Shown here piece by piece: positions 1 through 64,000 of a DNA stretch of 64,000 nucleotides. Under the pieces are notes generated by a model, which was not told the origin of the DNA, searched no databases, and worked only from the letters and a program-made list of their open reading frames with translations. Both the position numbers and the translations under genes were made by a program. Source of the stretch: Candidatus Poribacteria bacterium (GTDB lineage: Bacteria > Poribacteria > WGA-4E > PCPOR2b); contig OZ220744.1 of the NCBI GenBank assembly GCA_965116925.1, forward strand, positions 5,696,001-5,760,000, in the 5' to 3' direction. Position 1 is the first letter of the stretch; each line of letters starts with the position of its first letter.

Positions 1-86
1 ACTTCGATCACAGATTAGGCAATCTGCGCCACGAAGAAATAAGTCCTATCAAAAATGTAAGATGTAGAAGGAAAACGGAACTGACT

Positions 87-1394
87 ATGGAAGTTGCCCC
101 GACAAACACATCGGAGTCTGAACCTCAACAGGGAAAAGACAAAGAACGAGAACAGAATCGCAACTTTTGGATTGCTGTGGTTCAAGGTACATTCATACGA
201 ATCTCTTTTGCCTTTGCAGACTCGACAACTGTTCTACCCGCCTTTATCTTAAAACTCACCTCCTCAAACACGCTTGTCGGCTTGACCGGTTCGATGACAC
301 GCGCCGGTTGGATGTGGCCCCAACTGCTGATCTCGAACCTGTTAGAGCACCGTCCGCGCAAGATGCCCTTCTACGCCCTCGGTATGAGCTTTCGACTGTT
401 CGCATGGGTTGCAATGGTCGTATGCACCCTTATGGTCGGTTCCGGCAACAACGGTTTGCTTGCCGCATGCTTTCTCGCCTGTTATTTCATCAGATCTTCG
501 GCGATGGGAGTTTCAACACTTCCGTATATGGATATTATCTCTAAATCCATTGAACCGCAGCGGCGATCTCGATATTTCAGTTTTCGTCAGTTGGCAGGCG
601 GGTTCTTCGGCATATTTATCGGTTTTTTCTTTATCCGATATGCCCTGAGTCCTGAATCCGGACTGGCATTCCCGACGAATTATGCGCTGCTGTTCGGGTG
701 TGCGGCAGGTGCGACCGGATTGGCACTCACGGCTTTTTTACAGATTCGTGAACCCATCCGCCCTGTTCAGGGAGCACGCCAACCGTTTGGACAACATCTG
801 AAGCGGGGACCACACTTCTTTCGGACTGATCGGAATTATCGCTGGTTTTTTTACTACCGGATGTGTACTACCGTTGCTGGGATGTGCACCCCCTTCTATG
901 TCCCGTATGCTTTGGTCAGGTTGGAGGTTCAAGATGCGACCATTGGGACGTTTCTCGCCGTTGTTTCCATCAGCGGTGTCATCTCAAATGTAGTGTGGGC
1001 TTATATAGGGGAAAGATATGGTGTACGATACATCCTCAGTTGCACCTCGGCGTTGGCATGTACGGCACCGTTGGTGGCAATCTTGGTCCAATACCTGCCA
1101 CCAGCATGGCAGGTGCCCTGTTATTTCCTGACGTTTGTCTTTAACGGCGCATCTACGAGCGGTTCGTCGATCGGTTTCATGGCGTATCTGCTAAATATTG
1201 CACCGAGCCTGAATCGTCCAAGCTATGTCGGTTTTATGAACACCATCCTCTTTCCGTTCAGCTTTATGCCAATGCTCGCGGGGATCCTCATCGGACTTGT
1301 GAGCTATGCAGGGATGTTCGCAATTTCCATCGGGATGGGATTTCTTGGGTTCCTTACCACCACACAGCTCGAAGAGCTCCATCAGGAAGATTGA
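87..1394 (+). CDS. MFS-type transporter
   Basis: 435 aa, about 12 hydrophobic segments, MFS-like loop motif (GERYGVR). Confidence 0.8.
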   Translation: MEVAPTNTSESEPQQGKDKEREQNRNFWIAVVQGTFIRISFAFADSTTVLPAFILKLTSSNTLVGLTGSMTRAGWMWPQLLISNLLEHRPRKMPFYALGMSFRLFAWVAMVVCTLMVGSGNNGLLAACFLACYFIRSSAMGVSTLPYMDIISKSIEPQRRSRYFSFRQLAGGFFGIFIGFFFIRYALSPESGLAFPTNYALLFGCAAGATGLALTAFLQIREPIRPVQGARQPFGQHLKRGPHFFRTDRNYRWFFYYRMCTTVAGMCTPFYVPYALVRLEVQDATIGTFLAVVSISGVISNVVWAYIGERYGVRYILSCTSALACTAPLVAILVQYLPPAWQVPCYFLTFVFNGASTSGSSIGFMAYLLNIAPSLNRPSYVGFMNTILFPFSFMPMLAGILIGLVSYAGMFAISIGMGFLGFLTTTQLEELHQED

Positions 1395-1529
1395 ACGTGA
1401 TGCGTGAAACGTGAAACGTAAAAAAATTGGTTCATTCGCTCATTGGTTGCAGGGAACGCAGATCTGCGTTCCCTACGGGTTCTTTGTACGATTTCTTAAC
1501 ATGGGCACCAACTTCTTGGTCTGGTTCGG

Positions 1530-1937
1530 CTATTCCAATCCTGCTAGAATCTCATCGATATCTTCCAGTAGTTCAACTTCGTAACCGTCTGGGTCCGTGA
1601 TGAAAGCCATCTTCATGCCTCCCGATGTGAACTCTTCTCGCCAGCCGTCGGGCCAAATTTCAAGCCCCGCTTTCTCCAGTTCGTCGCAACAAGCGACCAG
1701 ATCCGGCACACTGATGGCAAAGTGCATCAGATCCTCTGGAACGTTGAGTTCATAATCGGGTGAATAGGTCAACTCCAGTGTCGGCACGTTGCCCGGAAGT
1801 TCGAGATGGACAATCTGGTTGCCTGCTGGGGATCTATCACTTCGGCTTTTCACCACAAAACCTAGGTGGTCGCAGTACCATTTAATCGATTGATCGAGAT
1901 CGCTCACTCTCACGCGTGTGTGTAAAAAGATAGCCAT
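1530..1937 (-). CDS. VOC/glyoxalase (lactoylglutathione lyase-like)
   Basis: LHTRVRVSDL...HFAISV...FITDPDGYEVEL motifs. Confidence 0.85.
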   Translation of the reverse strand: MAIFLHTRVRVSDLDQSIKWYCDHLGFVVKSRSDRSPAGNQIVHLELPGNVPTLELTYSPDYELNVPEDLMHFAISVPDLVACCDELEKAGLEIWPDGWREEFTSGGMKMAFITDPDGYEVELLEDIDEILAGLE

Positions 1938-2083
1938 TTTTGTTCCCTTTCTGCGTTTGGGTTGTCAAATGTATTAAGTACCGAATTTCAATATTTTCAT
2001 TATAGCACGACACCTAACAGAAATGTGGAACAAAAACAACCCTATCGTAGTATAACAAAATTCATACTTCGACACTAGCATTA

Positions 2084-4120
2084 CTATTTCAGGATGACCA
2101 TCTTCCGCAGGAGGGACATATTGTCTGCACGTAGCTGGTAGAAATAGATGCCAGTAGCAACGTGCTCACCCAGCTCGTTACGCCCATCCCAATACGCCGC
2201 ACGACTCCGATCCGTGTAATAACCAGCCCGCTGATAACCGAGATCCAATTGGCGTACCGACGCACCGTTGATGTCGTAAATCGAAATCTGTACATCGGCA
2301 TCCTGTGCCAACTGATATGGTATCCACGTCTCAGGATTGAATGGATTTGGATAATTGGCAAGTAGTGCTGTCTCATCGGGAGGGCGGCATGTTGTTGGAT
2401 CTAAGCATACGTGCCTTGCTTTATCCAATAGATTCGCCCACCGAACATTCGCAGAGGGCGCAGCATTTGCATCAGAAACAAGTCTCATCTTCTCTTTTAT
2501 CGCCTTATCCCAGTCCCCAGTAAACACCCACCAGTTTGTTAGTTCCTTGTTCCCATATTGAATTTGATTTTCATGTCCTGGCATACTTTGCATCCAATAG
2601 ATATACCACTGAGACTCTACTCGTTGTGGTATTGTGTCAGGCTCCGCATTACGCCAAGAGAACGTCAAATCCCCGTATGTATTAACGTTGAACAGTTTTT
2701 TGGAGCCGCTGTTATCTGGAGTCCAATCTGCAATATCGGTTTTAACGAGCGTCGTGTTCCGGGTATAATCATATCCTCTTGTCGTATTAGGCGGCATGTG
2801 CGTCCAGCCTGCGCGTCCGGTGATATGGTTCCCACTGTCGTTTTTACCAACAAACTTTTTCCAAAACAGGTCTGTATTACCATGTTGTAACTGGTCTACA
2901 TGGCTCAATATCGCCTCTAACTGATGACCGTGGTTATGAACGACTTCCGCTTGGGACCGCCTGAAGTTTTGTCCATATACGGTATAGGTAGAATTATATA
3001 CGGGTAAATCGTTGTTGCGCCTCCAACTGTTGGAAATATCTCCGGTCACCGGGCTGGACATGTTTGATTCTACCCAGTCCCTAAAATCTTCAGGTTTATG
3101 AAGGTTTGGATTATAAGATGGGAAATTAGGCATAACATGCCCTTGCCAGATCCATATTTCCTTAACACCTTTGTTATTGACATAATCCTTCATATTAAAC
3201 CTCTTAAAGATCTGATGGTAATCAGGCGAGTAGATAGGAAATCCCTTCTCGCGCTTGAGAACGTGACCGGCAGGCGTTTGCGCGTAGACTGTAATATATT
3301 CGACCACTCGATACCCGATTGAAGGCGGAGCTGAAGGATTTTTATATCCTCTAAATCGGCTGCCTTCTTCAAGCATGAACTTGACCTGCTTATCAAAAAA
3401 AACAATCCGTTCCTTTAGTTCTTCCAACGAAATTTCACCGAGCGACCAATAATCAGCTGCTTTGGATACATCCAAATTTACCCCATCTAAAGTTGGTAAA
3501 AACCTCATAATGACAACGGGAATCTCATAGAGATGACCAGGGGCAGGTTTCCTTAAATACCGAGCAATTGCTTCGTATCTAACTGCCCCCGGTATATAGA
3601 CATCGCTATCCGTCACATTTACAAGTGTTACTAACGGCGATAAATCCGTAATCGAATTACCACGAAGCCGTAGGAATGTCAGGTTCACTAAAACCGCCAG
3701 AGGTGTGACATCGCTAATACTATTGTGGTGCAACCTTAACTCTGTCAGTGCAGTCAAATTCTCAAGAGGGCTAACATCCTCTATGTCATTGCGACCTATA
3801 CGGAGCACTGTAAGACTCGTTAGGTTCTCAAGCGGTGTAAGGCTGCGGATTTTATTCCTCCCTGCAACTAACGATGTGAGATTCGTTGCATATTCTAAAC
3901 CTGTTAAATCTTTTATGTTTTTTCCATATACACGGAGATTTGTTAGCTCTAGCATCTTCGCTTTGGTGAGTCCTTCACCAGCGGCAAGCCCTAACTCCTC
4001 CTTAACCCCCTTTCTGAGATTCTTATCGGGCATCCACTGCGCCGCACCCGATGCGTTCGCAACGGGAATATAGATGTTGAATATAGTCAAAATTACCAAC
4101 AGGGTATAAAATCTTTTCAT
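2084..4120 (-). CDS. Secreted internalin-type LRR protein with unknown central domain and FlgD-Ig/T9SS-like C-terminal domain
   Basis: Signal peptide; LRRs (LENLTSLTVLRIGRNDI); C-terminal NYPNPFNPETWIPYQL...WDGRN...GIYFYQL. Confidence 0.8.
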   Translation of the reverse strand: MKRFYTLLVILTIFNIYIPVANASGAAQWMPDKNLRKGVKEELGLAAGEGLTKAKMLELTNLRVYGKNIKDLTGLEYATNLTSLVAGRNKIRSLTPLENLTSLTVLRIGRNDIEDVSPLENLTALTELRLHHNSISDVTPLAVLVNLTFLRLRGNSITDLSPLVTLVNVTDSDVYIPGAVRYEAIARYLRKPAPGHLYEIPVVIMRFLPTLDGVNLDVSKAADYWSLGEISLEELKERIVFFDKQVKFMLEEGSRFRGYKNPSAPPSIGYRVVEYITVYAQTPAGHVLKREKGFPIYSPDYHQIFKRFNMKDYVNNKGVKEIWIWQGHVMPNFPSYNPNLHKPEDFRDWVESNMSSPVTGDISNSWRRNNDLPVYNSTYTVYGQNFRRSQAEVVHNHGHQLEAILSHVDQLQHGNTDLFWKKFVGKNDSGNHITGRAGWTHMPPNTTRGYDYTRNTTLVKTDIADWTPDNSGSKKLFNVNTYGDLTFSWRNAEPDTIPQRVESQWYIYWMQSMPGHENQIQYGNKELTNWWVFTGDWDKAIKEKMRLVSDANAAPSANVRWANLLDKARHVCLDPTTCRPPDETALLANYPNPFNPETWIPYQLAQDADVQISIYDINGASVRQLDLGYQRAGYYTDRSRAAYWDGRNELGEHVATGIYFYQLRADNMSLLRKMVILK

Positions 4121-4655
4121 AATGTTTGTAAGTTCCTTTCATTAAAAGATAGAAGTTACGTAGTTTGGTCCCTACTGTAGTTGTCCGATTCATCGGGCGT
4201 TGGAAGAGGCAGTGTATGATGAAGTTGCCTCCCGCTGCTGAAAGCGTATAAATGAAAAAAATATAGTTGATACCATCAACCAAAAAGGGGTTTTTATCGT
4301 TATCTCAACCGCATAAGTTTAAGGGAATGTGCTGTTGGCATTCCGCTAGGAGGTTCGCCTCAGAAGCAGATAGGACATTATATATACTATTCTATAGTCT
4401 TGACTTATAAGCGATTCTTGTCAAAAACCCAGTGGTGACGTGGGTTTCAACCATCGGGCCTAAGATTTGTCGATTTAGCGCGCGATTCTTTATTACTAGC
4501 GACGTTGGGTTACTTGCCATTGGGGGCGAGCGGAGATAAAGTCTAATTTATTGGGATGCCTATGGTGCCTAGAGTCAATGTTTATCGGTGTTTGACAAAC
4601 AATGGTATACCTATTATTGCCCTCCTTCTGAAAAAAATAATTACGCTAAAAAAGT

Positions 4656-4685
4656 GTTGACAATTCTATTATAGTTATGTAGAAT
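4656..4685 (+). promoter_or_regulatory. Putative sigma70 promoter of the integrase
   Basis: TTGACA followed by TG-TAGAAT -10-like hexamer about 50 nt upstream of a GGAGG RBS and ATG. Confidence 0.5.
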
Positions 4686-4732
4686 AGTATTTCAGTAGAA
4701 TTTTAGAAAACTTACGGACTCAGAATGGAGGA

Positions 4733-5647
4733 ATGATCATGAATGCATCAACTGGAAATCAAGCCATTATCAGCGACGAAACCGAGGAGTTAGTCAAAGC
4801 GAGTCTTGCACCGAGCACTGTCGAGACATATCGGCTCGTAATGCAACAGTTGGAAAAATGGTTGGATGGACGTATACTGAACGATAATCTACTGGCAACT
4901 TATATCACGGGGTTGTATCAAGACGGAAAGGCACCATCAACAATTAGTAAAATTGTTGCTGCGGTCAAATGGACGACAAAAAATCAAGGCGTAGGGATCC
5001 CCTTTGAGATCACGGAAAAGGCACTTGCTGGCATCCAGCGTAAAGGCAAAGGCAGAGGCAGAGGACAGGTGGCCGGCATTACGTGGGAGGAGGTCGAGCA
5101 GATTTGCGCGCTTGCCGAAGCGGAGGGAACTGTTGCTGGACTGAGGGATTCGGCGATGATTCGACTGATGAGCGATTGTTTGTTACGAATCAGCGAAGCG
5201 GTCGCGGTAGATGTAGCGGATGTTGGTAGTGCATTGAAGATTCATAAGTCAAAGACCAACCCGGGTACGACGGGCATCCCCGATGTGACACTGTATATCG
5301 GTGAGCCCACACGGGAAGCGATAAAGCGGTATTGTGAAGCGGCAAACATCACCAAAGGTCCACTCTTCCGGTGGGTTCGTCGTGGTGATAACATAGCGGA
5401 CACCAGACTGACAATTGATGGCGTGAGAAAAATTATCAAGCGCAGGGCACGTGAGGCAGGTATCGAAGGCAAAATCTCTGGACACTCGCTGCGTATTGGC
5501 TCTGCTATTTCGCTTGCCCAAGCGGGGGCGTCTGTTGTGAATATGCAGGTCGCGGGACGGTGGAAATCGCCTCAGATGCCGGCGCATTACGCACGCGCAG
5601 AATTAATAGAACAAGGCACAATCGCACGGTTCAAATACGGGAAATGA
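4733..5647 (+). CDS. Cre-like tyrosine recombinase/integrase
   Basis: LLRISE (R), GHSLR (HxxR), GRW (W), AHY (Y) catalytic set; GGAGG RBS. Confidence 0.9.
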   Translation: MIMNASTGNQAIISDETEELVKASLAPSTVETYRLVMQQLEKWLDGRILNDNLLATYITGLYQDGKAPSTISKIVAAVKWTTKNQGVGIPFEITEKALAGIQRKGKGRGRGQVAGITWEEVEQICALAEAEGTVAGLRDSAMIRLMSDCLLRISEAVAVDVADVGSALKIHKSKTNPGTTGIPDVTLYIGEPTREAIKRYCEAANITKGPLFRWVRRGDNIADTRLTIDGVRKIIKRRAREAGIEGKISGHSLRIGSAISLAQAGASVVNMQVAGRWKSPQMPAHYARAELIEQGTIARFKYGK

Positions 5648-5864
5648 CAGTCCGATATTTCCATCACACCGGAGGTGTGATACAATGCAAGTTGTCAGGA
5701 ACAGCGATCTCCGGTCAATGATCGAGAGTTCCCTATACAATCGTGGAAAATACCAGTATAGCACGTAGGTCGAGATTCATATCTCGGCAAAAAATGTCGA
5801 TTTTGGAAAATCGACCTACAACAAGGCAACCCTTGTGCCTACCCACAATACTGAACTTACTAAG

Positions 5865-6869
5865 ATGAAGATAACCTATTTCCTCATCGTTCTTTGGACG
5901 TTGGTTTGGCAAATCCCGCTCAGCGACGCGGTTCGTGAAGGTACTGCCAACGCTAGGGTCATGATTCAGCGGTATGAGCGGGAGGGGGATTTCGCCAAAG
6001 CAGCCTTGTGGCACAAAGCAGCTGCGGACTGTCTGAAAATCATATCTATTCCGATGACGGAGATTCAGATTCGGTACTACCTGCGTCATGGAAAAAATGT
6101 GCAGACAGACCGGAGTCGTGGAGAGTTAGCGGATATAAGGAAACGGCGGGAATACCATCTGAAGGCTGCGAAGACACATTGGGAGAGGTCGGAAACGGAG
6201 GGACCTTCGTCCGAACTAGCGGCGGAAAGCGAGAAAATCGCGCAGTTTATCTCAACGTGGGTACAGATCTACCCAAGTCGATTTTACCATTATGGTATCT
6301 ACCCCAGTTTCTTCAAAGTAGAACAGGAGATTTTCAAAAGGAAGGGGGATTATGCCGCTGTCTTAAATCTTGAAGCCGATGCAGCGGAGATGTGTGCCGA
6401 TCAGTACAACGAGATAACAGTCGCCTATTTTCAGGGGATCGCTATAGATCGTGATGCAGTCGGAGAGGGTATAGGAGGAGAGGACTATGTCACCCAATAT
6501 GAAAAGGTTCGAGATGTGCATCGCCAACGGGCAGCCCTGTTGCGTGAAATCGTTGAGAGCAAGCCAAAGACATTAACCATGGAAGCCGAAACTATATTGA
6601 AGGATTTATCTCATCAACCGATCAGTCCTGCTCCGAAATTAACGTCCGCACAAGCGTTGAAGATCGCTAACAGAGATGCACGTCTACAAGAACACCTAAA
6701 GTCACACAGAGGTGTGCACGGATACGCCTCGTTTCAAGGGTTTGCGTGGTTTGTCAGTTATTACAATCACGGTTGGGGGAATCTAGGAACCGTGATTGTC
6801 GATGACGAAACCGGTACAGTCCTGGATATACTTAATTGGCTTATGTTAAAAGAAAGCGCAAAACCCTAA
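5865..6869 (+). CDS. Hypothetical secreted helical protein (PepSY-like C-terminus)
   Basis: Signal-like MKITYFLIVLWTLV; internal repeat of GD(F/Y)A..A...AA.C; start inferred at ATG 5865. Confidence 0.55.
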   Translation: MKITYFLIVLWTLVWQIPLSDAVREGTANARVMIQRYEREGDFAKAALWHKAAADCLKIISIPMTEIQIRYYLRHGKNVQTDRSRGELADIRKRREYHLKAAKTHWERSETEGPSSELAAESEKIAQFISTWVQIYPSRFYHYGIYPSFFKVEQEIFKRKGDYAAVLNLEADAAEMCADQYNEITVAYFQGIAIDRDAVGEGIGGEDYVTQYEKVRDVHRQRAALLREIVESKPKTLTMEAETILKDLSHQPISPAPKLTSAQALKIANRDARLQEHLKSHRGVHGYASFQGFAWFVSYYNHGWGNLGTVIVDDETGTVLDILNWLMLKESAKP

Positions 6870-7020
6870 GAGCGTGAAACGTGATACGTGATGCGTGAAA
6901 ATCATTTGTTCAACGGAACCCATAAAAAAAAGGTGCACGACGATAAGAGAAACCGAGTTTTGAAGAAAAAACTCGGTTTCTGTGGCGCGATTTCCTAGCG
7001 TGAGTCGATCAATTTTATTC

Positions 7021-7875
7021 TTACTCGAAACTGAGTTTGTCGTCAACGTCTTGAAGGTCTGCCCACGTCTTGATGTCTGTACGACTCGGATCTATCTCTT
7101 GACGACGCTGTTCAAAATAGGCTCTTGACGACTCATCCTCAGGCCCCCAATTCGCCATGCGTTCATTGAACGCCGCGATTTCTTCCTTCCCTTTGCCACT
7201 TTGTTCAAGCACCCAGTCACCGATTTCAATGTCGTTGGGGTTGTTGACCGCAGCCTCTTGGAAATCACCTTCAGAGATACCGAGAAACTCCAAAATACGT
7301 CTATCCTGTCCGGAATCCTCGCCGTACTTGTACTCGCCGATTTTTCCGGCGCGTGCTGCGCGCGCCTTATCCGCCATTCGTGCAACGCCGTGGCAGCCTG
7401 CAACATCTTTAGCGTGGGGACTGCGTGGTGGTCCGACCGTCAAGTCAACCTGCCAGAAACTACCCCAATCGTCTAGCTGCATTGATTGAAGCACCGTTGT
7501 GATGTCCGTCCTACCGGGGGCGTACTTGGCAAGCCGATCCTTCAGCATCTGCTTGTATTGCTCATTCGGTGGCTCAAGACTCAATTCCCGCTGATTAAAT
7601 TCATCAATTTCCGCCTGCGTGACGCTTGAATTTTCAAGCACCCATGCCTGCAAGGCTTCGTCATCATGCTCACCAGCGGCTTTGGCAAAATCATCGCCAG
7701 AAATTCCCAGAAGTTCAAGAACTTTAGCGTCTAGGCCGGAATTTTCTCCATAGAGGTACTCGCCGGTTGTTCCGTTGTTATGCGCTCTGGCTTTGTCGGT
7801 CATTCGTGCTGCACCGACAATACCGGCGAGGCTAAGGTTTGTTGCGCGCCGTGGTGGCTGTCGTGTAAGATCCAT
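7021..7875 (-). CDS. Tandem DUF5069-like domain protein
   Basis: Two copies of DLT..PPR...G.ARM.DKARA...G..GEY.YGE.SG.D. Confidence 0.75.
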   Translation of the reverse strand: MDLTRQPPRRATNLSLAGIVGAARMTDKARAHNNGTTGEYLYGENSGLDAKVLELLGISGDDFAKAAGEHDDEALQAWVLENSSVTQAEIDEFNQRELSLEPPNEQYKQMLKDRLAKYAPGRTDITTVLQSMQLDDWGSFWQVDLTVGPPRSPHAKDVAGCHGVARMADKARAARAGKIGEYKYGEDSGQDRRILEFLGISEGDFQEAAVNNPNDIEIGDWVLEQSGKGKEEIAAFNERMANWGPEDESSRAYFEQRRQEIDPSRTDIKTWADLQDVDDKLSFE

Positions 7876-8134
7876 AATTAGTAACTCCTTTCAGCTTATT
7901 CAATGGATAAAAAAGAATCCTGAAAATCCAGTAACGATTTCATATTATAACCCAACCTGTAATTCGGGAGGCTCTATTTTACTATATTCACACATCTGTG
8001 GCAATTCTAAAAACTTCGGCATTTAGGGTCATTTAATTCTCCCGTAGCTCGATCCCCTTGTCAAGGCTACGGCGGGGCAAGATGCCCCGCCTACGGATTT
8101 GGGCCATTCCCAAATCGGTCAAAAAACGGAAAAC

Positions 8135-8273
8135 TATGGTAGATTTTAGAATTACTTAGACAGTTCCAATGCACATGTACAGATTGGGAAATCTGTACCC
8201 ACAAACAACCCCCTAAATCCCCCTTGTCAGGGGGACTTTGGCAAATGTTCACTTATTTGTCTAATTCACTATA
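8135..8273. mobile_element. MITE family B (TATAGT...ACTATA ends), divergent copy
   Basis: TATGGTAGATTTTAGAATTA ... CTAATTCACTATA, ends similar to copies at 31259, 33059 and 55667. Confidence 0.6.
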
Positions 8274-8305
8274 AATAGCCCTACTTCGGTAACCTTAACG
8301 GAATT

Positions 8306-10333
8306 TCACAGCAAAACGCGGGGAAACGTCCGTACCCACCGTTGTTGATGGTGCGGTAAGCCGTTGACAGCGATATGCAGGTCGATCGTGACGTGGAACG
8401 CTGTCTCCGTGCTTTGAAAACGGCAGCAGGTGTCAACGGTGATTTCGCTGTCGTTGCACACGATGCGGCGATGATGTTTACCCACCGCTGCAACATCGGC
8501 GGGATCCCGATTACGCGCCCATACTTCAAGCCGTGCATCGGTTTCCACTTGTGTCCCCGAACTCACGAGACTTGTCCCATGTGTATGGGTTCGTAATCCG
8601 GTTCGGTCGCCAAGAATGTCGTGGAGGATTTCCCACGGACGCAGATCAGGCGAGAGCCGATAGATGTCGATCTCCCTGTGTAAGGGTTCAAACTGTGCTT
8701 CATTCGCCGGTAATTCCCCATTCTCCGCCCCTCTCACTGGAACAATGGGCAGCTGCAACCGCGATGAGTGCTCGGCGTCTTGATAAATGCGGTTGATCCC
8801 CGGATAGGGGGTGGGCCAGAGGTTTGGGAAATCTGCGCTACATATAGAGAGACGAATGCGGTGTCCTGTTTCAAAACGCCAAGCGGTGCAGTCGAGATTA
8901 ATCTCAATTTCGTAAATCTCGCTAGGATTTAGCGGTGCTGGATCGGTGAGGGATTTGCGTCGCGTCGCGTTCAACACACCGCTACAGACCAATGCACTCG
9001 TGCCATCGGGGGCAACATCGCACAACTTCGCAACGAAAGCCATCACGGGTGCCGTGGAACTGACATTCAGTGCAACTTGCGGTCTGCCGATGATTTCCAA
9101 CGGTTCATCAAGCGGTTCCGTCGTGTAGTTCAGTGAATGGATTTCATCAGGCCGTTGATCTGACGGCAATCCGAAGGGGACACCACCGCTCCACAATCCA
9201 CCTGTGACCCCGACAGTCGGACGGTAGGTATAGCTGTCGAAGGGCAGCCCTTGATCCGATGGCTGAGGACAGAGTTGACCTTTGTCCCTAAGCCAATAGG
9301 TCAGCGATTCGGCCGGATTCAGGGGTAACGATTCTTCTACACGCCAGTATCCGCGTGTTTCGGTTCGATCCGGACATGGTTCATCGTAGGTCTGCATATA
9401 GACGCAAATCGGAGGCTCATCCATCACGCCGTTGTCCTCGCCTTTGAGCCAATAGTCGCACCAGCGGACGATTTCGCGCAGGTGGTCAATGCGTGGTCCG
9501 GGGATAGCCTCATTGGGGTGCGTGTGGTTCCAGGGCCCAATGAGGACCTTCTTAGGCACATCAAGATTTCTAAAAGTTCGCAACGGTGGGTTTGGATAGC
9601 CGTCCCGCCAGCCGCCAATCATGAAAACTGAACACTGGATCTGGTCGTATCGTCCGCGCAAACTACCGGGACGCCAATATTCGCCATCGGTTTGATTTTC
9701 CAGCCACTTCAGCAGATAAGGGGTGTTGTGTTCGAGGTGCTCTTCCCAGATTCGCGCCCAATCCTCGCCGCTGTATCCGGGATACGGTGGCATCGCGTTC
9801 ATGCCAATCATCGAACAGCCATACGCCCCGATATCGTAGTAGCAGCGTAGGGCACCGCCGCGATAGTGACAATCATCGGTATAACGGTCATCGGTGAAGT
9901 ACATAGGGATAATGGTCGTGAGGTGCGGTGGGCGGTGTGCAGCGATCTGTACAGAAGTAAACCCGCCATACGATGCCCCAAACATCGCGATTTTTCCGCT
10001 GCACCACGGTTGCGCCGCAAGCCATTCGATTGCTTCAACGCCATCTTGCTGTTCACGTGGCGTGTACTCGTCCGTGTTGACTCCCTCGCTGCTGCCTGTA
10101 CCGCGACAGTCCAACCGCGCCCCGATGAACCCGTGCTGTGCAAAATAGTTATGATAACCTGAATACGGGGCGGTGTCATCTTTGCGATACGGGATGTATT
10201 CGAGAATCAGTGGGTGCGGTGTCTGTTCCCAATCATCGCTGTCGGGAACGTGCATATCCATCGCTAAGCGCACGCCATCTGAGGTTGGAATCATCACATT
10301 TTTAATGAAGCGAACCCCATTTTTTGGTCCCAT
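8306..10333 (-). CDS. CocE/NonD family hydrolase (peptidase S15-like)
   Basis: DGVRLA, GASYGG nucleophile elbow, IGPWNH; start may be 10333 or 10366. Confidence 0.9.
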   Translation of the reverse strand: MGPKNGVRFIKNVMIPTSDGVRLAMDMHVPDSDDWEQTPHPLILEYIPYRKDDTAPYSGYHNYFAQHGFIGARLDCRGTGSSEGVNTDEYTPREQQDGVEAIEWLAAQPWCSGKIAMFGASYGGFTSVQIAAHRPPHLTTIIPMYFTDDRYTDDCHYRGGALRCYYDIGAYGCSMIGMNAMPPYPGYSGEDWARIWEEHLEHNTPYLLKWLENQTDGEYWRPGSLRGRYDQIQCSVFMIGGWRDGYPNPPLRTFRNLDVPKKVLIGPWNHTHPNEAIPGPRIDHLREIVRWCDYWLKGEDNGVMDEPPICVYMQTYDEPCPDRTETRGYWRVEESLPLNPAESLTYWLRDKGQLCPQPSDQGLPFDSYTYRPTVGVTGGLWSGGVPFGLPSDQRPDEIHSLNYTTEPLDEPLEIIGRPQVALNVSSTAPVMAFVAKLCDVAPDGTSALVCSGVLNATRRKSLTDPAPLNPSEIYEIEINLDCTAWRFETGHRIRLSICSADFPNLWPTPYPGINRIYQDAEHSSRLQLPIVPVRGAENGELPANEAQFEPLHREIDIYRLSPDLRPWEILHDILGDRTGLRTHTHGTSLVSSGTQVETDARLEVWARNRDPADVAAVGKHHRRIVCNDSEITVDTCCRFQSTETAFHVTIDLHIAVNGLPHHQQRWVRTFPRVLL

Positions 10334-10387
10334 GGCTTGGCTTCTACCTCCGATTTGATTTGGCAATTTCTCTGAATTGAAGGCGCG

Positions 10388-11545
10388 TTAAGCAGTCGTT
10401 TCGGTGCCGACAATCTCCCCTGCCCGCACAGTGAGAATTGGCTCCCAACACCCTCCGGGCCGCTCTAGACCTTTGACATCTTGTAGTGGCAGTGCATCTT
10501 GATTGAAACGCAACACGGCAAGATCTGCACAGGCACCGGGTGCCAATGTTCCAACCTCTCCGGACAACCCAAGAAATTCAGCGGGACGCACCGTCACCCG
10601 CGCCAAGGCATCCGCTTCGGTCATGCCGGCGGCGAGCAGCTTGGAAAGGGTGCGGGGCAGATCGTGTTGTGGATTGCTGTCCACATGCCGAATATATTGG
10701 TCCGTTGAGATAGTGTCCGGGAGGAATCCGTTCGCGATTGCTACCTCTGCCACATCGAAGTGGAAGGAATTCATGCCGTGTCCGATATCGAACAGTATTC
10801 CCCTCTCACGAGCCTCCCAAACTTCATCCTTGATACGTCCATCTTTGACTACACAATCGAGATTGCTCTGAAAACAGTAGGTGATTACATCTCCGGGACG
10901 TAATAGTTCCAGTTGTTCTGCGAAAGGAAAATCTGGTTCTCGCCGCGTGCCAAAGAGCAGCGGACGATCCGTTTGATTGCCGGCTGCTAAGGCGTGGTTC
11001 AGAATTTCACGGGGATCATTATCGCCGGCGCAGGATTTGGCGATGTTGGCGGCAATTCCCCAGATTGCTTCACCCCCATCTTCGATTGCTGCCACACAGG
11101 CGTCCACATCCACATCGTCCAGATTCTCGAAACAACCCTTCGTCGGTATCGATTCCCCTGTAACGGAGAGATTGATAGCCAGTCGGACGCGTGTCCGTGC
11201 ACCCTCGATGATAGATTCACGGTATTGGGACCAATTGCCGGCACCCGCATCCCCTTGAGAAAGCACGGTCGTCACTCCACGGGGAAGGAAGTGAACGTCA
11301 GGATCGACAGCGTACTTTGAGCCTTCACGTGCGGGATGGGCGTGCATATCCACCAATCCCGGCAGCAGCATGGCATCGGGGAAATCCAGTGTCTCCCGCG
11401 CATCTCCGTCAATCTGATCGCCGGCAGCGACGACGCTATCACCGCGAACCGCGACTGCGCCCGGACCATCTAGCCCAGTTGCCGGGCAGACAACGCGCCC
11501 GGCACGGACGAGGAGATCGTAGGCGTGGGTATCAGTACTAGACAT
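10388..11545 (-). CDS. Amidohydrolase/deacetylase (dihydroorotase-like superfamily)
   Basis: PGLVDMHAH, DIGHG, TISTD, G.LAPGACADL. Confidence 0.85.
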   Translation of the reverse strand: MSSTDTHAYDLLVRAGRVVCPATGLDGPGAVAVRGDSVVAAGDQIDGDARETLDFPDAMLLPGLVDMHAHPAREGSKYAVDPDVHFLPRGVTTVLSQGDAGAGNWSQYRESIIEGARTRVRLAINLSVTGESIPTKGCFENLDDVDVDACVAAIEDGGEAIWGIAANIAKSCAGDNDPREILNHALAAGNQTDRPLLFGTRREPDFPFAEQLELLRPGDVITYCFQSNLDCVVKDGRIKDEVWEARERGILFDIGHGMNSFHFDVAEVAIANGFLPDTISTDQYIRHVDSNPQHDLPRTLSKLLAAGMTEADALARVTVRPAEFLGLSGEVGTLAPGACADLAVLRFNQDALPLQDVKGLERPGGCWEPILTVRAGEIVGTETTA

Positions 11546-11572
11546 AATTATTCCTCCTGTTGTTCACTACGA

Positions 11573-12904
11573 TCACTTGATAGCGCGTCCTACTGCCTCT
11601 ATCAACCCGTCTACATGGCGAGTCTCAGTCGGCAGCGAGATCGCGTTCATGGATAACCCATGGCTCAGGAAATAACCTTCTGCTAACAGCGCGAGGAAAA
11701 CGCGATGCGCCATCGCCTTGTCGGTGCGGGCGAGGTTGCGATAGTTGACGAGGTCTTCGCTGGTAAAGTGAATGCTAAACACGGAGCCGGTGTTGACCGC
11801 TTTCGCTGCGATATTTTCACGGGCAAACAGTTCGTTCAATCCAGCAGTCAACTGATCAGCTAATCCGTTCAGGTGGTCGAAAGCTTCAGGGGTGAGTTGT
11901 TTTAAGGTCGCCAAACCGGCTGCCATTGTGATGGGGTGTGCGCTGAATGTGCCGCTCTGGAAGAAACCGGTACTGCCGCGTGTACCGTCTAGCAAGTCCA
12001 TAATATCCGCCCGTCCACCAAATGCACCGACAGGAAAACCGCCGCCGACAACCTTGCCATAGGCAGTCAAATCGGGCGTAACGCCGTAGTATTCCTGCAA
12101 CCCACTTGTCCCCACTCGAAAACCGACAATTTCGTCCAGAATAAAGAGTAGGTCGTTCTTCCGTGCTATCTCCTCGACGAACTGCACGAACTCTTTACGC
12201 TGCGGCACGATGCCCGCTTTGGTATCGAAAATAATGCACGCCAACTCATCACGGTGCTGCGTGATAAGGCGTTCGACCGAGGCTTCATCGTTGAAGGGGA
12301 GGACGATGACCTCCTCTGCCGCGTGTGGAGACATCCCGCCTGCTGAAGGGACAGGATTGGGAGCCGTTTCAGATCCCACTTTGTCCAAGGATGGAGCAGA
12401 ACTGATTTCGACGACATCGTGACTACCGTGATAGCCGCCTTCAAACTTGGCGATTTTAGTCCGTCCACTGACGCCGCGCGCTAGTCGTATAGCGTGTAAC
12501 GTCGCCTCGGTGCCGGAGTTGCAGAATCGGATCCGATCTAGGGATGTCACCCGTTGACACATCTCCTCGCACAATTCCGCTTCGATGCCCACCGGTGCAC
12601 CTAACGCAATACCCTTCGCCATCTGTTTCTGGATAGCGTCTATGACTGCTGGGTGATTGTGTCCTAGTACCTGCGCCGTGTGATGATTCGCAAAATCCAC
12701 GTATCGTTGCCCTTCGACATCGTACAGATAGCACCCCTCGCCACGCGCCATTGTGAGGGGATACGGTTGATGAAAGTAAGCACCTTTCGCTCCACCGGGC
12801 ATCGTTTTTCGTGCCTGCTCAAAGAGCTCCTGCGAGCGTGGGGTGCGCCCCCGATAGTCTTCCTCTAGTGTAGCCGTGACATCTTTGGTTGTTTCGTTTT
12901 CCAT
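11573..12904 (-). CDS. Class III aminotransferase (GSA-aminomutase-like paralog)
   Basis: CNSGTEAT, FEGGYHG, LDEIVGFR, YGKVVGGGFPVG; start at ATG 12904 after AAGGAG. Confidence 0.85.
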   Translation of the reverse strand: MENETTKDVTATLEEDYRGRTPRSQELFEQARKTMPGGAKGAYFHQPYPLTMARGEGCYLYDVEGQRYVDFANHHTAQVLGHNHPAVIDAIQKQMAKGIALGAPVGIEAELCEEMCQRVTSLDRIRFCNSGTEATLHAIRLARGVSGRTKIAKFEGGYHGSHDVVEISSAPSLDKVGSETAPNPVPSAGGMSPHAAEEVIVLPFNDEASVERLITQHRDELACIIFDTKAGIVPQRKEFVQFVEEIARKNDLLFILDEIVGFRVGTSGLQEYYGVTPDLTAYGKVVGGGFPVGAFGGRADIMDLLDGTRGSTGFFQSGTFSAHPITMAAGLATLKQLTPEAFDHLNGLADQLTAGLNELFARENIAAKAVNTGSVFSIHFTSEDLVNYRNLARTDKAMAHRVFLALLAEGYFLSHGLSMNAISLPTETRHVDGLIEAVGRAIK

Positions 12905-12944
12905 TGCAATCTCCTTTTCCGTATTGTTGTACAAGCTTTGAAAT

Positions 12945-13853
12945 TTAATTCTCAAAAAGTCGATTCCAGTCGTGATGTGATCGTGCAACGCGCTCAGGCT
13001 GCTCGTGGCTGCGGGCAACAAAACCGGGGACATTATCACGTCCTGTTGGAAGCCCGATTTGGCAATACCGTGTATCAAGGCTCCACCTAACGGTATCCGA
13101 TCTGTTCGGAATTGACCGATGTACCAACCGTTCCGTTGTCATCAGGACATCGCCCACATCAACTTCCCCAGCCACAACCTCGCAGGGTGGCAGGTCAGCG
13201 TCGGGGATACCTTTTCCTCCCTTATGACCCGGCGTCGAGATGAGACGGCTATGTGGCAGCAGTCCCAGACGATGTGAACCCCGCATCACCTCCATACACC
13301 CGTTAGCGACTGTGGCATTCACAAGCGGAATCCAGAAATTGGCAACCAACGTATTCCCGGCTTCCTCCGGCCTCAAGTATGCCAGATCTTGATGCCAAGG
13401 GATGACCGTTAGATCTTGATCGGGCAGTTTGGCGCGGCAGCTGAATTGCGGGTGCGCTAGAATTTCGGGTCCCATCAACGACTCAGCGACATCTAGCAGT
13501 GCAGGAGCTGTTCTTAGCGCAAACATCCCAGCACTCATCGGCTTTTGACTGGAAAAGTACTGATGCCAAACCCAATCCGGTTCGGTGCAGGCTTTGCACA
13601 CCTGTGCCAGGCGGGTTTCAAAGGGGGCATCGTCAAACCTATTTTCTGGATCGAGTACCCCCTGCTTTACTGCTTCGCCCGTCGCTTCATTGACTCGCTG
13701 CGCTAGTTCATCAATCAACGGTTGAACCGATTCGTGTGGGAGTAAATCACGGATAATCAGAAAGCCGTCGTCCTTGAACTGTTGGATCTGCTGGGGTGTG
13801 AGTCCATTTTTCACGGTTGACGTTTCAGTTGAAACGGAGTCTTTTGGAACCAT
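12945..13853 (-). CDS. Phytanoyl-CoA dioxygenase (PhyH) family Fe/2OG enzyme
   Basis: PWHQD, NGCMEVMRGSH, VHRS..NRS..VRWS. Confidence 0.9.
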   Translation of the reverse strand: MVPKDSVSTETSTVKNGLTPQQIQQFKDDGFLIIRDLLPHESVQPLIDELAQRVNEATGEAVKQGVLDPENRFDDAPFETRLAQVCKACTEPDWVWHQYFSSQKPMSAGMFALRTAPALLDVAESLMGPEILAHPQFSCRAKLPDQDLTVIPWHQDLAYLRPEEAGNTLVANFWIPLVNATVANGCMEVMRGSHRLGLLPHSRLISTPGHKGGKGIPDADLPPCEVVAGEVDVGDVLMTTERLVHRSIPNRSDTVRWSLDTRYCQIGLPTGRDNVPGFVARSHEQPERVARSHHDWNRLFEN

Positions 13854-14021
13854 AGATCTCCTCCAATCGGCTCAAATCAGTTGACATTTGAGTGTCGAGA
13901 TATGAATCTCGACCTACAGGTTATCTGCTTATTCTTGTTGGCTCATATAAAAAGAAAGTGCAAAGCACGAAGAGAAACCGAGTTTTCAAGAAAAAACTCG
14001 GTTTCTTCGCACTAAATCTTA

Positions 14022-14908
14022 GAACCTGTTTGAAAAAGAAAAATCCTACTCAAAAGTTAATGTTTATGTTAAATCATTGGTGCAGTAAAATACTGACCTA
14101 ATGAAAGGCATACACATGACCTCAACGAAGTATCCTACTGATTTGACCGATGCCCAGTGGAACAACCTGTTCCCCTATTTGCCAGAACCTTCCCCCATAG
14201 GTAGACCTCTCAAATGGGAGATGCGCTCCATTATCAACGCTATTTTTTATATAGTCAAATCAGGGTGTCAGTGGCGAATGCTACCCCATCAAATGCCACC
14301 GTGGCAAACGGTCTATTCCCACTTCAGAAAGTGGCAAGCCGATGGCACATGGGTTATGATTCATCAAGCACTTCACCAGCAAACTCGTTGTGATATTGGC
14401 AAAGCACCCTCACCGACAGTAGCTATCATTGACAGCCAATCGGTCAAGACGACTGAACTGGCAGACACGAGAGGGTTTGATGCACATAAGAAAGTCAAAG
14501 GTCGTAAACGCCATATAGTCACTGATACCATTGGCATTCCATTGGGAATCAAGGTCACTGATGCCAATGTCAGTGATAATCGAGTCGCAATAGAGTTGCT
14601 AAAGGAAGTCTTTGATTGGCAGATAACGATTCAGTTAGTTTGTGCCGATGCTGGCTATCGCGGAGAATTAGGCGACTGGCTTTATTTGACGCATCAGTGT
14701 CAATTGGACATTGCCCCATCTTTTAGACAATCGGGGTTTGTGGTTGTTCCGTTGCGTTGGATTGTGGAACGCACCTTTTCTTGGTTCGGGCGGTTTCGTC
14801 GACTGACTTTGGACTATGAACGCTCTGCTGAGACTGCTGAAGCTATGGTATACATTGCTTCTATTTACTTGATGCAAAACCGTATCAAATGACTTTTAAA
14901 ACAGGCTC
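14022..14908 (+). mobile_element. IS5-family insertion sequence (887 bp)
   Basis: TIRs GAACCTGTTTGAAAA / TTTTAAAACAGGCTC (13/15 match); TTA duplication at 14019-14021 and 14909-14911. Confidence 0.9.
14101..14892 (+). CDS. IS5-family DDE transposase
   Basis: YPTDLTDAQW, IIDSQSVK, ADAGY, RWIVERTFSW. Confidence 0.95.
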   Translation: MKGIHMTSTKYPTDLTDAQWNNLFPYLPEPSPIGRPLKWEMRSIINAIFYIVKSGCQWRMLPHQMPPWQTVYSHFRKWQADGTWVMIHQALHQQTRCDIGKAPSPTVAIIDSQSVKTTELADTRGFDAHKKVKGRKRHIVTDTIGIPLGIKVTDANVSDNRVAIELLKEVFDWQITIQLVCADAGYRGELGDWLYLTHQCQLDIAPSFRQSGFVVVPLRWIVERTFSWFGRFRRLTLDYERSAETAEAMVYIASIYLMQNRIK

Positions 14909-14943
14909 TTAACATGAGCGTTCTTGTTTTCCTAACCAGTGCG

Positions 14944-16380
14944 CTACCTTTGCTGGAATTGCCGTTGTCGGACTTCGTGCCAGTCTTCTGGCAGCGGATG
15001 GAACGCATTTTCTCCACAAGACCCCGGCTCGATCTTGGCGGCATGACCCAAACCTGTAACTTGGAAGCGTGTCCCGTCAAGTTCCGGTAGGACATATCGG
15101 CTGAACCATGATGCGAGTTGTTGACGCATCTCCTTCACCAACGCACTCTTCGATTTCTCGTCTACAAGGTTTTTCCGTTCGTCTGGATCATTTACCAAAT
15201 CATAGAGTTCATGGGGACCGTAAGGATAGCGGTGGACATACTTCCACTCCTGCGTCCGAATCATCCGGACGGGACCGTATTCGTCAAAGATGACAACTTC
15301 CTCCTGTGCATCATCCGTTTCGCCGAGCAAAGCCGGTTGGAAACTTCGTCCGGGGCGCAATGGATCTGTTGGTGTTTCCAAGCCGAGATAGTCAAGCAGG
15401 GTCGGCATGAAATCGTACTGACTCGCCATCGCTTCAGTAACGCGCCCTTGTGGAAGCCCTCCGGGGTGGCTCATAATAAAGGGGACTTTGACGGAGTTCT
15501 CGTACATATTCAGCGGAAAAGTGCCATTCCCTTTGTGCCAAAAGCCGTGATGCCCGCAGGAGTAGCCGTTGTCGCTGCTGAAGACGACGAGTGTGTCTTC
15601 CCGCAAACCGAGCCCCTCAAGTTTCTCCAGAATGCGCCCGACGTTCAGATCCATCGCGGTAATCGCCGCAAAGTAGCCCTTCAATGATTCCCGGTTTCCC
15701 AGATGTATACGAGCACCGGGAGTTGCCCACGGGTGTGCTGCCTCTTGGGGACAGGTTTTGAATGGACAATCGTCGTAAGAGTCCACAATATCCTGTGGGT
15801 GTCCGTCGAAGGGTGTGTGCGGTGCGTTGTAATGGACGCTGAGATAGAACGGTTGATCTTTGTTACCCTCAATGAACTGCAAAGCGTCATCCGTGATGAT
15901 ATCGGTAACGTAGCCGGGCTGCACCTCCACAACCCCGTCCCGAATCATTTCTGCGTCGTTATATTTACTACCGCCGAGTGGCATCGCAAACCAGTGGCTA
16001 AAGCCGTGCTGTGGGGTCATGCTATCGCCGAGATGCCACTTCCCACTGAGTCCGACGGTGTAGCCGTTGGCACCGAGCACATCGGTATAGCACGTCAAAC
16101 CTTCAAGATACTTCGCGGAGGTCGGTGGCATATTCCCATCTCGAATCCAGTCGTGCACACCGTGCGCTGACGGAATCCGCCCGGTCATTAGGCTAGCGCG
16201 TGCCGGGGAACAGACGGGAGAGGTACAGAAGAAGTTTTCAAAGCGAACACCTGTCTCTGCCAGTCGGTCTATGTTTGGGGTGCGAACTTCATCGTTTCCA
16301 CAGCAGCCCGCCGCCCAAGGTCCCTGATCATCGGTTAAAATAAAGATTACATTGGGTTGACGGCTATTGGAATCAGCCAT
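14944..16380 (-). CDS. Sulfatase (formylglycine-dependent)
   Basis: PNVIFILTDD, CSPAR, GKWH, SSDNG. Confidence 0.9.
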   Translation of the reverse strand: MADSNSRQPNVIFILTDDQGPWAAGCCGNDEVRTPNIDRLAETGVRFENFFCTSPVCSPARASLMTGRIPSAHGVHDWIRDGNMPPTSAKYLEGLTCYTDVLGANGYTVGLSGKWHLGDSMTPQHGFSHWFAMPLGGSKYNDAEMIRDGVVEVQPGYVTDIITDDALQFIEGNKDQPFYLSVHYNAPHTPFDGHPQDIVDSYDDCPFKTCPQEAAHPWATPGARIHLGNRESLKGYFAAITAMDLNVGRILEKLEGLGLREDTLVVFSSDNGYSCGHHGFWHKGNGTFPLNMYENSVKVPFIMSHPGGLPQGRVTEAMASQYDFMPTLLDYLGLETPTDPLRPGRSFQPALLGETDDAQEEVVIFDEYGPVRMIRTQEWKYVHRYPYGPHELYDLVNDPDERKNLVDEKSKSALVKEMRQQLASWFSRYVLPELDGTRFQVTGLGHAAKIEPGSCGENAFHPLPEDWHEVRQRQFQQR

Positions 16381-16409
16381 AAATTTTACTCCTTTTCCCG
16401 GATAAAATT

Positions 16410-16546
16410 AACCGCAGAGACGCAGAGGTCACAGAGAAAAATTAGAGGAAGCGAGGGAGCGAGTATCCTCCACACCTCTCCCGATCCTCGGAACGGGACA
16501 CGCTATCACTCTAAGAAAACTCTGCGTTCTCCGCGCCTCTGTGGTA
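16410..16546. repeat. Intergenic long inverted repeat (ACCGCAGAG...CTCTGTGGT)
   Basis: Imperfect ~26-nt arms between the two sulfatase genes. Confidence 0.6.
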
Positions 16547-16568
16547 AGTTATCAATTCAAACGTTTTA

Positions 16569-18035
16569 TTACATCGGTCCAATGCGTCGAGGTCCTCGGT
16601 CCATCGCCAGCATCGAAGCATCATAGCTTCGTTTCATCAAGTCCACCTTGAGGCTTTGTGCATCCGGCGCATCCCACAGGTTTTCAAACTCCCCCGGATC
16701 CGCTTCAAGGTCGTAGAGCTCTCCGTGCGCGTGACCGTGGTACATCACCAGTTTATATTGCCTATCCCGGTACATCGTGGCAAAGGTGCCGTCCGGCTGA
16801 TCTAAGGCATCGTAGAATTCGCAGCGGACGAAATCTCGGTGATAATCGGGAGCAGCTTCCCCCTGAAGTATTGGCAGCAGCGATATGCCTTGCATACGGT
16901 CGGGGATCTCTAAACCAGCCAACTCCAGCAGGGTCGGTGTCTTATCGAGTAGTCCGACCAACGCATCGCTTCTCAAACCCTGCTCAAAATGCCCAGGGAA
17001 AGAAAAAATGAGCGGCACACGGACTAGTCCTTCGTAGAATCGACACCCCTTCTGAATCAGTCCGTGATCGCCGAGCATTTCCCCGTGATCACTGGTGAAG
17101 ATAATCATCGTCTGTTCACGCTGTCCGGTGTCTTCCAGTGTCTCCAAGATACGTCCCAACACATCGTCAATTAGCTTGATCATGGCGTAATATGCCGCTT
17201 GCAGGGTTTTGGCATCGCGGCCGCCCACTGAAGCGACTTCAGCCATCCCCGGAGACTGGGGGACGATCGGGCTGCGGATATCCAGTTCCTCTGGCGGTCG
17301 TCCCTTCGACTGGAAATCAACCGCTTCCAGCTTCCGCTGCTGTTCCAGATCACTCTCCCGGAAAAGGGGCCCCGGCATATCTGCTGGATTAAACATATCC
17401 CTATAAGTTTTGGGCGGATTGAAGGGTGGATGGGGGTCGTAGATATTGACACTTGCTAACCACGGTGTGTCCCGTTCCTGTCGAATAAATTCGATCGTCT
17501 TTTCCGCGCACCACGTGGTTTGATGGAGTTCAGCGGGCACACCGTCGATGCTTTTGGTCAATTCCCCCAGAATATGCCCTTTGGATCGCACCCAGTCCGC
17601 GTAGTCGTGTCCTGTTTCCCAGTCATCGCGGGGTGCATGGCTGTATTGCCAATATCGGTATCCATCGTTCACGCGGGGTTCGATGCGACGGTGAGCACTA
17701 GCGAGGTGCAGCTTGCCGATCAACCCACAGTCGTAGCCAGCGTCTGCGAGAAGACGGGTTACAAGCGGTGGACTATCCGGGAAGTATTCGTTGCCGTTTC
17801 CGTTGACGTGCACCGCACTTGGATACATGCCTGTGAGGAAACTCCCCCGGCTAGGTGTACAGATTGGGCTTTGGCAGTAGGCGTGGGTAAAAGTGACGCC
17901 TTCCTCGACTAATTGATTGATGTTTGGGGTTGAGACATAACGATTACCTAACGCCCCAATGGTGTCGTAACGTTGTTGGTCCGTACAGATCCAGAGGATG
18001 TTCGGACGCAGATTTTGGTCGCTGTTTGTAGCCAT
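16569..18035 (-). CDS. Sulfatase (choline/aryl-sulfatase-like)
   Basis: PNILWICTDQ, CTPSR, GKLH, TSDHG; start inferred at ATG 18035. Confidence 0.9.
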   Translation of the reverse strand: MATNSDQNLRPNILWICTDQQRYDTIGALGNRYVSTPNINQLVEEGVTFTHAYCQSPICTPSRGSFLTGMYPSAVHVNGNGNEYFPDSPPLVTRLLADAGYDCGLIGKLHLASAHRRIEPRVNDGYRYWQYSHAPRDDWETGHDYADWVRSKGHILGELTKSIDGVPAELHQTTWCAEKTIEFIRQERDTPWLASVNIYDPHPPFNPPKTYRDMFNPADMPGPLFRESDLEQQRKLEAVDFQSKGRPPEELDIRSPIVPQSPGMAEVASVGGRDAKTLQAAYYAMIKLIDDVLGRILETLEDTGQREQTMIIFTSDHGEMLGDHGLIQKGCRFYEGLVRVPLIFSFPGHFEQGLRSDALVGLLDKTPTLLELAGLEIPDRMQGISLLPILQGEAAPDYHRDFVRCEFYDALDQPDGTFATMYRDRQYKLVMYHGHAHGELYDLEADPGEFENLWDAPDAQSLKVDLMKRSYDASMLAMDRGPRRIGPM

Positions 18036-18129
18036 GTTGAACCTCTTCAAAAATGAGAGCGTTGTTTGATAGATAGTTTTGTGGTATAATTACCCTAGCG
18101 ATGAGTGGTGATTCCACATTGCACTCCTC

Positions 18130-18244
18130 ATGGGTTTTAAGAAATTAAACGGGTAATTCTATATTTCCCCAGACCCGGTAGGTGCGGTTTCCAACCGCAC
18201 CGGACATCGCTCGGAAATTACCCAATTAATAAATTAATCTTCAT
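18130..18244. repeat. MITE-like shell with REP-like hairpin cargo
   Basis: GGGTAATT...AATTACCC inverted arms around GTAGGTGCGGTTTCCAACCGCACC. Confidence 0.5.
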
Positions 18245-18422
18245 CTGGAGTGCAGGGATTAACACTATTGCCGTTCTATAAACATATCGCTCCTCTGGAG
18301 CGAAAGGTAGAGTACTTTAGTTTTAACAGAAAATTGATAGATTTTCAACACATGGCAACTTGGGTTGAAGTGAACGGGTACGCCCACCTATTTGGACGAA
18401 AAACCAAAGGGGGTGATTTCCG

Positions 18423-18614
18423 ATGAGGAAGTTCACCGATGCTGAAAAACAGCAACTGCAAGCCAAGATAAAAAATGAGCGAGAACGGCAATATCAAGCA
18501 GTTAAGAAAATTGTCCGAAAGAATGACAATGAGGAACGAAATAGAATACTGTCTCTACTGTTTTTCTGGGAGTTCTCCAGTTTCTGGGACTTCTTCTTTT
18601 TTTGGAGCGATTGA
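18423..18614 (+). CDS. Small hypothetical protein
   Basis: GGGGGTG RBS; charged N-terminus, aromatic C-terminus. Confidence 0.4.
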   Translation: MRKFTDAEKQQLQAKIKNERERQYQAVKKIVRKNDNEERNRILSLLFFWEFSSFWDFFFFWSD

Positions 18615-18637
18615 TGTACTCCTGCCCCATGTCCTCC

Positions 18638-19624
18638 CTACAGATCTTGCATCGGCAAGATGACCTTAATTTTTTCCTTCGCTGAACGGTAGGTCGCTAA
18701 AACGACCTCAACAGCATGACGGCCGCCTCTGCCATCGATCAGGGGTGTTTTATCTTCGCGGATACAGTCAACAAAATGGGTCAGTTCACCGACGACACCG
18801 TGAGGTCCCGTGCGGTCAGGAGTGAGCGTTTGCCAATCTGATTCGCCAATCTTCTTGAGGTACGCAATGTCGGCTCCCATATCGAGCCGTAGCGAGCCTT
18901 TCGATCCGTCAATGATGGTTTCGTTTGTGCCGCGTGCACCCATGAACCCACCCCATCGCAATATGCCTACCGCGTTCGTATCGTATCGAATGAGCGAAAC
19001 GGTGTAATCTTCCCAATCATCGTGCCCGGAGAAGCTGCCCACTTCCGCTGCAACCGTCAGAGCAGTTCCACCATACCAGTTTATAAGATCGGATTTGTGG
19101 ATTCCGTTTTCCAGCAGCCCCCCGACACTCCCGTACCACGTTGATGGACGTTCCCGCGGACCCCGGTAGGGACCGCTATAATCTGTTTCGATATAGGTCA
19201 CATCTCCAATCTCACCGTCATCAATTAACTGTCTGCCAAGGATATGCACCGGGTAGAAACGGAGCACCTGCCCCACCATCAGGTGTGTTCCCGCTTTGTC
19301 CGCAGCGTCAATCATCGCGTCCGCATCGCTGAGGGTGAGGGATAGGGGTTTTTCGCAAAAGGCGTGGACACCTGCTTCCGCTGCTGCAACGACAACCTCC
19401 CCATGTGCCACCGGCGGCGTTGCAACCACAACGCCATCCACGATTTCTAGCAGTTCGCGGTAATCTTGAAACGCACGGATTTGGTGCTGCTCTGCGATAG
19501 CTTGCGCTGCCTCCAACCGGAGGTCTGCAACACCGACAAATTCACAATTTTCAACTTGAGGTAGCGAATTGCAATGGCCCCCGCCCATGCCGCCTGTACC
19601 GATAACGCCAATACGTGTTGCCAT
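18638..19624 (-). CDS. Gfo/Idh/MocA oxidoreductase
   Basis: IGVIGTGGMG, CEKPL, GGLLENGIH. Confidence 0.9.
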   Translation of the reverse strand: MATRIGVIGTGGMGGGHCNSLPQVENCEFVGVADLRLEAAQAIAEQHQIRAFQDYRELLEIVDGVVVATPPVAHGEVVVAAAEAGVHAFCEKPLSLTLSDADAMIDAADKAGTHLMVGQVLRFYPVHILGRQLIDDGEIGDVTYIETDYSGPYRGPRERPSTWYGSVGGLLENGIHKSDLINWYGGTALTVAAEVGSFSGHDDWEDYTVSLIRYDTNAVGILRWGGFMGARGTNETIIDGSKGSLRLDMGADIAYLKKIGESDWQTLTPDRTGPHGVVGELTHFVDCIREDKTPLIDGRGGRHAVEVVLATYRSAKEKIKVILPMQDL

Positions 19625-19717
19625 CCAGACCTCCTTTAGGTGTGGAAACCTAAGTTTTTGAAGTTCATTAGTTCATTGGTTCACTCGTTCATTAATGAAT
19701 CCCTGACCATTTACGCA

Positions 19718-21028
19718 TCAGGTTTCGCTGATAAGTCTTTCTTTTTGAAGGATATCCCCAGCAATCGCGTAGGTTGTTCCGTGCATGGCAATGACCACCA
19801 ATCCAATACCCGATGCGAGGTAACCTCCCATATAGAGGTTTGGGATATTAACCGCCTCATAGTTGTGCGGATGGGTCATCACCTGATGCAACTGGAAACG
19901 GTAGTTGTCATATTTCTCGACCTGTTGGAGCGGTTCAAACCCCTCAAAGGGAGAATAGTCTGCACTGCCACCAATCTCCAAGATAACATGCTCGGCTTCG
20001 ATGACCTGTTTTTCACTTTGATGATTTATTGTCACCAGACCGGCGGACACTCCTTCTTTAATCTCGCAAATATGGCTTTGGTATAACGTTTGAAAACGCG
20101 AATCTCGGCTTTCCATAATCTCCGCGAGTCGGGCGTAATAAGGCAGCCCGTAGCGGCTATCGCTGATTAACCGCCAGTGATTCTCAAACGGCTGGCGCAT
20201 CACATAGTATACCTGTTTGCCCGCATCGTAGAGTTCCGTTGCTGCCCAATCCGCCGATCTACCGCCGCCGACGACAATGGCACGCTCACCGGGGAAATCC
20301 TCCGGCCGATCGTAGCTTTTCGCGACAAATGGAAGATCCTCCCCGGGTACATCGAGCCGCCGAAGGATGCACCGCTGTCCAACGGCGTAAACGAGGTACT
20401 TGGCGGTATATTGGTGGGTTGTCTCCGTTCCTACCTCCTTGCTTGTAACCAGAAAACCGCGTTCATGTGGCTCGATGCGCACGACCTTTTCGCCGGTATG
20501 GATGCGATCCGTCTGTCCAAATCGAGCCGGAATGCTGTGATAGTAACGGAGTAAATCGCCCTTGATTATCAGATCGTTGACGTTTATGTCAATCCCGTGT
20601 TCTTCAGTATGTAGCGCGAGCGGATAGAACGGGAACTCCATCCACTGTCCTGGAGACAGGGTCAGGAGATTCTGGGGGACATTGTTCCATAGCCCGCCGA
20701 CCTCCTCTTGTGTAATGAGCAGGTAATCTATCGGCGTTTCTTGGCGAAATTCCATCGCGACTTGTGCGAGTTCTTCAAACAACTGTCTGGGATGATGGAG
20801 GAGTCGGAAGAGATCCACGGGCGGGACGTTTCTGGACAACCCTTTGAAATCTAATCCCAGAAGGGTCCCTTTGATTTGCTGCAGTCCCGCAGCCAGCTGT
20901 GGATAGCGCGTGCTGAACATACGACTTCCACGAAAGTAAGGGTGCCAGCCTCCCAACACCACAGCGAGCGGAAGTCCAGCAGGTCCCCCGCCCACAATAA
21001 TTACAGTACGATGTTCTATATTCGGCAA
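19718..21028 (-). CDS. FAD/NAD(P)-dependent oxidoreductase, OSGIN-like
   Basis: GGGPAG and GGGRSA Rossmann motifs, GGLW, LSPGQWMEFP. Confidence 0.7.
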   Translation of the reverse strand: MPNIEHRTVIIVGGGPAGLPLAVVLGGWHPYFRGSRMFSTRYPQLAAGLQQIKGTLLGLDFKGLSRNVPPVDLFRLLHHPRQLFEELAQVAMEFRQETPIDYLLITQEEVGGLWNNVPQNLLTLSPGQWMEFPFYPLALHTEEHGIDINVNDLIIKGDLLRYYHSIPARFGQTDRIHTGEKVVRIEPHERGFLVTSKEVGTETTHQYTAKYLVYAVGQRCILRRLDVPGEDLPFVAKSYDRPEDFPGERAIVVGGGRSADWAATELYDAGKQVYYVMRQPFENHWRLISDSRYGLPYYARLAEIMESRDSRFQTLYQSHICEIKEGVSAGLVTINHQSEKQVIEAEHVILEIGGSADYSPFEGFEPLQQVEKYDNYRFQLHQVMTHPHNYEAVNIPNLYMGGYLASGIGLVVIAMHGTTYAIAGDILQKERLISET

Positions 21029-21100
21029 TCAATCACCTCGGAAGCAGATGGAATCTTCAGAAGAACCTGTCCTCGAACCATTCGTTTTACGTTTCACGAG

Positions 21101-21763
21101 CTACAACTCAGCCCGATAATAGAGACAGTGTGCTGTGATGGGACATTGGTCGCACTTCGGCTTGCGTGCGTCACAGATCCGGCGTCCAAAAGCAATAAGA
21201 TTCATGTGAAACGGGTATGCCTTGCCTTCAGCGATAATCTGTGGCATCAATTCATGCGCTTTTTCCGCGGTACAATTTGAAGGTACGAACCCCAGTCGTT
21301 TGCTGATTCGCAGGACGTGCGTATCCACAGGAAACACATCACGCCCACAAGCGAACGCAAGTGTAACGGATACAGTTTTGATACCTATGCCTTTGTGCTG
21401 AGACAGCAGCGGTATTGCCTCGTCGGTCGCCATCTCGCGGATGAACTCCAGATCTAGCTCGCCATATTCTGCCTTGAGCCATGTCAAGAAATTCTTGATT
21501 GTACGGCTTTTTTGTCCGCTCAGTCCTGCAATCTTGATAGCGTCCGCAATTTCTTCTACCTCGGCGTTGAGCACCTCTTCCCATGTCGGAAAACGTTCCT
21601 TGAGGACTGTGAATCCCTTATCACGGTTGACATCGTTTGTGTTCTGAGACAAGACGGTAAGCATTAAACAATCGAGGACATTTTCTTGCATATCCGGTTC
21701 GGGCGCGCCGTAAAGTTCTTCTAAAGCATCAGAAACCAATTCTGTTTTCTGCTCAAGGTCCAA
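21101..21763 (-). CDS. nth: Endonuclease III (HhH-GPD, 4Fe-4S)
   Basis: LSQNT, GIGIKT, PVDTHV, C-x6-C-x2-C-x5-C. Confidence 0.85.
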   Translation of the reverse strand: MDLEQKTELVSDALEELYGAPEPDMQENVLDCLMLTVLSQNTNDVNRDKGFTVLKERFPTWEEVLNAEVEEIADAIKIAGLSGQKSRTIKNFLTWLKAEYGELDLEFIREMATDEAIPLLSQHKGIGIKTVSVTLAFACGRDVFPVDTHVLRISKRLGFVPSNCTAEKAHELMPQIIAEGKAYPFHMNLIAFGRRICDARKPKCDQCPITAHCLYYRAEL

Positions 21764-21935
21764 ATCATTCCTCCAATCCTTTTTGGTTCATTAGTTCATT
21801 AGTCGGTTGGTTGATTCATTCTTCTTATATTCCCGCTTTCGGATACACCTGTCGCCCCTCTGGGGCTAAATGAACTGATGAACCAATGATTTTTACGTTT
21901 CACGCATTACGTTTCACGTTATCAACAGCTGCAAG

Positions 21936-22054
21936 CTAGTACTCAGTCATATAAGTTTTGCATATCAACAAGGGGGTCGGGTGACCCGACCCCTACGAAG
22001 TATTATGAGTCTCAATCCATATAGACAATCATAATTTGCCTGACAGAGTACTAG
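21936..22054. mobile_element. MITE-like element with CTAGTACTC ends
   Basis: CTAGTACTCAGTCA / TGACAGAGTACTAG inverted ends; REP-like GGGTCGGGTGACCCGACCCCTAC inside. Confidence 0.65.
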
Positions 22055-22066
22055 CACCATTGGTTA

Positions 22067-23245
22067 TTAAGAGTTTCCAATGTCCAGCAGCTCGATACCA
22101 TCCCGTGTGGAGTTGACTCGGAAGCGAATCACATACACGCGGTTCGGTGCTTTACCACTTTCGCAATACGAAATCAACAACGATCCATCCTCCATCTGGA
22201 GTCCGCCGGGGTAGCCGTAACAAGACACATCGAGGGGAAGTTCCGGCGTCCAATTTATCCCTCCGTCCCGGCTCAAGAAAGCATATAACCCGCCTTGGTA
22301 GGTTGCGACACAGACGAGGGTGCTATCCTCAAGTACGAACAATCGTGGTGCTTTGACCGTTCCACCCCCCCTTCCCCCCCGCAAGCGGGGGGGTATGATT
22401 TGTCCAGACTCGCGCCAATTCACACCATCGTCCTCTGAAAAAAAGATGCCGCCATCGGGTCGAGAAGCCATGACGAGATGTCCGTCGTCAAAACGAGCGA
22501 TGGCAGGTTCGTCCACATCTTTATCCTCGCGGCGGATAGTAGAGACGGTGCGCCATGTCTTCCCGGCGTCATCGGAACGGCGAATCGCGCCAAAGAGATG
22601 ATTCTCATTTTGACTTGAGCAGTAGGTGGGCCAAAGGATACCTCCATCGGGAAGTTGGACCGCCTGACCGTGACTCCTTTCGTAAAATGAGCCGGGACTA
22701 TCCAACCAGATTGGTTCACTCCAAGTTGCCCCGTTGTCGGTTGATCTAATCACGCACTGCTGGGTGTTCAATCCGTTCAGGTCTTTGCGGAAAGCTGGAG
22801 GTGCCTCTGGAAATCCATACCAAGATGCCTGTACATTGATGAAGCAGAGCACGGTATTATCTTGGCAAACAAACAGCGTAACGGGACCGTCATCTAAGGG
22901 GATATTTGTCAGTTCGACAGGTTTGCTCCAGGTACGACCGTCATTGGTGGAATGGACCGCCATTGAACGTCCGCCGGTGGGTGCAATAAAATCCACGGGC
23001 CAGCCTTCAGCAGCATAGCGTTCGCGGGTCTCTTTCTCAAACAATCTCGGGGACGCAAACGAGGCGTGCCAGTAACCAGCGGAGTGAGCAAGCAACAGAT
23101 TTCCATTGGGCATTCGCTCTAGTCCCCCAGCCCAGCCGATGAAGTCACCGAGTCCGGGGAACGGATCAGGACGATTGAAATCCCAGCCGGTGACACATAT
23201 CCGCGCCTCTTCAGCCGTGAGCAGTTTTTTTGTGGTAGGGTGCAT
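22067..23245 (-). CDS. Asp-box (BNR) sialidase-like glycosidase
   Basis: Five SxDxGxxW-like boxes; GYP near the C-terminus. Confidence 0.8.
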   Translation of the reverse strand: MHPTTKKLLTAEEARICVTGWDFNRPDPFPGLGDFIGWAGGLERMPNGNLLLAHSAGYWHASFASPRLFEKETRERYAAEGWPVDFIAPTGGRSMAVHSTNDGRTWSKPVELTNIPLDDGPVTLFVCQDNTVLCFINVQASWYGFPEAPPAFRKDLNGLNTQQCVIRSTDNGATWSEPIWLDSPGSFYERSHGQAVQLPDGGILWPTYCSSQNENHLFGAIRRSDDAGKTWRTVSTIRREDKDVDEPAIARFDDGHLVMASRPDGGIFFSEDDGVNWRESGQIIPPRLRGGRGGGTVKAPRLFVLEDSTLVCVATYQGGLYAFLSRDGGINWTPELPLDVSCYGYPGGLQMEDGSLLISYCESGKAPNRVYVIRFRVNSTRDGIELLDIGNS

Positions 23246-23304
23246 TTTCTCTCCTCATTTTGAGAACTGAGAATTGAAGTAACCGATACAAACAGGGTTA
23301 ATGC

Positions 23305-23907
23305 CTATTGCTTACACCGCTGACGATAGAGGTTAGGGTCAATCTCTGCAGCCATGACCCCCACATCTAGGTTCTTACCGAGAAACACTTGGATACTCTT
23401 TGCAATCTTCGTCGGATGCTGAAGGGCCTCCGAATAGGCTACATCAAGCGTTGGAATATAGCGTTGCATCAGCACCCCCTTTACCTCAAGGAGTTGACGT
23501 TCAAAGATCTGGTGAAGCTGCACATCGGACAGATTTCCACCGCTTTTCCCTTGACGCTGGAGCATCTGCCGCTGAGAGGCAAGCACTTCGCTGATATCGC
23601 GCTCTATGAAGATCACTCGATAGCTGAATTGAGGCGGCAGAAACGGAATTAGTTGGGCGATGATTTTCACCGCTTTGCCTTTCGCTTCAGACAGCCACGC
23701 GCGATCTCGCCGCAGCCGTTTCACCTTCTCGTATTCAAAATAGCCGCGCGGATTATCGGCATCTGCCTTGCGTACGCCGTCGGTCAGGCACGGGTAGCTG
23801 GCGGCAGCCAACATTTGCATCAGCATTGAGGTGCCAGACCGGGGGAGACCAGATACCACCGTGATGAGTTCATTTGTACATGAGTTCATTTGTTCATTTG
23901 AGTTCAT
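23305..23907 (-). CDS. Sulfotransferase-family protein
   Basis: VSGLPRSGTS PAPS-binding loop; start uncertain because of an N-terminal repeat. Confidence 0.8.
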   Translation of the reverse strand: MNSNEQMNSCTNELITVVSGLPRSGTSMLMQMLAAASYPCLTDGVRKADADNPRGYFEYEKVKRLRRDRAWLSEAKGKAVKIIAQLIPFLPPQFSYRVIFIERDISEVLASQRQMLQRQGKSGGNLSDVQLHQIFERQLLEVKGVLMQRYIPTLDVAYSEALQHPTKIAKSIQVFLGKNLDVGVMAAEIDPNLYRQRCKQ

Positions 23908-23916
23908 TCGTTCGTT

Positions 23917-24007
23917 GGCTCATATAAAAAGAGGGTGTGAAGCATGAAGAGAAACCGAGTTTTCAAGAAAAAACTCGGTTTCTTTGCACTACATCTTAAC
24001 ATGAGCG
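23917..24007. mobile_element. MITE family A copy
   Basis: GGCTCATAT...CATGAGCG with GAAACCGAGTTTT/AAAACTCGGTTTC stem; imperfect flanking repeat. Confidence 0.75.
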
Positions 24008-24057
24008 TCGTTTGTTAATGAACCAGTGAACTAATGAGCAAAAAAACGAGTTTGAGG

Positions 24058-25161
24058 TCAAGATTCCTGTGAGAGCACTTTTTTCTCTAGCTCGATATAC
24101 TTCTCCAGCAGCCGCTTCTGTTTCTTCGTTAGGGTAGTAGGGATTTCAATAACTACAGTGACAAGGAGATCCCCCGTCTCGCTTTCAGATTTTTTAATTC
24201 CCTGCCCGATTAGCCGGAATGTTTGATTGGGTTGTGTCCCTCGTGGGAGATTCAACGCAATCGGATCGGTAAGTGTCGGAACATGGACCTCTCCACCTAG
24301 GGTCGCTGTCGCAAAGCCAACTGGAACCTGACAGCGCAAATCATACCCATCACGTTGCAAGACCGGGTGTGATTTGACAACAACATCTACAAATAGATCA
24401 CCGTAAGGTCCCCCACGTAAGCCACATTCCCCCTGACCGGGTAAGCGTAATGATTTCCCACTCTCAATCCCCGGAGGCGTTTTCACTAGTAAAGCACGTT
24501 CCTTACGGGTGGCACCTGTCCCGCGACAAGTTTGACACGGCTGGTGAATAAGGACACCTGTTCCCCGGCAGCGTTCGCACAGCTTACTCTCCGTTGTATT
24601 TTCCCGCAACAACTGGTCAAGGATCTCACCGTTTCCCATACAGTTAGGACAAGTTGATTGGGGCGAGTCCTTTTGTGCTCCTGTGCCGTTACAACTGTCA
24701 CATTCCTCATTGCGATGAATACGGATGGATCGCTCCGTTCCCAACATGGCTTCAGTAAATGGAAGCGTTAGACCGGTTCTCATGTTGGAACCACGCCTTC
24801 CCTTTACTTTAACCGTTCGCCTTGTTTTCGTCTTTCGTTTCGTTTGCGGCCCGGATCTAAATAGACCATCAAAGAAGTCATTAATTTTGGAGTTGCTATC
24901 ACTAGAACGTCTAAATCCCCCGTTTCCTTGACTGCCCGTATCCATCCTTGAGGATTGATCGCCAATATGCTGCGGACTCAGTTCCATTAATGCCTGATAA
25001 GCCATTGAGGCTTCTTTGAATCTCTCCTCTGCCCGTTTATCCCCCGGATTTTTGTCGGGGTGATATCGCATCGCAATTTTTCGATAGGCTTTCTTTATTT
25101 CGTCGGGGGTCGCATGCCGACTGACGCCAAGGATTTGATAGTTATCCTTCTTCCTCACCAA
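24058..25161 (-). CDS. dnaJ: DnaJ-class chaperone
   Basis: J domain HPD; four CxxCxGxG repeats; C-terminal domain. Confidence 0.85.
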   Translation of the reverse strand: MVRKKDNYQILGVSRHATPDEIKKAYRKIAMRYHPDKNPGDKRAEERFKEASMAYQALMELSPQHIGDQSSRMDTGSQGNGGFRRSSDSNSKINDFFDGLFRSGPQTKRKTKTRRTVKVKGRRGSNMRTGLTLPFTEAMLGTERSIRIHRNEECDSCNGTGAQKDSPQSTCPNCMGNGEILDQLLRENTTESKLCERCRGTGVLIHQPCQTCRGTGATRKERALLVKTPPGIESGKSLRLPGQGECGLRGGPYGDLFVDVVVKSHPVLQRDGYDLRCQVPVGFATATLGGEVHVPTLTDPIALNLPRGTQPNQTFRLIGQGIKKSESETGDLLVTVVIEIPTTLTKKQKRLLEKYIELEKKVLSQES

Positions 25162-25232
25162 TCTTTCTCCTCATATCCGCCAAACCTAAACTCAGAATCC
25201 TGTTGTATTAGGACTTGATCACAAATCTATGT

Positions 25233-28200
25233 TCATCTTTGGATTAACAATACCCGCTTTGTCCCCTTATTTGAAGCTTGCCGGACAAGTGCCTTTAGGT
25301 CGAGAATATCATTGACGGAAACTGTTGGACGATGGAAGCGGAGCGTCTGCTTCATCCCCATTTTTCGTTTCGATTTTGTATATTCAAGTTGGATAGATCC
25401 AACACGGTTGTGAATCTCACGGTCTTCAGGCACAGAATCCACCGAAAACAGAGACGATAAATTGACAATCACCTCATCCACAAAGGTGATCGCTTTGCCG
25501 AGGACGACCGGGTGTGTTCTGTTCTCTTCACTGAGCAGCGCAGCGTACGGATGCTTGACAAGCGGTAATTCGAGGACATACTGCTGACCAATAGCGAAAA
25601 GGTAATCCTCACACCGCCATGAGAGGATAATCTCCAATTCATCCTCCATAGCATCAAGCTTTGAGATCGAAACTTTCTCTAACTTCGCACGGTCATCAAG
25701 TTCCATATAGTCATGGAGAAATTTCGATTGTTCATCAGGGTTGATATATTTTAATTGACTTCGTAGTTTCGTGTTGAACGCTCCAGTTACGGTGAGTGTT
25801 TGAGTCACCTTTACGGACAGATCATCTTCTACCTGTATCCGTGTCTCAACACCTTTGCGGTTTGCCGCTGCTTCGATTGTTGGACTTTTCGCAAATCGGT
25901 ATAATTGCTCCCGCATTCCACCAGTTTCCTCGGGATTTGAATTGACCTCGGTGGCTGTGGAGGCAAGCCGTTGCCCTATCTCTTCCCTTTCCTTCATGAG
26001 AAAATCAGGGTTGACGATGAGTGCCCACCGATCCTGGTCGCTGGCGGGAAGATCTCCAAACGCACAGGTCTCTGCTGTTGCATCTAGCCAGATGAGTCCA
26101 CCGTTGTCATTTTCCTCCACAGCAAGAATCATGTGATTAAAATACGAGAGTGAGGGAATTTCACGGATAACCTTACTAGACTCACCCGCGGAAATCAACA
26201 CTGGATAGGACTGGATGCCCACCGCCGACAGCATTGTGCTGAGCAGGGTCGTTTTATCCTTGCAATCCCCATAGCCTTCTTTAAAGATTTCGGGTGCCGA
26301 GTGTGGTTTTATCGCCCATATTCCGAGTTCAATGCCAACATAATCAATGTTTGTCGCAACGTATTCATAGAGCCGTTTAATCTTCTCTTTTCGACTCCAT
26401 GCCCCTCTCAGCAATGCCTTCGTTTTCTGCTCAATTTCTGGCGTCAGATAATCCTGCTCACGGATGAGAGTGCCGTACCACTCCATGAGTTTATCCCACG
26501 AGTCAAGCGATGTGATATTGATGCTGTAGGCGAGGTCTTCGACAGCAGGCATAAACGCCTCTTCACGGAGTGGCGGGACATCACGTATTTCAAATGTATA
26601 GGTGCGTGTATATCGGGTTTCCGTGATTGTCGGCTCCGCCCCGACGGCTTGCGAAGCGTTAACCTGGTAGTAAACCGTTTTCTTTTTTGGCGCGTGAATG
26701 GTAAAACGGTAGTTTAGCACAGGCTCTGAAGTTTGAAAGTAGACTTGGTGCCAAAATTCGCCCTGCATCAGATGCCCCCGATTGTTAGAGGAGTAAGCGT
26801 AGTCAATGATGCAATCATCAGACATCTCTGGCATTGAAAAGTGCATAAGACGGGCATCTACAAACAGTCCCGCTTCGACCGCACTCGGCGGCGGTATATT
26901 TTTAACGATGCTCCGTTGATCAAGGTCAACCTCACGACCATCGGGAGTAAGTGTTCGAGCGTGATGAATCGTGATGTCATCGTTTCCGCGTGTATAAGGG
27001 ATACTGACCTTACCAAATTTATGTCCCGTATCATTGAAGATCTTTACAATCCGCCGCGTGGAATAGATGTAGCTGCTGTCTTCGTTGACATTCATCACCT
27101 CTGTTTCCCAAAGCACAACCGCACCGCCATCTGGATAATCATCTGCTCGCGGAGCGTCTGCAAGTAACGCTTCGATCTGCGCTTCATCCGCTTCTGAAAC
27201 GAAATTATAAGAAATAGAGGTGCGTTGGGATGGTGGTTTGACAGCCTCATCAAGCATTTCTGTTGATTCATCATTGGGGCGATTTGAGTCTAGTTCGGCT
27301 AGCATGGAATCAACGAGTGCTGAACGACGTTTTCCAAGGTAGGTTCTTTGGGCAAGTGCCCCGTCCGAAGCGTTTGGTAGCTCTCTGCGTGAGGCGATTC
27401 CATCCCCGTTATCGTCAAGGTGGGGATGCTCTGATTGCACAGAGCCATCGCTTTCGTACCACGTTTTCACCCGATTTTGGGTGTATAGAAACGCTTCTAA
27501 CAGTGAAATCGCTCCATTATTATCCGCATCAGCGGAGCGGTCAGAAAAGGCATCAATGAACATATTGCCAAACCCTGAACGCATGTATCCCTCCCGCGCT
27601 GAACAAGCGGTGATAATTGTTCGCCCTTCCTTGCTCACTTGAGGGACGAGACGTGCACTGTAGGGGAATCCGAAGATTAAAACCATCTGCTCGGCGGGAA
27701 CCTCCTCAATGAGCGCAGCCCACTCTACATCTCGGATGTCCCGTCCGGGGGAGTTGAATTTTAGTCCACCTCCGGTTTTGGTTGCATGACCTGCCATGAA
27801 GAGGAGGAACCGATCTCCCGGCTGTACCCGCGACTGTAGATCGGCGAAAGCAGCTTCAACCCCGGCTTTCGTCGATTTCCCGTCGATCAGATCTGACGCC
27901 TCTCCGCCATCTTCAAACAGAAAGGTGATATGTTCCGGTGCGTAGCTGTATTCCTCTATCAGCAATTCACGCATTCGTGTGGTAGCGTTCCAAAATTCAT
28001 CGTAAAAGGATTTCTCACCACCGACGCCGCCAATGATAAGTGCGTAATCTTCGGCAGAGGCATCGGGTGTGATGAACAGCATGAAACTCAAAAGCAGACA
28101 AACGCCAAAAGCAGAAAGTGAACAGAGGAGAAAACGGGAAAACGAGAAAACGAGAAAACGGGCAGAATTTAACGCAATGTCGTAAGGATGTAATGTCGGA

Positions 28201-28349
28201 AAGAAAAAAGAAAAACCTTTGCGCCTTTGTAAGATACCCGAAACTATAGCATAACGTTCTAGGCTCAATGAGTCGAGCATATTGCGCGATAGGTCTTTGT
28301 CCTTGCGTTTGATTTTACCATTTTTTCGTTTTCTATCTTTCACTTTCAT
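25233..28349 (-). CDS. Secreted fusion: caspase/C13-like domain + DUF3857 + transglutaminase-like domain
   Basis: YALIIGG...FMAGH; GYGDCKDK, FNHMI, WLDAT triad. Confidence 0.75.
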   Translation of the reverse strand: MKVKDRKRKNGKIKRKDKDLSRNMLDSLSLERYAIVSGILQRRKGFSFFFPTLHPYDIALNSARFLVFSFSRFLLCSLSAFGVCLLLSFMLFITPDASAEDYALIIGGVGGEKSFYDEFWNATTRMRELLIEEYSYAPEHITFLFEDGGEASDLIDGKSTKAGVEAAFADLQSRVQPGDRFLLFMAGHATKTGGGLKFNSPGRDIRDVEWAALIEEVPAEQMVLIFGFPYSARLVPQVSKEGRTIITACSAREGYMRSGFGNMFIDAFSDRSADADNNGAISLLEAFLYTQNRVKTWYESDGSVQSEHPHLDDNGDGIASRRELPNASDGALAQRTYLGKRRSALVDSMLAELDSNRPNDESTEMLDEAVKPPSQRTSISYNFVSEADEAQIEALLADAPRADDYPDGGAVVLWETEVMNVNEDSSYIYSTRRIVKIFNDTGHKFGKVSIPYTRGNDDITIHHARTLTPDGREVDLDQRSIVKNIPPPSAVEAGLFVDARLMHFSMPEMSDDCIIDYAYSSNNRGHLMQGEFWHQVYFQTSEPVLNYRFTIHAPKKKTVYYQVNASQAVGAEPTITETRYTRTYTFEIRDVPPLREEAFMPAVEDLAYSINITSLDSWDKLMEWYGTLIREQDYLTPEIEQKTKALLRGAWSRKEKIKRLYEYVATNIDYVGIELGIWAIKPHSAPEIFKEGYGDCKDKTTLLSTMLSAVGIQSYPVLISAGESSKVIREIPSLSYFNHMILAVEENDNGGLIWLDATAETCAFGDLPASDQDRWALIVNPDFLMKEREEIGQRLASTATEVNSNPEETGGMREQLYRFAKSPTIEAAANRKGVETRIQVEDDLSVKVTQTLTVTGAFNTKLRSQLKYINPDEQSKFLHDYMELDDRAKLEKVSISKLDAMEDELEIILSWRCEDYLFAIGQQYVLELPLVKHPYAALLSEENRTHPVVLGKAITFVDEVIVNLSSLFSVDSVPEDREIHNRVGSIQLEYTKSKRKMGMKQTLRFHRPTVSVNDILDLKALVRQASNKGTKRVLLIQR

Positions 28350-28375
28350 TGCTTTTTCTCCCTTCCTCCCTCTTA

Positions 28376-28861
28376 TTATGCCAATTCCTTCCGAATAAAT
28401 GTCCCACTTTTCCCGCCAGTCTTTTTGACCAGTCGAATATTAGAGATTTCCATTTCCCTATCTACCGACTTGCACATGTCGTAGACTGTCAAACTGGCGA
28501 CAGAGACAGCGGTCATGGCTTCCATCTCGACACCCGTCCGTCCGACGGTCTGTACCTCCGCCTCAATTTCAACGCGACGTTCCGCTTCATTGATCGACAG
28601 ATCGACCTTGACACCGGTCAGCGCGAGCGGATGACAGAGGGGGATGAGATCTCCGGTGCGTTTGGTCGCCATGATGCCAGCAAGGCGCGCCACTTCGAGG
28701 ACATCCCCTTTTGCGAAACTGCGTTCGGTGATTAACTGGAGTGTCTCCGGTTTTGCGGACACATGCCCGCGTGCCACCGCAACCCGCAGCGTCTCCGCCT
28801 TCGGCGTGACATCAACCATGCGGGCATGTCCTTTTTCGTCAAAATGTGTGAGATTATTCAT
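28376..28861 (-). CDS. moaC: Cyclic pyranopterin monophosphate synthase
   Basis: LTHFD...[30 protein letters not shown]. Confidence 0.95.
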
Positions 28862-30401
28862 TATGCTCTCCGCCCGAAACCACCGCCGTCACCCGCTCAA
28901 ACTGTGGTTTGAGCGCGGGATAAAGTGCGCGGTAAATCTGGTAATATTCTTGATAAATTTTCACATTGTCAGCGTTCGGTTGCGTCGCTGATGTGATTTT
29001 GATAATTTCATCTGCTGCACTCTCAACGCTGTCATAAACTCCCGTTCCGACCCCTGCGAGAATTGCTGCGCCAAATGCGGGTCCTTCGGCGATGTTAATC
29101 GTGACCAATTCGGTGTCGTAGACATCGGCTTGAATCTGTCGCCAGAGCGAACTCCGTGCGCCACCCCCTGTGGCGTAGATCCGCTCAATGGGTGTTCCTA
29201 GCCCACGAATAATCTCTAGCGAGTCGCGTAGCGCGTACGCAATGCCTTCCATTACCGATCGAATCAGATGGGGTTTACTGTGCCGCAGCGTCATGCCGAA
29301 GAAGGTCGCTTTGGCGTTTGCATCTGCGTGTGGTGTGCGCTCACCGGTGAGGTAGGGCAGAAAGATTAAGCCCTCGCTGCCAACCGGTGCTTCTGCTGCG
29401 CGTTGAGTTAAAATCTGATATGGATCAACGCCTTCGGTTTTTGCCTCCGCAACCTCTGAATCCCCCAAATTATCGCGAAACCAACGGAATGCGCCGCCGG
29501 CTGAAAGTACCACGCCCATCAGATACCACTTGTGCGGGGCAGAATGGCAGAAGCTGTGTGCTTGTAGGTTTGGGTCCACTTTGGCTTCATCGGTATGTGC
29601 AACGATCGCTCCCGATGTCCCGATACTTGCCGAAACTCGCCCTGTGCTGACAATCCCGTTGCCAACTGCGCTACAGGCGTTGTCCGCCCCACCTCCTACG
29701 ACCGGAGTCCCCGCCGAAAGTCCTGTCAATTCGGCGACCTCAGCGGTAATTTTTCCACAGATATCGACCGACTCGTACACAGGCGGTAAAAGTGACGGAT
29801 CGATATTGAGCTTATGCAACACCTCCTCAGACCAGCGTCGTCCCCGCACATCGAACAGGAGTGTCCCCGCTGCATCGGAAACCTCCGCGGCGATTTCGCC
29901 TGTCAAGCGGAATCGGACGTAATCTTTGGGGAGCAACATCGTGGCGGTCTTTTCCAGAATTTCCGGCTCGTTATCTCGCACCCAGATCACTTTTGGTGCG
30001 GTAAACCCCTCAAGTGCGGGGTTACACGTACTCTGCACCAGCAGATCCTCACCGACAGTCTCTGTGATGTAGCGGCACTGCTCCGTTGTCCGCACATCAC
30101 ACCATAAGATCGCCGAACGGAGGACGCGGTATTCGTTGTCCATCAACACCAAACCGTGCATCTGACCGGAAAGTCCCAACCCCTTGATTTCTTTAGGCGC
30201 AACCCCCGATTCGGCAAGCACCCTTTGGATGGATTTCACCGTTGCGTGCCACCAATCCTCCGGGGCTTGTTCCGCCCATTTCGGTTGAGGTGTGTGCAAC
30301 GGATATTCTTCTAGGGCACTGGCATGGAGTTGACCGGCTTCATCAACGAGAATCGTCTTCGCCCCTGTTGTTCCGACATCGATACCGATGAGATATGCCA
30401 T
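28854..30401 (-). CDS. xylB: Xylulokinase (FGGY family)
   Basis: [29 protein letters not shown]. Confidence 0.85.
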
Positions 30402-30468
30402 AAATCATTTCCTGAGAGCTGTGAGACGCAATATGCTAGCGAGTCAAAATCCCATCTTGAGATTCACT

Positions 30469-31071
30469 TCATTGATCTACAAATCGACTTTTCAGGGAGG
30501 TAAGCGGAACCAAGAGGTCATTGACGGCAGGCTGCCACCCGGGCAACACATGAGATTGGACTCGCGCTCCATCCCTGAATCGTTCAACGGTCCTAGATGA
30601 ATCAGAGATGAATTGCACCACTTCAATCGTGCCCTCCCTTGAATGTACAAGCCAGCACTCATCAACCCCCATCCGTTGATAGTCCGCGAGTTTGTCTGAA
30701 ACGTTTTGTTGTGATTCGCTCGGGGAGACAATTTCGACGACCAGATTTGGTGCGATGTCAAGGAAAGGTAGGGTCTCCATATCCTCTAACCCTAACTGTG
30801 TAATCCGTTCAAAACTGATGTAAAGCACATCTAGTTGTCGAGTCCGCAACGGTGCTCGACTAATCATGATGTCAACGGGGGCATACACAACAAGTCCTAA
30901 TAGATGCTCATCCACATAATTCGCCATCGGTTGAAAGATTTTTCTCGAGTGCCATTGGTGCCCAAATAGCGGTGCAGGTTCCATAATCAGCTTTCCGTCG
31001 ATAACCTCATATCGCTGCATGGTTTCTGGCAGCGCGAGGTAATCATCGTACGTCAAGAGTGCCTGTGTCAT
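30469..31071 (-). CDS. Uma2-family endonuclease-like protein
   Basis: RYEVIDG, APNLVVEIVSPS, KLADY..GV.E.WLV. Confidence 0.8.
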   Translation of the reverse strand: MTQALLTYDDYLALPETMQRYEVIDGKLIMEPAPLFGHQWHSRKIFQPMANYVDEHLLGLVVYAPVDIMISRAPLRTRQLDVLYISFERITQLGLEDMETLPFLDIAPNLVVEIVSPSESQQNVSDKLADYQRMGVDECWLVHSREGTIEVVQFISDSSRTVERFRDGARVQSHVLPGWQPAVNDLLVPLTSLKSRFVDQ

Positions 31072-31176
31072 CTAAAAAACTCCTTTAGCGTGGAAATCCA
31101 GGCATTTGAAGAAAATAGAACGCTAGGACGCAGAGACGTAAAGGAAAAACCTTGTGCCCTTACGACTTCGCGTTTT

Positions 31177-31233
31177 GGCTCATGTAAAGAAATCGTGCAA
31201 CAGAAACCGAGTTTTCAAGAAAAAACTCGGTTT
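31177..31233. repeat. MITE family A partial copy
   Basis: GGCTCATGTAAA left end plus the family hairpin; no right end. Confidence 0.6.
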
Positions 31234-31258
31234 ATCTTCGCGCTTCGCACTCTCTTTT

Positions 31259-31364
31259 TATAGTAGATTTTAGAATTAATGAGACACTCCAAATCGGCGC
31301 AGTTGGAAACAGCGCCTACCAGATGAGGAGCGAAAGTGTCTGTTTATTTTTTAAATTCACTATA
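31259..31364. mobile_element. MITE family B copy
   Basis: TATAGTAGATTTTAGAATTAAT...AATTCACTATA. Confidence 0.8.
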
Positions 31365-31400
31365 TATAAACCTGCGTGTTATCACATTTCACGCTTTACA

Positions 31401-32942
31401 TTAATGCCGCAGCACGCGCCCCGGCAGTTGCCCGGTGGGGTTTCCATCGTCGATCACGGGAACACCGTTGACCAATACCCAGTTCACGCCGACTGCCGGC
31501 TGCACCGGATCCTGCCATGTCGAACGGTCAGCAACGGTCTCCGGGTCAAAGACAACTAGATCCGCAGCCAAGCCTTCGGCGATCCGCCCACGGTCTTTGA
31601 TCCCAAAACGCGCCGCCGGAAATCCACTCATTTTGTAGACCGCTTCGTGTAGGGACACCAGTTGACGCTCCCTGACGAAGCGTCCAAGATACTGCACGAA
31701 GCAGCCGTATCCCCGCGGATGCGGATGGGGAATATCGTAGACACCGTCGCTAGCAATCATCATTCGCGGGTGGACAGCTGTGCGGTCAATTGTCACTTTG
31801 TTATCTTCAGGCGGTGTCTGCCAAGGGAAAACGAATGTCTCTATCCCTTCCTCTTCGAGCATCAGGTCGTAAGCAAAGTCCTCGCGGGATTTACCCACAC
31901 TTTCGGCGGCTTCCGATAAGGTCATACCGATGAATCGACCGGAACGGGTATAGCCGACAATCTGATCTCCCCGTCCTAATTGTTCTCGGATATGGGGCAG
32001 ACATTTTTCCCGTACCTCTAACCGCTCTAAATTTGCCAAGACCTCTGTGAGACTCCCCGCTTGGAACTCCGCCGGCAGCATCAGCGCGAGATGGGTCATC
32101 CCCGCGGGATAGAGATAGGATTCAAAGGTCAAATCAATCCCCTCGCGGTCTACCTGCTCAAGCAACGCAGCGCTCTCATCATCTACCCGCTCGTGGGAGA
32201 TGTGGACGGGAATACCCGACTGTTGGGCAAGTTCAAAGGTCTCTTCCCACGCTTTTTTGCGTCCGAGGATTCGGTAACGGATATGGGCGGCATAGATGGC
32301 ACCATAAGAAGCTGCGAGCTTGCACAGAGTCACCAGTTCGCGGAGATCTGCATTGGCACTCGGTTGGTAGTCAAGCCCTAAGCAGAGGCAACCTGCGCCT
32401 GCCTCCAACCATTCACGGGTTGTCTCGACCATGGTCTGCAACTCTTCGTCGGTGGCGGGTCGGGGATCCCACCCCATCGCTCCCAAACGCACCGCGCAGT
32501 GCGGTACTTGCGGGTAAACGTTGGCGGGAGTATTGCCGGGAAAGATGCTTAGATAATCTTCGACGCTATGCCAATCAAGGTTGAGTTCCGCATCCCCAAT
32601 CGCAAACTGTGTATAGCGCCACATCTCCTGTGCTATCTCAGGTGGAAGCGGTGCCCACCCAAAACCGTCCGGTGCGGTCAGTTGGGTGGTTACGCCCTGA
32701 CGAACAGCTCCTAGTTGATCTCGACCACCCAACAGCGAAATTTCGGAATGGACATGGACATCAATGAAACCGGGACTTATGACCTGTCCCGTCGCATTGA
32801 TGCGCTGGTTTACCTGTGTGGAATCCAATTTTCCGATGGCAGCGATCCGGTCATCAATTACACCGACATCGGCGGGGAAAGGCTCGCGCTCGCCTGTGCC
32901 ATCAACAACCTTTCCACCATGAATAATATAGTCAAACTGCAT
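31401..32942 (-). CDS. N-acyl-D-amino-acid deacylase
   Basis: PGFIDVHVH, ASDG...HPRGYG, GLAADLVVFDP. Confidence 0.85.
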   Translation of the reverse strand: MQFDYIIHGGKVVDGTGEREPFPADVGVIDDRIAAIGKLDSTQVNQRINATGQVISPGFIDVHVHSEISLLGGRDQLGAVRQGVTTQLTAPDGFGWAPLPPEIAQEMWRYTQFAIGDAELNLDWHSVEDYLSIFPGNTPANVYPQVPHCAVRLGAMGWDPRPATDEELQTMVETTREWLEAGAGCLCLGLDYQPSANADLRELVTLCKLAASYGAIYAAHIRYRILGRKKAWEETFELAQQSGIPVHISHERVDDESAALLEQVDREGIDLTFESYLYPAGMTHLALMLPAEFQAGSLTEVLANLERLEVREKCLPHIREQLGRGDQIVGYTRSGRFIGMTLSEAAESVGKSREDFAYDLMLEEEGIETFVFPWQTPPEDNKVTIDRTAVHPRMMIASDGVYDIPHPHPRGYGCFVQYLGRFVRERQLVSLHEAVYKMSGFPAARFGIKDRGRIAEGLAADLVVFDPETVADRSTWQDPVQPAVGVNWVLVNGVPVIDDGNPTGQLPGRVLRH

Positions 32943-33058
32943 CAAGTATTCTCCATTACTGTGTGAGGGAGATTATTTTACTGGTTGTTCGTAACTTCTG
33001 TGAAATCAGATTTTCGGTTGACAGAGCAAAGAGGAATCAAGTATGATTTAGTCAGATT

Positions 33059-33166
33059 TATAGTAGATTTTAGAATTAATGAGACACTCCAAATCGGCGC
33101 AGTTGAAAACAGCGCCTACCAAACATGGGGAGTGAAAGTGTGTATTTATTTTTTGAATTCACTATA
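33059..33166. mobile_element. MITE family B copy
   Basis: Near-identical to 31259-31364, same orientation. Confidence 0.8.
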
Positions 33167-33174
33167 AACATAAA

Positions 33175-33306
33175 GGCTCATGTAAAAAGAAAGTGCAAAA
33201 CACGAAGCGAAGTCGTAGGGGCGGGGTCTCCCCACTCGCCGTAAGGGTTGGGTGACCCAACCCCTACGAATATTCGGTTTCTTTGCACTAAATCTTAACA
33301 TGAGCG
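33175..33306. mobile_element. MITE family A copy with REP-like cargo
   Basis: GGCTCATGT...CATGAGCG; 8-bp direct repeat AACATAAA. Confidence 0.8.
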
Positions 33307-33366
33307 AACATAAATACAAGACTGCTTTGAACCCCGATCGTAGTATCGGGGAGGAGAAATGCACGA

Positions 33367-33834
33367 ATGCACAATAAATTCTATCTTTTTGGTTTCCTTA
33401 TAAAACTCTTTCTGATTGGCATCATTTTTGGTGGATGTGATGATGCAGGCTCAGGTGGAAGTGGATCGATAAGTCCACTCAGGGATGAGCCTCTGATTTT
33501 GGACTCTGTCCTCGCAATTAATGTCAGCGATGACCGTCCGGATGGAATCGCTGACACCTTTTTTGACACGAGCGATCGGATTTACTTATGGATCTTTTGG
33601 GTGAACGTCAAAGGACGGCATACGGTTGAAGTCAACTGGTTTTCGCCGCTGGACGACATAGACGCCCCGCCCTTCCGAGAGGACCAAGAGACGTTTACCT
33701 CCTCAACAGGCGATCAGATCACTTGGTTCTATATAGACGCTCCTTCGAGTGGCTTTCCTGATGGCGAATGGTTTGTCGAAATCTTTCTAGACGGATTATT
33801 TGAACGAAGCCATGTGTTTGATGTCAGACGCTGA
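33367..33834 (+). CDS. Putative lipoprotein (Ig-like beta fold)
   Basis: Lipobox-like FGGC after a hydrophobic stretch; GGAGG RBS. Confidence 0.7.
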   Translation: MHNKFYLFGFLIKLFLIGIIFGGCDDAGSGGSGSISPLRDEPLILDSVLAINVSDDRPDGIADTFFDTSDRIYLWIFWVNVKGRHTVEVNWFSPLDDIDAPPFREDQETFTSSTGDQITWFYIDAPSSGFPDGEWFVEIFLDGLFERSHVFDVRR

Positions 33835-34094
33835 TCCAGCACCCCTTAGGACTTACGCGCTTCAGTTTTAAGAGTAGGGACGGACGCAGATCTCGCAGAT
33901 ACAGGTTGCATGAGCGAGATTAAAAAGGTTACGTTTTCCATGGGAAAATCAAATTTTCCCATTTTTCCCGCGCAAATGGGTAAATTGCCCCTATTTCAGC
34001 ATGAAACGTTTCGTCATGCCCGCCAATCGTATTACAAACAGTTACAAACAATTACATCATCATCTTATTGTTGATTGCAAATTGGGATTATAAT

Positions 34095-34458
34095 AGGACT
34101 TACGCAGTTGAACGGTAAAATCCAACTCCTTCCGCCACGTGGAACCTACACCTCCGTTTCAATGGCCTACCGACACAATTCGGCAATTTGGCAGGGCACT
34201 GGCAGGTCCAAAAAAAATTTCAGCCTCGTATCAGGGAGTCATCATTAGCCGATATCTGTCTGAACCCTGATGGGGCCTAGCTTCAGAGCATTTGTAGATT
34301 TTTACCACATAAGAGAAGGTGCGCCCAAACGGCTTTTTGACCTGCCAAATACGCACTGTTTATGAACCGTTTTTGACTGAAATGGCACCAAAACCTTGCC
34401 AAATGACAGGGATTTGGCAGGTCCCTGACAGGTCAAAACTCTGAAATGCGTAAGTCCT
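34095..34458. mobile_element. Non-coding element bounded by AGGACTTACGCA inverted repeats
   Basis: AGGACTTACGCA at 34095 and TGCGTAAGTCCT at 34447; extra left end at 33848. Confidence 0.55.
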
Positions 34459-34479
34459 GACATTGTAGATCCTTGCCAC

Positions 34480-34728
34480 TTACGAAAATAAAATGAGATC
34501 TCCGATATCCTGTTCTTTCGCAGATTCGCAAAGTTCAAGTAGCTTTTCCTCGTCCTCAGTTAAGGAATCTTCACCTTCTAAGCAGTCAATGATAGTTTCT
34601 ACGTTAACAATAACATTACCACCACAACCCAATAGATTAGCAACAGCCCATATTTCTTCACCAACGTCAACATAGCCGATAGGATTTATTGTTGCGGGAT
34701 AATCGCCTATCCTCTGTTCTTCAGCCAT
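34480..34728 (-). CDS. Small acidic hypothetical protein
   Basis: 82 aa from ATG 34728 after AAAGGGA. Confidence 0.55.
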   Translation of the reverse strand: MAEEQRIGDYPATINPIGYVDVGEEIWAVANLLGCGGNVIVNVETIIDCLEGEDSLTEDEEKLLELCESAKEQDIGDLILFS

Positions 34729-34783
34729 TGTTGATCCCTTTCTAATCCTTGAGCTCATCAAGAATAGCCGCTCCTGTTTTTCC

Positions 34784-35680
34784 CTATAACAGTTCCCGAC
34801 CAACAATCAGGCGATATGCCTCCAGATATTTTTCGCTGGTTTGACTGATGACCTCCGCCGGCAATTCAGGTGCCGGGGGTTCTTTATTCCAGCCAACATC
34901 ACTCAGATAATCGCGGACGTACTGTTTGTCAAAGCTGGGTGGGGAGCTACCGGGCTTATATTCGTCCTTGGGCCAGAAGCGAGATGAATCGGGAGTGAAG
35001 ACCTCGTCAATGAGAATCAGTTGACCATCAATCTGCCCAAACTCAAACTTGGTGTCGCAGAGGATGATTCCAGACTTTTCGGCATGTTCGCTCGCGGCTT
35101 CAAACAGCGCGAAACTGGTCTGGATAATCTTTTCTGACAACTCCTTTCCAATCTCCGCCTCCATCTCTGCAATTGAGATGTTCTCGTCGTGTTCCCCTTG
35201 CTCCGCCTTCGTAGAAGGAGTGAAGATGGGTTCTGGCAACCGCTCTGATTCGGTTAGTCCTGCCGGCAGCTTTTCGCCGCATACCGTTCCATCCTGCTTA
35301 TACTCCGACCACGCGGAGCCCGCGATGTACCCTCGCACGACGCATTCGATATCGATTCGATTGGCTTTCCGCACAAGCATTGACCGTCCTTTAAGCACTT
35401 CCGCGTCGGCTTGCAGCACGTCAGGATACTGTGAAACATCGGTGGTGATGATGTGATTATCGACGATCGATCTTGTGTAATCGAACCAGAACTCGGAGAG
35501 GCCGGTCAGGATCTGTCCTTTGTACGGAATCCCATTCGGCAGCACAACATCAAATGCTGAGATCCGATCCGTTGAGATGATTAATAGTTGCTCGCCAAGG
35601 TCATAGAGGTCTCGGACTTTACCTCTGTTAGCGAGATCAAGGTTCGTTAGATTGGTTTCTGTGATAACGTTTTGTGACAT
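34784..35680 (-). CDS. purC: SAICAR synthase
   Basis: GKVRDLY, TDRISAFD, ECVVRGY, DTKFEFG, TPDSSRFW. Confidence 0.95.
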   Translation of the reverse strand: MSQNVITETNLTNLDLANRGKVRDLYDLGEQLLIISTDRISAFDVVLPNGIPYKGQILTGLSEFWFDYTRSIVDNHIITTDVSQYPDVLQADAEVLKGRSMLVRKANRIDIECVVRGYIAGSAWSEYKQDGTVCGEKLPAGLTESERLPEPIFTPSTKAEQGEHDENISIAEMEAEIGKELSEKIIQTSFALFEAASEHAEKSGIILCDTKFEFGQIDGQLILIDEVFTPDSSRFWPKDEYKPGSSPPSFDKQYVRDYLSDVGWNKEPPAPELPAEVISQTSEKYLEAYRLIVGRELL

Positions 35681-35808
35681 TACTAACTCCATCAGATATA
35701 GAATTTTGGTACTACGGTAAAATTATGGTAATATCGTCTAAGTTACGCTACACCATTCGCTATATGGCGCAAAAGGCGTAGCTTCAGCATTTTGTGAGGC
35801 TATTTCCC

Positions 35809-35997
35809 TTAATCCTTCTTTGCAGCCTGCTTAGGATTTTGTTCGGTTTCAGAGGTTCCCCCACTAGGTTTTTGGACAGGCTGCGGGGCTGGTTCTTTCT
35901 TAGGAGGTGGATCTGGCCATGGTTTCAAAGGTTTCACCTCTATGAGAGCATCTCTATTTAAGCCTTTACCTTTGGGGTCTCTCTTACTCTTAGACAT
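35809..35997 (-). CDS. Small basic Pro-rich peptide
   Basis: Strong AGGAGGTG RBS; directly downstream of the 2-TM gene. Confidence 0.55.
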   Translation of the reverse strand: MSKSKRDPKGKGLNRDALIEVKPLKPWPDPPPKKEPAPQPVQKPSGGTSETEQNPKQAAKKD

Positions 35998-36024
35998 TAT
36001 TATTCACCTCCTTCTCAAGGAGAC

Positions 36025-36522
36025 TCAATTCGTTAAACCTCTTGATTCTAAAACCTCATTATGGCACTGCTCGTTTAATTTTACATCCTCTGGAAGTCCT
36101 GTATCATCTAATCCGGCTACTTCGCCTCTGATACGCCTATACTCTCCTTCAACCCTATTTATGGGGCTGTCACCTTGCAACTCAAGCCACAAATTTTCAT
36201 ATTCATATTCGATTCGCGACCACTTTCCTGCTAAATCTGACATCCTGCTTATTGTTTTTGACCAATCTAATATCGGAAGGGCGATTGCAGTAACAGCTGA
36301 AATGGCAGAGAGGCCTTTCCATAAAATATCAATCTCATCCCATATACCCCAACTCGCCACTGTAGATGAGGACATAGTCGCTAGGAATATCTTTGTATAT
36401 TTGTCCCATTTAGAATAACGCCGGATTAGATGATTCCAGTAACGCTTATTGAAATCGGCACCCAACAGTCTATCCCAAACTGCTTTTCTGATGTATTCGT
36501 CTCTTGCCTCCGGTGTCCGCAT
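36025..36522 (-). CDS. Two-TM SLATT-like protein
   Basis: Helix, TM hairpin, then C-terminal helices; AT-richer than its neighbours. Confidence 0.55.
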   Translation of the reverse strand: MRTPEARDEYIRKAVWDRLLGADFNKRYWNHLIRRYSKWDKYTKIFLATMSSSTVASWGIWDEIDILWKGLSAISAVTAIALPILDWSKTISRMSDLAGKWSRIEYEYENLWLELQGDSPINRVEGEYRRIRGEVAGLDDTGLPEDVKLNEQCHNEVLESRGLTN

Positions 36523-36573
36523 CTTTCTATATTTCCTATCAACCTCTAAAATTGAGCAGAACCATTAACTGAT

Positions 36574-37485
36574 TCAACCCTTAAAAACAGATAGGCAATA
36601 TCTCCAGTATTCGACTGCGTATCTTTTAACTTCCTCCGGCTGACCTACCACTTCCATATAGCCTCGAATCCAGTTAAGCAATAGGTCTTGAGATGCCTTT
36701 TTGACGGTGCAGCTTTCTATATCATAAGCGATATTGCGAAAATTGTCCAGATCTTCTTCATCGAGATGGAAATCAACCTCGCGATATAGAACTAAATTTA
36801 CCATCAATGCAATCGTGATTTGGCGGGCGGTATCGCAATTGGTGTCCAGCGGATAGTCAACGACGAAAATTTTCTCTTGTGGTAATGCTTGGAGGTAGTT
36901 GAATCGGAGGTTGATATAGTCTAGCTGTTGATTGGCAACGTTGATGTCGGCGAGATTCATTAAGGACCGGGGATTAGCAGATAGTTGATTCAGTGAAATT
37001 TGTGCAGCATTAATTGCGAGTTTCTTCCCGATAATTGATTCCAGAAAATCGCTTTCCCATTCATTATAAGCGGGGATCTTCTCTTGCTCAATAGTTTGGA
37101 TCGCCGGTGCGATGAGGATCGTCTTTTCGAGTGTATTTCGGGAACGTTCCACCAACGTATCAACGAGCGTATTGCCGATCTGGAAGAACTTAACCAACCG
37201 ATTGCTATTCAGCAGGCGAACCGATTTGTCGAGTGCGCCTTCGCAACCGTATTCCAGTCCCAAACTTGTCAAGGTAAAGGCTTCTTGGATCTGCCCTCGA
37301 ATCTCCGAGCGCGAGGAGAGATCTTCCACTTTAATTGCAATTAACTTTTGAGCAAGGGAGGCAATATCGTGGTGAATCTTGTCCAGATGTGTAGGTGAAA
37401 TCCGCCCCGTATTTTGTCCATGTTCGAGTGTTTGGGCGAGAAACAGTCGGCTATCGTAATGGGTCAGGGCGTCAGCTTCAAGCAT
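36574..37485 (-). CDS. Hypothetical protein resembling the DUF6178 C-terminal half
   Basis: SLGLE...LL....L..FFQIG motif; ATG 37485 overlaps the upstream stop. Confidence 0.55.
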   Translation of the reverse strand: MLEADALTHYDSRLFLAQTLEHGQNTGRISPTHLDKIHHDIASLAQKLIAIKVEDLSSRSEIRGQIQEAFTLTSLGLEYGCEGALDKSVRLLNSNRLVKFFQIGNTLVDTLVERSRNTLEKTILIAPAIQTIEQEKIPAYNEWESDFLESIIGKKLAINAAQISLNQLSANPRSLMNLADINVANQQLDYINLRFNYLQALPQEKIFVVDYPLDTNCDTARQITIALMVNLVLYREVDFHLDEEDLDNFRNIAYDIESCTVKKASQDLLLNWIRGYMEVVGQPEEVKRYAVEYWRYCLSVFKG

Positions 37486-38302
37486 CTTCTGATTCCTCGT
37501 CAACTTTAGCCCCCTGCTTGTCCTCTAAATCTAGTTGATCGAGATCTACTTTTTCGAGTATCTCTGCTTCGATGATGTCAATGCCAGCTGCTTTATCGCG
37601 TTCTCTGACTCGTTCTTCCTGTTCCTCTCTCGCACGGTCAAGCGACCCCCACAGTTCCTCTCCTAACTCATCTTCCCGATCTAGCCCAAAGAGTTCATAC
37701 AGTACACGAACAAATAGGTCGGCATCCGCTTCCCAGATTGCGTCCATGATTGCCTTCGCCCGTTCATCTGCGTAGTCAATGCCCGGCGTTGACGGATCGA
37801 CCAATCCCTCCTCAATAAACAGTGCTTTGAATTCCTCGTCCATCTCAACGCGCTCACGCAACAGGCCGCCGAGAATTCCGACATCAATTTGGGAGAGCAT
37901 CCCTCCAAGTTCATCCGTCTCGCACTCCGACAACTCAAAGAGCCATAAATCGAGCGTTTTTTCGTCGAGTGTGCCGTTGCGCCATAAGACGAAATCCATC
38001 ATTTCTTCAAACTGATCGGACGACAGACACGGCAGTAGGGCGGACGCTGTCCCTGTACCCAGCCTTGTGTCCAAGATTTGCAAAACATCTTCCATTGGAC
38101 TCATCTGGATTAACTCGGTGCAGTCTGGGACAAGATAATACAATTCCTCTCGCGCCTTAGCATCTCGTACGGAGGAGATGAGTTCCAGTTGCTGGTCTAT
38201 TGTGTAAGCTTGAAACAGCACTTCAGCCGCGGTCACCGGCATTTTTAGCAGTTTCTCAGCTTCGAGGTGTGGGTTGATGAGCTTTACATTATTCACACTC
38301 AT
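37478..38302 (-). CDS. Hypothetical protein resembling the DUF6178 N-terminal half
   Basis: Acidic helical protein with Q....D...W....LD......W motif. Confidence 0.55.
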   Translation of the reverse strand: MSVNNVKLINPHLEAEKLLKMPVTAAEVLFQAYTIDQQLELISSVRDAKAREELYYLVPDCTELIQMSPMEDVLQILDTRLGTGTASALLPCLSSDQFEEMMDFVLWRNGTLDEKTLDLWLFELSECETDELGGMLSQIDVGILGGLLRERVEMDEEFKALFIEEGLVDPSTPGIDYADERAKAIMDAIWEADADLFVRVLYELFGLDREDELGEELWGSLDRAREEQEERVRERDKAAGIDIIEAEILEKVDLDQLDLEDKQGAKVDEESEDA

Positions 38303-38325
38303 ATCTCACTCATTAGTTGGAAATC

Positions 38326-39090
38326 TTAGTAGTTTTCTCGGACAAAGTTCAGGTTTTTTATCGCCGAAGCTATCGGATCGCCGTTTGCCGGTGTTTCGAG
38401 GACAAACCAGCCATTATAACCAATTGCATGAGTGGCTTCGATAACCGCAGGGAAGTCAACTCCACCCTCGCCGGCGTGGCTGCCCGATGTGTCTTTGATG
38501 TGCATCTGTGCGATGGCGTTTCCAAGCTGATGAATCTCTTTGGCAGCGTCATATCCGAGTCCTGTGGCATTGCCCATATCGTAATAGACGCCAACCGCCG
38601 GAGAGTCAACCTGATCGAGGATCTGTTGGTGCTCATCAGCAGTTAAGGTTGATTCCAAAGCGAGGCAAACGTTATGTTGTTCCGCCGTTGCTGCGGCAGC
38701 TTTTATCCCGTCAATGAAACGCGGCGACGTTATATGCTCCGTTTCAATCTTGCCATCGCCGAAGAACGGCACAAGAATGACCCTCGCCCCAAGTTCTGGG
38801 CAAACCGCCGAGAGGTGTTGCAACATTGTAATTCCCTCGGCTCGCGTTGCATCGTCTGGGTGGGCAAATGTATATGCGGTGAAACCGCCCGGCGAGAGTG
38901 CCGGTGTTTCAATGCCAGCCGCCTCGGATAATGCCTTGATGTTGTCTACACCGGACTCGCTCCAAAGTGGGTGCTCACGATAATTGGCACCGATACATAT
39001 TTCCACGCCGTCAAAGCCAATCTCTTTCGCTTTGCCGAATACCTCTTCAAAGGGCAAATCCAACATTCCGTCTCGGATGCCGACTTTCAT
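38326..39090 (-). CDS. Sugar phosphate isomerase/epimerase (xylose isomerase-like TIM barrel)
   Basis: GFDGVE, LALE, YDMGN, HIKD, LET. Confidence 0.85.
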   Translation of the reverse strand: MKVGIRDGMLDLPFEEVFGKAKEIGFDGVEICIGANYREHPLWSESGVDNIKALSEAAGIETPALSPGGFTAYTFAHPDDATRAEGITMLQHLSAVCPELGARVILVPFFGDGKIETEHITSPRFIDGIKAAAATAEQHNVCLALESTLTADEHQQILDQVDSPAVGVYYDMGNATGLGYDAAKEIHQLGNAIAQMHIKDTSGSHAGEGGVDFPAVIEATHAIGYNGWFVLETPANGDPIASAIKNLNFVRENY

Positions 39091-39267
39091 ATTTTCCTCC
39101 TACAGGGACCAATTCATGATAGGAAGGGGCTACTTCTAAAAGAGTTGCGATATGATACCATCTTTGAATTATGAGTGTCAAGAGCCGTATGTGAGAAACC
39201 GTCCCAAGGTTCGTTTGGCAGACGTTTTTCGATTGCTCACTGCCTTCACCTATGCTATCATAATGAA

Positions 39268-39382
39268 GGCTCATGTAAAAACGGAGTGCAAGCGCGATGA
39301 AGGCATTGAGGGCGTGGCAAGATGCCCCGCCTACGGTTTTTGAGGTAAATCGGTGTTGTTGCACTAATTCTTAACATGAGCC
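39268..39382. mobile_element. MITE family A copy with REP-like cargo
   Basis: GGCTCATGT...CATGAGCC; 8-bp direct repeat ATAATGAA. Confidence 0.8.
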
Positions 39383-39420
39383 ATAATGAAAAGGTGGACC
39401 GGTGAAGGGTATACGATGAA

Positions 39421-40950
39421 TTGACGAGGAAATGCTTGCTTATGAAACGGCAGATTTTTTTCAGCTGTTGCTTGCTTTTTATCTTAATTGGAGACACCGT
39501 AGGGCAGAGGGTGAAAATTGATCCGGCGGAGATTGAGAAAATGATGCAGTTGCCTCAAGATGATTGGTTAAACCTAACACTGATGGGCACGAAAATTGGG
39601 TATGCCCATATCTATATGGAGAAATCAATATATGAAGGTGAGGATGCCATTCGGCTGCGTGCCGATATGGTGATGGACCTCCAGCGCACTGGCACCGGAC
39701 TAAGACTCGCAACAACGCGAATCTCGTATGTCGGTATGGATCTTGTCCCCCGCTATGTTATTACTACCTCCAATGAGACAGGCCAAGAGAAGCGGGTTGA
39801 AGGGCGTATCAGAAACAGTGTCGCTTACCTAGAGACAAGTCTTGCAGGCAAAACGACTCACAGCGAGATACCTATTTCAGGCGACACGATTTTTGAAGGG
39901 GTGATTAGTTACTTCCTCCTACAACGCAGTATTCAGGTCGGTGATGTACATATCTTGAATGTCTTCAATCTAGACCTCATGCAGCCCGTGAAAACGGAGG
40001 TCAGCGTTCTTCGAGCAGACCGGATCGAATTTGACGGCAAGACGGAGCCGGTTTATGTTGTCAATTATATGATGGATATTATGGGCGGGTTCACGACAAC
40101 CCAGTGGTTAGGACATGACGGCACAACGTATCGGATGGAGATTGGGCTGATGGGACTAAACATGGTTCTGACGAAGACCGATATGCAAACGGCACTTGGT
40201 GAATCCGGAGAAGTTGATGTTATCCTAAATACAAAGATCTTCTCCCAAGGGAAACGCCCAACTCCCCATGCGCGTCGTTTCAAAGCGCATTTACGGTTGA
40301 CCGAGGGGCAATTGGACAAAGCAGTAACGATTGATAGCCGTCAGGAACTGAAGGTTGATAGTGACCCACGCCATGGAGTGATCGCAATCAACGTACCCCT
40401 GATGGATCAAGCGGAAACGCCGAACCTGCCGATACAGAACCAACACGACAATGAGGACCTCGCGCAATTCTTGAAATCAACGGTGTATATCCAAGCGGAA
40501 CACCCAGCGATTCGGTCAAAAGCCGTTGAGGTGCTTGATGGGGAGACGAATGCTTGGAAAGCTGCAGAGAAATTGTGCCGATGGGTGTATAAAAATATCC
40601 GTGACAAGAACCTGAAAATTGGGTTTGGCTCGGCATTACAAACGTTAGAATCGTTAGAAGGAGATTGTACAGAACATACAGTCCTAATGATTGCAATGGC
40701 GCGCTCCGTTGGTATCCCTGCGCGGGTGTGTGCGGGGCTGGTATTTCAACGTGACGCTTTCTACTACCACTTTTGGCCCGAAGTGTATGTGGGCAAGTGG
40801 GTAGCGATGGAACCAACGCTCGGTCAAATCCAAGCAGATGCAAATCATATTCAACTCGCCGGCAGCGAGTTGGAATCCGACTCTATGCTGGAGTTCGGCG
40901 AAGGGGTGATGCGGACTCTAAATCAGCTTGAGATCGAGGTGCTTGAGTGA
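39421..40950 (+). CDS. Secreted transglutaminase-like protein
   Basis: GDCTEH, YHFWPEVY, MEPT; signal peptide; start may be ATG 39442. Confidence 0.85.
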   Translation: MTRKCLLMKRQIFFSCCLLFILIGDTVGQRVKIDPAEIEKMMQLPQDDWLNLTLMGTKIGYAHIYMEKSIYEGEDAIRLRADMVMDLQRTGTGLRLATTRISYVGMDLVPRYVITTSNETGQEKRVEGRIRNSVAYLETSLAGKTTHSEIPISGDTIFEGVISYFLLQRSIQVGDVHILNVFNLDLMQPVKTEVSVLRADRIEFDGKTEPVYVVNYMMDIMGGFTTTQWLGHDGTTYRMEIGLMGLNMVLTKTDMQTALGESGEVDVILNTKIFSQGKRPTPHARRFKAHLRLTEGQLDKAVTIDSRQELKVDSDPRHGVIAINVPLMDQAETPNLPIQNQHDNEDLAQFLKSTVYIQAEHPAIRSKAVEVLDGETNAWKAAEKLCRWVYKNIRDKNLKIGFGSALQTLESLEGDCTEHTVLMIAMARSVGIPARVCAGLVFQRDAFYYHFWPEVYVGKWVAMEPTLGQIQADANHIQLAGSELESDSMLEFGEGVMRTLNQLEIEVLE

Positions 40951-43900
40951 AGCGGGAGGAGAAAGAGAGAGAACGAGAAAACGAGAAAACGAGAAAACGG
41001 GTCCTATTTTTTTGGTTTTCCGTTCTCTGTTTTTCACGTTTCACGTTTTACACGCTTCTAATCTTCTGGCTTTTTGTCACTGTTGCCGCCGCCAAACCTC
41101 CGCTTCAGATTATCCAAGCAAGCACGGATACTCTCCTCATCAAATTTGAGGCACCAACGCTGCAATTCAACTCGCAAGAAACCGATGGACGCACCTTTGC
41201 GCGGGTTTCTTTCACAGGAGCAAGCTTGACGACGGACGTAGGATGCCCCAGTCTGCCTGTTTATCCACAGTTAATTGGCATTCCCGTTGATGCCTCACCG
41301 TATGTTACCGTGATTGACTCCCGGCTTGAAGTCCGCCAAACCCAGCGCATTATCCCCACCCAACCATCGGGACTCACCACCGCCCAATTGATGTCCAGCA
41401 TCGACATCGACTTTTACCGACGGGATCGCTCCTACCCAACCAAACTGGTTGAAATAACACCGGTTGGCTTTATCCGTGGACAGCGGGTTGCACGACTCCA
41501 GATCCAACCAATTCAGTATAATCCCGCCAGATCGCAGCTCAAAATCTATCACGAGCTATTAATCCGAATTAACTTCAATTCTACACCCATCCAATCCTAT
41601 CAAGGCTCAAAGCGGCATCCTACCCCTTCCCTTTTGATAGAACCGTCGCAGGCTTTTGAACAGCTCTTTCAGACGAAGCTGCTCAATTATAATCAGGCAA
41701 AGACATGGCGACGCTTACCCCAAAATGTCGCAGCTGCTCCAACGGTGCAACGCACTATCGAACCCTCAAACAGATATAAAATCCGGATTAACCGAACAGG
41801 GATTTATGAAATAACATATAGTGAACTCAGACGTGCCGGTGCCAATCCTATGGGTATTGCGCTTGAAACCCTCAAAATGGAGAACCGTGGCCGGCGGGTC
41901 GGTATCTATATCTTTGACCACAATACAGATGGCAGATTTGATCGAGATGATTCGATTGTGTTTTACGGGGGTGCACCAATCGGGGATAGGTTTACCGATA
42001 CCAACGTGTATTGGTTGAGTTGGGGCGGCGTTGGGCGTTCACAGATCAATGTTAGAGATGCTGCCCCGAAAACGTCGAATGCCTCTACCCCATCTGCTTT
42101 TAAGAAAACTATCCGTTTTGAACAAGACCGTAAGTATGACCAGCTGGTAGATGTGAAATCTGAACAGGCAGACCACTATTTCTGGGAAAGTCTAACAGGT
42201 GGGGCAGATAGCAGGTTCAGCCAGAAGGATTTCCCGATTCAACTCCCTCATGCAGTAGAAGGGCAAATAAATCGAGATGCTGAGATTCGGATTAAGTTTC
42301 AAGGGGCATCGCGCCAAAGGAACGCCAGACATCAGGCGCGTATCCTGTTTAATAGCGCACAACTTGGTCAAGTTGCCGAGTGGCGGCAGCAAGCTGCACC
42401 GTTAGTTACGCGCAAAATCGAACCGTGGCGATTCAGTAAGTCCGAGAATACGAAGGTTCTGAGGATTATAGCCGAAGATCGCAACGACACCCCGACAGGT
42501 CAACCTGATTTCTATCTAGATTGGTTTGAAGTCGATTATTGGCACACATTTGAGGCATCTGAGGGAGTGCTTGCATTTAACTCGGAAACCGAACCCCGCA
42601 GAACCGGACGCGTTCAGTACCGGGTAACAAACCTTCATCGCCCCGGTGTCGATGTGTATCAAATCCACGATGGCAGTATTGTTGCAAAACTCATTAACGG
42701 TCAGGTTGAACGCAAGGACGGGAATTTCCAGCTAACCTTCGAGGATAATGTGACATCGCCAACCGGTTATTTTGTGGTTGAGCGAGGACAATATACCCAA
42801 GTGGATCACATTACCCTCGCCAAACCGTTAGTAATCAGCAACCCTGCAAACCAAGCGGATTACATCATTATCGCCCACAGCGAGTTTATAGATGCCATCC
42901 AGCCGCTTGCAGCCTTTCGGCAGTCACAGGGGTTATCTGTTACGGTTGTTGATGTCGAAGCGGTGTATGATCAGTTCAATCACGGAATTTTCAACCCCAT
43001 CGCCATCCAGAAGTTTTTGCGTCACACCTACAACCATTGGCGTGCTCCCAAGCCGACATACGTCCTGTTGGTCGGCGACGCACACTATGACTATAAAGGG
43101 GCAATTGTTAAGCGATATCGGGAGACACTCAATAGAGACTATGACCTTTCCCTAATCTACGTACCAACGTTTCACGGTTGGGCACCGGCGAGTGGGGAAA
43201 CCGCGATGGACCACCATTTTGTCACTGTCAGTGGCGATGACCCACTGCCGGATATGTTTATTGGACGACTTCCAGTGCAATCGGCACACGAATTAGACGA
43301 TATGGTGAAAAAGATTATCAATTATGATGCAAAGCGGCAGCCCGGCTTATGGCAGGGCAGGTTGATGCAGGTCGCGGATAACGAGGTGAACAACGTCGGG
43401 GACGATATTTTTGAGCGATCTAGCAAGCAGCTTATTGAGGAATATATTCCTGTCGGTTACGATACCCGCAAGGTATACCTGCGACAGATTGGGAGTCCAG
43501 AGCGCACCAATCAAGCTATCCTGACGACAATTGATGAGGGCGTTCTTGCCCTTGAATATTCGGGGCACGGTGGCACCCAAACGTGGGCGGATGAGGGCAT
43601 TTTCCGAATTACAGATGCAGCGAGTTTGCAAAATGTGCATCTACCATTTGTCATCACAACAACGTGCCTCAATGGGCAATTCGATCAGCCGCTGCAATTC
43701 GGGCAACGCAGTTTAAGCGAACAATTTCTGATGGGCAGTGCCGGTGCCATCGGTGTCTTGAGTGCGACCCGTTTGACTTACGCAACAGTCAATGCAGAGT
43801 TCGATAAAAATCTCTTTACCTCCATCTTCACTGTTAAACCTTCGACACTTGGTGCAATCATCGCCGATGCGAAAACGCAATTTATGATGGCTGCATCACC

Positions 43901-46900
43901 ACTGTGGATCCCCGGCGTAACACAATATACCCTCTTCGGTGATCCAGCAACGCGCCTTGCTGTGCCAGAACTGGAGATTCAAGTCGAGTTAGAGAACGTT
44001 GTGGTCGATCCAAACAAAGAGCTAATCGTCCGCCATAACGCTGTTGGGCAGCACCAATTTTTGCCGATTACAGGAGCAATAGAGTTTCGTAAGGCGACCG
44101 ATTTCAGTACAGGAACGATGTCGGCACTAGCACTATTTGCCAACGACCTAGATGATAATTTGACCAACGATCTTCAGCAACAACGGAATAACATCCAAGT
44201 ATGGCAGGGTGAGTTTGGCGCGATCCGTATTCCTATTCCAGAAGATGTCCCCTTCGGACAAGGGATCGTTCGCCTCTTCGCTTTTGATGATCAGCGGACA
44301 GCGGTTGGGGGGGTGAAATTCTGGACGTATCAACCCGCTATCTTAGAAGTTCGCGAAGATATGGATCCACTCACTAACACGCTGAATCTCTCCGTGTTGA
44401 TAGCGGACAATGAAGGACCCGCAGGACTCAAATCGATAGAGGTGGTTTGGAGTGATACTGTAGGGTCCAAGGAACGTACCGTGGGGATGATACCCCATCC
44501 AGCATCGGCTACCCCTGCGGTGAACGATGGGCGGTGGTACAAACTGCAAACTGCAATTCCCTTGCCGAAAGGCGGACAAACAGTACAGTATCAAATCGTG
44601 GTAACCGATCGCACCAATCATACAGTCAGGACCGACAAAAAATCACTCAAGGTGCCCGAAGGCGCGAATATCGCCATCGCTTCGGCGGCGATAGCTCCGC
44701 TCCGCTATGTCTTTTCACAAGAGAAGAAAGCCCACACGCTTACCGCCAAACTTGTCAATGATGGCGGGCAAAAAATTGATGTACCCATCGAAGTTTGGTT
44801 CTCGGAAGAAGATCCAGATCGGGATGGGGACGGTCAAATCGATCCTGGGGCAGATGTGCTTGGCAGTGTCTTAATCAGAACGGATGCATGGCATTCGGGA
44901 ACAACACATCTTCAAGAAACGATGGCGACCTTAATCCTCCCTGAACCGTTGTCCACCGGCCTTCATCGGATTTATGTCTTCGCGGACCCAGAATCACCCG
45001 ATGATAACCGTGAGGATGGGGTTATTGGCAAGCTTGATGAGCCCCGCTCGTTTGATAACAAAGGATCTGGATCTTTCGTGGTCAACGAATTTACCCTGAA
45101 GGCTGATAAAGAACTCACCGCGTTCAGCTTGGATCGGGTATTCGATATTGTATTCCCAATCGGAGCGACCCTTGAACCCACCACAACCCTTTCCATCAAT
45201 GCAATCGAACCACCCATCTCATTTCAACCCGGCCTCCGCTTTGTTTCGCTTCCCCATCTGCTAGCATCGCAAAGTAGCGCGTATCAAGTTGAATTACACT
45301 CCGAGGCGGAGCGGCTGGTCAAACCTGCAGCACTCAAGTTTCGTTTCGATTTAGATACTTTGAAAGGTCACTTCCAGACAAATTGGGGACTCAATCCCGA
45401 ATCGGTGGAATTTAACTCCATACTACAAAAAGAGGTCGAAAATCTTGCGATCTATCAGTGGCAAGCGGGTATTAACGCTTGGAAGCGGCTTCCCTCCGAG
45501 ATACTGCGCGACAATACTGGAAACTTGGTATCGGAAAAATTTGTGACATTGACACAAGCCGAAAACATAAGCGTTCAAAAATTGCAAATCTCTTATATTC
45601 GCGTGGATCCAAGCTACACGCCGGCGGGGAGATGGGCAATCCTTTTCCTTGATGCAGATCGGTATCGAGTCCTGCTCCAGCGAAAAGGCAAAAGTGAAAT
45701 TGAAGAGCTTGAGCAAATCGGGCGCATCCGTCAACCTCTCAGAGACGCAGGGTTGGGGATTGAGTTAGAGATTCCCCAACTTGGGGAAACAGATGTCCTA
45801 GGCAGAAATCTGGTCTTTGAATTCGGCGATGTATTGATCTTTGAAACTGATGTCAGTTCAAACGGAGATGTACACCTTTCGGTGCTGGGGAACACTAACC
45901 GTGGTGGAGGTTCTGCCCATGTGAACATTAGGACGAAGAATCAGATCGCTGGCAAAGGGGAACAGTTCAGCATCAGTGACTGGCTGATTTTCTTCCGGAA
46001 TAGCGAACACTTTGAGCTACGAAATGCACGAAACGAGCTGGCTCTGCATACGGCAGGAAATCCCGCTGTGGGGACGATTAACCAACTTTTGATTCTTGAC
46101 AACCTTGGAATCGAGGTGCTCGTTACATCTCCGATGGGTTCGGGCTTCAAAGGGACCGGCAATCTACCCTTTGAGTTTGGAGACAAGTTCAAATTCAGAA
46201 AGACAATGGTGGGAATCATCTCCGCAAAGGTCAGAGGGCTTTCCACCTTTGCACTGATGCAGAGCTCAGATCGGGAGTCTCCCAAAATCCAACTCTGGGT
46301 GGATGGAGAAATATCTAAGCCCGGCAGCACCATTTCACCCCGCCCGCAAATCTCTCTCCTCTTGACGGATGAAAACGGAGTGGATATGGACAGCCTCAGT
46401 CTAGCGGTAAGCAAGGATGGAGGGGCGTTTACAACAATCAAGGACCTTGAGATTGGGGGTGGGGGGATGACATCGGTTTCCATCCGCTACAACCCAACGC
46501 TGTTCATCGGCAGCTATCGTTTCAGAGTCAAGGCAAACGACCTCATTGGGAACACACTCGGCGGTGAGGCTGAATTCCGTGATTTTACCTTCTCTGTGGT
46601 GGATCAACCTGACCTTGAATCTCCAACGGTTGAAATCCACGTCAACGATGAAAAATTAATGGATGGCACGGTTATCCGTGAACAACCGAAGCTTGAGATT
46701 TTAATCGATGACGAAGGCGGGATCAGCCCAACGACGATTGAATTTGCCTTCGGTTCAACGATCAATCCGCTGTTTCCACTCCCTGAAGATCACTACGAAC
46801 TTGAGTTCAATGTCGCCCAACCAACGCAAGCGCGAATTATCTTTGAGCCTGATCTACCAAATGACGAGTATCAACTCCAAGTCGTTGCAACAGATGTCAG

Positions 46901-47243
46901 TGAAAACAGAACCGAATCGCAAGTCCGCCGTTTCCATCTTGAGGAGCCTGTATCCATCACTCACCTATTAAATGTGCCGAATCCCGTACGCACCAACACG
47001 GTTTTCACCTATAACCTTGCACAAGCACCAGACCAAGTCACAGTTAAAATCTATACCGTGAGCGGTAGGCTTATCCGGACAATCGAAGATGCCTCAATGA
47101 GACGGGGCTACAATGAAACCGACTGGGACGCTCGCGATGAGAATGGCGAACGTTTGGCAAATGGTGTCTACTTCTACAAAGTCACCGTTAAAACAGGTGC
47201 ACACAAAATCGAAAAGATCGGTCGATTGGCAATTCTGCGCTAA
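40947..47243 (+). CDS. PorU/gingipain-like C25 cysteine peptidase with propeptide and FlgD-Ig/T9SS-like tail
   Basis: C25 propeptide, YVLLVGD, IGRLP, YSGHG, TTC, LFGDP; C-terminal NVPNP...WDARDENG...NGVYFYKV. Confidence 0.85.
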   Translation: MKREEKERERENEKTRKRVLFFWFSVLCFSRFTFYTLLIFWLFVTVAAAKPPLQIIQASTDTLLIKFEAPTLQFNSQETDGRTFARVSFTGASLTTDVGCPSLPVYPQLIGIPVDASPYVTVIDSRLEVRQTQRIIPTQPSGLTTAQLMSSIDIDFYRRDRSYPTKLVEITPVGFIRGQRVARLQIQPIQYNPARSQLKIYHELLIRINFNSTPIQSYQGSKRHPTPSLLIEPSQAFEQLFQTKLLNYNQAKTWRRLPQNVAAAPTVQRTIEPSNRYKIRINRTGIYEITYSELRRAGANPMGIALETLKMENRGRRVGIYIFDHNTDGRFDRDDSIVFYGGAPIGDRFTDTNVYWLSWGGVGRSQINVRDAAPKTSNASTPSAFKKTIRFEQDRKYDQLVDVKSEQADHYFWESLTGGADSRFSQKDFPIQLPHAVEGQINRDAEIRIKFQGASRQRNARHQARILFNSAQLGQVAEWRQQAAPLVTRKIEPWRFSKSENTKVLRIIAEDRNDTPTGQPDFYLDWFEVDYWHTFEASEGVLAFNSETEPRRTGRVQYRVTNLHRPGVDVYQIHDGSIVAKLINGQVERKDGNFQLTFEDNVTSPTGYFVVERGQYTQVDHITLAKPLVISNPANQADYIIIAHSEFIDAIQPLAAFRQSQGLSVTVVDVEAVYDQFNHGIFNPIAIQKFLRHTYNHWRAPKPTYVLLVGDAHYDYKGAIVKRYRETLNRDYDLSLIYVPTFHGWAPASGETAMDHHFVTVSGDDPLPDMFIGRLPVQSAHELDDMVKKIINYDAKRQPGLWQGRLMQVADNEVNNVGDDIFERSSKQLIEEYIPVGYDTRKVYLRQIGSPERTNQAILTTIDEGVLALEYSGHGGTQTWADEGIFRITDAASLQNVHLPFVITTTCLNGQFDQPLQFGQRSLSEQFLMGSAGAIGVLSATRLTYATVNAEFDKNLFTSIFTVKPSTLGAIIADAKTQFMMAASPLWIPGVTQYTLFGDPATRLAVPELEIQVELENVVVDPNKELIVRHNAVGQHQFLPITGAIEFRKATDFSTGTMSALALFANDLDDNLTNDLQQQRNNIQVWQGEFGAIRIPIPEDVPFGQGIVRLFAFDDQRTAVGGVKFWTYQPAILEVREDMDPLTNTLNLSVLIADNEGPAGLKSIEVVWSDTVGSKERTVGMIPHPASATPAVNDGRWYKLQTAIPLPKGGQTVQYQIVVTDRTNHTVRTDKKSLKVPEGANIAIASAAIAPLRYVFSQEKKAHTLTAKLVNDGGQKIDVPIEVWFSEEDPDRDGDGQIDPGADVLGSVLIRTDAWHSGTTHLQETMATLILPEPLSTGLHRIYVFADPESPDDNREDGVIGKLDEPRSFDNKGSGSFVVNEFTLKADKELTAFSLDRVFDIVFPIGATLEPTTTLSINAIEPPISFQPGLRFVSLPHLLASQSSAYQVELHSEAERLVKPAALKFRFDLDTLKGHFQTNWGLNPESVEFNSILQKEVENLAIYQWQAGINAWKRLPSEILRDNTGNLVSEKFVTLTQAENISVQKLQISYIRVDPSYTPAGRWAILFLDADRYRVLLQRKGKSEIEELEQIGRIRQPLRDAGLGIELEIPQLGETDVLGRNLVFEFGDVLIFETDVSSNGDVHLSVLGNTNRGGGSAHVNIRTKNQIAGKGEQFSISDWLIFFRNSEHFELRNARNELALHTAGNPAVGTINQLLILDNLGIEVLVTSPMGSGFKGTGNLPFEFGDKFKFRKTMVGIISAKVRGLSTFALMQSSDRESPKIQLWVDGEISKPGSTISPRPQISLLLTDENGVDMDSLSLAVSKDGGAFTTIKDLEIGGGGMTSVSIRYNPTLFIGSYRFRVKANDLIGNTLGGEAEFRDFTFSVVDQPDLESPTVEIHVNDEKLMDGTVIREQPKLEILIDDEGGISPTTIEFAFGSTINPLFPLPEDHYELEFNVAQPTQARIIFEPDLPNDEYQLQVVATDVSENRTESQVRRFHLEEPVSITHLLNVPNPVRTNTVFTYNLAQAPDQVTVKIYTVSGRLIRTIEDASMRRGYNETDWDARDENGERLANGVYFYKVTVKTGAHKIEKIGRLAILR

Positions 47244-47426
47244 CGTGTGAGCCAATCTGTGAATCGCCGAATCAAGCTCCAGTTTTGAAGTTTTGCCCCA
47301 TTTCTGACCATTTGCTTTTTCTTGCGCTTTATATGGAGATCGGTTATCAAAATCTTCCGTTCTAAAACCCCATCATTTATGGCGTGGATCCAGAACGGCT
47401 AACCCGGTTGTCTGTCAAAAAAAGTG

Positions 47427-47455
47427 TTGAAATTGCGGGCGAAAAATGATATAGT
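47427..47455 (+). promoter_or_regulatory. Putative sigma70 promoter inside the IS left end
   Basis: TTGAAA-17 nt-TATAGT with extended TG. Confidence 0.65.
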
Positions 47456-47461
47456 TGTCTT

Positions 47462-47540
47462 GTCTTTCGTGGGGGCGTTTCAGCCCGACCGCATGGTAGG
47501 GGCCCCACATCCACTGAAACGGATATGAAAGCCAGAAAGC
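47462..47540 (+). ncRNA. Putative pseudoknotted tnpB 5' leader RNA (copy A)
   Basis: Four helices that covary with copy B at 57986-58068. Confidence 0.65.
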
Positions 47541-47550
47541 CGAGTCCCTC

Positions 47551-47796
47551 ATGAAAACCTACAAGTTCAAGATGTATAGCAATCACGGTAATGGTGAGTT
47601 GCACAAGACTATAGACGGACACGCCGAAGTGTGGAATCATTGCATTGCGCTTCAGCGTCGTTACTACGCTATCTATGGTAAACATATCAGCAAGTTTCGG
47701 TTGATAAACCATATTTTTAATAACATCTATAGGGTTGGGGCATCAACCCTCGAAGGAGAGGACGTAAGACTATCTTCGGATAGCTGTCCTTGTTGA
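47551..47796 (+). pseudogene. tnpB: Truncated tnpB (N-terminal HTH fused to the extreme C-terminus)
   Basis: MKTYKFKMY...WNHCIALQ, then directly NIYRVGAST; RuvC core absent. Confidence 0.7.
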
Positions 47797-47879
47797 TAGC
47801 GCAATTCGACTCCTATTGGCAAGGGACTCGTAAGAATCCCAAGCCTTTAGGTTTGGGAGTATGTCAAGGTTAGATCATA

Positions 47880-48536
47880 ATGAGCTCAAATACTTCGCTT
47901 ATTCTGAACTATGAAAATATCTCCCAAGCCACAATCAACCGCCTCTCTTTGTACTCCCGGCTTTTAGCGACGCTTGAACTCGACGGGGTTACGGTTGTGT
48001 CTTCAAAGGAGCTATCAGAACGCACCGATTTTACAGCGACCCAAATCCGAAGGGACTTCGCTTATTTTGGACAATTTGGGAAGCGTGGAATCGGTTATGA
48101 GGTTGCTGCGCTCAAACAAGCCGTTGACAAGATTCTCGGCGTTCATGTTCCTCGAAAAGTCGCGCTCATCGGCGTTGGTAACTTGGGAAGTGCTTTATTG
48201 GGGTATCGCGTACTGCGGGAGCATAATTTTGAGATTGTCGCGGCATTCGATAATGATTCGAGTAAATGGGATCGTGTCATCAATGACGTTGTAATCCAGA
48301 ACATCGCAGAACTTCCCGAAACTGTGCAATCCAAGCAGATTGAAATTGGCATTATTGCTGTGCCGCTCCATGCGGCGCAGAGCGCGCTCGATTGTCTCGT
48401 TGCAGCAGGGATTAAAGCGATTCTTAATTTCGCGCCAGCGCACCTGATCGTTCCGCGTCATATTAAATTGAGGAATGTGGATTTATCTATAGAGCTTGAA
48501 GGGCTTTCTTACTTTTTGCAGCATCAAGCACCATAA
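47880..48536 (+). CDS. rex: Redox-sensing transcriptional repressor
   Basis: RLSLYSR, QIRRDFAYFG..GKRGIGY, GVGNLG, ILNFAP. Confidence 0.95.
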   Translation: MSSNTSLILNYENISQATINRLSLYSRLLATLELDGVTVVSSKELSERTDFTATQIRRDFAYFGQFGKRGIGYEVAALKQAVDKILGVHVPRKVALIGVGNLGSALLGYRVLREHNFEIVAAFDNDSSKWDRVINDVVIQNIAELPETVQSKQIEIGIIAVPLHAAQSALDCLVAAGIKAILNFAPAHLIVPRHIKLRNVDLSIELEGLSYFLQHQAP

Positions 48537-48545
48537 GGAGTGTTT

Positions 48546-49523
48546 ATGAGCCACTTTCCGGTTTATCGCCCAAGACGGCTTCGTGCTAATGAGAACCTCC
48601 GGCGGCTTGTTCGAGAGACCCAACTTTCTGTCGATGATTTAATTTACCCAATGTTTGTCGTCCACGGGGTTGATATTGCATCGGAGATTCCATCAATGCC
48701 GGGGTGTTATCAATACTCAGTCGATCGACTCGTCCGGGAAGCGAAGGAGTTGGCAGCTCTTGGCATTCCGGGGACGCTCTTATTCGGGATTCCAGAATCC
48801 AAGGATCCGGTTGGCTCCGAAGCCTATGCCGACGATGGCATCATTCAGCGTGCCGTGCGAGCGATCAAGGATGCAGTCCCTGAGCTGCTTGTAATCACCG
48901 ATGTCTGTCTTTGTGAATATACGGATCATGGGCATTGCGGTGTCATCCATGAGGGGGAGGTACTGAACGACCCGACGTTGGAGTTGTTGGTCAAAGAGAG
49001 TTTGTCCCATGCCCGTGCCGGTGCAGATGTGATCGCTCCGTCCGATATGATGGACGGACGGGTTGGTGTAATCCGCGAGGCGTTGGATGACAGTGGATAC
49101 GATCAAACCCCCATCATGGCGTATTCTGCAAAATATGCGTCTGCGTTTTATGGTCCCTTTCGGGAGGCAGCAGAATCTGCCCCGCAGTTTGGGGATAGGC
49201 GTGCGTATCAGATGGACCCTCCGAATGTGGAGGAGGCGTTGCGAGAGGTCGCCTTAGACATTGAGGAAGGTGCGGATATACTTATGGTCAAGCCTGCGCT
49301 GTCCTATCTTGATGTGCTCAGTCAGGTAAAAACGCACTTTCAGGTGCCTGTTGCTGCGTATAACGTGAGCGGGGAATACTCAATGATCAAAGCCGCGGGA
49401 CAAAACGGTTGGATCGACGAAAATCGGGTCGCGCTTGAGGTACTCACGAGCATCAAGCGCGCAGGTGCGGATATAATCTTGACTTACTTTGCAAAATCGG
49501 TTGTGGAGTGGCTCGCAGAATAA
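48546..49523 (+). CDS. hemB: Porphobilinogen synthase (Zn-type)
   Basis: [31 protein letters not shown] 48546 after AAGGAG. Confidence 0.95.
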
Positions 49524-49542
49524 CTGAAAGGGAGAAAACACG

Positions 49543-50826
49543 TTGAATAACGCCAAATCTTTGGCAGCATGGCAAAAATCACAACAATTTATTCCCGGCG
49601 GCGTTAATAGCCCCGTAAGAAACTTTAATAAGGTTGGTGGCAGTCCGGTCTTTATCCAGCGTGGTAAAGGTTCAAAGGTCTATGACATTGACGGTAACAA
49701 ATATATAGATTATTTGGCATCATGGGGACCGCTAATTTTAGGACATGCCCATCCGAGCATTCTTGAAGCAATTCAAGGTGCGGCGGAGAACGGCACTAGC
49801 TTCGGGGCGGCAACGGCGTTAGAAGCTGAGCTTGCTGAACTGATTGTCAACGCCTGCCAGTCGATAGAGATTGTTCGATTGGTCAACTCCGGCACAGAAG
49901 CCACGATGAGCGCGATTCGTGTTGCACGTGGGTATACCGGACGTGATAAGGTCATCAAGATGGCGGGCTGTTATCACGGGCATGTTGACTCACTCCTCGC
50001 CGAAGCGGGCTCCGGGGTTGCAACCTTCAGCGTTCCTGAATGTATGGGCATTCCGGCAGATTTCACACGACATACCCTCGTTGTGCCGTTCAATGACGTT
50101 GATGCTGTGCGAGATGCGATTGAAGCCAACCCAGATCAGATCGCTTGTTTGATTCTTGAACCGATCGCGGGCAATATGGGTGTGATCCCACCACATGACG
50201 GTTATCTCCAAGAATTGCGCGAGATTACCGCTGAACACGGTATCCTTCTTATTTTCGATGAAGTGATCACCGGATTTCGCGTGGCGTACGGCGGGGCACA
50301 GTCCCTCTACGGAGTCATTCCCGATATGACCTGCCTTGGCAAGATCATCGGCGGAGGGATGCCGGTCGGTGCGTATGGCGGGAAAAAAGAGATTATGGAA
50401 AATGTCGCGCCCCTCGGCGGCGTTTACCAAGCAGGAACCCTATCGGGCAATCCGCTTGCGGTATCCGCTGGCATCGCAATGCTGAAAGCACTTTCCGAGC
50501 CTGATGTCTATGATCAACTTGAGGCGCGCGCTGCTGCCTTTGCAGAAGGACTTCAAGCAGCCACCAAACGCCACGGAATTGACACATGGCACAGCCGAGT
50601 TGGGTCAATGTTGATGTTCTATTTCACGGGTGAAACGGTTACTGATTACGAAGGCGTACAGACCGCAGACACAGAACGCTACGCCTCTTACTTCTGGAAT
50701 TTGCTTGAGAACGGGGTTTATGTCGCCCCATCTCAGTTTGAGACCGGCTTTGTTTCACTAGCACATTCTGAAGCAGACATAGACCAGACAATTGATGCAG
50801 CCGATGAGGTGCTATCAAGACTTTAA
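49543..50826 (+). CDS. hemL: Glutamate-1-semialdehyde aminomutase
   Basis: PGGVNSPVR, NSGTEA, GKIIGGGMPVG, YQAGTLSGNP. Confidence 0.95.
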   Translation: MNNAKSLAAWQKSQQFIPGGVNSPVRNFNKVGGSPVFIQRGKGSKVYDIDGNKYIDYLASWGPLILGHAHPSILEAIQGAAENGTSFGAATALEAELAELIVNACQSIEIVRLVNSGTEATMSAIRVARGYTGRDKVIKMAGCYHGHVDSLLAEAGSGVATFSVPECMGIPADFTRHTLVVPFNDVDAVRDAIEANPDQIACLILEPIAGNMGVIPPHDGYLQELREITAEHGILLIFDEVITGFRVAYGGAQSLYGVIPDMTCLGKIIGGGMPVGAYGGKKEIMENVAPLGGVYQAGTLSGNPLAVSAGIAMLKALSEPDVYDQLEARAAAFAEGLQAATKRHGIDTWHSRVGSMLMFYFTGETVTDYEGVQTADTERYASYFWNLLENGVYVAPSQFETGFVSLAHSEADIDQTIDAADEVLSRL

Positions 50827-50926
50827 TGTATGAAAGGGAGATAACGGAGAAACAAAAAGGAGCACAACGTGAAGGCTATAAGCGAGAGAATCAACTTTCA
50901 CGTTTCACGTTTCACGTTTCATATCC

Positions 50927-51913
50927 ATGCCAACACCAAGCCTTAACGAAATTTGCCATTTTATTACAGACGATTTGCAGGCTGTCGAAAAAAAACTTAG
51001 CGAGAAAACCACGAGTCATTACGACTTTGTTGATCTTGCCGTCCAGCATGTGGTCGAAGGGGGCGGTAAGCGGCTGCGCCCAATGCTGTTGTTGCTTTCT
51101 GCGAAATCGTGCGGCTACCAAGGTGAGGATGCCCATACGCTTGCAGCAACCGTCGAACTCATCCATGTCGCCTCGCTCGTTCACGATGATGTACTTGATG
51201 AAGCTCCGATGCGTCGGGGGCGTGAAACGTTGCACTCTAAATGGGGCAATAAAGTGGCGGTGCTCGTTGGGGATTATCTCCATGCTCGCGTACTTTCAAT
51301 GCTTGTTGGCCGACGTGCCGATGACGCTGCGATGGCCCTTCTTTCCGATGCAACACATTCGATGTGTGAAGGAGAGGTTATCCACGCCTATAAAAATGGG
51401 GATTTTGACATTTCGCAGGACGACTACCTAAAGATTATCGACCTGAAAACAGGCAAACTTATCACCGCCTCGTGTGCGATGGGAGCGGTACTCGGAACAC
51501 AGGATTCACAAATTATTCAGGCATTAACAGCATACGGAGAAGCTATCGGCGCGGCATTTCAGATTATCGACGATCTCCTTGATCTTGTGGCGGATGGAGA
51601 AACGTTGGGGAAGGAGCCATTTAACGATCTACGTGATGGTAAACTGACATTTCCGATGATTTATGCCCGTAAAGTCTGCACAACCGAAGAGAGGACAGAA
51701 CTCGAACGGCTTTTTAGTTTACAGATGGATGAGACTGGAGCAATCGAATGGATCGAGGCACTGCTTGAACGCTATCAGATTCAGACACATTGCCGTGGGG
51801 TCGCTCAAGAATACGCCGACCACGCAAAATCTGCTCTGAATGTGTTACCCAAAACGCCTGCAAGAGATGCCCTAGCTCAACTTGCGGACTACGGTGTATC
51901 TAGGGATTGGTAA
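50927..51913 (+). CDS. Polyprenyl diphosphate synthase (IspB/HepT-like)
   Basis: GGKRLRP, HDDVLD...RRG, FQIIDDLLD. Confidence 0.9.
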   Translation: MPTPSLNEICHFITDDLQAVEKKLSEKTTSHYDFVDLAVQHVVEGGGKRLRPMLLLLSAKSCGYQGEDAHTLAATVELIHVASLVHDDVLDEAPMRRGRETLHSKWGNKVAVLVGDYLHARVLSMLVGRRADDAAMALLSDATHSMCEGEVIHAYKNGDFDISQDDYLKIIDLKTGKLITASCAMGAVLGTQDSQIIQALTAYGEAIGAAFQIIDDLLDLVADGETLGKEPFNDLRDGKLTFPMIYARKVCTTEERTELERLFSLQMDETGAIEWIEALLERYQIQTHCRGVAQEYADHAKSALNVLPKTPARDALAQLADYGVSRDW

Positions 51914-52002
51914 AAAAAGAATAATGCGTAATTCGTAATGCGTAAAAAAGGGCGGCCGGACAAGAAAAGCCTACAACGACCTATTGTGTTACTTTTTATA
52001 CT

Positions 52003-53175
52003 ATGTTCTATCCAGCGTATCTGAACCTCCAAAACCGTAAGTGTCTTGTTGTGGGTGCAGGGCTTGTCGCCGAACGAAAGGTGCTCTCTCTGCTGCGCAG
52101 CGGCGGGGATGTAACGCTAATCAGTCCCGAAGCGACGCAAGCCAATGTGGATTTGGCACAGAGCAATCAGATTACATGGCATAAACGTCAGTTTCGGTCT
52201 GGTGATACGGAAGGGATGTTCCTCGTCTGTGCGGCAACCGATCTGCCGGAGATCAACACACAAGTCTTTAAAGAAGCACACGAAGTATACGGAATCAATC
52301 TTGTCAATGTGGTTGATGTGATTCCTGAATGTACCTTTGCAGCGGCGTCCGTGATTACGCACGAGGACCTGACGATTAGTATCTCCACAAGCGGCAAAAG
52401 CCCAGCGTTGTCCAGACGCATCCGAGAATATCTTGAAGCGAAATTCGGAGCGGCATCTCTCTATGATGAACCGTCTGAGCCGACTTTCAACCTGCCTCTC
52501 AAGGGGGCTGGACTTCCGTATCCGGTCTATTTTCTGTTGGAGGATCGTCCCTGTGCCGTAATCAGCGATTCGGAGGAGATGAGCGGACCGCTTGCACAAA
52601 GATTAGATCTATTGCTGCGTTGCGGTGCATCTGTTGATCGAGTTGTCCCGAACTCTGATAACTTGGAACATATATCAGATGCCTTCCTTGTGTTGGTTGA
52701 CAATTTCGGGACTGGAGATTTTGCTTTAGCGAATCATAGTCAGCATCAATTAATTGAATTCATCAATGCTCCAAGATTTAGCACATTTACCACGCCGCCG
52801 TTGGTGAGAGACGGCGATTTGATTATCAGCATTTCCGCCAATCATATTCAGGAGACTAACAAAGATGTAGTCGGAAGAGATAAAATCGAATCTGTACAAA
52901 CCCAACTCGCCCATCAGTTTGAAAATAACGGTTATGGGGAGTTTATCGATTTTCTCGGGTTGCTACGCCCTACGGTGATGGAATCTATCCCAACTCAGAA
53001 GGGACGCCAGCGATACTTCGATCGCCTCATCGATCAGGTTCCTGGAAGTGAAGGGCAGAAGTGCTGCTTAGGTTTTGAAGACGCTAACTGTGCGGTCAAA
53101 TGCACTTTCAACATGATTCGCAGTGGGCAAACAGACGTTGCTGGTCAATATGCCCTCCAACGAATCTGCGAATAA
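52003..53175 (+). CDS. Precorrin-2 dehydrogenase/ferrochelatase (SirC/CysG-N) with internal duplication
   Basis: YPAYLNL, VVGAGLVAERK, ISISTSGKSP; second degenerate copy follows. Confidence 0.75.
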   Translation: MFYPAYLNLQNRKCLVVGAGLVAERKVLSLLRSGGDVTLISPEATQANVDLAQSNQITWHKRQFRSGDTEGMFLVCAATDLPEINTQVFKEAHEVYGINLVNVVDVIPECTFAAASVITHEDLTISISTSGKSPALSRRIREYLEAKFGAASLYDEPSEPTFNLPLKGAGLPYPVYFLLEDRPCAVISDSEEMSGPLAQRLDLLLRCGASVDRVVPNSDNLEHISDAFLVLVDNFGTGDFALANHSQHQLIEFINAPRFSTFTTPPLVRDGDLIISISANHIQETNKDVVGRDKIESVQTQLAHQFENNGYGEFIDFLGLLRPTVMESIPTQKGRQRYFDRLIDQVPGSEGQKCCLGFEDANCAVKCTFNMIRSGQTDVAGQYALQRICE

Positions 53176-53181
53176 GTTTAA

Positions 53182-53272
53182 GGCTCGTATAAAAAGAAAG
53201 TGCAAAGCATGGAGAGAAACCGAGTTTTGCCGAAAAAACTCGGTTTCTTTGCAGTAAACCTTAACATGAACG
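53182..53272. mobile_element. MITE family A copy
   Basis: GGCTCGTAT...CATGAACG; 8-bp direct repeat AAGTTTAA. Confidence 0.8.
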
Positions 53273-53309
53273 AAGTTTAATAAATACGCTTCTTACGTTT
53301 TATATCGCG

Positions 53310-54125
53310 ATGAATTCACTGTTTTTTCACACGCTTTTGCTGGTCTATTTGGCGGCGAGCATATTGCATATTCTTTTCCTTACAACAGGGAATCAAAAGG
53401 TCACGAAATTCGCCTACGGGCTAACGATAGGAGGATTTGTGCTGCACTCAGCCTTTATTCTCTTGCGTTGGCAGCACGCGGGACACCTGATGGCACATTG
53501 GTATGATTCAACCTCCTTCCTAGCGTGGGCGATTATCTTGATTTATCTGTGTATTGCACATCTGACTCGCCTCCGCACGATCGGGGTTTTTGTGGTTCCT
53601 GCTGCTTTTATAGCCACTTTAGTCGCTTATACACTACAAACTCAGGAAAATACTGCGATTCCTACTTATCTCAAAAATTACTGGCTTATCGCCCATTCTT
53701 CCGTTATTTTTCTGGCTTACGCCGCGTTCGTTGCCGCGTTTGGGTTTGGACTGATGTACTTGATTGAAGAGAAGAAAATTCGTGAGAAACAGCATACGCT
53801 CATCTACAATCTTCTGCCCGCGCTTGGACGATCCGATGAGCTCGGTCACAAATGTATCTTCGTTGGCGTAATTTTGATGACGATGGGCATCCTTATTGGG
53901 GTGCTTTGGACACAGTACGTTACAGAAGTCAAATGGATATGGGTTGATGCAAAAGTTATCTTCACAATCGCCACATGGCTTATCTATGTGTTACAACTCA
54001 GCATCCGTCAAATTCTCGGTTGGCGCGGACGTAAAACTGCGTATTCCGCAATCATTGGTCTTGCTGCTGTGTTATTTACCTATGCAGGCGTTAATCTTTT
54101 TTTACCGAGTATACACGCATTCTAA
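53310..54125 (+). CDS. CcsA/HemX-family membrane protein
   Basis: 8 TM, W.WVDAK (WWD-like), GWRGRK, terminal H; directly upstream of hemA. Confidence 0.8.
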   Translation: MNSLFFHTLLLVYLAASILHILFLTTGNQKVTKFAYGLTIGGFVLHSAFILLRWQHAGHLMAHWYDSTSFLAWAIILIYLCIAHLTRLRTIGVFVVPAAFIATLVAYTLQTQENTAIPTYLKNYWLIAHSSVIFLAYAAFVAAFGFGLMYLIEEKKIREKQHTLIYNLLPALGRSDELGHKCIFVGVILMTMGILIGVLWTQYVTEVKWIWVDAKVIFTIATWLIYVLQLSIRQILGWRGRKTAYSAIIGLAAVLFTYAGVNLFLPSIHAF

Positions 54126-54135
54126 CATTTAACAG

Positions 54136-55461
54136 ATGAACCAAATTGTTACTGTTGGCACAAGCCATCATATTGCACCACTCGATTTTCGGGAACGGTT
54201 GTCGTTTTCTGAAAGCCAGCTTACAGAAGCTTTCCAACTTTTAGGGGAACATCCCGATATTGATGAGACAGCGATTCTCTCGACCTGCAATCGTGTTGAA
54301 GTCTATGCCGTGACCCGCAGTAAAGATGGCTGTGCTGTGCTTTCCGATTTTCTATCAAATTATCATCGAATCAAACCGCAACAGCTGGGCAAGTTTACAT
54401 ATAGTCATCAAGATCTTGATGCCGTTCGCCATCTTTTTAATGTAACCGCAAGTCTCGATTCTATGGTTGTCGGTGAACCACAGATTCTCGGTCAGGTGAA
54501 AGAGGCGTATGCTCAATCACTCGCTGTTGGTGCGACCGGTGATATTCTGAATCGTCTATTTACCAAGGCACTGCGTGTCGGCAAGCGCGTTCGCACCGAG
54601 ACCAATATCGCCGCCGGTGCGGTATCCATCAGTTACGCAGCGGTTGAACTTGCTAAGAAGATCTTTCAAAGTTTGGAAGATAAAACGGTCGCCATCATCG
54701 GTGCCGGCGAGATGAGTGAATTAACGGCGCAACACCTTGTGAAGAACAATGTATCCAAAGTCATCGTGGCGAACCGAACCTATCAGCGTGCGGTTGACAT
54801 CGCCAAAAAATTTAATGGGATCCCCCTAGCATACGACGCTGATCTGAGTTTCCTTGTCGAAGCGGATATTGTGATCAGCTCGACCGATGCACCCCATTAT
54901 CTAATTGACCGGCATTCACTCGCAGAGATTATGAGACAGCGGAAGCACCGTTATATGTTCCTGATTGACATCGCTGTGCCTCGTGATATTGACCCCGAAG
55001 TGAGCAAAGTAGACAACGCCTTCCTGTATAATATTGATGATCTTGAAGCGGTGGTCGCCTCCAACCTCAAGGACCGGGGACAAGAGGCAGAGATTGCAGC
55101 ACAGATTGTCAAAGAGGAAGTCGCAAAATTTCAGTTACAGTTGCAAGCCTTTGAAGTCAATCCAACAATCAAAGCACTCCATCAGCAATTTCAAGGGGTT
55201 GTTTCAAAAGAGTTGGAGGTGTGCTTTGGCAAAGCAAAGCTGAGCTCCGAACAACAGCAGACAGTTGAAGCAATGACGCAAGCGATTATAAAAAAATTGT
55301 TGCATCAACCGACGACGAATTTGCGCCAAGTTGCTTTGAATTCTGATCTTATCGGCGCGGTCGATGATATTAACGACGAACATGTGCAGTATGTCCGGGC
55401 CCTGCAGGAACTGTTTGATTTGGAACAAGTAGAGGATATTAGCAAAGAAAATAAAGATTGA
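54136..55461 (+). CDS. hemA: Glutamyl-tRNA reductase
   Basis: STCNRVE, SLDSMVVGEPQILGQVK, GAGEM, DIAVPRD. Confidence 0.95.
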   Translation: MNQIVTVGTSHHIAPLDFRERLSFSESQLTEAFQLLGEHPDIDETAILSTCNRVEVYAVTRSKDGCAVLSDFLSNYHRIKPQQLGKFTYSHQDLDAVRHLFNVTASLDSMVVGEPQILGQVKEAYAQSLAVGATGDILNRLFTKALRVGKRVRTETNIAAGAVSISYAAVELAKKIFQSLEDKTVAIIGAGEMSELTAQHLVKNNVSKVIVANRTYQRAVDIAKKFNGIPLAYDADLSFLVEADIVISSTDAPHYLIDRHSLAEIMRQRKHRYMFLIDIAVPRDIDPEVSKVDNAFLYNIDDLEAVVASNLKDRGQEAEIAAQIVKEEVAKFQLQLQAFEVNPTIKALHQQFQGVVSKELEVCFGKAKLSSEQQQTVEAMTQAIIKKLLHQPTTNLRQVALNSDLIGAVDDINDEHVQYVRALQELFDLEQVEDISKENKD

Positions 55462-55498
55462 AGTCGATGTGAGACAAGGTCGGATAAAGGGATTCACA

Positions 55499-55639
55499 AT
55501 GGAAACATTTGGAATTATCGGAATGGCACTTGGAACGACTGGCTTTCTCTTTGGCATGTTAGCTTATGTTTTGACTGCTCGCCTCCAAGGACGGATAGAA
55601 CGCTTGGAATCTGAGCTTGAAAAATTGAAAGCTGAATAG
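55499..55639 (+). CDS. Small single-TM coiled-coil protein (CcmD-like), not in the ORF track
   Basis: 46 aa METFGIIGMALGTTGFLFGMLAYVLTARLQGRIERLESELEKLKAE; AAAGGGA RBS. Confidence 0.6.
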   Translation: METFGIIGMALGTTGFLFGMLAYVLTARLQGRIERLESELEKLKAE

Positions 55640-55666
55640 CGTTGCTTGAGTCTTTTTAACGGTTTT

Positions 55667-55771
55667 TATAGTAGATCTTAGAATTAATGAGACACGCCAA
55701 ACCGGTGCGGTTGAAAACCGCACCTACCGGGTCTGGGGGAAAGTGTCCATTTATTTTTTGCATTCACTATA
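55667..55771. mobile_element. MITE family B copy
   Basis: TATAGTAGATCTTAGAATTAAT...CATTCACTATA. Confidence 0.8.
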
Positions 55772-55845
55772 TATGAGTCGGTTGGGCGCAACTGAACTGT
55801 CGGGAGATTCGTTAGCATCCACCCCGCAAGCCGAGAGGCTTTGAC

Positions 55846-56787
55846 ATGAAAAGCACTATTACCATCGGTACACGCGGCAGCCAACTTGCCCTCTGGCAGG
55901 CAGAATATGTGAGGAAGCGTCTGAATGATCGCTTTCCCGACCGCTCGATTGAACTCAAGGTTATCAAGACAACGGGGGACAGAATTACAGACCGCTCTCT
56001 CGTCGGACTCGGTAAGGGGGTCTTTACAAAGGAGATCGAAATCGCGCTTTTGGACGGCACAATAGATCTCGCTGTCCACAGCATGAAAGACCTGCCAACG
56101 GATCTGCCCGATGGGCTTTGTATCGCCGCTATCCCTGTCCGTGAAGACCCTCGCGATGTGCTAGTCACGGAATCTGGACTGCTCCTCGATCAACTCCCGA
56201 AAGGAGCGAAAATTGGAACGACAAGCCCACGCCGTAAATCTCAGCTGTTACACTTACGTCCCGATTTGCAGGTTGTGGATGTTCGCGGAAATCTTGACAC
56301 GCGCCTTCGCAAGCTGCATGAGACAGAGCTTGATGGTGTTATCCTTGCCGCGGCGGGAATTAAACGGTTGATTGGTGAGGAAATTGTTACAGAATATTTT
56401 GAGGCAGATCAGATGGTCCCTGCTGCCGGGCAAGGGGCATTGGGGGTAGAAGCGCGCGCTGATGACCTTGAAATCAAGGCATTGTTAGACGCAATTAACG
56501 ATAGTTGTAGCGAAACTGAGGTGTTTGCAGAGCGGGTTGTGTTGGGTGAATTGGGTGGTGGGTGTCAAGTTCCGATTGGTGTGAACGCACTGTTGGAGGA
56601 CGATAGGCTTCATCTGATTGCTACGGTTTGCAGCCCTGACGGAAAACATCGCCTTCTTGAGAGGCTATCGAGTAATTCAGCGTGTGCCCAAGAGTTGGGG
56701 GTCAACCTTGCAACGAAGTTGATTCAGAATGGAGCGCACAAACTTGAGAGTCAGTTACCCCGCCCTGAAGTGACGGTGCTTGTTTGA
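55846..56787 (+). CDS. hemC: Hydroxymethylbilane synthase (C-terminus supplied by the IS)
   Basis: IGTRGSQLA, AVHSMKD, RGNLDTR, GGGCQVPIG. Confidence 0.95.
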   Translation: MKSTITIGTRGSQLALWQAEYVRKRLNDRFPDRSIELKVIKTTGDRITDRSLVGLGKGVFTKEIEIALLDGTIDLAVHSMKDLPTDLPDGLCIAAIPVREDPRDVLVTESGLLLDQLPKGAKIGTTSPRRKSQLLHLRPDLQVVDVRGNLDTRLRKLHETELDGVILAAAGIKRLIGEEIVTEYFEADQMVPAAGQGALGVEARADDLEIKALLDAINDSCSETEVFAERVVLGELGGGCQVPIGVNALLEDDRLHLIATVCSPDGKHRLLERLSSNSACAQELGVNLATKLIQNGAHKLESQLPRPEVTVLV

Positions 56788-57977
56788 AGCATCCGTCCAA
56801 CGGGTCTTACAAAGTTTCGCGCTTCTGTCCCCTGACGGGGGATTTCGGGGTCGTTTGCAACCGACGCACCTCCACGCAAGGCTACAGCAGCCTTTTTGAT
56901 ATTTATCGCGGCGTTATGGTCTCTATTGAGGACCAACCCACAATGGGGGCAATCATGGAGACGATCCGACAACTGTTTAGGCACAATCTCACGACAACCG
57001 GAGCATTGCTGACTGGTATGGTGAGGTTTCACTTTGGTGAACTGCTTGCCGGCACTTGCAGCCTTGCTTTGCAGTTTCAATCGAAAGCTACCCCATCCCG
57101 CGTCAGATATACTCTTGGCGAGGTAGTGATTCTTCAACATATTGGTAATGGTCAAGTTCTCTACAGCGACCTCATCACATCGTTCAAGGATACGATGGGC
57201 TGCCTTAAACTGGAAATCCTTGCGCTGATTCGCTATCCGTTCATGGCAACGGGCGACAATCTCACGTTGTTTTGCCCGGCGGCGGCTCCCCTTTTTGCGG
57301 CGAGACAATACGCGTTGATGTTTGCCAAGGCGTTTTTCAGACTGACGATAATGGCGGGGGTTGGGGATATGTTCGCCATCCGAATCTACGGCAAACGAGT
57401 TAAGTCCCACATCTACGCCGATCGTTGTGTGGACAGGGACTTCTATAGGATCTGGCCCTTCGACGCAGATAGTTACATACCAACCGCTGGCTCGCTTGAT
57501 GACCGTCAGATTCTTGATGTTGCCATCGGCTAAGGGGCGGTGATAACGGATCTTGAGGTGTCCTATTTTCGGAACAACGACTTTGGCAAACTTACGATGT
57601 ACACTCCGGACCAGCTGCTTGGACAGGTGGCTAAAGGTCATTGACCGGTATCGCCCTTCGCCTTTGAAGCGTGGGAAGCCCGGTGCCTCTCCGTTCTTGG
57701 CACGGCGGAAGAATGCTTTGTACGCTTTATCCAAACGGCGCATCGCATCTTGGAGAACATCCGCGTGAAGTCCTGCATAAGCCTTGGAGGCTGTTTTCAA
57801 GTCAGGTAAGGCGTTGGCTTGGGTCGTCCATTTGACAGAATCATTATTTTTCTTATAAGCGTCTATCCGCCACGCTAACGCTTGATTGTAGAGATTTCGC
57901 AACAAGGCAAGCCAAAGCAAAAAAGTATGTCGCTGTTTCGTCGTAGGATAGGCGCGATATTCATAAGTCTTTTTCAT
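56751..57977 (-). CDS. tnpB: RNA-guided endonuclease TnpB
   Basis: MKKTYEYRAYP, IGVDVG (D), AVENL (E), CSGC/CPHC zinc finger, NRDHNAA (D). Confidence 0.92.
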   Translation of the reverse strand: MKKTYEYRAYPTTKQRHTFLLWLALLRNLYNQALAWRIDAYKKNNDSVKWTTQANALPDLKTASKAYAGLHADVLQDAMRRLDKAYKAFFRRAKNGEAPGFPRFKGEGRYRSMTFSHLSKQLVRSVHRKFAKVVVPKIGHLKIRYHRPLADGNIKNLTVIKRASGWYVTICVEGPDPIEVPVHTTIGVDVGLNSFAVDSDGEHIPNPRHYRQSEKRLGKHQRVLSRRKKGSRRRAKQREIVARCHERIANQRKDFQFKAAHRILERCDEVAVENLTITNMLKNHYLAKSISDAGWGSFRLKLQSKAASAGKQFTKVKPHHTSQQCSGCREIVPKQLSDRLHDCPHCGLVLNRDHNAAINIKKAAVALRGGASVANDPEIPRQGTEARNFVRPVGRMLQTSTVTSGRGN

Positions 57978-57985
57978 ATGAGTTA

Positions 57986-58068
57986 GCTTTCTGGCTTTCA
58001 TTCCTTTTCTACGAGGTGTAGGGGACATCCCGAAGGGTTCGGGATGGTAGAAATCCCCTACGAAAGCC
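57986..58068 (-). ncRNA. Putative pseudoknotted tnpB 5' leader RNA (copy B)
   Basis: GGCTTTC/GAAAGCC, GTAGGGGA/TCCCCTAC, TTTCTAC/GTAGAAA, CATCCCGAA/TTCGGGATG. Confidence 0.7.
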
Positions 58069-58074
58069 ATAAGA

Positions 58075-58103
58075 ACTGTACCATATTTCACACAACTTTT
58101 CAA
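58075..58103 (-). promoter_or_regulatory. Putative sigma70 promoter of tnpB
   Basis: TTGAAA-17 nt-TACAGT with extended TG; same geometry as the 47427 promoter. Confidence 0.65.
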
Positions 58104-58304
58104 CGAAAAAGGAGCGCAGTTTCCTCCCCGCTCTAAAGAATGGGGGCTCCACTGCGAAGAGTTGATGAAATGTGAAACGTGATGGAAAGAGATGAAAGAG
58201 GGAAACTGAAAATAGGATAATGGGACTTGGGCTTCTCGTTTTCTCACTTTCTGCTTTTTCGCTCTTCGTGCATTACGTTTCACGCACTACGTAAAGCGTG
58301 AATC

Positions 58305-59843
58305 ATGGCTGCCATAAATGGTAAAGTCTATCTTGTTGGAGCGGGACCGGGCGATCCGAAACTGATAACGCTCAAAGGGATTGAATGTCTCCAACGCGCA
58401 GATGTAGTAATCTATGACCTGCTTATCAACGTCAAATTACTTGAACACTGTCCCGTACATACCGAAAAAATCTATGGCGGAAAGATGATAGGCGAGCAGG
58501 AAGAACGCCAAGCCGAAATTGACGATCTGATGATTTGGCACGCAAAGGCAGGCAAAACGGTTGTCCGACTCAAAGGCGGTGATCCGTTTATATTTGGGAG
58601 AGGTGGAGAAGAGGCACTGACACTTGTGGAGGCGGGAATTGATTTTGAGGTCGTGCCCGGTATTACTTCAGCGATTGCCGCCCCGGCGTATGCAGGTATC
58701 CCTTTGACGCATCGGAGTTATTCCTCCTCTGTCGCATTTGTCACAGGGCATTCGGCGGCGTTGAAAGCGGATTCGACAATCCGTTGGGAGCAGCTCGCTA
58801 CAGGTGTGGATACGCTGGTTATTCTTATGGGGGTAGGGCATTTACGCGAGATTGCAGCGCGTTTGGTTCAACATGGTCGTTCACCTGAGACACCGATCTC
58901 TCTCGTCCATTGGGGAACAACACCGCAGCAAAAGACACTTGAAGGAACCCTCGCAGACATCGCTCAAAAGGCAGAGGCTGTCAGTTTTCGGAATCCGGCG
59001 GCAATTGTCGTCGGTGACGTCAATGCTTTGCGCGAACAATTGCGCTGGTTTGATCAAAAACCGCTTTTCGGTCGTCGGATTATCGTCACCCGCGCTCGGG
59101 CGCAAGCGAGCGACTTTGCGGAATACCTTGAATCCTATGGTGCCGAGGTTATCCAGTTTCCGACGATTGAAACCGAGCCGATTCCCGACAATGCTACGTT
59201 GGACGGGGCAATTGATCAACTTGCAATCTACAACTGGGTCATTTTTACCAGCGTCAATGCTGTGGAATATTTCTATCGTCACCTGCGAGAAAACGGCAAA
59301 GACACTCGATCACTTGGAAATGCACGTATCTGTGCAATTGGACAAAAAACCGTAGCGGCATTAGATCAGATCGGAATTTGTGCAGATTATGTTCCGTCGC
59401 AATATCGCGGTGCAATCCTTGCAGCAGAGTTAGAGGGTGTGGAAGGGCAAAAGATTCTACTGCCACGCGCCACGATCGCTGCGGATGACTTACCCAACGG
59501 CTTACGAGATAGAGGCGCGATTGTCGATGCTATTCCGATTTATGAGACCGTCAAAACCGGTGCAGAGGGATGCGAGACACTCGAAGCGGACCTACATAAT
59601 GGACGAATCGACACGGTAACATTTACAAGTTCATCAACTGTTACCAATTTTCTTGAGATGTTCGGTTCATACCCGTCCGCTGCCTTGCTCGATCAGGTTC
59701 ATATTGCGGTGATCGGACCGTCAACTGAAGCAACCGCTAAAGCGAATGGATTGACGGTAGATATAGTTGCAAAGCAAGCATCTGTAGAATCACTTGCGGC
59801 AGAGATTGTTGAATTTTATAGAGAAAAGGAGAAAGAAAAATGA
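58305..59843 (+). CDS. Fused uroporphyrinogen-III methyltransferase/synthase (CobA-HemD)
   Basis: [22 protein letters not shown], then VTRA, FTSVNAV, FTSSSTV. Confidence 0.92.
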
Positions 59844-60286
59844 ATCGAAAAAGGACTAAAATCATCATTGCGAGTCTTATCTTAGCAGCTGCGATGGCAT
59901 TTCTCGTCGTTGCGGGGGTGAAGAACACAAGCATGAGACACTTCACGCCTGACGCGCTCGTTGCACACGCGCAAGAGGTTCACAATAAGGGCATCCAGGT
60001 GGATGGGTTGATTGCGGAAGGTACCACCCAATGGGATCCAATAAAGTTTCAACTCACCTTTGCGGTACGAGATCGAGACGGGCAAGCAAGCGTCAAGGTC
60101 CTCTATGCAAATAGACTCAGACCCGACAATTTCAAAGATGGCGGAGATGTCTTTGTTCAAGGGAAGTATAACGCAGCCGAAAACCTTATCGTTGCCTCCA
60201 AACTCCAAACGAAGTGTGCGTCGAAGTATGAAGCAGCCGAAGGCATGACGGCACAGACTGTTGGAACCGATACGGCCGATTATTGA
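59840..60286 (+). CDS. ccmE: Heme chaperone CcmE (CxxxY variant)
   Basis: N-terminal TM, PDNFKDG, KCASKY. Confidence 0.85.
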   Translation: MNRKRTKIIIASLILAAAMAFLVVAGVKNTSMRHFTPDALVAHAQEVHNKGIQVDGLIAEGTTQWDPIKFQLTFAVRDRDGQASVKVLYANRLRPDNFKDGGDVFVQGKYNAAENLIVASKLQTKCASKYEAAEGMTAQTVGTDTADY

Positions 60287-60310
60287 GCCTCAAAAGGAAA
60301 GACACGCGTT

Positions 60311-62323
60311 ATGGCAGAATTGGGACAGGCAGCAATATGGCTTTCAGTGTTTTCCTGTCTGTGGGCATTGACGATGCTCTGGATGGGATTGCGTCATAAC
60401 AACTACAACGCAGTCATCAGCGGACGAAATGGGGTTGTCGGGACCTTTGCTTTAATAACGCTTGCAACAGGCGCGTTAATCTACGGTTTTGTAACAAACG
60501 ACTTTTCGATGAAGTATGTCGTCGAAGTCTCCAGCTACGATCAACCCCTGCTGTACAAAGTCACTGCGTTGTGGGGACGGATGTCCGGTTCGCTCCTGTT
60601 TTGGCTTTGGCTCGTGACGCTTTTTGGTGCATTGGTCGTATGGACAAACCGACGTGCGACCGATTACTTGGCTGACTATGCCCTTATCCCTATCTCGATA
60701 GTAAAACTGTTTTTTATCATCCTTGTGACGGGATTGGTCGAAGGTGTTTACAATCCGCTGGAACGTTTGCCAAATGGTGTGGTTGCTCGTGACGGTGCTG
60801 GCATGAATCCGTTGCTGCAAACACCGAGCATGGCTTTTCATCCTCCATCGCTTTATGTCGGCTTCGTCAGCCTGACCGTGCCGTTTGCTTTTGCTATCGG
60901 TGCGCTCGCTGCTGGCAAGATAGGCAGCGAGTGGATTAACAGGTCGCGGCGATGGATGATGGCATCTTGGTTAGTGCTGACGCTTGGCATCACGCTCGGT
61001 GGAAATTGGGCATATCGTGAGCTCGGATGGGGTGGCTATTGGGCGTGGGATCCCGTCGAAAATGCCTCTTTCATGCCGTGGCTGCTCGGCACCGCCTACC
61101 TTCACTCGGTGATGATCCAAGAGAAGCGAAATATGCTCAAGCTTTGGAATATCGTCTTGATTACGCTTGCGTTTGAGTTTACGCTTTTAGGAACTTTCAT
61201 CACCCGTAGCGGGATAATCACCTCCGTGCACGCATTTGCACAATCCGACATCGGGGGATATTTCCTAGGGTTTATCTTCCTTTCCACATTTAGCGTTATC
61301 GGGCTTTTGGCTTACCGCTGGAACGATCTCAAAAGCCCCAACCGCCTTGAATCCCTCCTTTCCCGCGAAAGTTCGTTTCTCCTAAACAACTGGATGCTTG
61401 TAGGCTTGACGCTAATTATCCTTTGGGGAACGTTGTGGCCAGTTATCACAGAACATGTCACCGGAGAAAAAGCCGCGGTCCCAGAGGCGTTTTTCAATCA
61501 GGTGGTCATTATTCCCGGGCTGCTGCTCCTGTTACTCACAGGTGTCGGTCCAATTATTTCATGGAAAAAGTTGACACCGAGCAATTTCAAACGGATGTTT
61601 GCCAAACCGATTGTTTTTGGAGTAGTCGGTGGCATACTCGCGTGGATATATCTCGCTCTGAGAGGACACGCTGGGGCAATCTATTCCGCGCTTTGCGTCT
61701 TCGCTAGTGCTTTTGTCCTTGTAGCCATCTGCGATGAATTCTATCGTGGATCAAAATTACGAGCTAGACGGAGTGAAACCTCATTCTTTGATGGACTCAT
61801 TCAACTCATTCAACGCAACAAACGTCGATACGGCGGCTATATCGTCCATATCGGCATCGTGATTTTATATATTGGGATTCTGGGGTCTAAGGGCTATTAT
61901 CTCTTGGAATCGAAGGGGCTACAACTTAATGAATCAATAGAGGTCAATGACTACACGCTCACGGTACAAGATGCGTTTCAGGAGGAACACCCTAATTTTT
62001 CGCTCGGTGGCGTTGTATTCGCTGTTGAGAAAGGTGGGAAACCGATAGGGACGATGCGTCCGGCGCGTGGGTTTTATCATAAAGCAGGTCAAGGCGACCA
62101 AGATACCATCGAGTCAGCCATACGCCATATGGGATTAAACGACCTCTATATCGCATTAGGTCCCCTTCCCCAAAACGTACCCGCCCATGTGCAATCCGGT
62201 GGAATTGTCAATGTTCAAGTTTACCATAACCCGCTTATCAATGTTGTCTGGCTTGGTGTTGCCATCATGATGATTGGTGGATTGGTCGCACTCTGTGAAA
62301 AGCACGTCAAAGGTAACATGTAA
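60311..62323 (+). CDS. ccmF: Cytochrome c heme lyase CcmF
   Basis: GMNPLLQ, FHPP, WGGYWAWDPVENAS, SVHAF. Confidence 0.95.
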   Translation: MAELGQAAIWLSVFSCLWALTMLWMGLRHNNYNAVISGRNGVVGTFALITLATGALIYGFVTNDFSMKYVVEVSSYDQPLLYKVTALWGRMSGSLLFWLWLVTLFGALVVWTNRRATDYLADYALIPISIVKLFFIILVTGLVEGVYNPLERLPNGVVARDGAGMNPLLQTPSMAFHPPSLYVGFVSLTVPFAFAIGALAAGKIGSEWINRSRRWMMASWLVLTLGITLGGNWAYRELGWGGYWAWDPVENASFMPWLLGTAYLHSVMIQEKRNMLKLWNIVLITLAFEFTLLGTFITRSGIITSVHAFAQSDIGGYFLGFIFLSTFSVIGLLAYRWNDLKSPNRLESLLSRESSFLLNNWMLVGLTLIILWGTLWPVITEHVTGEKAAVPEAFFNQVVIIPGLLLLLLTGVGPIISWKKLTPSNFKRMFAKPIVFGVVGGILAWIYLALRGHAGAIYSALCVFASAFVLVAICDEFYRGSKLRARRSETSFFDGLIQLIQRNKRRYGGYIVHIGIVILYIGILGSKGYYLLESKGLQLNESIEVNDYTLTVQDAFQEEHPNFSLGGVVFAVEKGGKPIGTMRPARGFYHKAGQGDQDTIESAIRHMGLNDLYIALGPLPQNVPAHVQSGGIVNVQVYHNPLINVVWLGVAIMMIGGLVALCEKHVKGNM

Positions 62324-62324
62324 G

Positions 62325-62831
62325 ATGAAAAGCTGCCGCACCCTTCTCTTAATTTTAATATCTTTCAGCTGCTTAATTTCAGTGGTGGGTGCTCAAGAAC
62401 AGGTATCCACAACCGATCCATCGTTTGAATCAAACCTGGATCAACTGATGACCGGTGTATACTGTTACTGTGGTTGCGTGCGAGAGACAATTAAGCATTG
62501 CGTCTGTGGCGTTGCTCAACAGATTGAAACGGACTTTCGCAACCGCCTCCGTGCTGGGGGAACGGTTCAACAGATTCGGGCTGACTATCTCGCGAGGTAC
62601 GGGACGCAATACTCAGCACTCATGCCCGCCAAAGGATTTAATATCGTCGCTTATGCCATGCCTGCCGTTATCATCTTACTGATCGGTATTATTGTTTTTC
62701 TTGTACTGAGATCAAAGCGAAAGGCAGCGTTGGCACAATCATCCCCTCAAGCAGCACCGCAACCGTCAGCATCGGCGGATGAATACGCGCAAATTGAGGA
62801 AGAGCTAGCGCGCTACAAGCAGCAAAAATAG
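62325..62831 (+). CDS. ccmH: CcmH-like protein
   Basis: Signal peptide, CYCGC...HCVC, RYG...P..GFN, C-terminal TM; start ATG 62325. Confidence 0.7.
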   Translation: MKSCRTLLLILISFSCLISVVGAQEQVSTTDPSFESNLDQLMTGVYCYCGCVRETIKHCVCGVAQQIETDFRNRLRAGGTVQQIRADYLARYGTQYSALMPAKGFNIVAYAMPAVIILLIGIIVFLVLRSKRKAALAQSSPQAAPQPSASADEYAQIEEELARYKQQK

Positions 62832-62854
62832 CCGTAAGACTAGGAGTTCGACTT

Positions 62855-63229
62855 ATGTTTTTTGTATTTTTATGGATCTTACTACTTGGACTTCCCCTTT
62901 TGGTCTATCTGGGTTTGCCACTGTGGTCAAAGCCACGCCTGTCCCCAGAAATGGATGCGGTTGAAACCCGAATGCAAACATTGTACCTTGAGCGTGAACG
63001 TAGCTATTCGGCACTTGTAGATCTTGAGGAAGACTATGAAACAGGGAAGCTGTCCCAAGCTGACTATCAAGCCTTAAGAGCACAACTATTACAAGAGACA
63101 GCAGCGGTGTTGACGCAGATCGAAACAGCCGGCATGGCGTCTGTAGAAGAAGAGATCGAAAGATATAAACAACAGAGACTTATGTCACAGGAAAGTCAAA
63201 ATGCTAAGAGCGTGAAACGTGATGCGTGA
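62855..63229 (+). CDS. CcmI N-terminal-like membrane protein
   Basis: TM followed by LVDLEEDYETGKLSQADY. Confidence 0.65.
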   Translation: MFFVFLWILLLGLPLLVYLGLPLWSKPRLSPEMDAVETRMQTLYLERERSYSALVDLEEDYETGKLSQADYQALRAQLLQETAAVLTQIETAGMASVEEEIERYKQQRLMSQESQNAKSVKRDA

Positions 63230-63300
63230 AAATTATTTATTCATGGATTCATTAATGAGCTAAATCAGTTTCTGTTGTACAATTGCTTAACATGGGCTAT

Positions 63301-63361
63301 AAGAGAAACCGAGTTTTGAAGAAAAAACTCGGTTTCTTTGCACTAAATCTTAACATGAGCG
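63301..63361. repeat. MITE family A partial copy (hairpin plus right end)
   Basis: GAAACCGAGTTTT...CTTAACATGAGCG; a hairpin-only relic also lies at about 6947-6981. Confidence 0.65.
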
Positions 63362-63371
63362 AAGATAAAAT

Positions 63372-64000
63372 ATGCATAACAATCGCAAAACCGGAAAGCT
63401 AGGAAACGAGAGATTCCACGAATCACACAAATCCACGCGAACCGCCAAAAAATTGGCGGAGATTTGTGGAGATTCACGGAGACTTTCACGTTTCACGTTT
63501 CACGTTTCATTCTTTATATTCACGGTTTTGATCTGTCTGCTCTCCGCCGTTGGACAGAGCGACATCGGCAAAATCGTAGGGCAGGTCATAGATAAGAAAG
63601 AAAATCGACCACTTTCTCAACAGTTAGTGGTTTTACAGATTCGCCGGGAAGGCGAAGACGTGCAACGACGTGAGACAACGACGGACGACAACGGGTCTTA
63701 TAGCTTCGACAATCTATCAACCGCTTTCGATGTACATTATGCCGTCTCGACCAATTATGAAGGTAAGGAATATATCGAACAAGATCTCGTTCTGTCGGAG
63801 TGGTTGCCTAACATCACGGTCAATATTGAGATTGGGGCATTTACGGATGATCCGTCGCAGGTGAAAATTCGATCGCATACGCTTATCATCGGACCTCCTC
63901 CGCCCGACCATGCCCCTGACGGGGCGGTGTCCGTGTTAGAACTCATTCAAATCGAAAATACGGGTGAGCTGTCGTTTCAAACATCAATAGACAATCAACC
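63372..64000 (+). CDS. Secreted protein with carboxypeptidase-regulatory-like (transthyretin-like) domain, truncated by the window end
   Basis: Open frame from ATG 63372; GKIVGQVID...TTDDNGSYSFDNL. Confidence 0.7.
   Translation, partial: MHNNRKTGKLGNERFHESHKSTRTAKKLAEICGDSRRLSRFTFHVSFFIFTVLICLLSAVGQSDIGKIVGQVIDKKENRPLSQQLVVLQIRREGEDVQRRETTTDDNGSYSFDNLSTAFDVHYAVSTNYEGKEYIEQDLVLSEWLPNITVNIEIGAFTDDPSQVKIRSHTLIIGPPPPDHAPDGAVSVLELIQIENTGELSFQTSIDNQ

What the first reader, a model, noticed from the sequence alone, without database searches (positions are those of the whole stretch)
57986..58103. Conserved, covarying pseudoknotted 5' leader RNA on two divergent tnpB elements
Seen: both tnpB elements (58103->57986 on -, 47427->47540 on +) have TTGAAA-17 nt-TA(C/T)AGT, then exactly 6 nt, then an ~80-nt RNA of identical topology. 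Helices, B then A: P1 GGCTTTC/GAAAGCC and GtCTTTC/GAAAGcC; P2 GTAGGGGA/TCCCCTAC and GTGGGG/CCCCAC; pseudoknot P3 TTTCTAC/GTAGAAA and CGTTTCAG/CTGAAACG; P4 is a hairpin of unrelated sequence in each. The P2'-P3' linker is 5 nt in both. Sequences differ but pairing is kept. Both are followed by a second AGAAAGC 8-10 nt before the tnpB ATG, which could pair with the 5' CTTTC instead of P1'. Established: the TnpB omegaRNA comes from the 3'/right end, so this 5' RNA is something else. Inference: a translational switch, riboswitch-like or autoregulatory element, or ribozyme controlling TnpB expression.
Basis: partly seen in the sequence, partly recalled or inferred. Interest (0 to 1): 0.85.

Follow-up and report, generated by a model that had tools for sequence, protein, structure and literature searches.

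The report
Two-position leader RNA of Poribacteria transposons
A compact folded RNA at the very start of transposon nuclease messages in sponge-symbiont bacteria has a first strand that can pair with either of two neighbouring copies of the same short sequence, one of which is the ribosome landing site, so it most likely works as an undescribed on/off control for making the nuclease.

Summary
The RNA is a family: 38 matches in this genome, and 111 of 151 sampled genomes of the phylum (Poribacteria). Four other phyla gave 1 weak chance hit in 604 genomes; no Rfam family matched.

The 'pseudoknot' is a bulge-loop kiss (P3) in a three-way junction; the '5-nt linker' starts an overlooked hairpin P5. 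P3 has 99 distinct sequences: 68 pair 6 or more bases with their own partner, against 2.6% of swapped partners.

The second repeat is not incidental. In 151 of 162 leaders, across 15 different 5' strands, a second complementary copy follows (control 319 of 2896). In 91 of 96 coding cases it overlaps the Shine-Dalgarno region or start codon. Best reading: a two-register switch on TnpB translation (0.5); no trigger is shown.

The leader follows host family, not TnpB clade, so TnpB autoregulation is unlikely. It also persists with its second copy in ORF-less elements and sigma54-type host modules, which supports a translation-independent role (0.25). Element A is a deleted relic. The scan reported this RNA before at another copy in this genome (e1-7797088).

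The parts
56750..58164 (-). Element B: non-autonomous IS605-family (tnpB-only) element; preceded by target motif TTCAT (58169-58165)
   Evidence: ends from comparing 6 copies in the genome; loose ends of RNA-library contigs at 56749/56750 and 58170
58107..58160 (-). Left-end hairpin region of element B, separate from the leader
   Evidence: the same hairpin precedes leaderless sister elements
58075..58103 (-). sigma70-type promoter of B (-35 58103-58098, TG-extended -10 58080-58075); predicted +1 = 58068
   Evidence: start site inferred from spacing and a pyrimidine-purine step at +6/+7 after the -10 in 108 of 125 leaders; not mapped
58062..58068 (-). B 5' strand X (GGCUUUC), the switching strand of P1
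58018..58061 (-). B long arm: P2 (58061-58054 with 58025-58018), 7-nt bulge (58053-58047, P3 5' strand), P4 hairpin (58046-58026)
58003..58016 (-). B hairpin P5; its loop (58013-58006) carries the P3 partner GUAGAAA
57993..57999 (-). B copy 1 (GAAAGCC): partner of X in the proposed ON register
57985..57992 (-). B copy 2 with AGAAAG, complementary to the 16S rRNA 3' tail at host-like spacing: partner of X in the proposed OFF register
56751..57977 (-). Intact tnpB of B, 408 aa (HTH_OrfB_IS605, OrfB_IS605, Cas12f1-like TNB); its 3' end overlaps the right end
47348..47867 (+). Element A: internally deleted IS605-family element of another TnpB clade
47427..47455 (+). Promoter of A; predicted +1 = 47462
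   Evidence: start site inferred
47462..47541 (+). A leader: X 47462-47468; P2 47469-47476 with 47502-47508; bulge 47477-47483; P4 47484-47501; P5 47509-47524; copy 1 47527-47533; copy 2 47535-47541
   Evidence: 78.9 bits with model R1, which was built from a set that includes it
47551..47867 (+). tnpB remnant of A (about 54 N-terminal codons joined to the 3' end) with the right-end omegaRNA region; weak HgcC match at 47756-47879

Best explanation
A promoter-plus-leader cassette. Its RNA starts at +1 and folds into a three-way junction (P1, P2/P4, P5) braced by a 6-7 bp bulge-loop kiss (P3). The first 6-8 nt (X) can pair in two registers 7-8 nt apart (13-23 nt in some classes). With copy 1, the Shine-Dalgarno region and start codon are free and TnpB can be translated; with copy 2 they are covered. 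Shown by comparison: the fold, both registers, and the position of copy 2 on the initiation site. Inferred: the start site, switching in the cell, the ON/OFF outcome, and that the kissed junction favours copy 1 through the shorter joining strand. No trigger is identified. Because the leader follows host lineage, a host factor (ribosome availability, a host RNA-binding protein reading the conserved P4 loop, or a small molecule) is more likely than TnpB. It may also be a fixed damper that limits a DNA-cutting enzyme made from a strong promoter.
For: Second copy in 151 of 162 leaders, 15 X classes, against 319 of 2896 non-cognate controls. Equal pairing in both registers: 95.9% and 96.3% of cells. 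Copy 2 lies within -18..+5 of the start in 91 of 96 coding leaders and covers the start codon in 7; in that class a core SD sits between the copies. In the finding's class AGAAAG pairs with the 16S tail at aligned spacing 3-6 in 57 of 62, like host genes (mode 4-6). Host genes show AGAAAG peaking at -11..-9 (56 of 2169, against 0-3 per position further upstream). The two registers are within 2 kcal/mol in 49 of 74 (median +0.45). The copies are identical in only 41 of 108; 52 of 96 differences keep both paired, with 5 shared mismatches.
Against: Fold and second copy persist where no start codon follows: 19 of 24 sigma54-type copies and 32 of 33 other copies without a long ORF (many of the latter are truncated tnpB), the three ORF-less omegaRNA elements of this genome and a 650-nt ORF-less family. 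In the other large host family copy 2 is mostly a weak 16S match, near shuffled values, and copy 1 often ends at -10..-13, so it would itself crowd the ribosome. Element B is predicted 99% in the copy-1 register (3.0 kcal/mol gap). The energies omit P3. The mature 16S 3' end was not mapped. RNA-library contigs gave no start site or strand.
Confidence: 0.5

Rival explanations
1. A translation-independent 5'-terminal module. The blunt P1 at +1 and the kissed junction protect the transcript from 5'-end-dependent decay or help RNA polymerase read through, so that the omegaRNA or other RNA downstream is made. The second copy keeps the 5' end paired when the first is displaced.
For: X begins at the predicted +1 in sigma70 copies. 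The leader is kept, with changed but paired helices, directly before omegaRNA in ORF-less elements, before a 430-nt non-coding region and in sigma54-type modules 150-400 nt before host genes. It follows host lineage.
Against: It does not explain why copy 2 is the SD or the start codon in coding copies. In many sigma54-type copies about 55 nt and another hairpin precede X. Four full-length tnpB loci in this genome have no leader.
Confidence: 0.25
2. A metabolite- or ion-sensing strand-exchange riboswitch captured by transposons and host promoters: a ligand binds the kissed junction and fixes the P1 register.
For: Architecture of strand-exchange switches with the switching strand in the first helix (PMC10907184, passages); conserved core with variable 3' platforms; near-equal energies.
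Against: Junction nucleotides vary; only the second base of the P4 loop is near-invariant (C, 98%). Downstream genes are tnpB or unrelated host genes with no pathway theme seen.
Confidence: 0.1
3. Only the copy-1 fold matters. Copy 2 is a spacer made and renewed by slipped-strand duplication next to a hairpin base.
For: Offsets are mostly 7-8 nt (126 of 151); copy number varies 1-3 (12, 132, 18); one element has the same mismatch in both copies and another has X itself repeated five times.
Against: Copies separated by 13-23 nt of unrelated sequence still follow X; 67 of 108 pairs of copies differ and 52 of 96 differences keep both paired. Transition bias inflates that last count.
Confidence: 0.08
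4. A TnpB-binding autoregulatory operator, a self-cleaving ribozyme, or a single-stranded DNA signal for TnpA.
For: 25 of 30 tnpB loci in this genome carry it; TnpB processes its own mRNA (PMC10278001, passages); Y1 transposase domains exist in the genome (5 matches); pairing favours the sense strand (39 G.U against 7 A.C in 1327 P2 cells), which fits RNA or top-strand DNA.
Against: The same leader classes occur on three deep TnpB clades and without tnpB. P3 is not matched in the element's own omegaRNA or ORF above background. No conserved catalytic core and no Rfam ribozyme match. The left-end hairpin is separate, and the leader keeps a fixed distance to the promoter.
Confidence: 0.07

Closest known systems
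IS200 tnpA 5' UTR stem-loop (Salmonella; PMC5435999, passages)
   Same: IS200/IS605-family element with its own promoter and an mRNA structure that hides the Shine-Dalgarno sequence (20-fold repression reported there)
   Different: There a single static hairpin acts with antisense art200 and Hfq on tnpA; here a kissed three-way junction has two alternative registers, precedes tnpB, and is shared between IS families and host genes
Strand-exchange translational riboswitches; ZTP and cobalamin kissing architectures (PMC10907184, passages)
   Same: Switching strand in the first helix, RBS-sequestering alternative, long-range 5-7 bp loop pairing
   Different: No ligand known, almost no invariant unpaired bases, no Rfam match; the alternative is a direct repeat of the P1 partner, so the rest of the fold need not change
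TnpB omegaRNA / reRNA / sotRNA, HgcC, RAGATH-18 (PMC10055086 passages; PMC11061315 and PMC4615843 listings)
   Same: Structured RNA encoded by tnpB elements
   Different: Those lie at the right end and carry the guide; here the right ends give their own weak HgcC or RAGATH-18 matches while the leader lies behind the left end
IS605-orfB-I RNA (Rfam RF03065; accession from PMC11701678, passages)
   Same: Structured RNA motif named after IS605 orfB genes
   Different: 214-position model; no match in this genome at E up to 1 (its control genomes were also empty) nor in whole-Rfam scans of the leaders
Cis-regulation of AmaTnpB by its mRNA (PMC10278001, passages)
   Same: TnpB activity restrained by its own transcript
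   Different: That region is inside the ORF and acts on the omegaRNA; the constructs used a synthetic 5' UTR

Membership tests
TnpB omegaRNA | lies at the right end, overlapping the 3' of tnpB, guide from flanking DNA | tested here: not met
   leader lies between left end and start codon; the right end has its own RNA region
Any Rfam 15 family (incl. RF03065, HEARO, RAGATH-18, known riboswitches and ribozymes) | covariance-model match over the leader | tested here: not met
   none at gathering in the window; only sub-threshold unrelated hits at E up to 10; none over a leader in 20, 18 and 6 family loci; RF03065 none
IS200/IS605 left-end DNA hairpin | subterminal hairpin next to the element end and target motif | tested here: not met
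   a separate hairpin occupies that place and is shared with leaderless sister elements
Riboswitch | alternative pairing that covers an RBS or forms a terminator | tested here: met
   (comparative and computed only)
Riboswitch | conserved unpaired nucleotides forming a ligand pocket | tested here: inconclusive
   one near-invariant loop base; junction positions at most about 70% conserved
Riboswitch | direct, selective ligand binding that changes expression | not testable with these tools
   needs probing and reporters
Small self-cleaving ribozymes | invariant catalytic core and known topology | tested here: not met
   no Rfam match; no invariant core; topologies compared from memory only
Small self-cleaving ribozymes | site-specific self-cleavage | not testable with these tools
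   only contigs were available
RBS-sequestering IS leaders (IS200 tnpA type) | 5' UTR strand complementary to the gene's own initiation site | tested here: met
   91 of 96 coding leaders; 57 of 62 at SD register in this class
RBS-sequestering IS leaders (IS200 tnpA type) | measured repression of translation | not testable with these tools
   needs reporters or toeprinting
Protein-autoregulated operators | leader co-inherited with its protein | tested here: not met
   leader class follows host family across three TnpB clades; occurs without tnpB (quick tree)
'Poribacteria-1' motif (name recalled from Weinberg 2017) | match to its published alignment | tested here: inconclusive
   name absent from the main text and from the listed papers; supplement could not be read; whole-Rfam scans negative, but I did not confirm that Rfam holds this motif

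The most novel reading that the evidence does not exclude
A lineage-wide, exchangeable promoter-and-RNA cassette through which a host signal gates RNA-guided nuclease synthesis in many unrelated transposon families at once. It uses a kissed junction as sensor and a slide between two direct repeats as output, and was later reused in front of guide-only elements, a long non-coding RNA and sigma54-type host genes.
Probability: 0.25. Interest if true: 0.88.

Novelty: new variant of a known kind. Interest (0 to 1): 0.7.

Why it matters
How TnpB protein levels are controlled in natural elements is open. My eight literature searches listed no paper on a structured tnpB 5' leader, and a 2026 TnpB review has no occurrence of 'leader' or 'UTR'. 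This family offers a small (about 90 nt), richly covarying, directly testable control element with over 1200 matches. Its output is an unusual register slide, and it appears to pass between transposon families within a host lineage. If a trigger exists it would link host state to homing activity; if not, it is still a new compact RNA fold and a possible tunable part for limiting nuclease expression.

Tried and rejected
Rfam scans: no leader match. The 13 non-Poribacteria hits of the 78 pattern matches are chance: no profile hit, and 10 of those genomes gave no model match. The metagenome scan with a sigma54-class pattern gave 4 chance hits; the finding's own class was not scanned in that collection, which leaves its spread in metagenomes open. 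Viral contigs: 0 pattern hits and no real match in 80 TnpB loci. Plasmids: none. Four other phyla: 0, 0, 0 and 1 of 151 genomes; the one hit lacks P2 by eye. Only 27 candidates per genome were scored and these searches held no positive control. RNA runs: contigs cover the element in 4 of 4 runs laid but also its promoter and flanks, so they show nothing on transcription or start site. An alternative helix between the P5 3' strand and the CC before the start codon: cognate no better than swapped (45% vs 53%), rejected. P3 as a barcode matching the element's omegaRNA or ORF: background level, rejected. X as a general mimic of the 16S tail: good for three classes, weak for the rest, not claimed. 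A short peptide from the ATG overlapping copy 1: that ATG is missing in many members, rejected. Model R2 contains two spurious reverse-strand rows and misaligns P1 in the distant family, so its counts are lower bounds.

Full report
1. Observation. Element B (56750-58164, minus; ends from six copies) has an intact 408-aa TnpB. Element A (47348-47867) is an internally deleted relic of another clade. B folds as described (z -5.5); A alone does not (z -0.02). The host is a Poribacteria genome, judged from the named records that share the motif (65 of 78 matches).

2. A family, not two cases. A profile search found 27 strong copies and several weak ones in this genome. Covariance model R1 (42 sequences) found 37 matches at E up to 1 and 57 of 151 genomes of the phylum. 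The broader R2 found 38 and 111 of 151 genomes, 1210 matches, all in three host families (capped at 27 candidates per genome). Four other phyla gave 0, 0, 0 and 1 of 151; viral TnpB loci, viral contigs and plasmids gave nothing real. No Rfam family matches the leader.

3. Fold. The nested helices are 93% paired with 128 two-sided changes. P3 is the most variable helix (mean identity 0.37, against 0.54 for P4 and 0.83 for P2 in 59 leaders of the finding's class), yet it stays complementary. I parsed 223 hits and kept 167 distinct leaders, dropping low scores, duplicates and four misparsed or deleted loci. They hold 99 distinct P3 helices; 68 of 99 give 6 or more Watson-Crick pairs with their own partner, against 2.6% of swapped pairs. 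The P3 partner sits in the loop of a short hairpin P5 (111 of 116 with 3 bp or more), so the RNA is a three-way junction with a bulge-loop kiss. G.U outnumbers A.C 39 to 7 in P2, placing the structure on the sense strand. The only near-invariant unpaired base is the C of the P4 loop (98%). These counts are not corrected for relatedness.

4. The second copy. In the distant host family the 5' strand X has quite different sequences, and both 3' copies change with it. Overall 151 of 162 leaders with a first copy have a second, in 15 X classes; non-cognate X strands find such a site in 319 of 2896 trials. Both registers pair equally in the alignment (95.9% and 96.3%). In 96 coding leaders copy 2 lies at -18..-4 in 84 and over the start codon in 7. 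Leader-bearing tnpB genes rarely have a core SD word (11 of 101, background 10.6%, host genes 65%). In the finding's class, however, AGAAAG pairs with the 16S tail, read from the genome and identical in five relatives, at host-like spacing in 57 of 62, and host genes use AGAAAG at the same place. Computed energies without P3 put the two registers within 2 kcal/mol in 49 of 74; B itself favours copy 1 by 3.0. The copies are mostly not identical, which argues against mere recent duplication, though copy number varies from one to three.

5. Who carries it. 25 of 30 tnpB loci in this genome have the leader; close sisters of B lack both promoter and leader. On a quick tree of 86 TnpB proteins (the careful search did not finish, and long branches meet), each of three deep clades contains both leader types, sorted by host family. 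The leader therefore moves between IS families within a lineage and does not co-descend with its nuclease. It also occurs in three ORF-less elements of this genome fused to an omegaRNA, in a 650-nt ORF-less family, and behind sigma54-type promoters (consensus recalled) with palindromic upstream sites before unrelated host genes. There the tail resembles a decayed tnpB start (my reading) and copy 2 is kept in 19 of 24. This is the main evidence against a purely translational role.

6. Mechanism. Most likely (0.5): a two-register switch or damper on TnpB translation, with copy 1 as decoy and copy 2 as the initiation site. The start site, the switching and the outcome are inferred; the start-site rule used (7 nt after the -10, pyrimidine-purine step) is recalled. 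Rivals: a 5'-end stability or read-through module (0.25), a ligand-sensing riboswitch (0.1), a slippage by-product (0.08), and TnpB operator, ribozyme or DNA signal (0.07). The first two are compatible: a protected 5' end may be the general function and RBS control the added one in coding copies. RNA-library contigs could not decide anything.

7. Known systems. It works like the SD-hiding 5' UTR of IS200 tnpA (PMC5435999, passages) and like strand-exchange riboswitch platforms (PMC10907184, passages). It is not a member of any catalogued family tested. TnpB RNAs in print are right-end RNAs (PMC10055086, passages) or ORF-internal (PMC10278001, passages). Eight library searches (listings only) showed no description of this RNA. 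Term searches in PMC5737381, PMC13639567 and 10.64898/2026.09.15.751765 found none either. The supplement of PMC5737381, which holds 224 motifs, could not be read and may bear on novelty; most subscription papers are not searched.

8. Verdict. A real, uncatalogued, lineage-restricted RNA family with a well-supported fold and an unusual double-register first helix; function untested. The scan noted the same RNA at another copy in this genome with a similar reading (e1-7797088). I had reached the two-register result before seeing that note, and it is not independent support. New variant of a known kind; interest 0.7.

Noticed in passing
L133, L138, L143 (G081), L140, L145, L148, L162: A mobile ORF-less IS605-type element of about 650 nt: left end, promoter, this leader, about 430 nt of conserved non-coding sequence, right end; 70-85% identical between variants, three near-identical copies in one genome, no Rfam match. 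Candidate new long non-coding RNA.
   Followed up: partly
G000:C1:4280371+, 2585505-, 5589028+: ORF-less elements in which the leader is fused to an omegaRNA related to that of another TnpB clade: possible guide-only elements.
   Followed up: partly
G000:C1:322142+, 338602+, 3117540-, 3232600-; L121-L127, L164-L180: A repeated sigma54-type promoter module with palindromic upstream sites and this leader, in front of unrelated genes, many with predicted N-terminal signal-like segments.
   Followed up: partly
window 55846-56787: The hemC reading frame ends inside the right end of element B, so its last residues and stop codon come from the transposon.
   Followed up: no
window 57978-57984 and sister copies: The otherwise near-identical leaders of the B family differ in the 6 nt just before the start codon (four variants in six copies).
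   Followed up: no
L044 / L163: An intact tnpB frame with ATC in place of the start codon behind a leader.
   Followed up: no
L015:1785-1920: The 5' strand of the leader is repeated five times in tandem.
   Followed up: no
L135:1501-1612 and about 1887: Two related leaders on opposite strands about 300 nt apart, neither followed by tnpB.
   Followed up: no
window 47880-62323: Both elements sit in or beside a Rex-like regulator and tetrapyrrole/cytochrome c gene cluster; nothing links the leader to this pathway.
   Followed up: no
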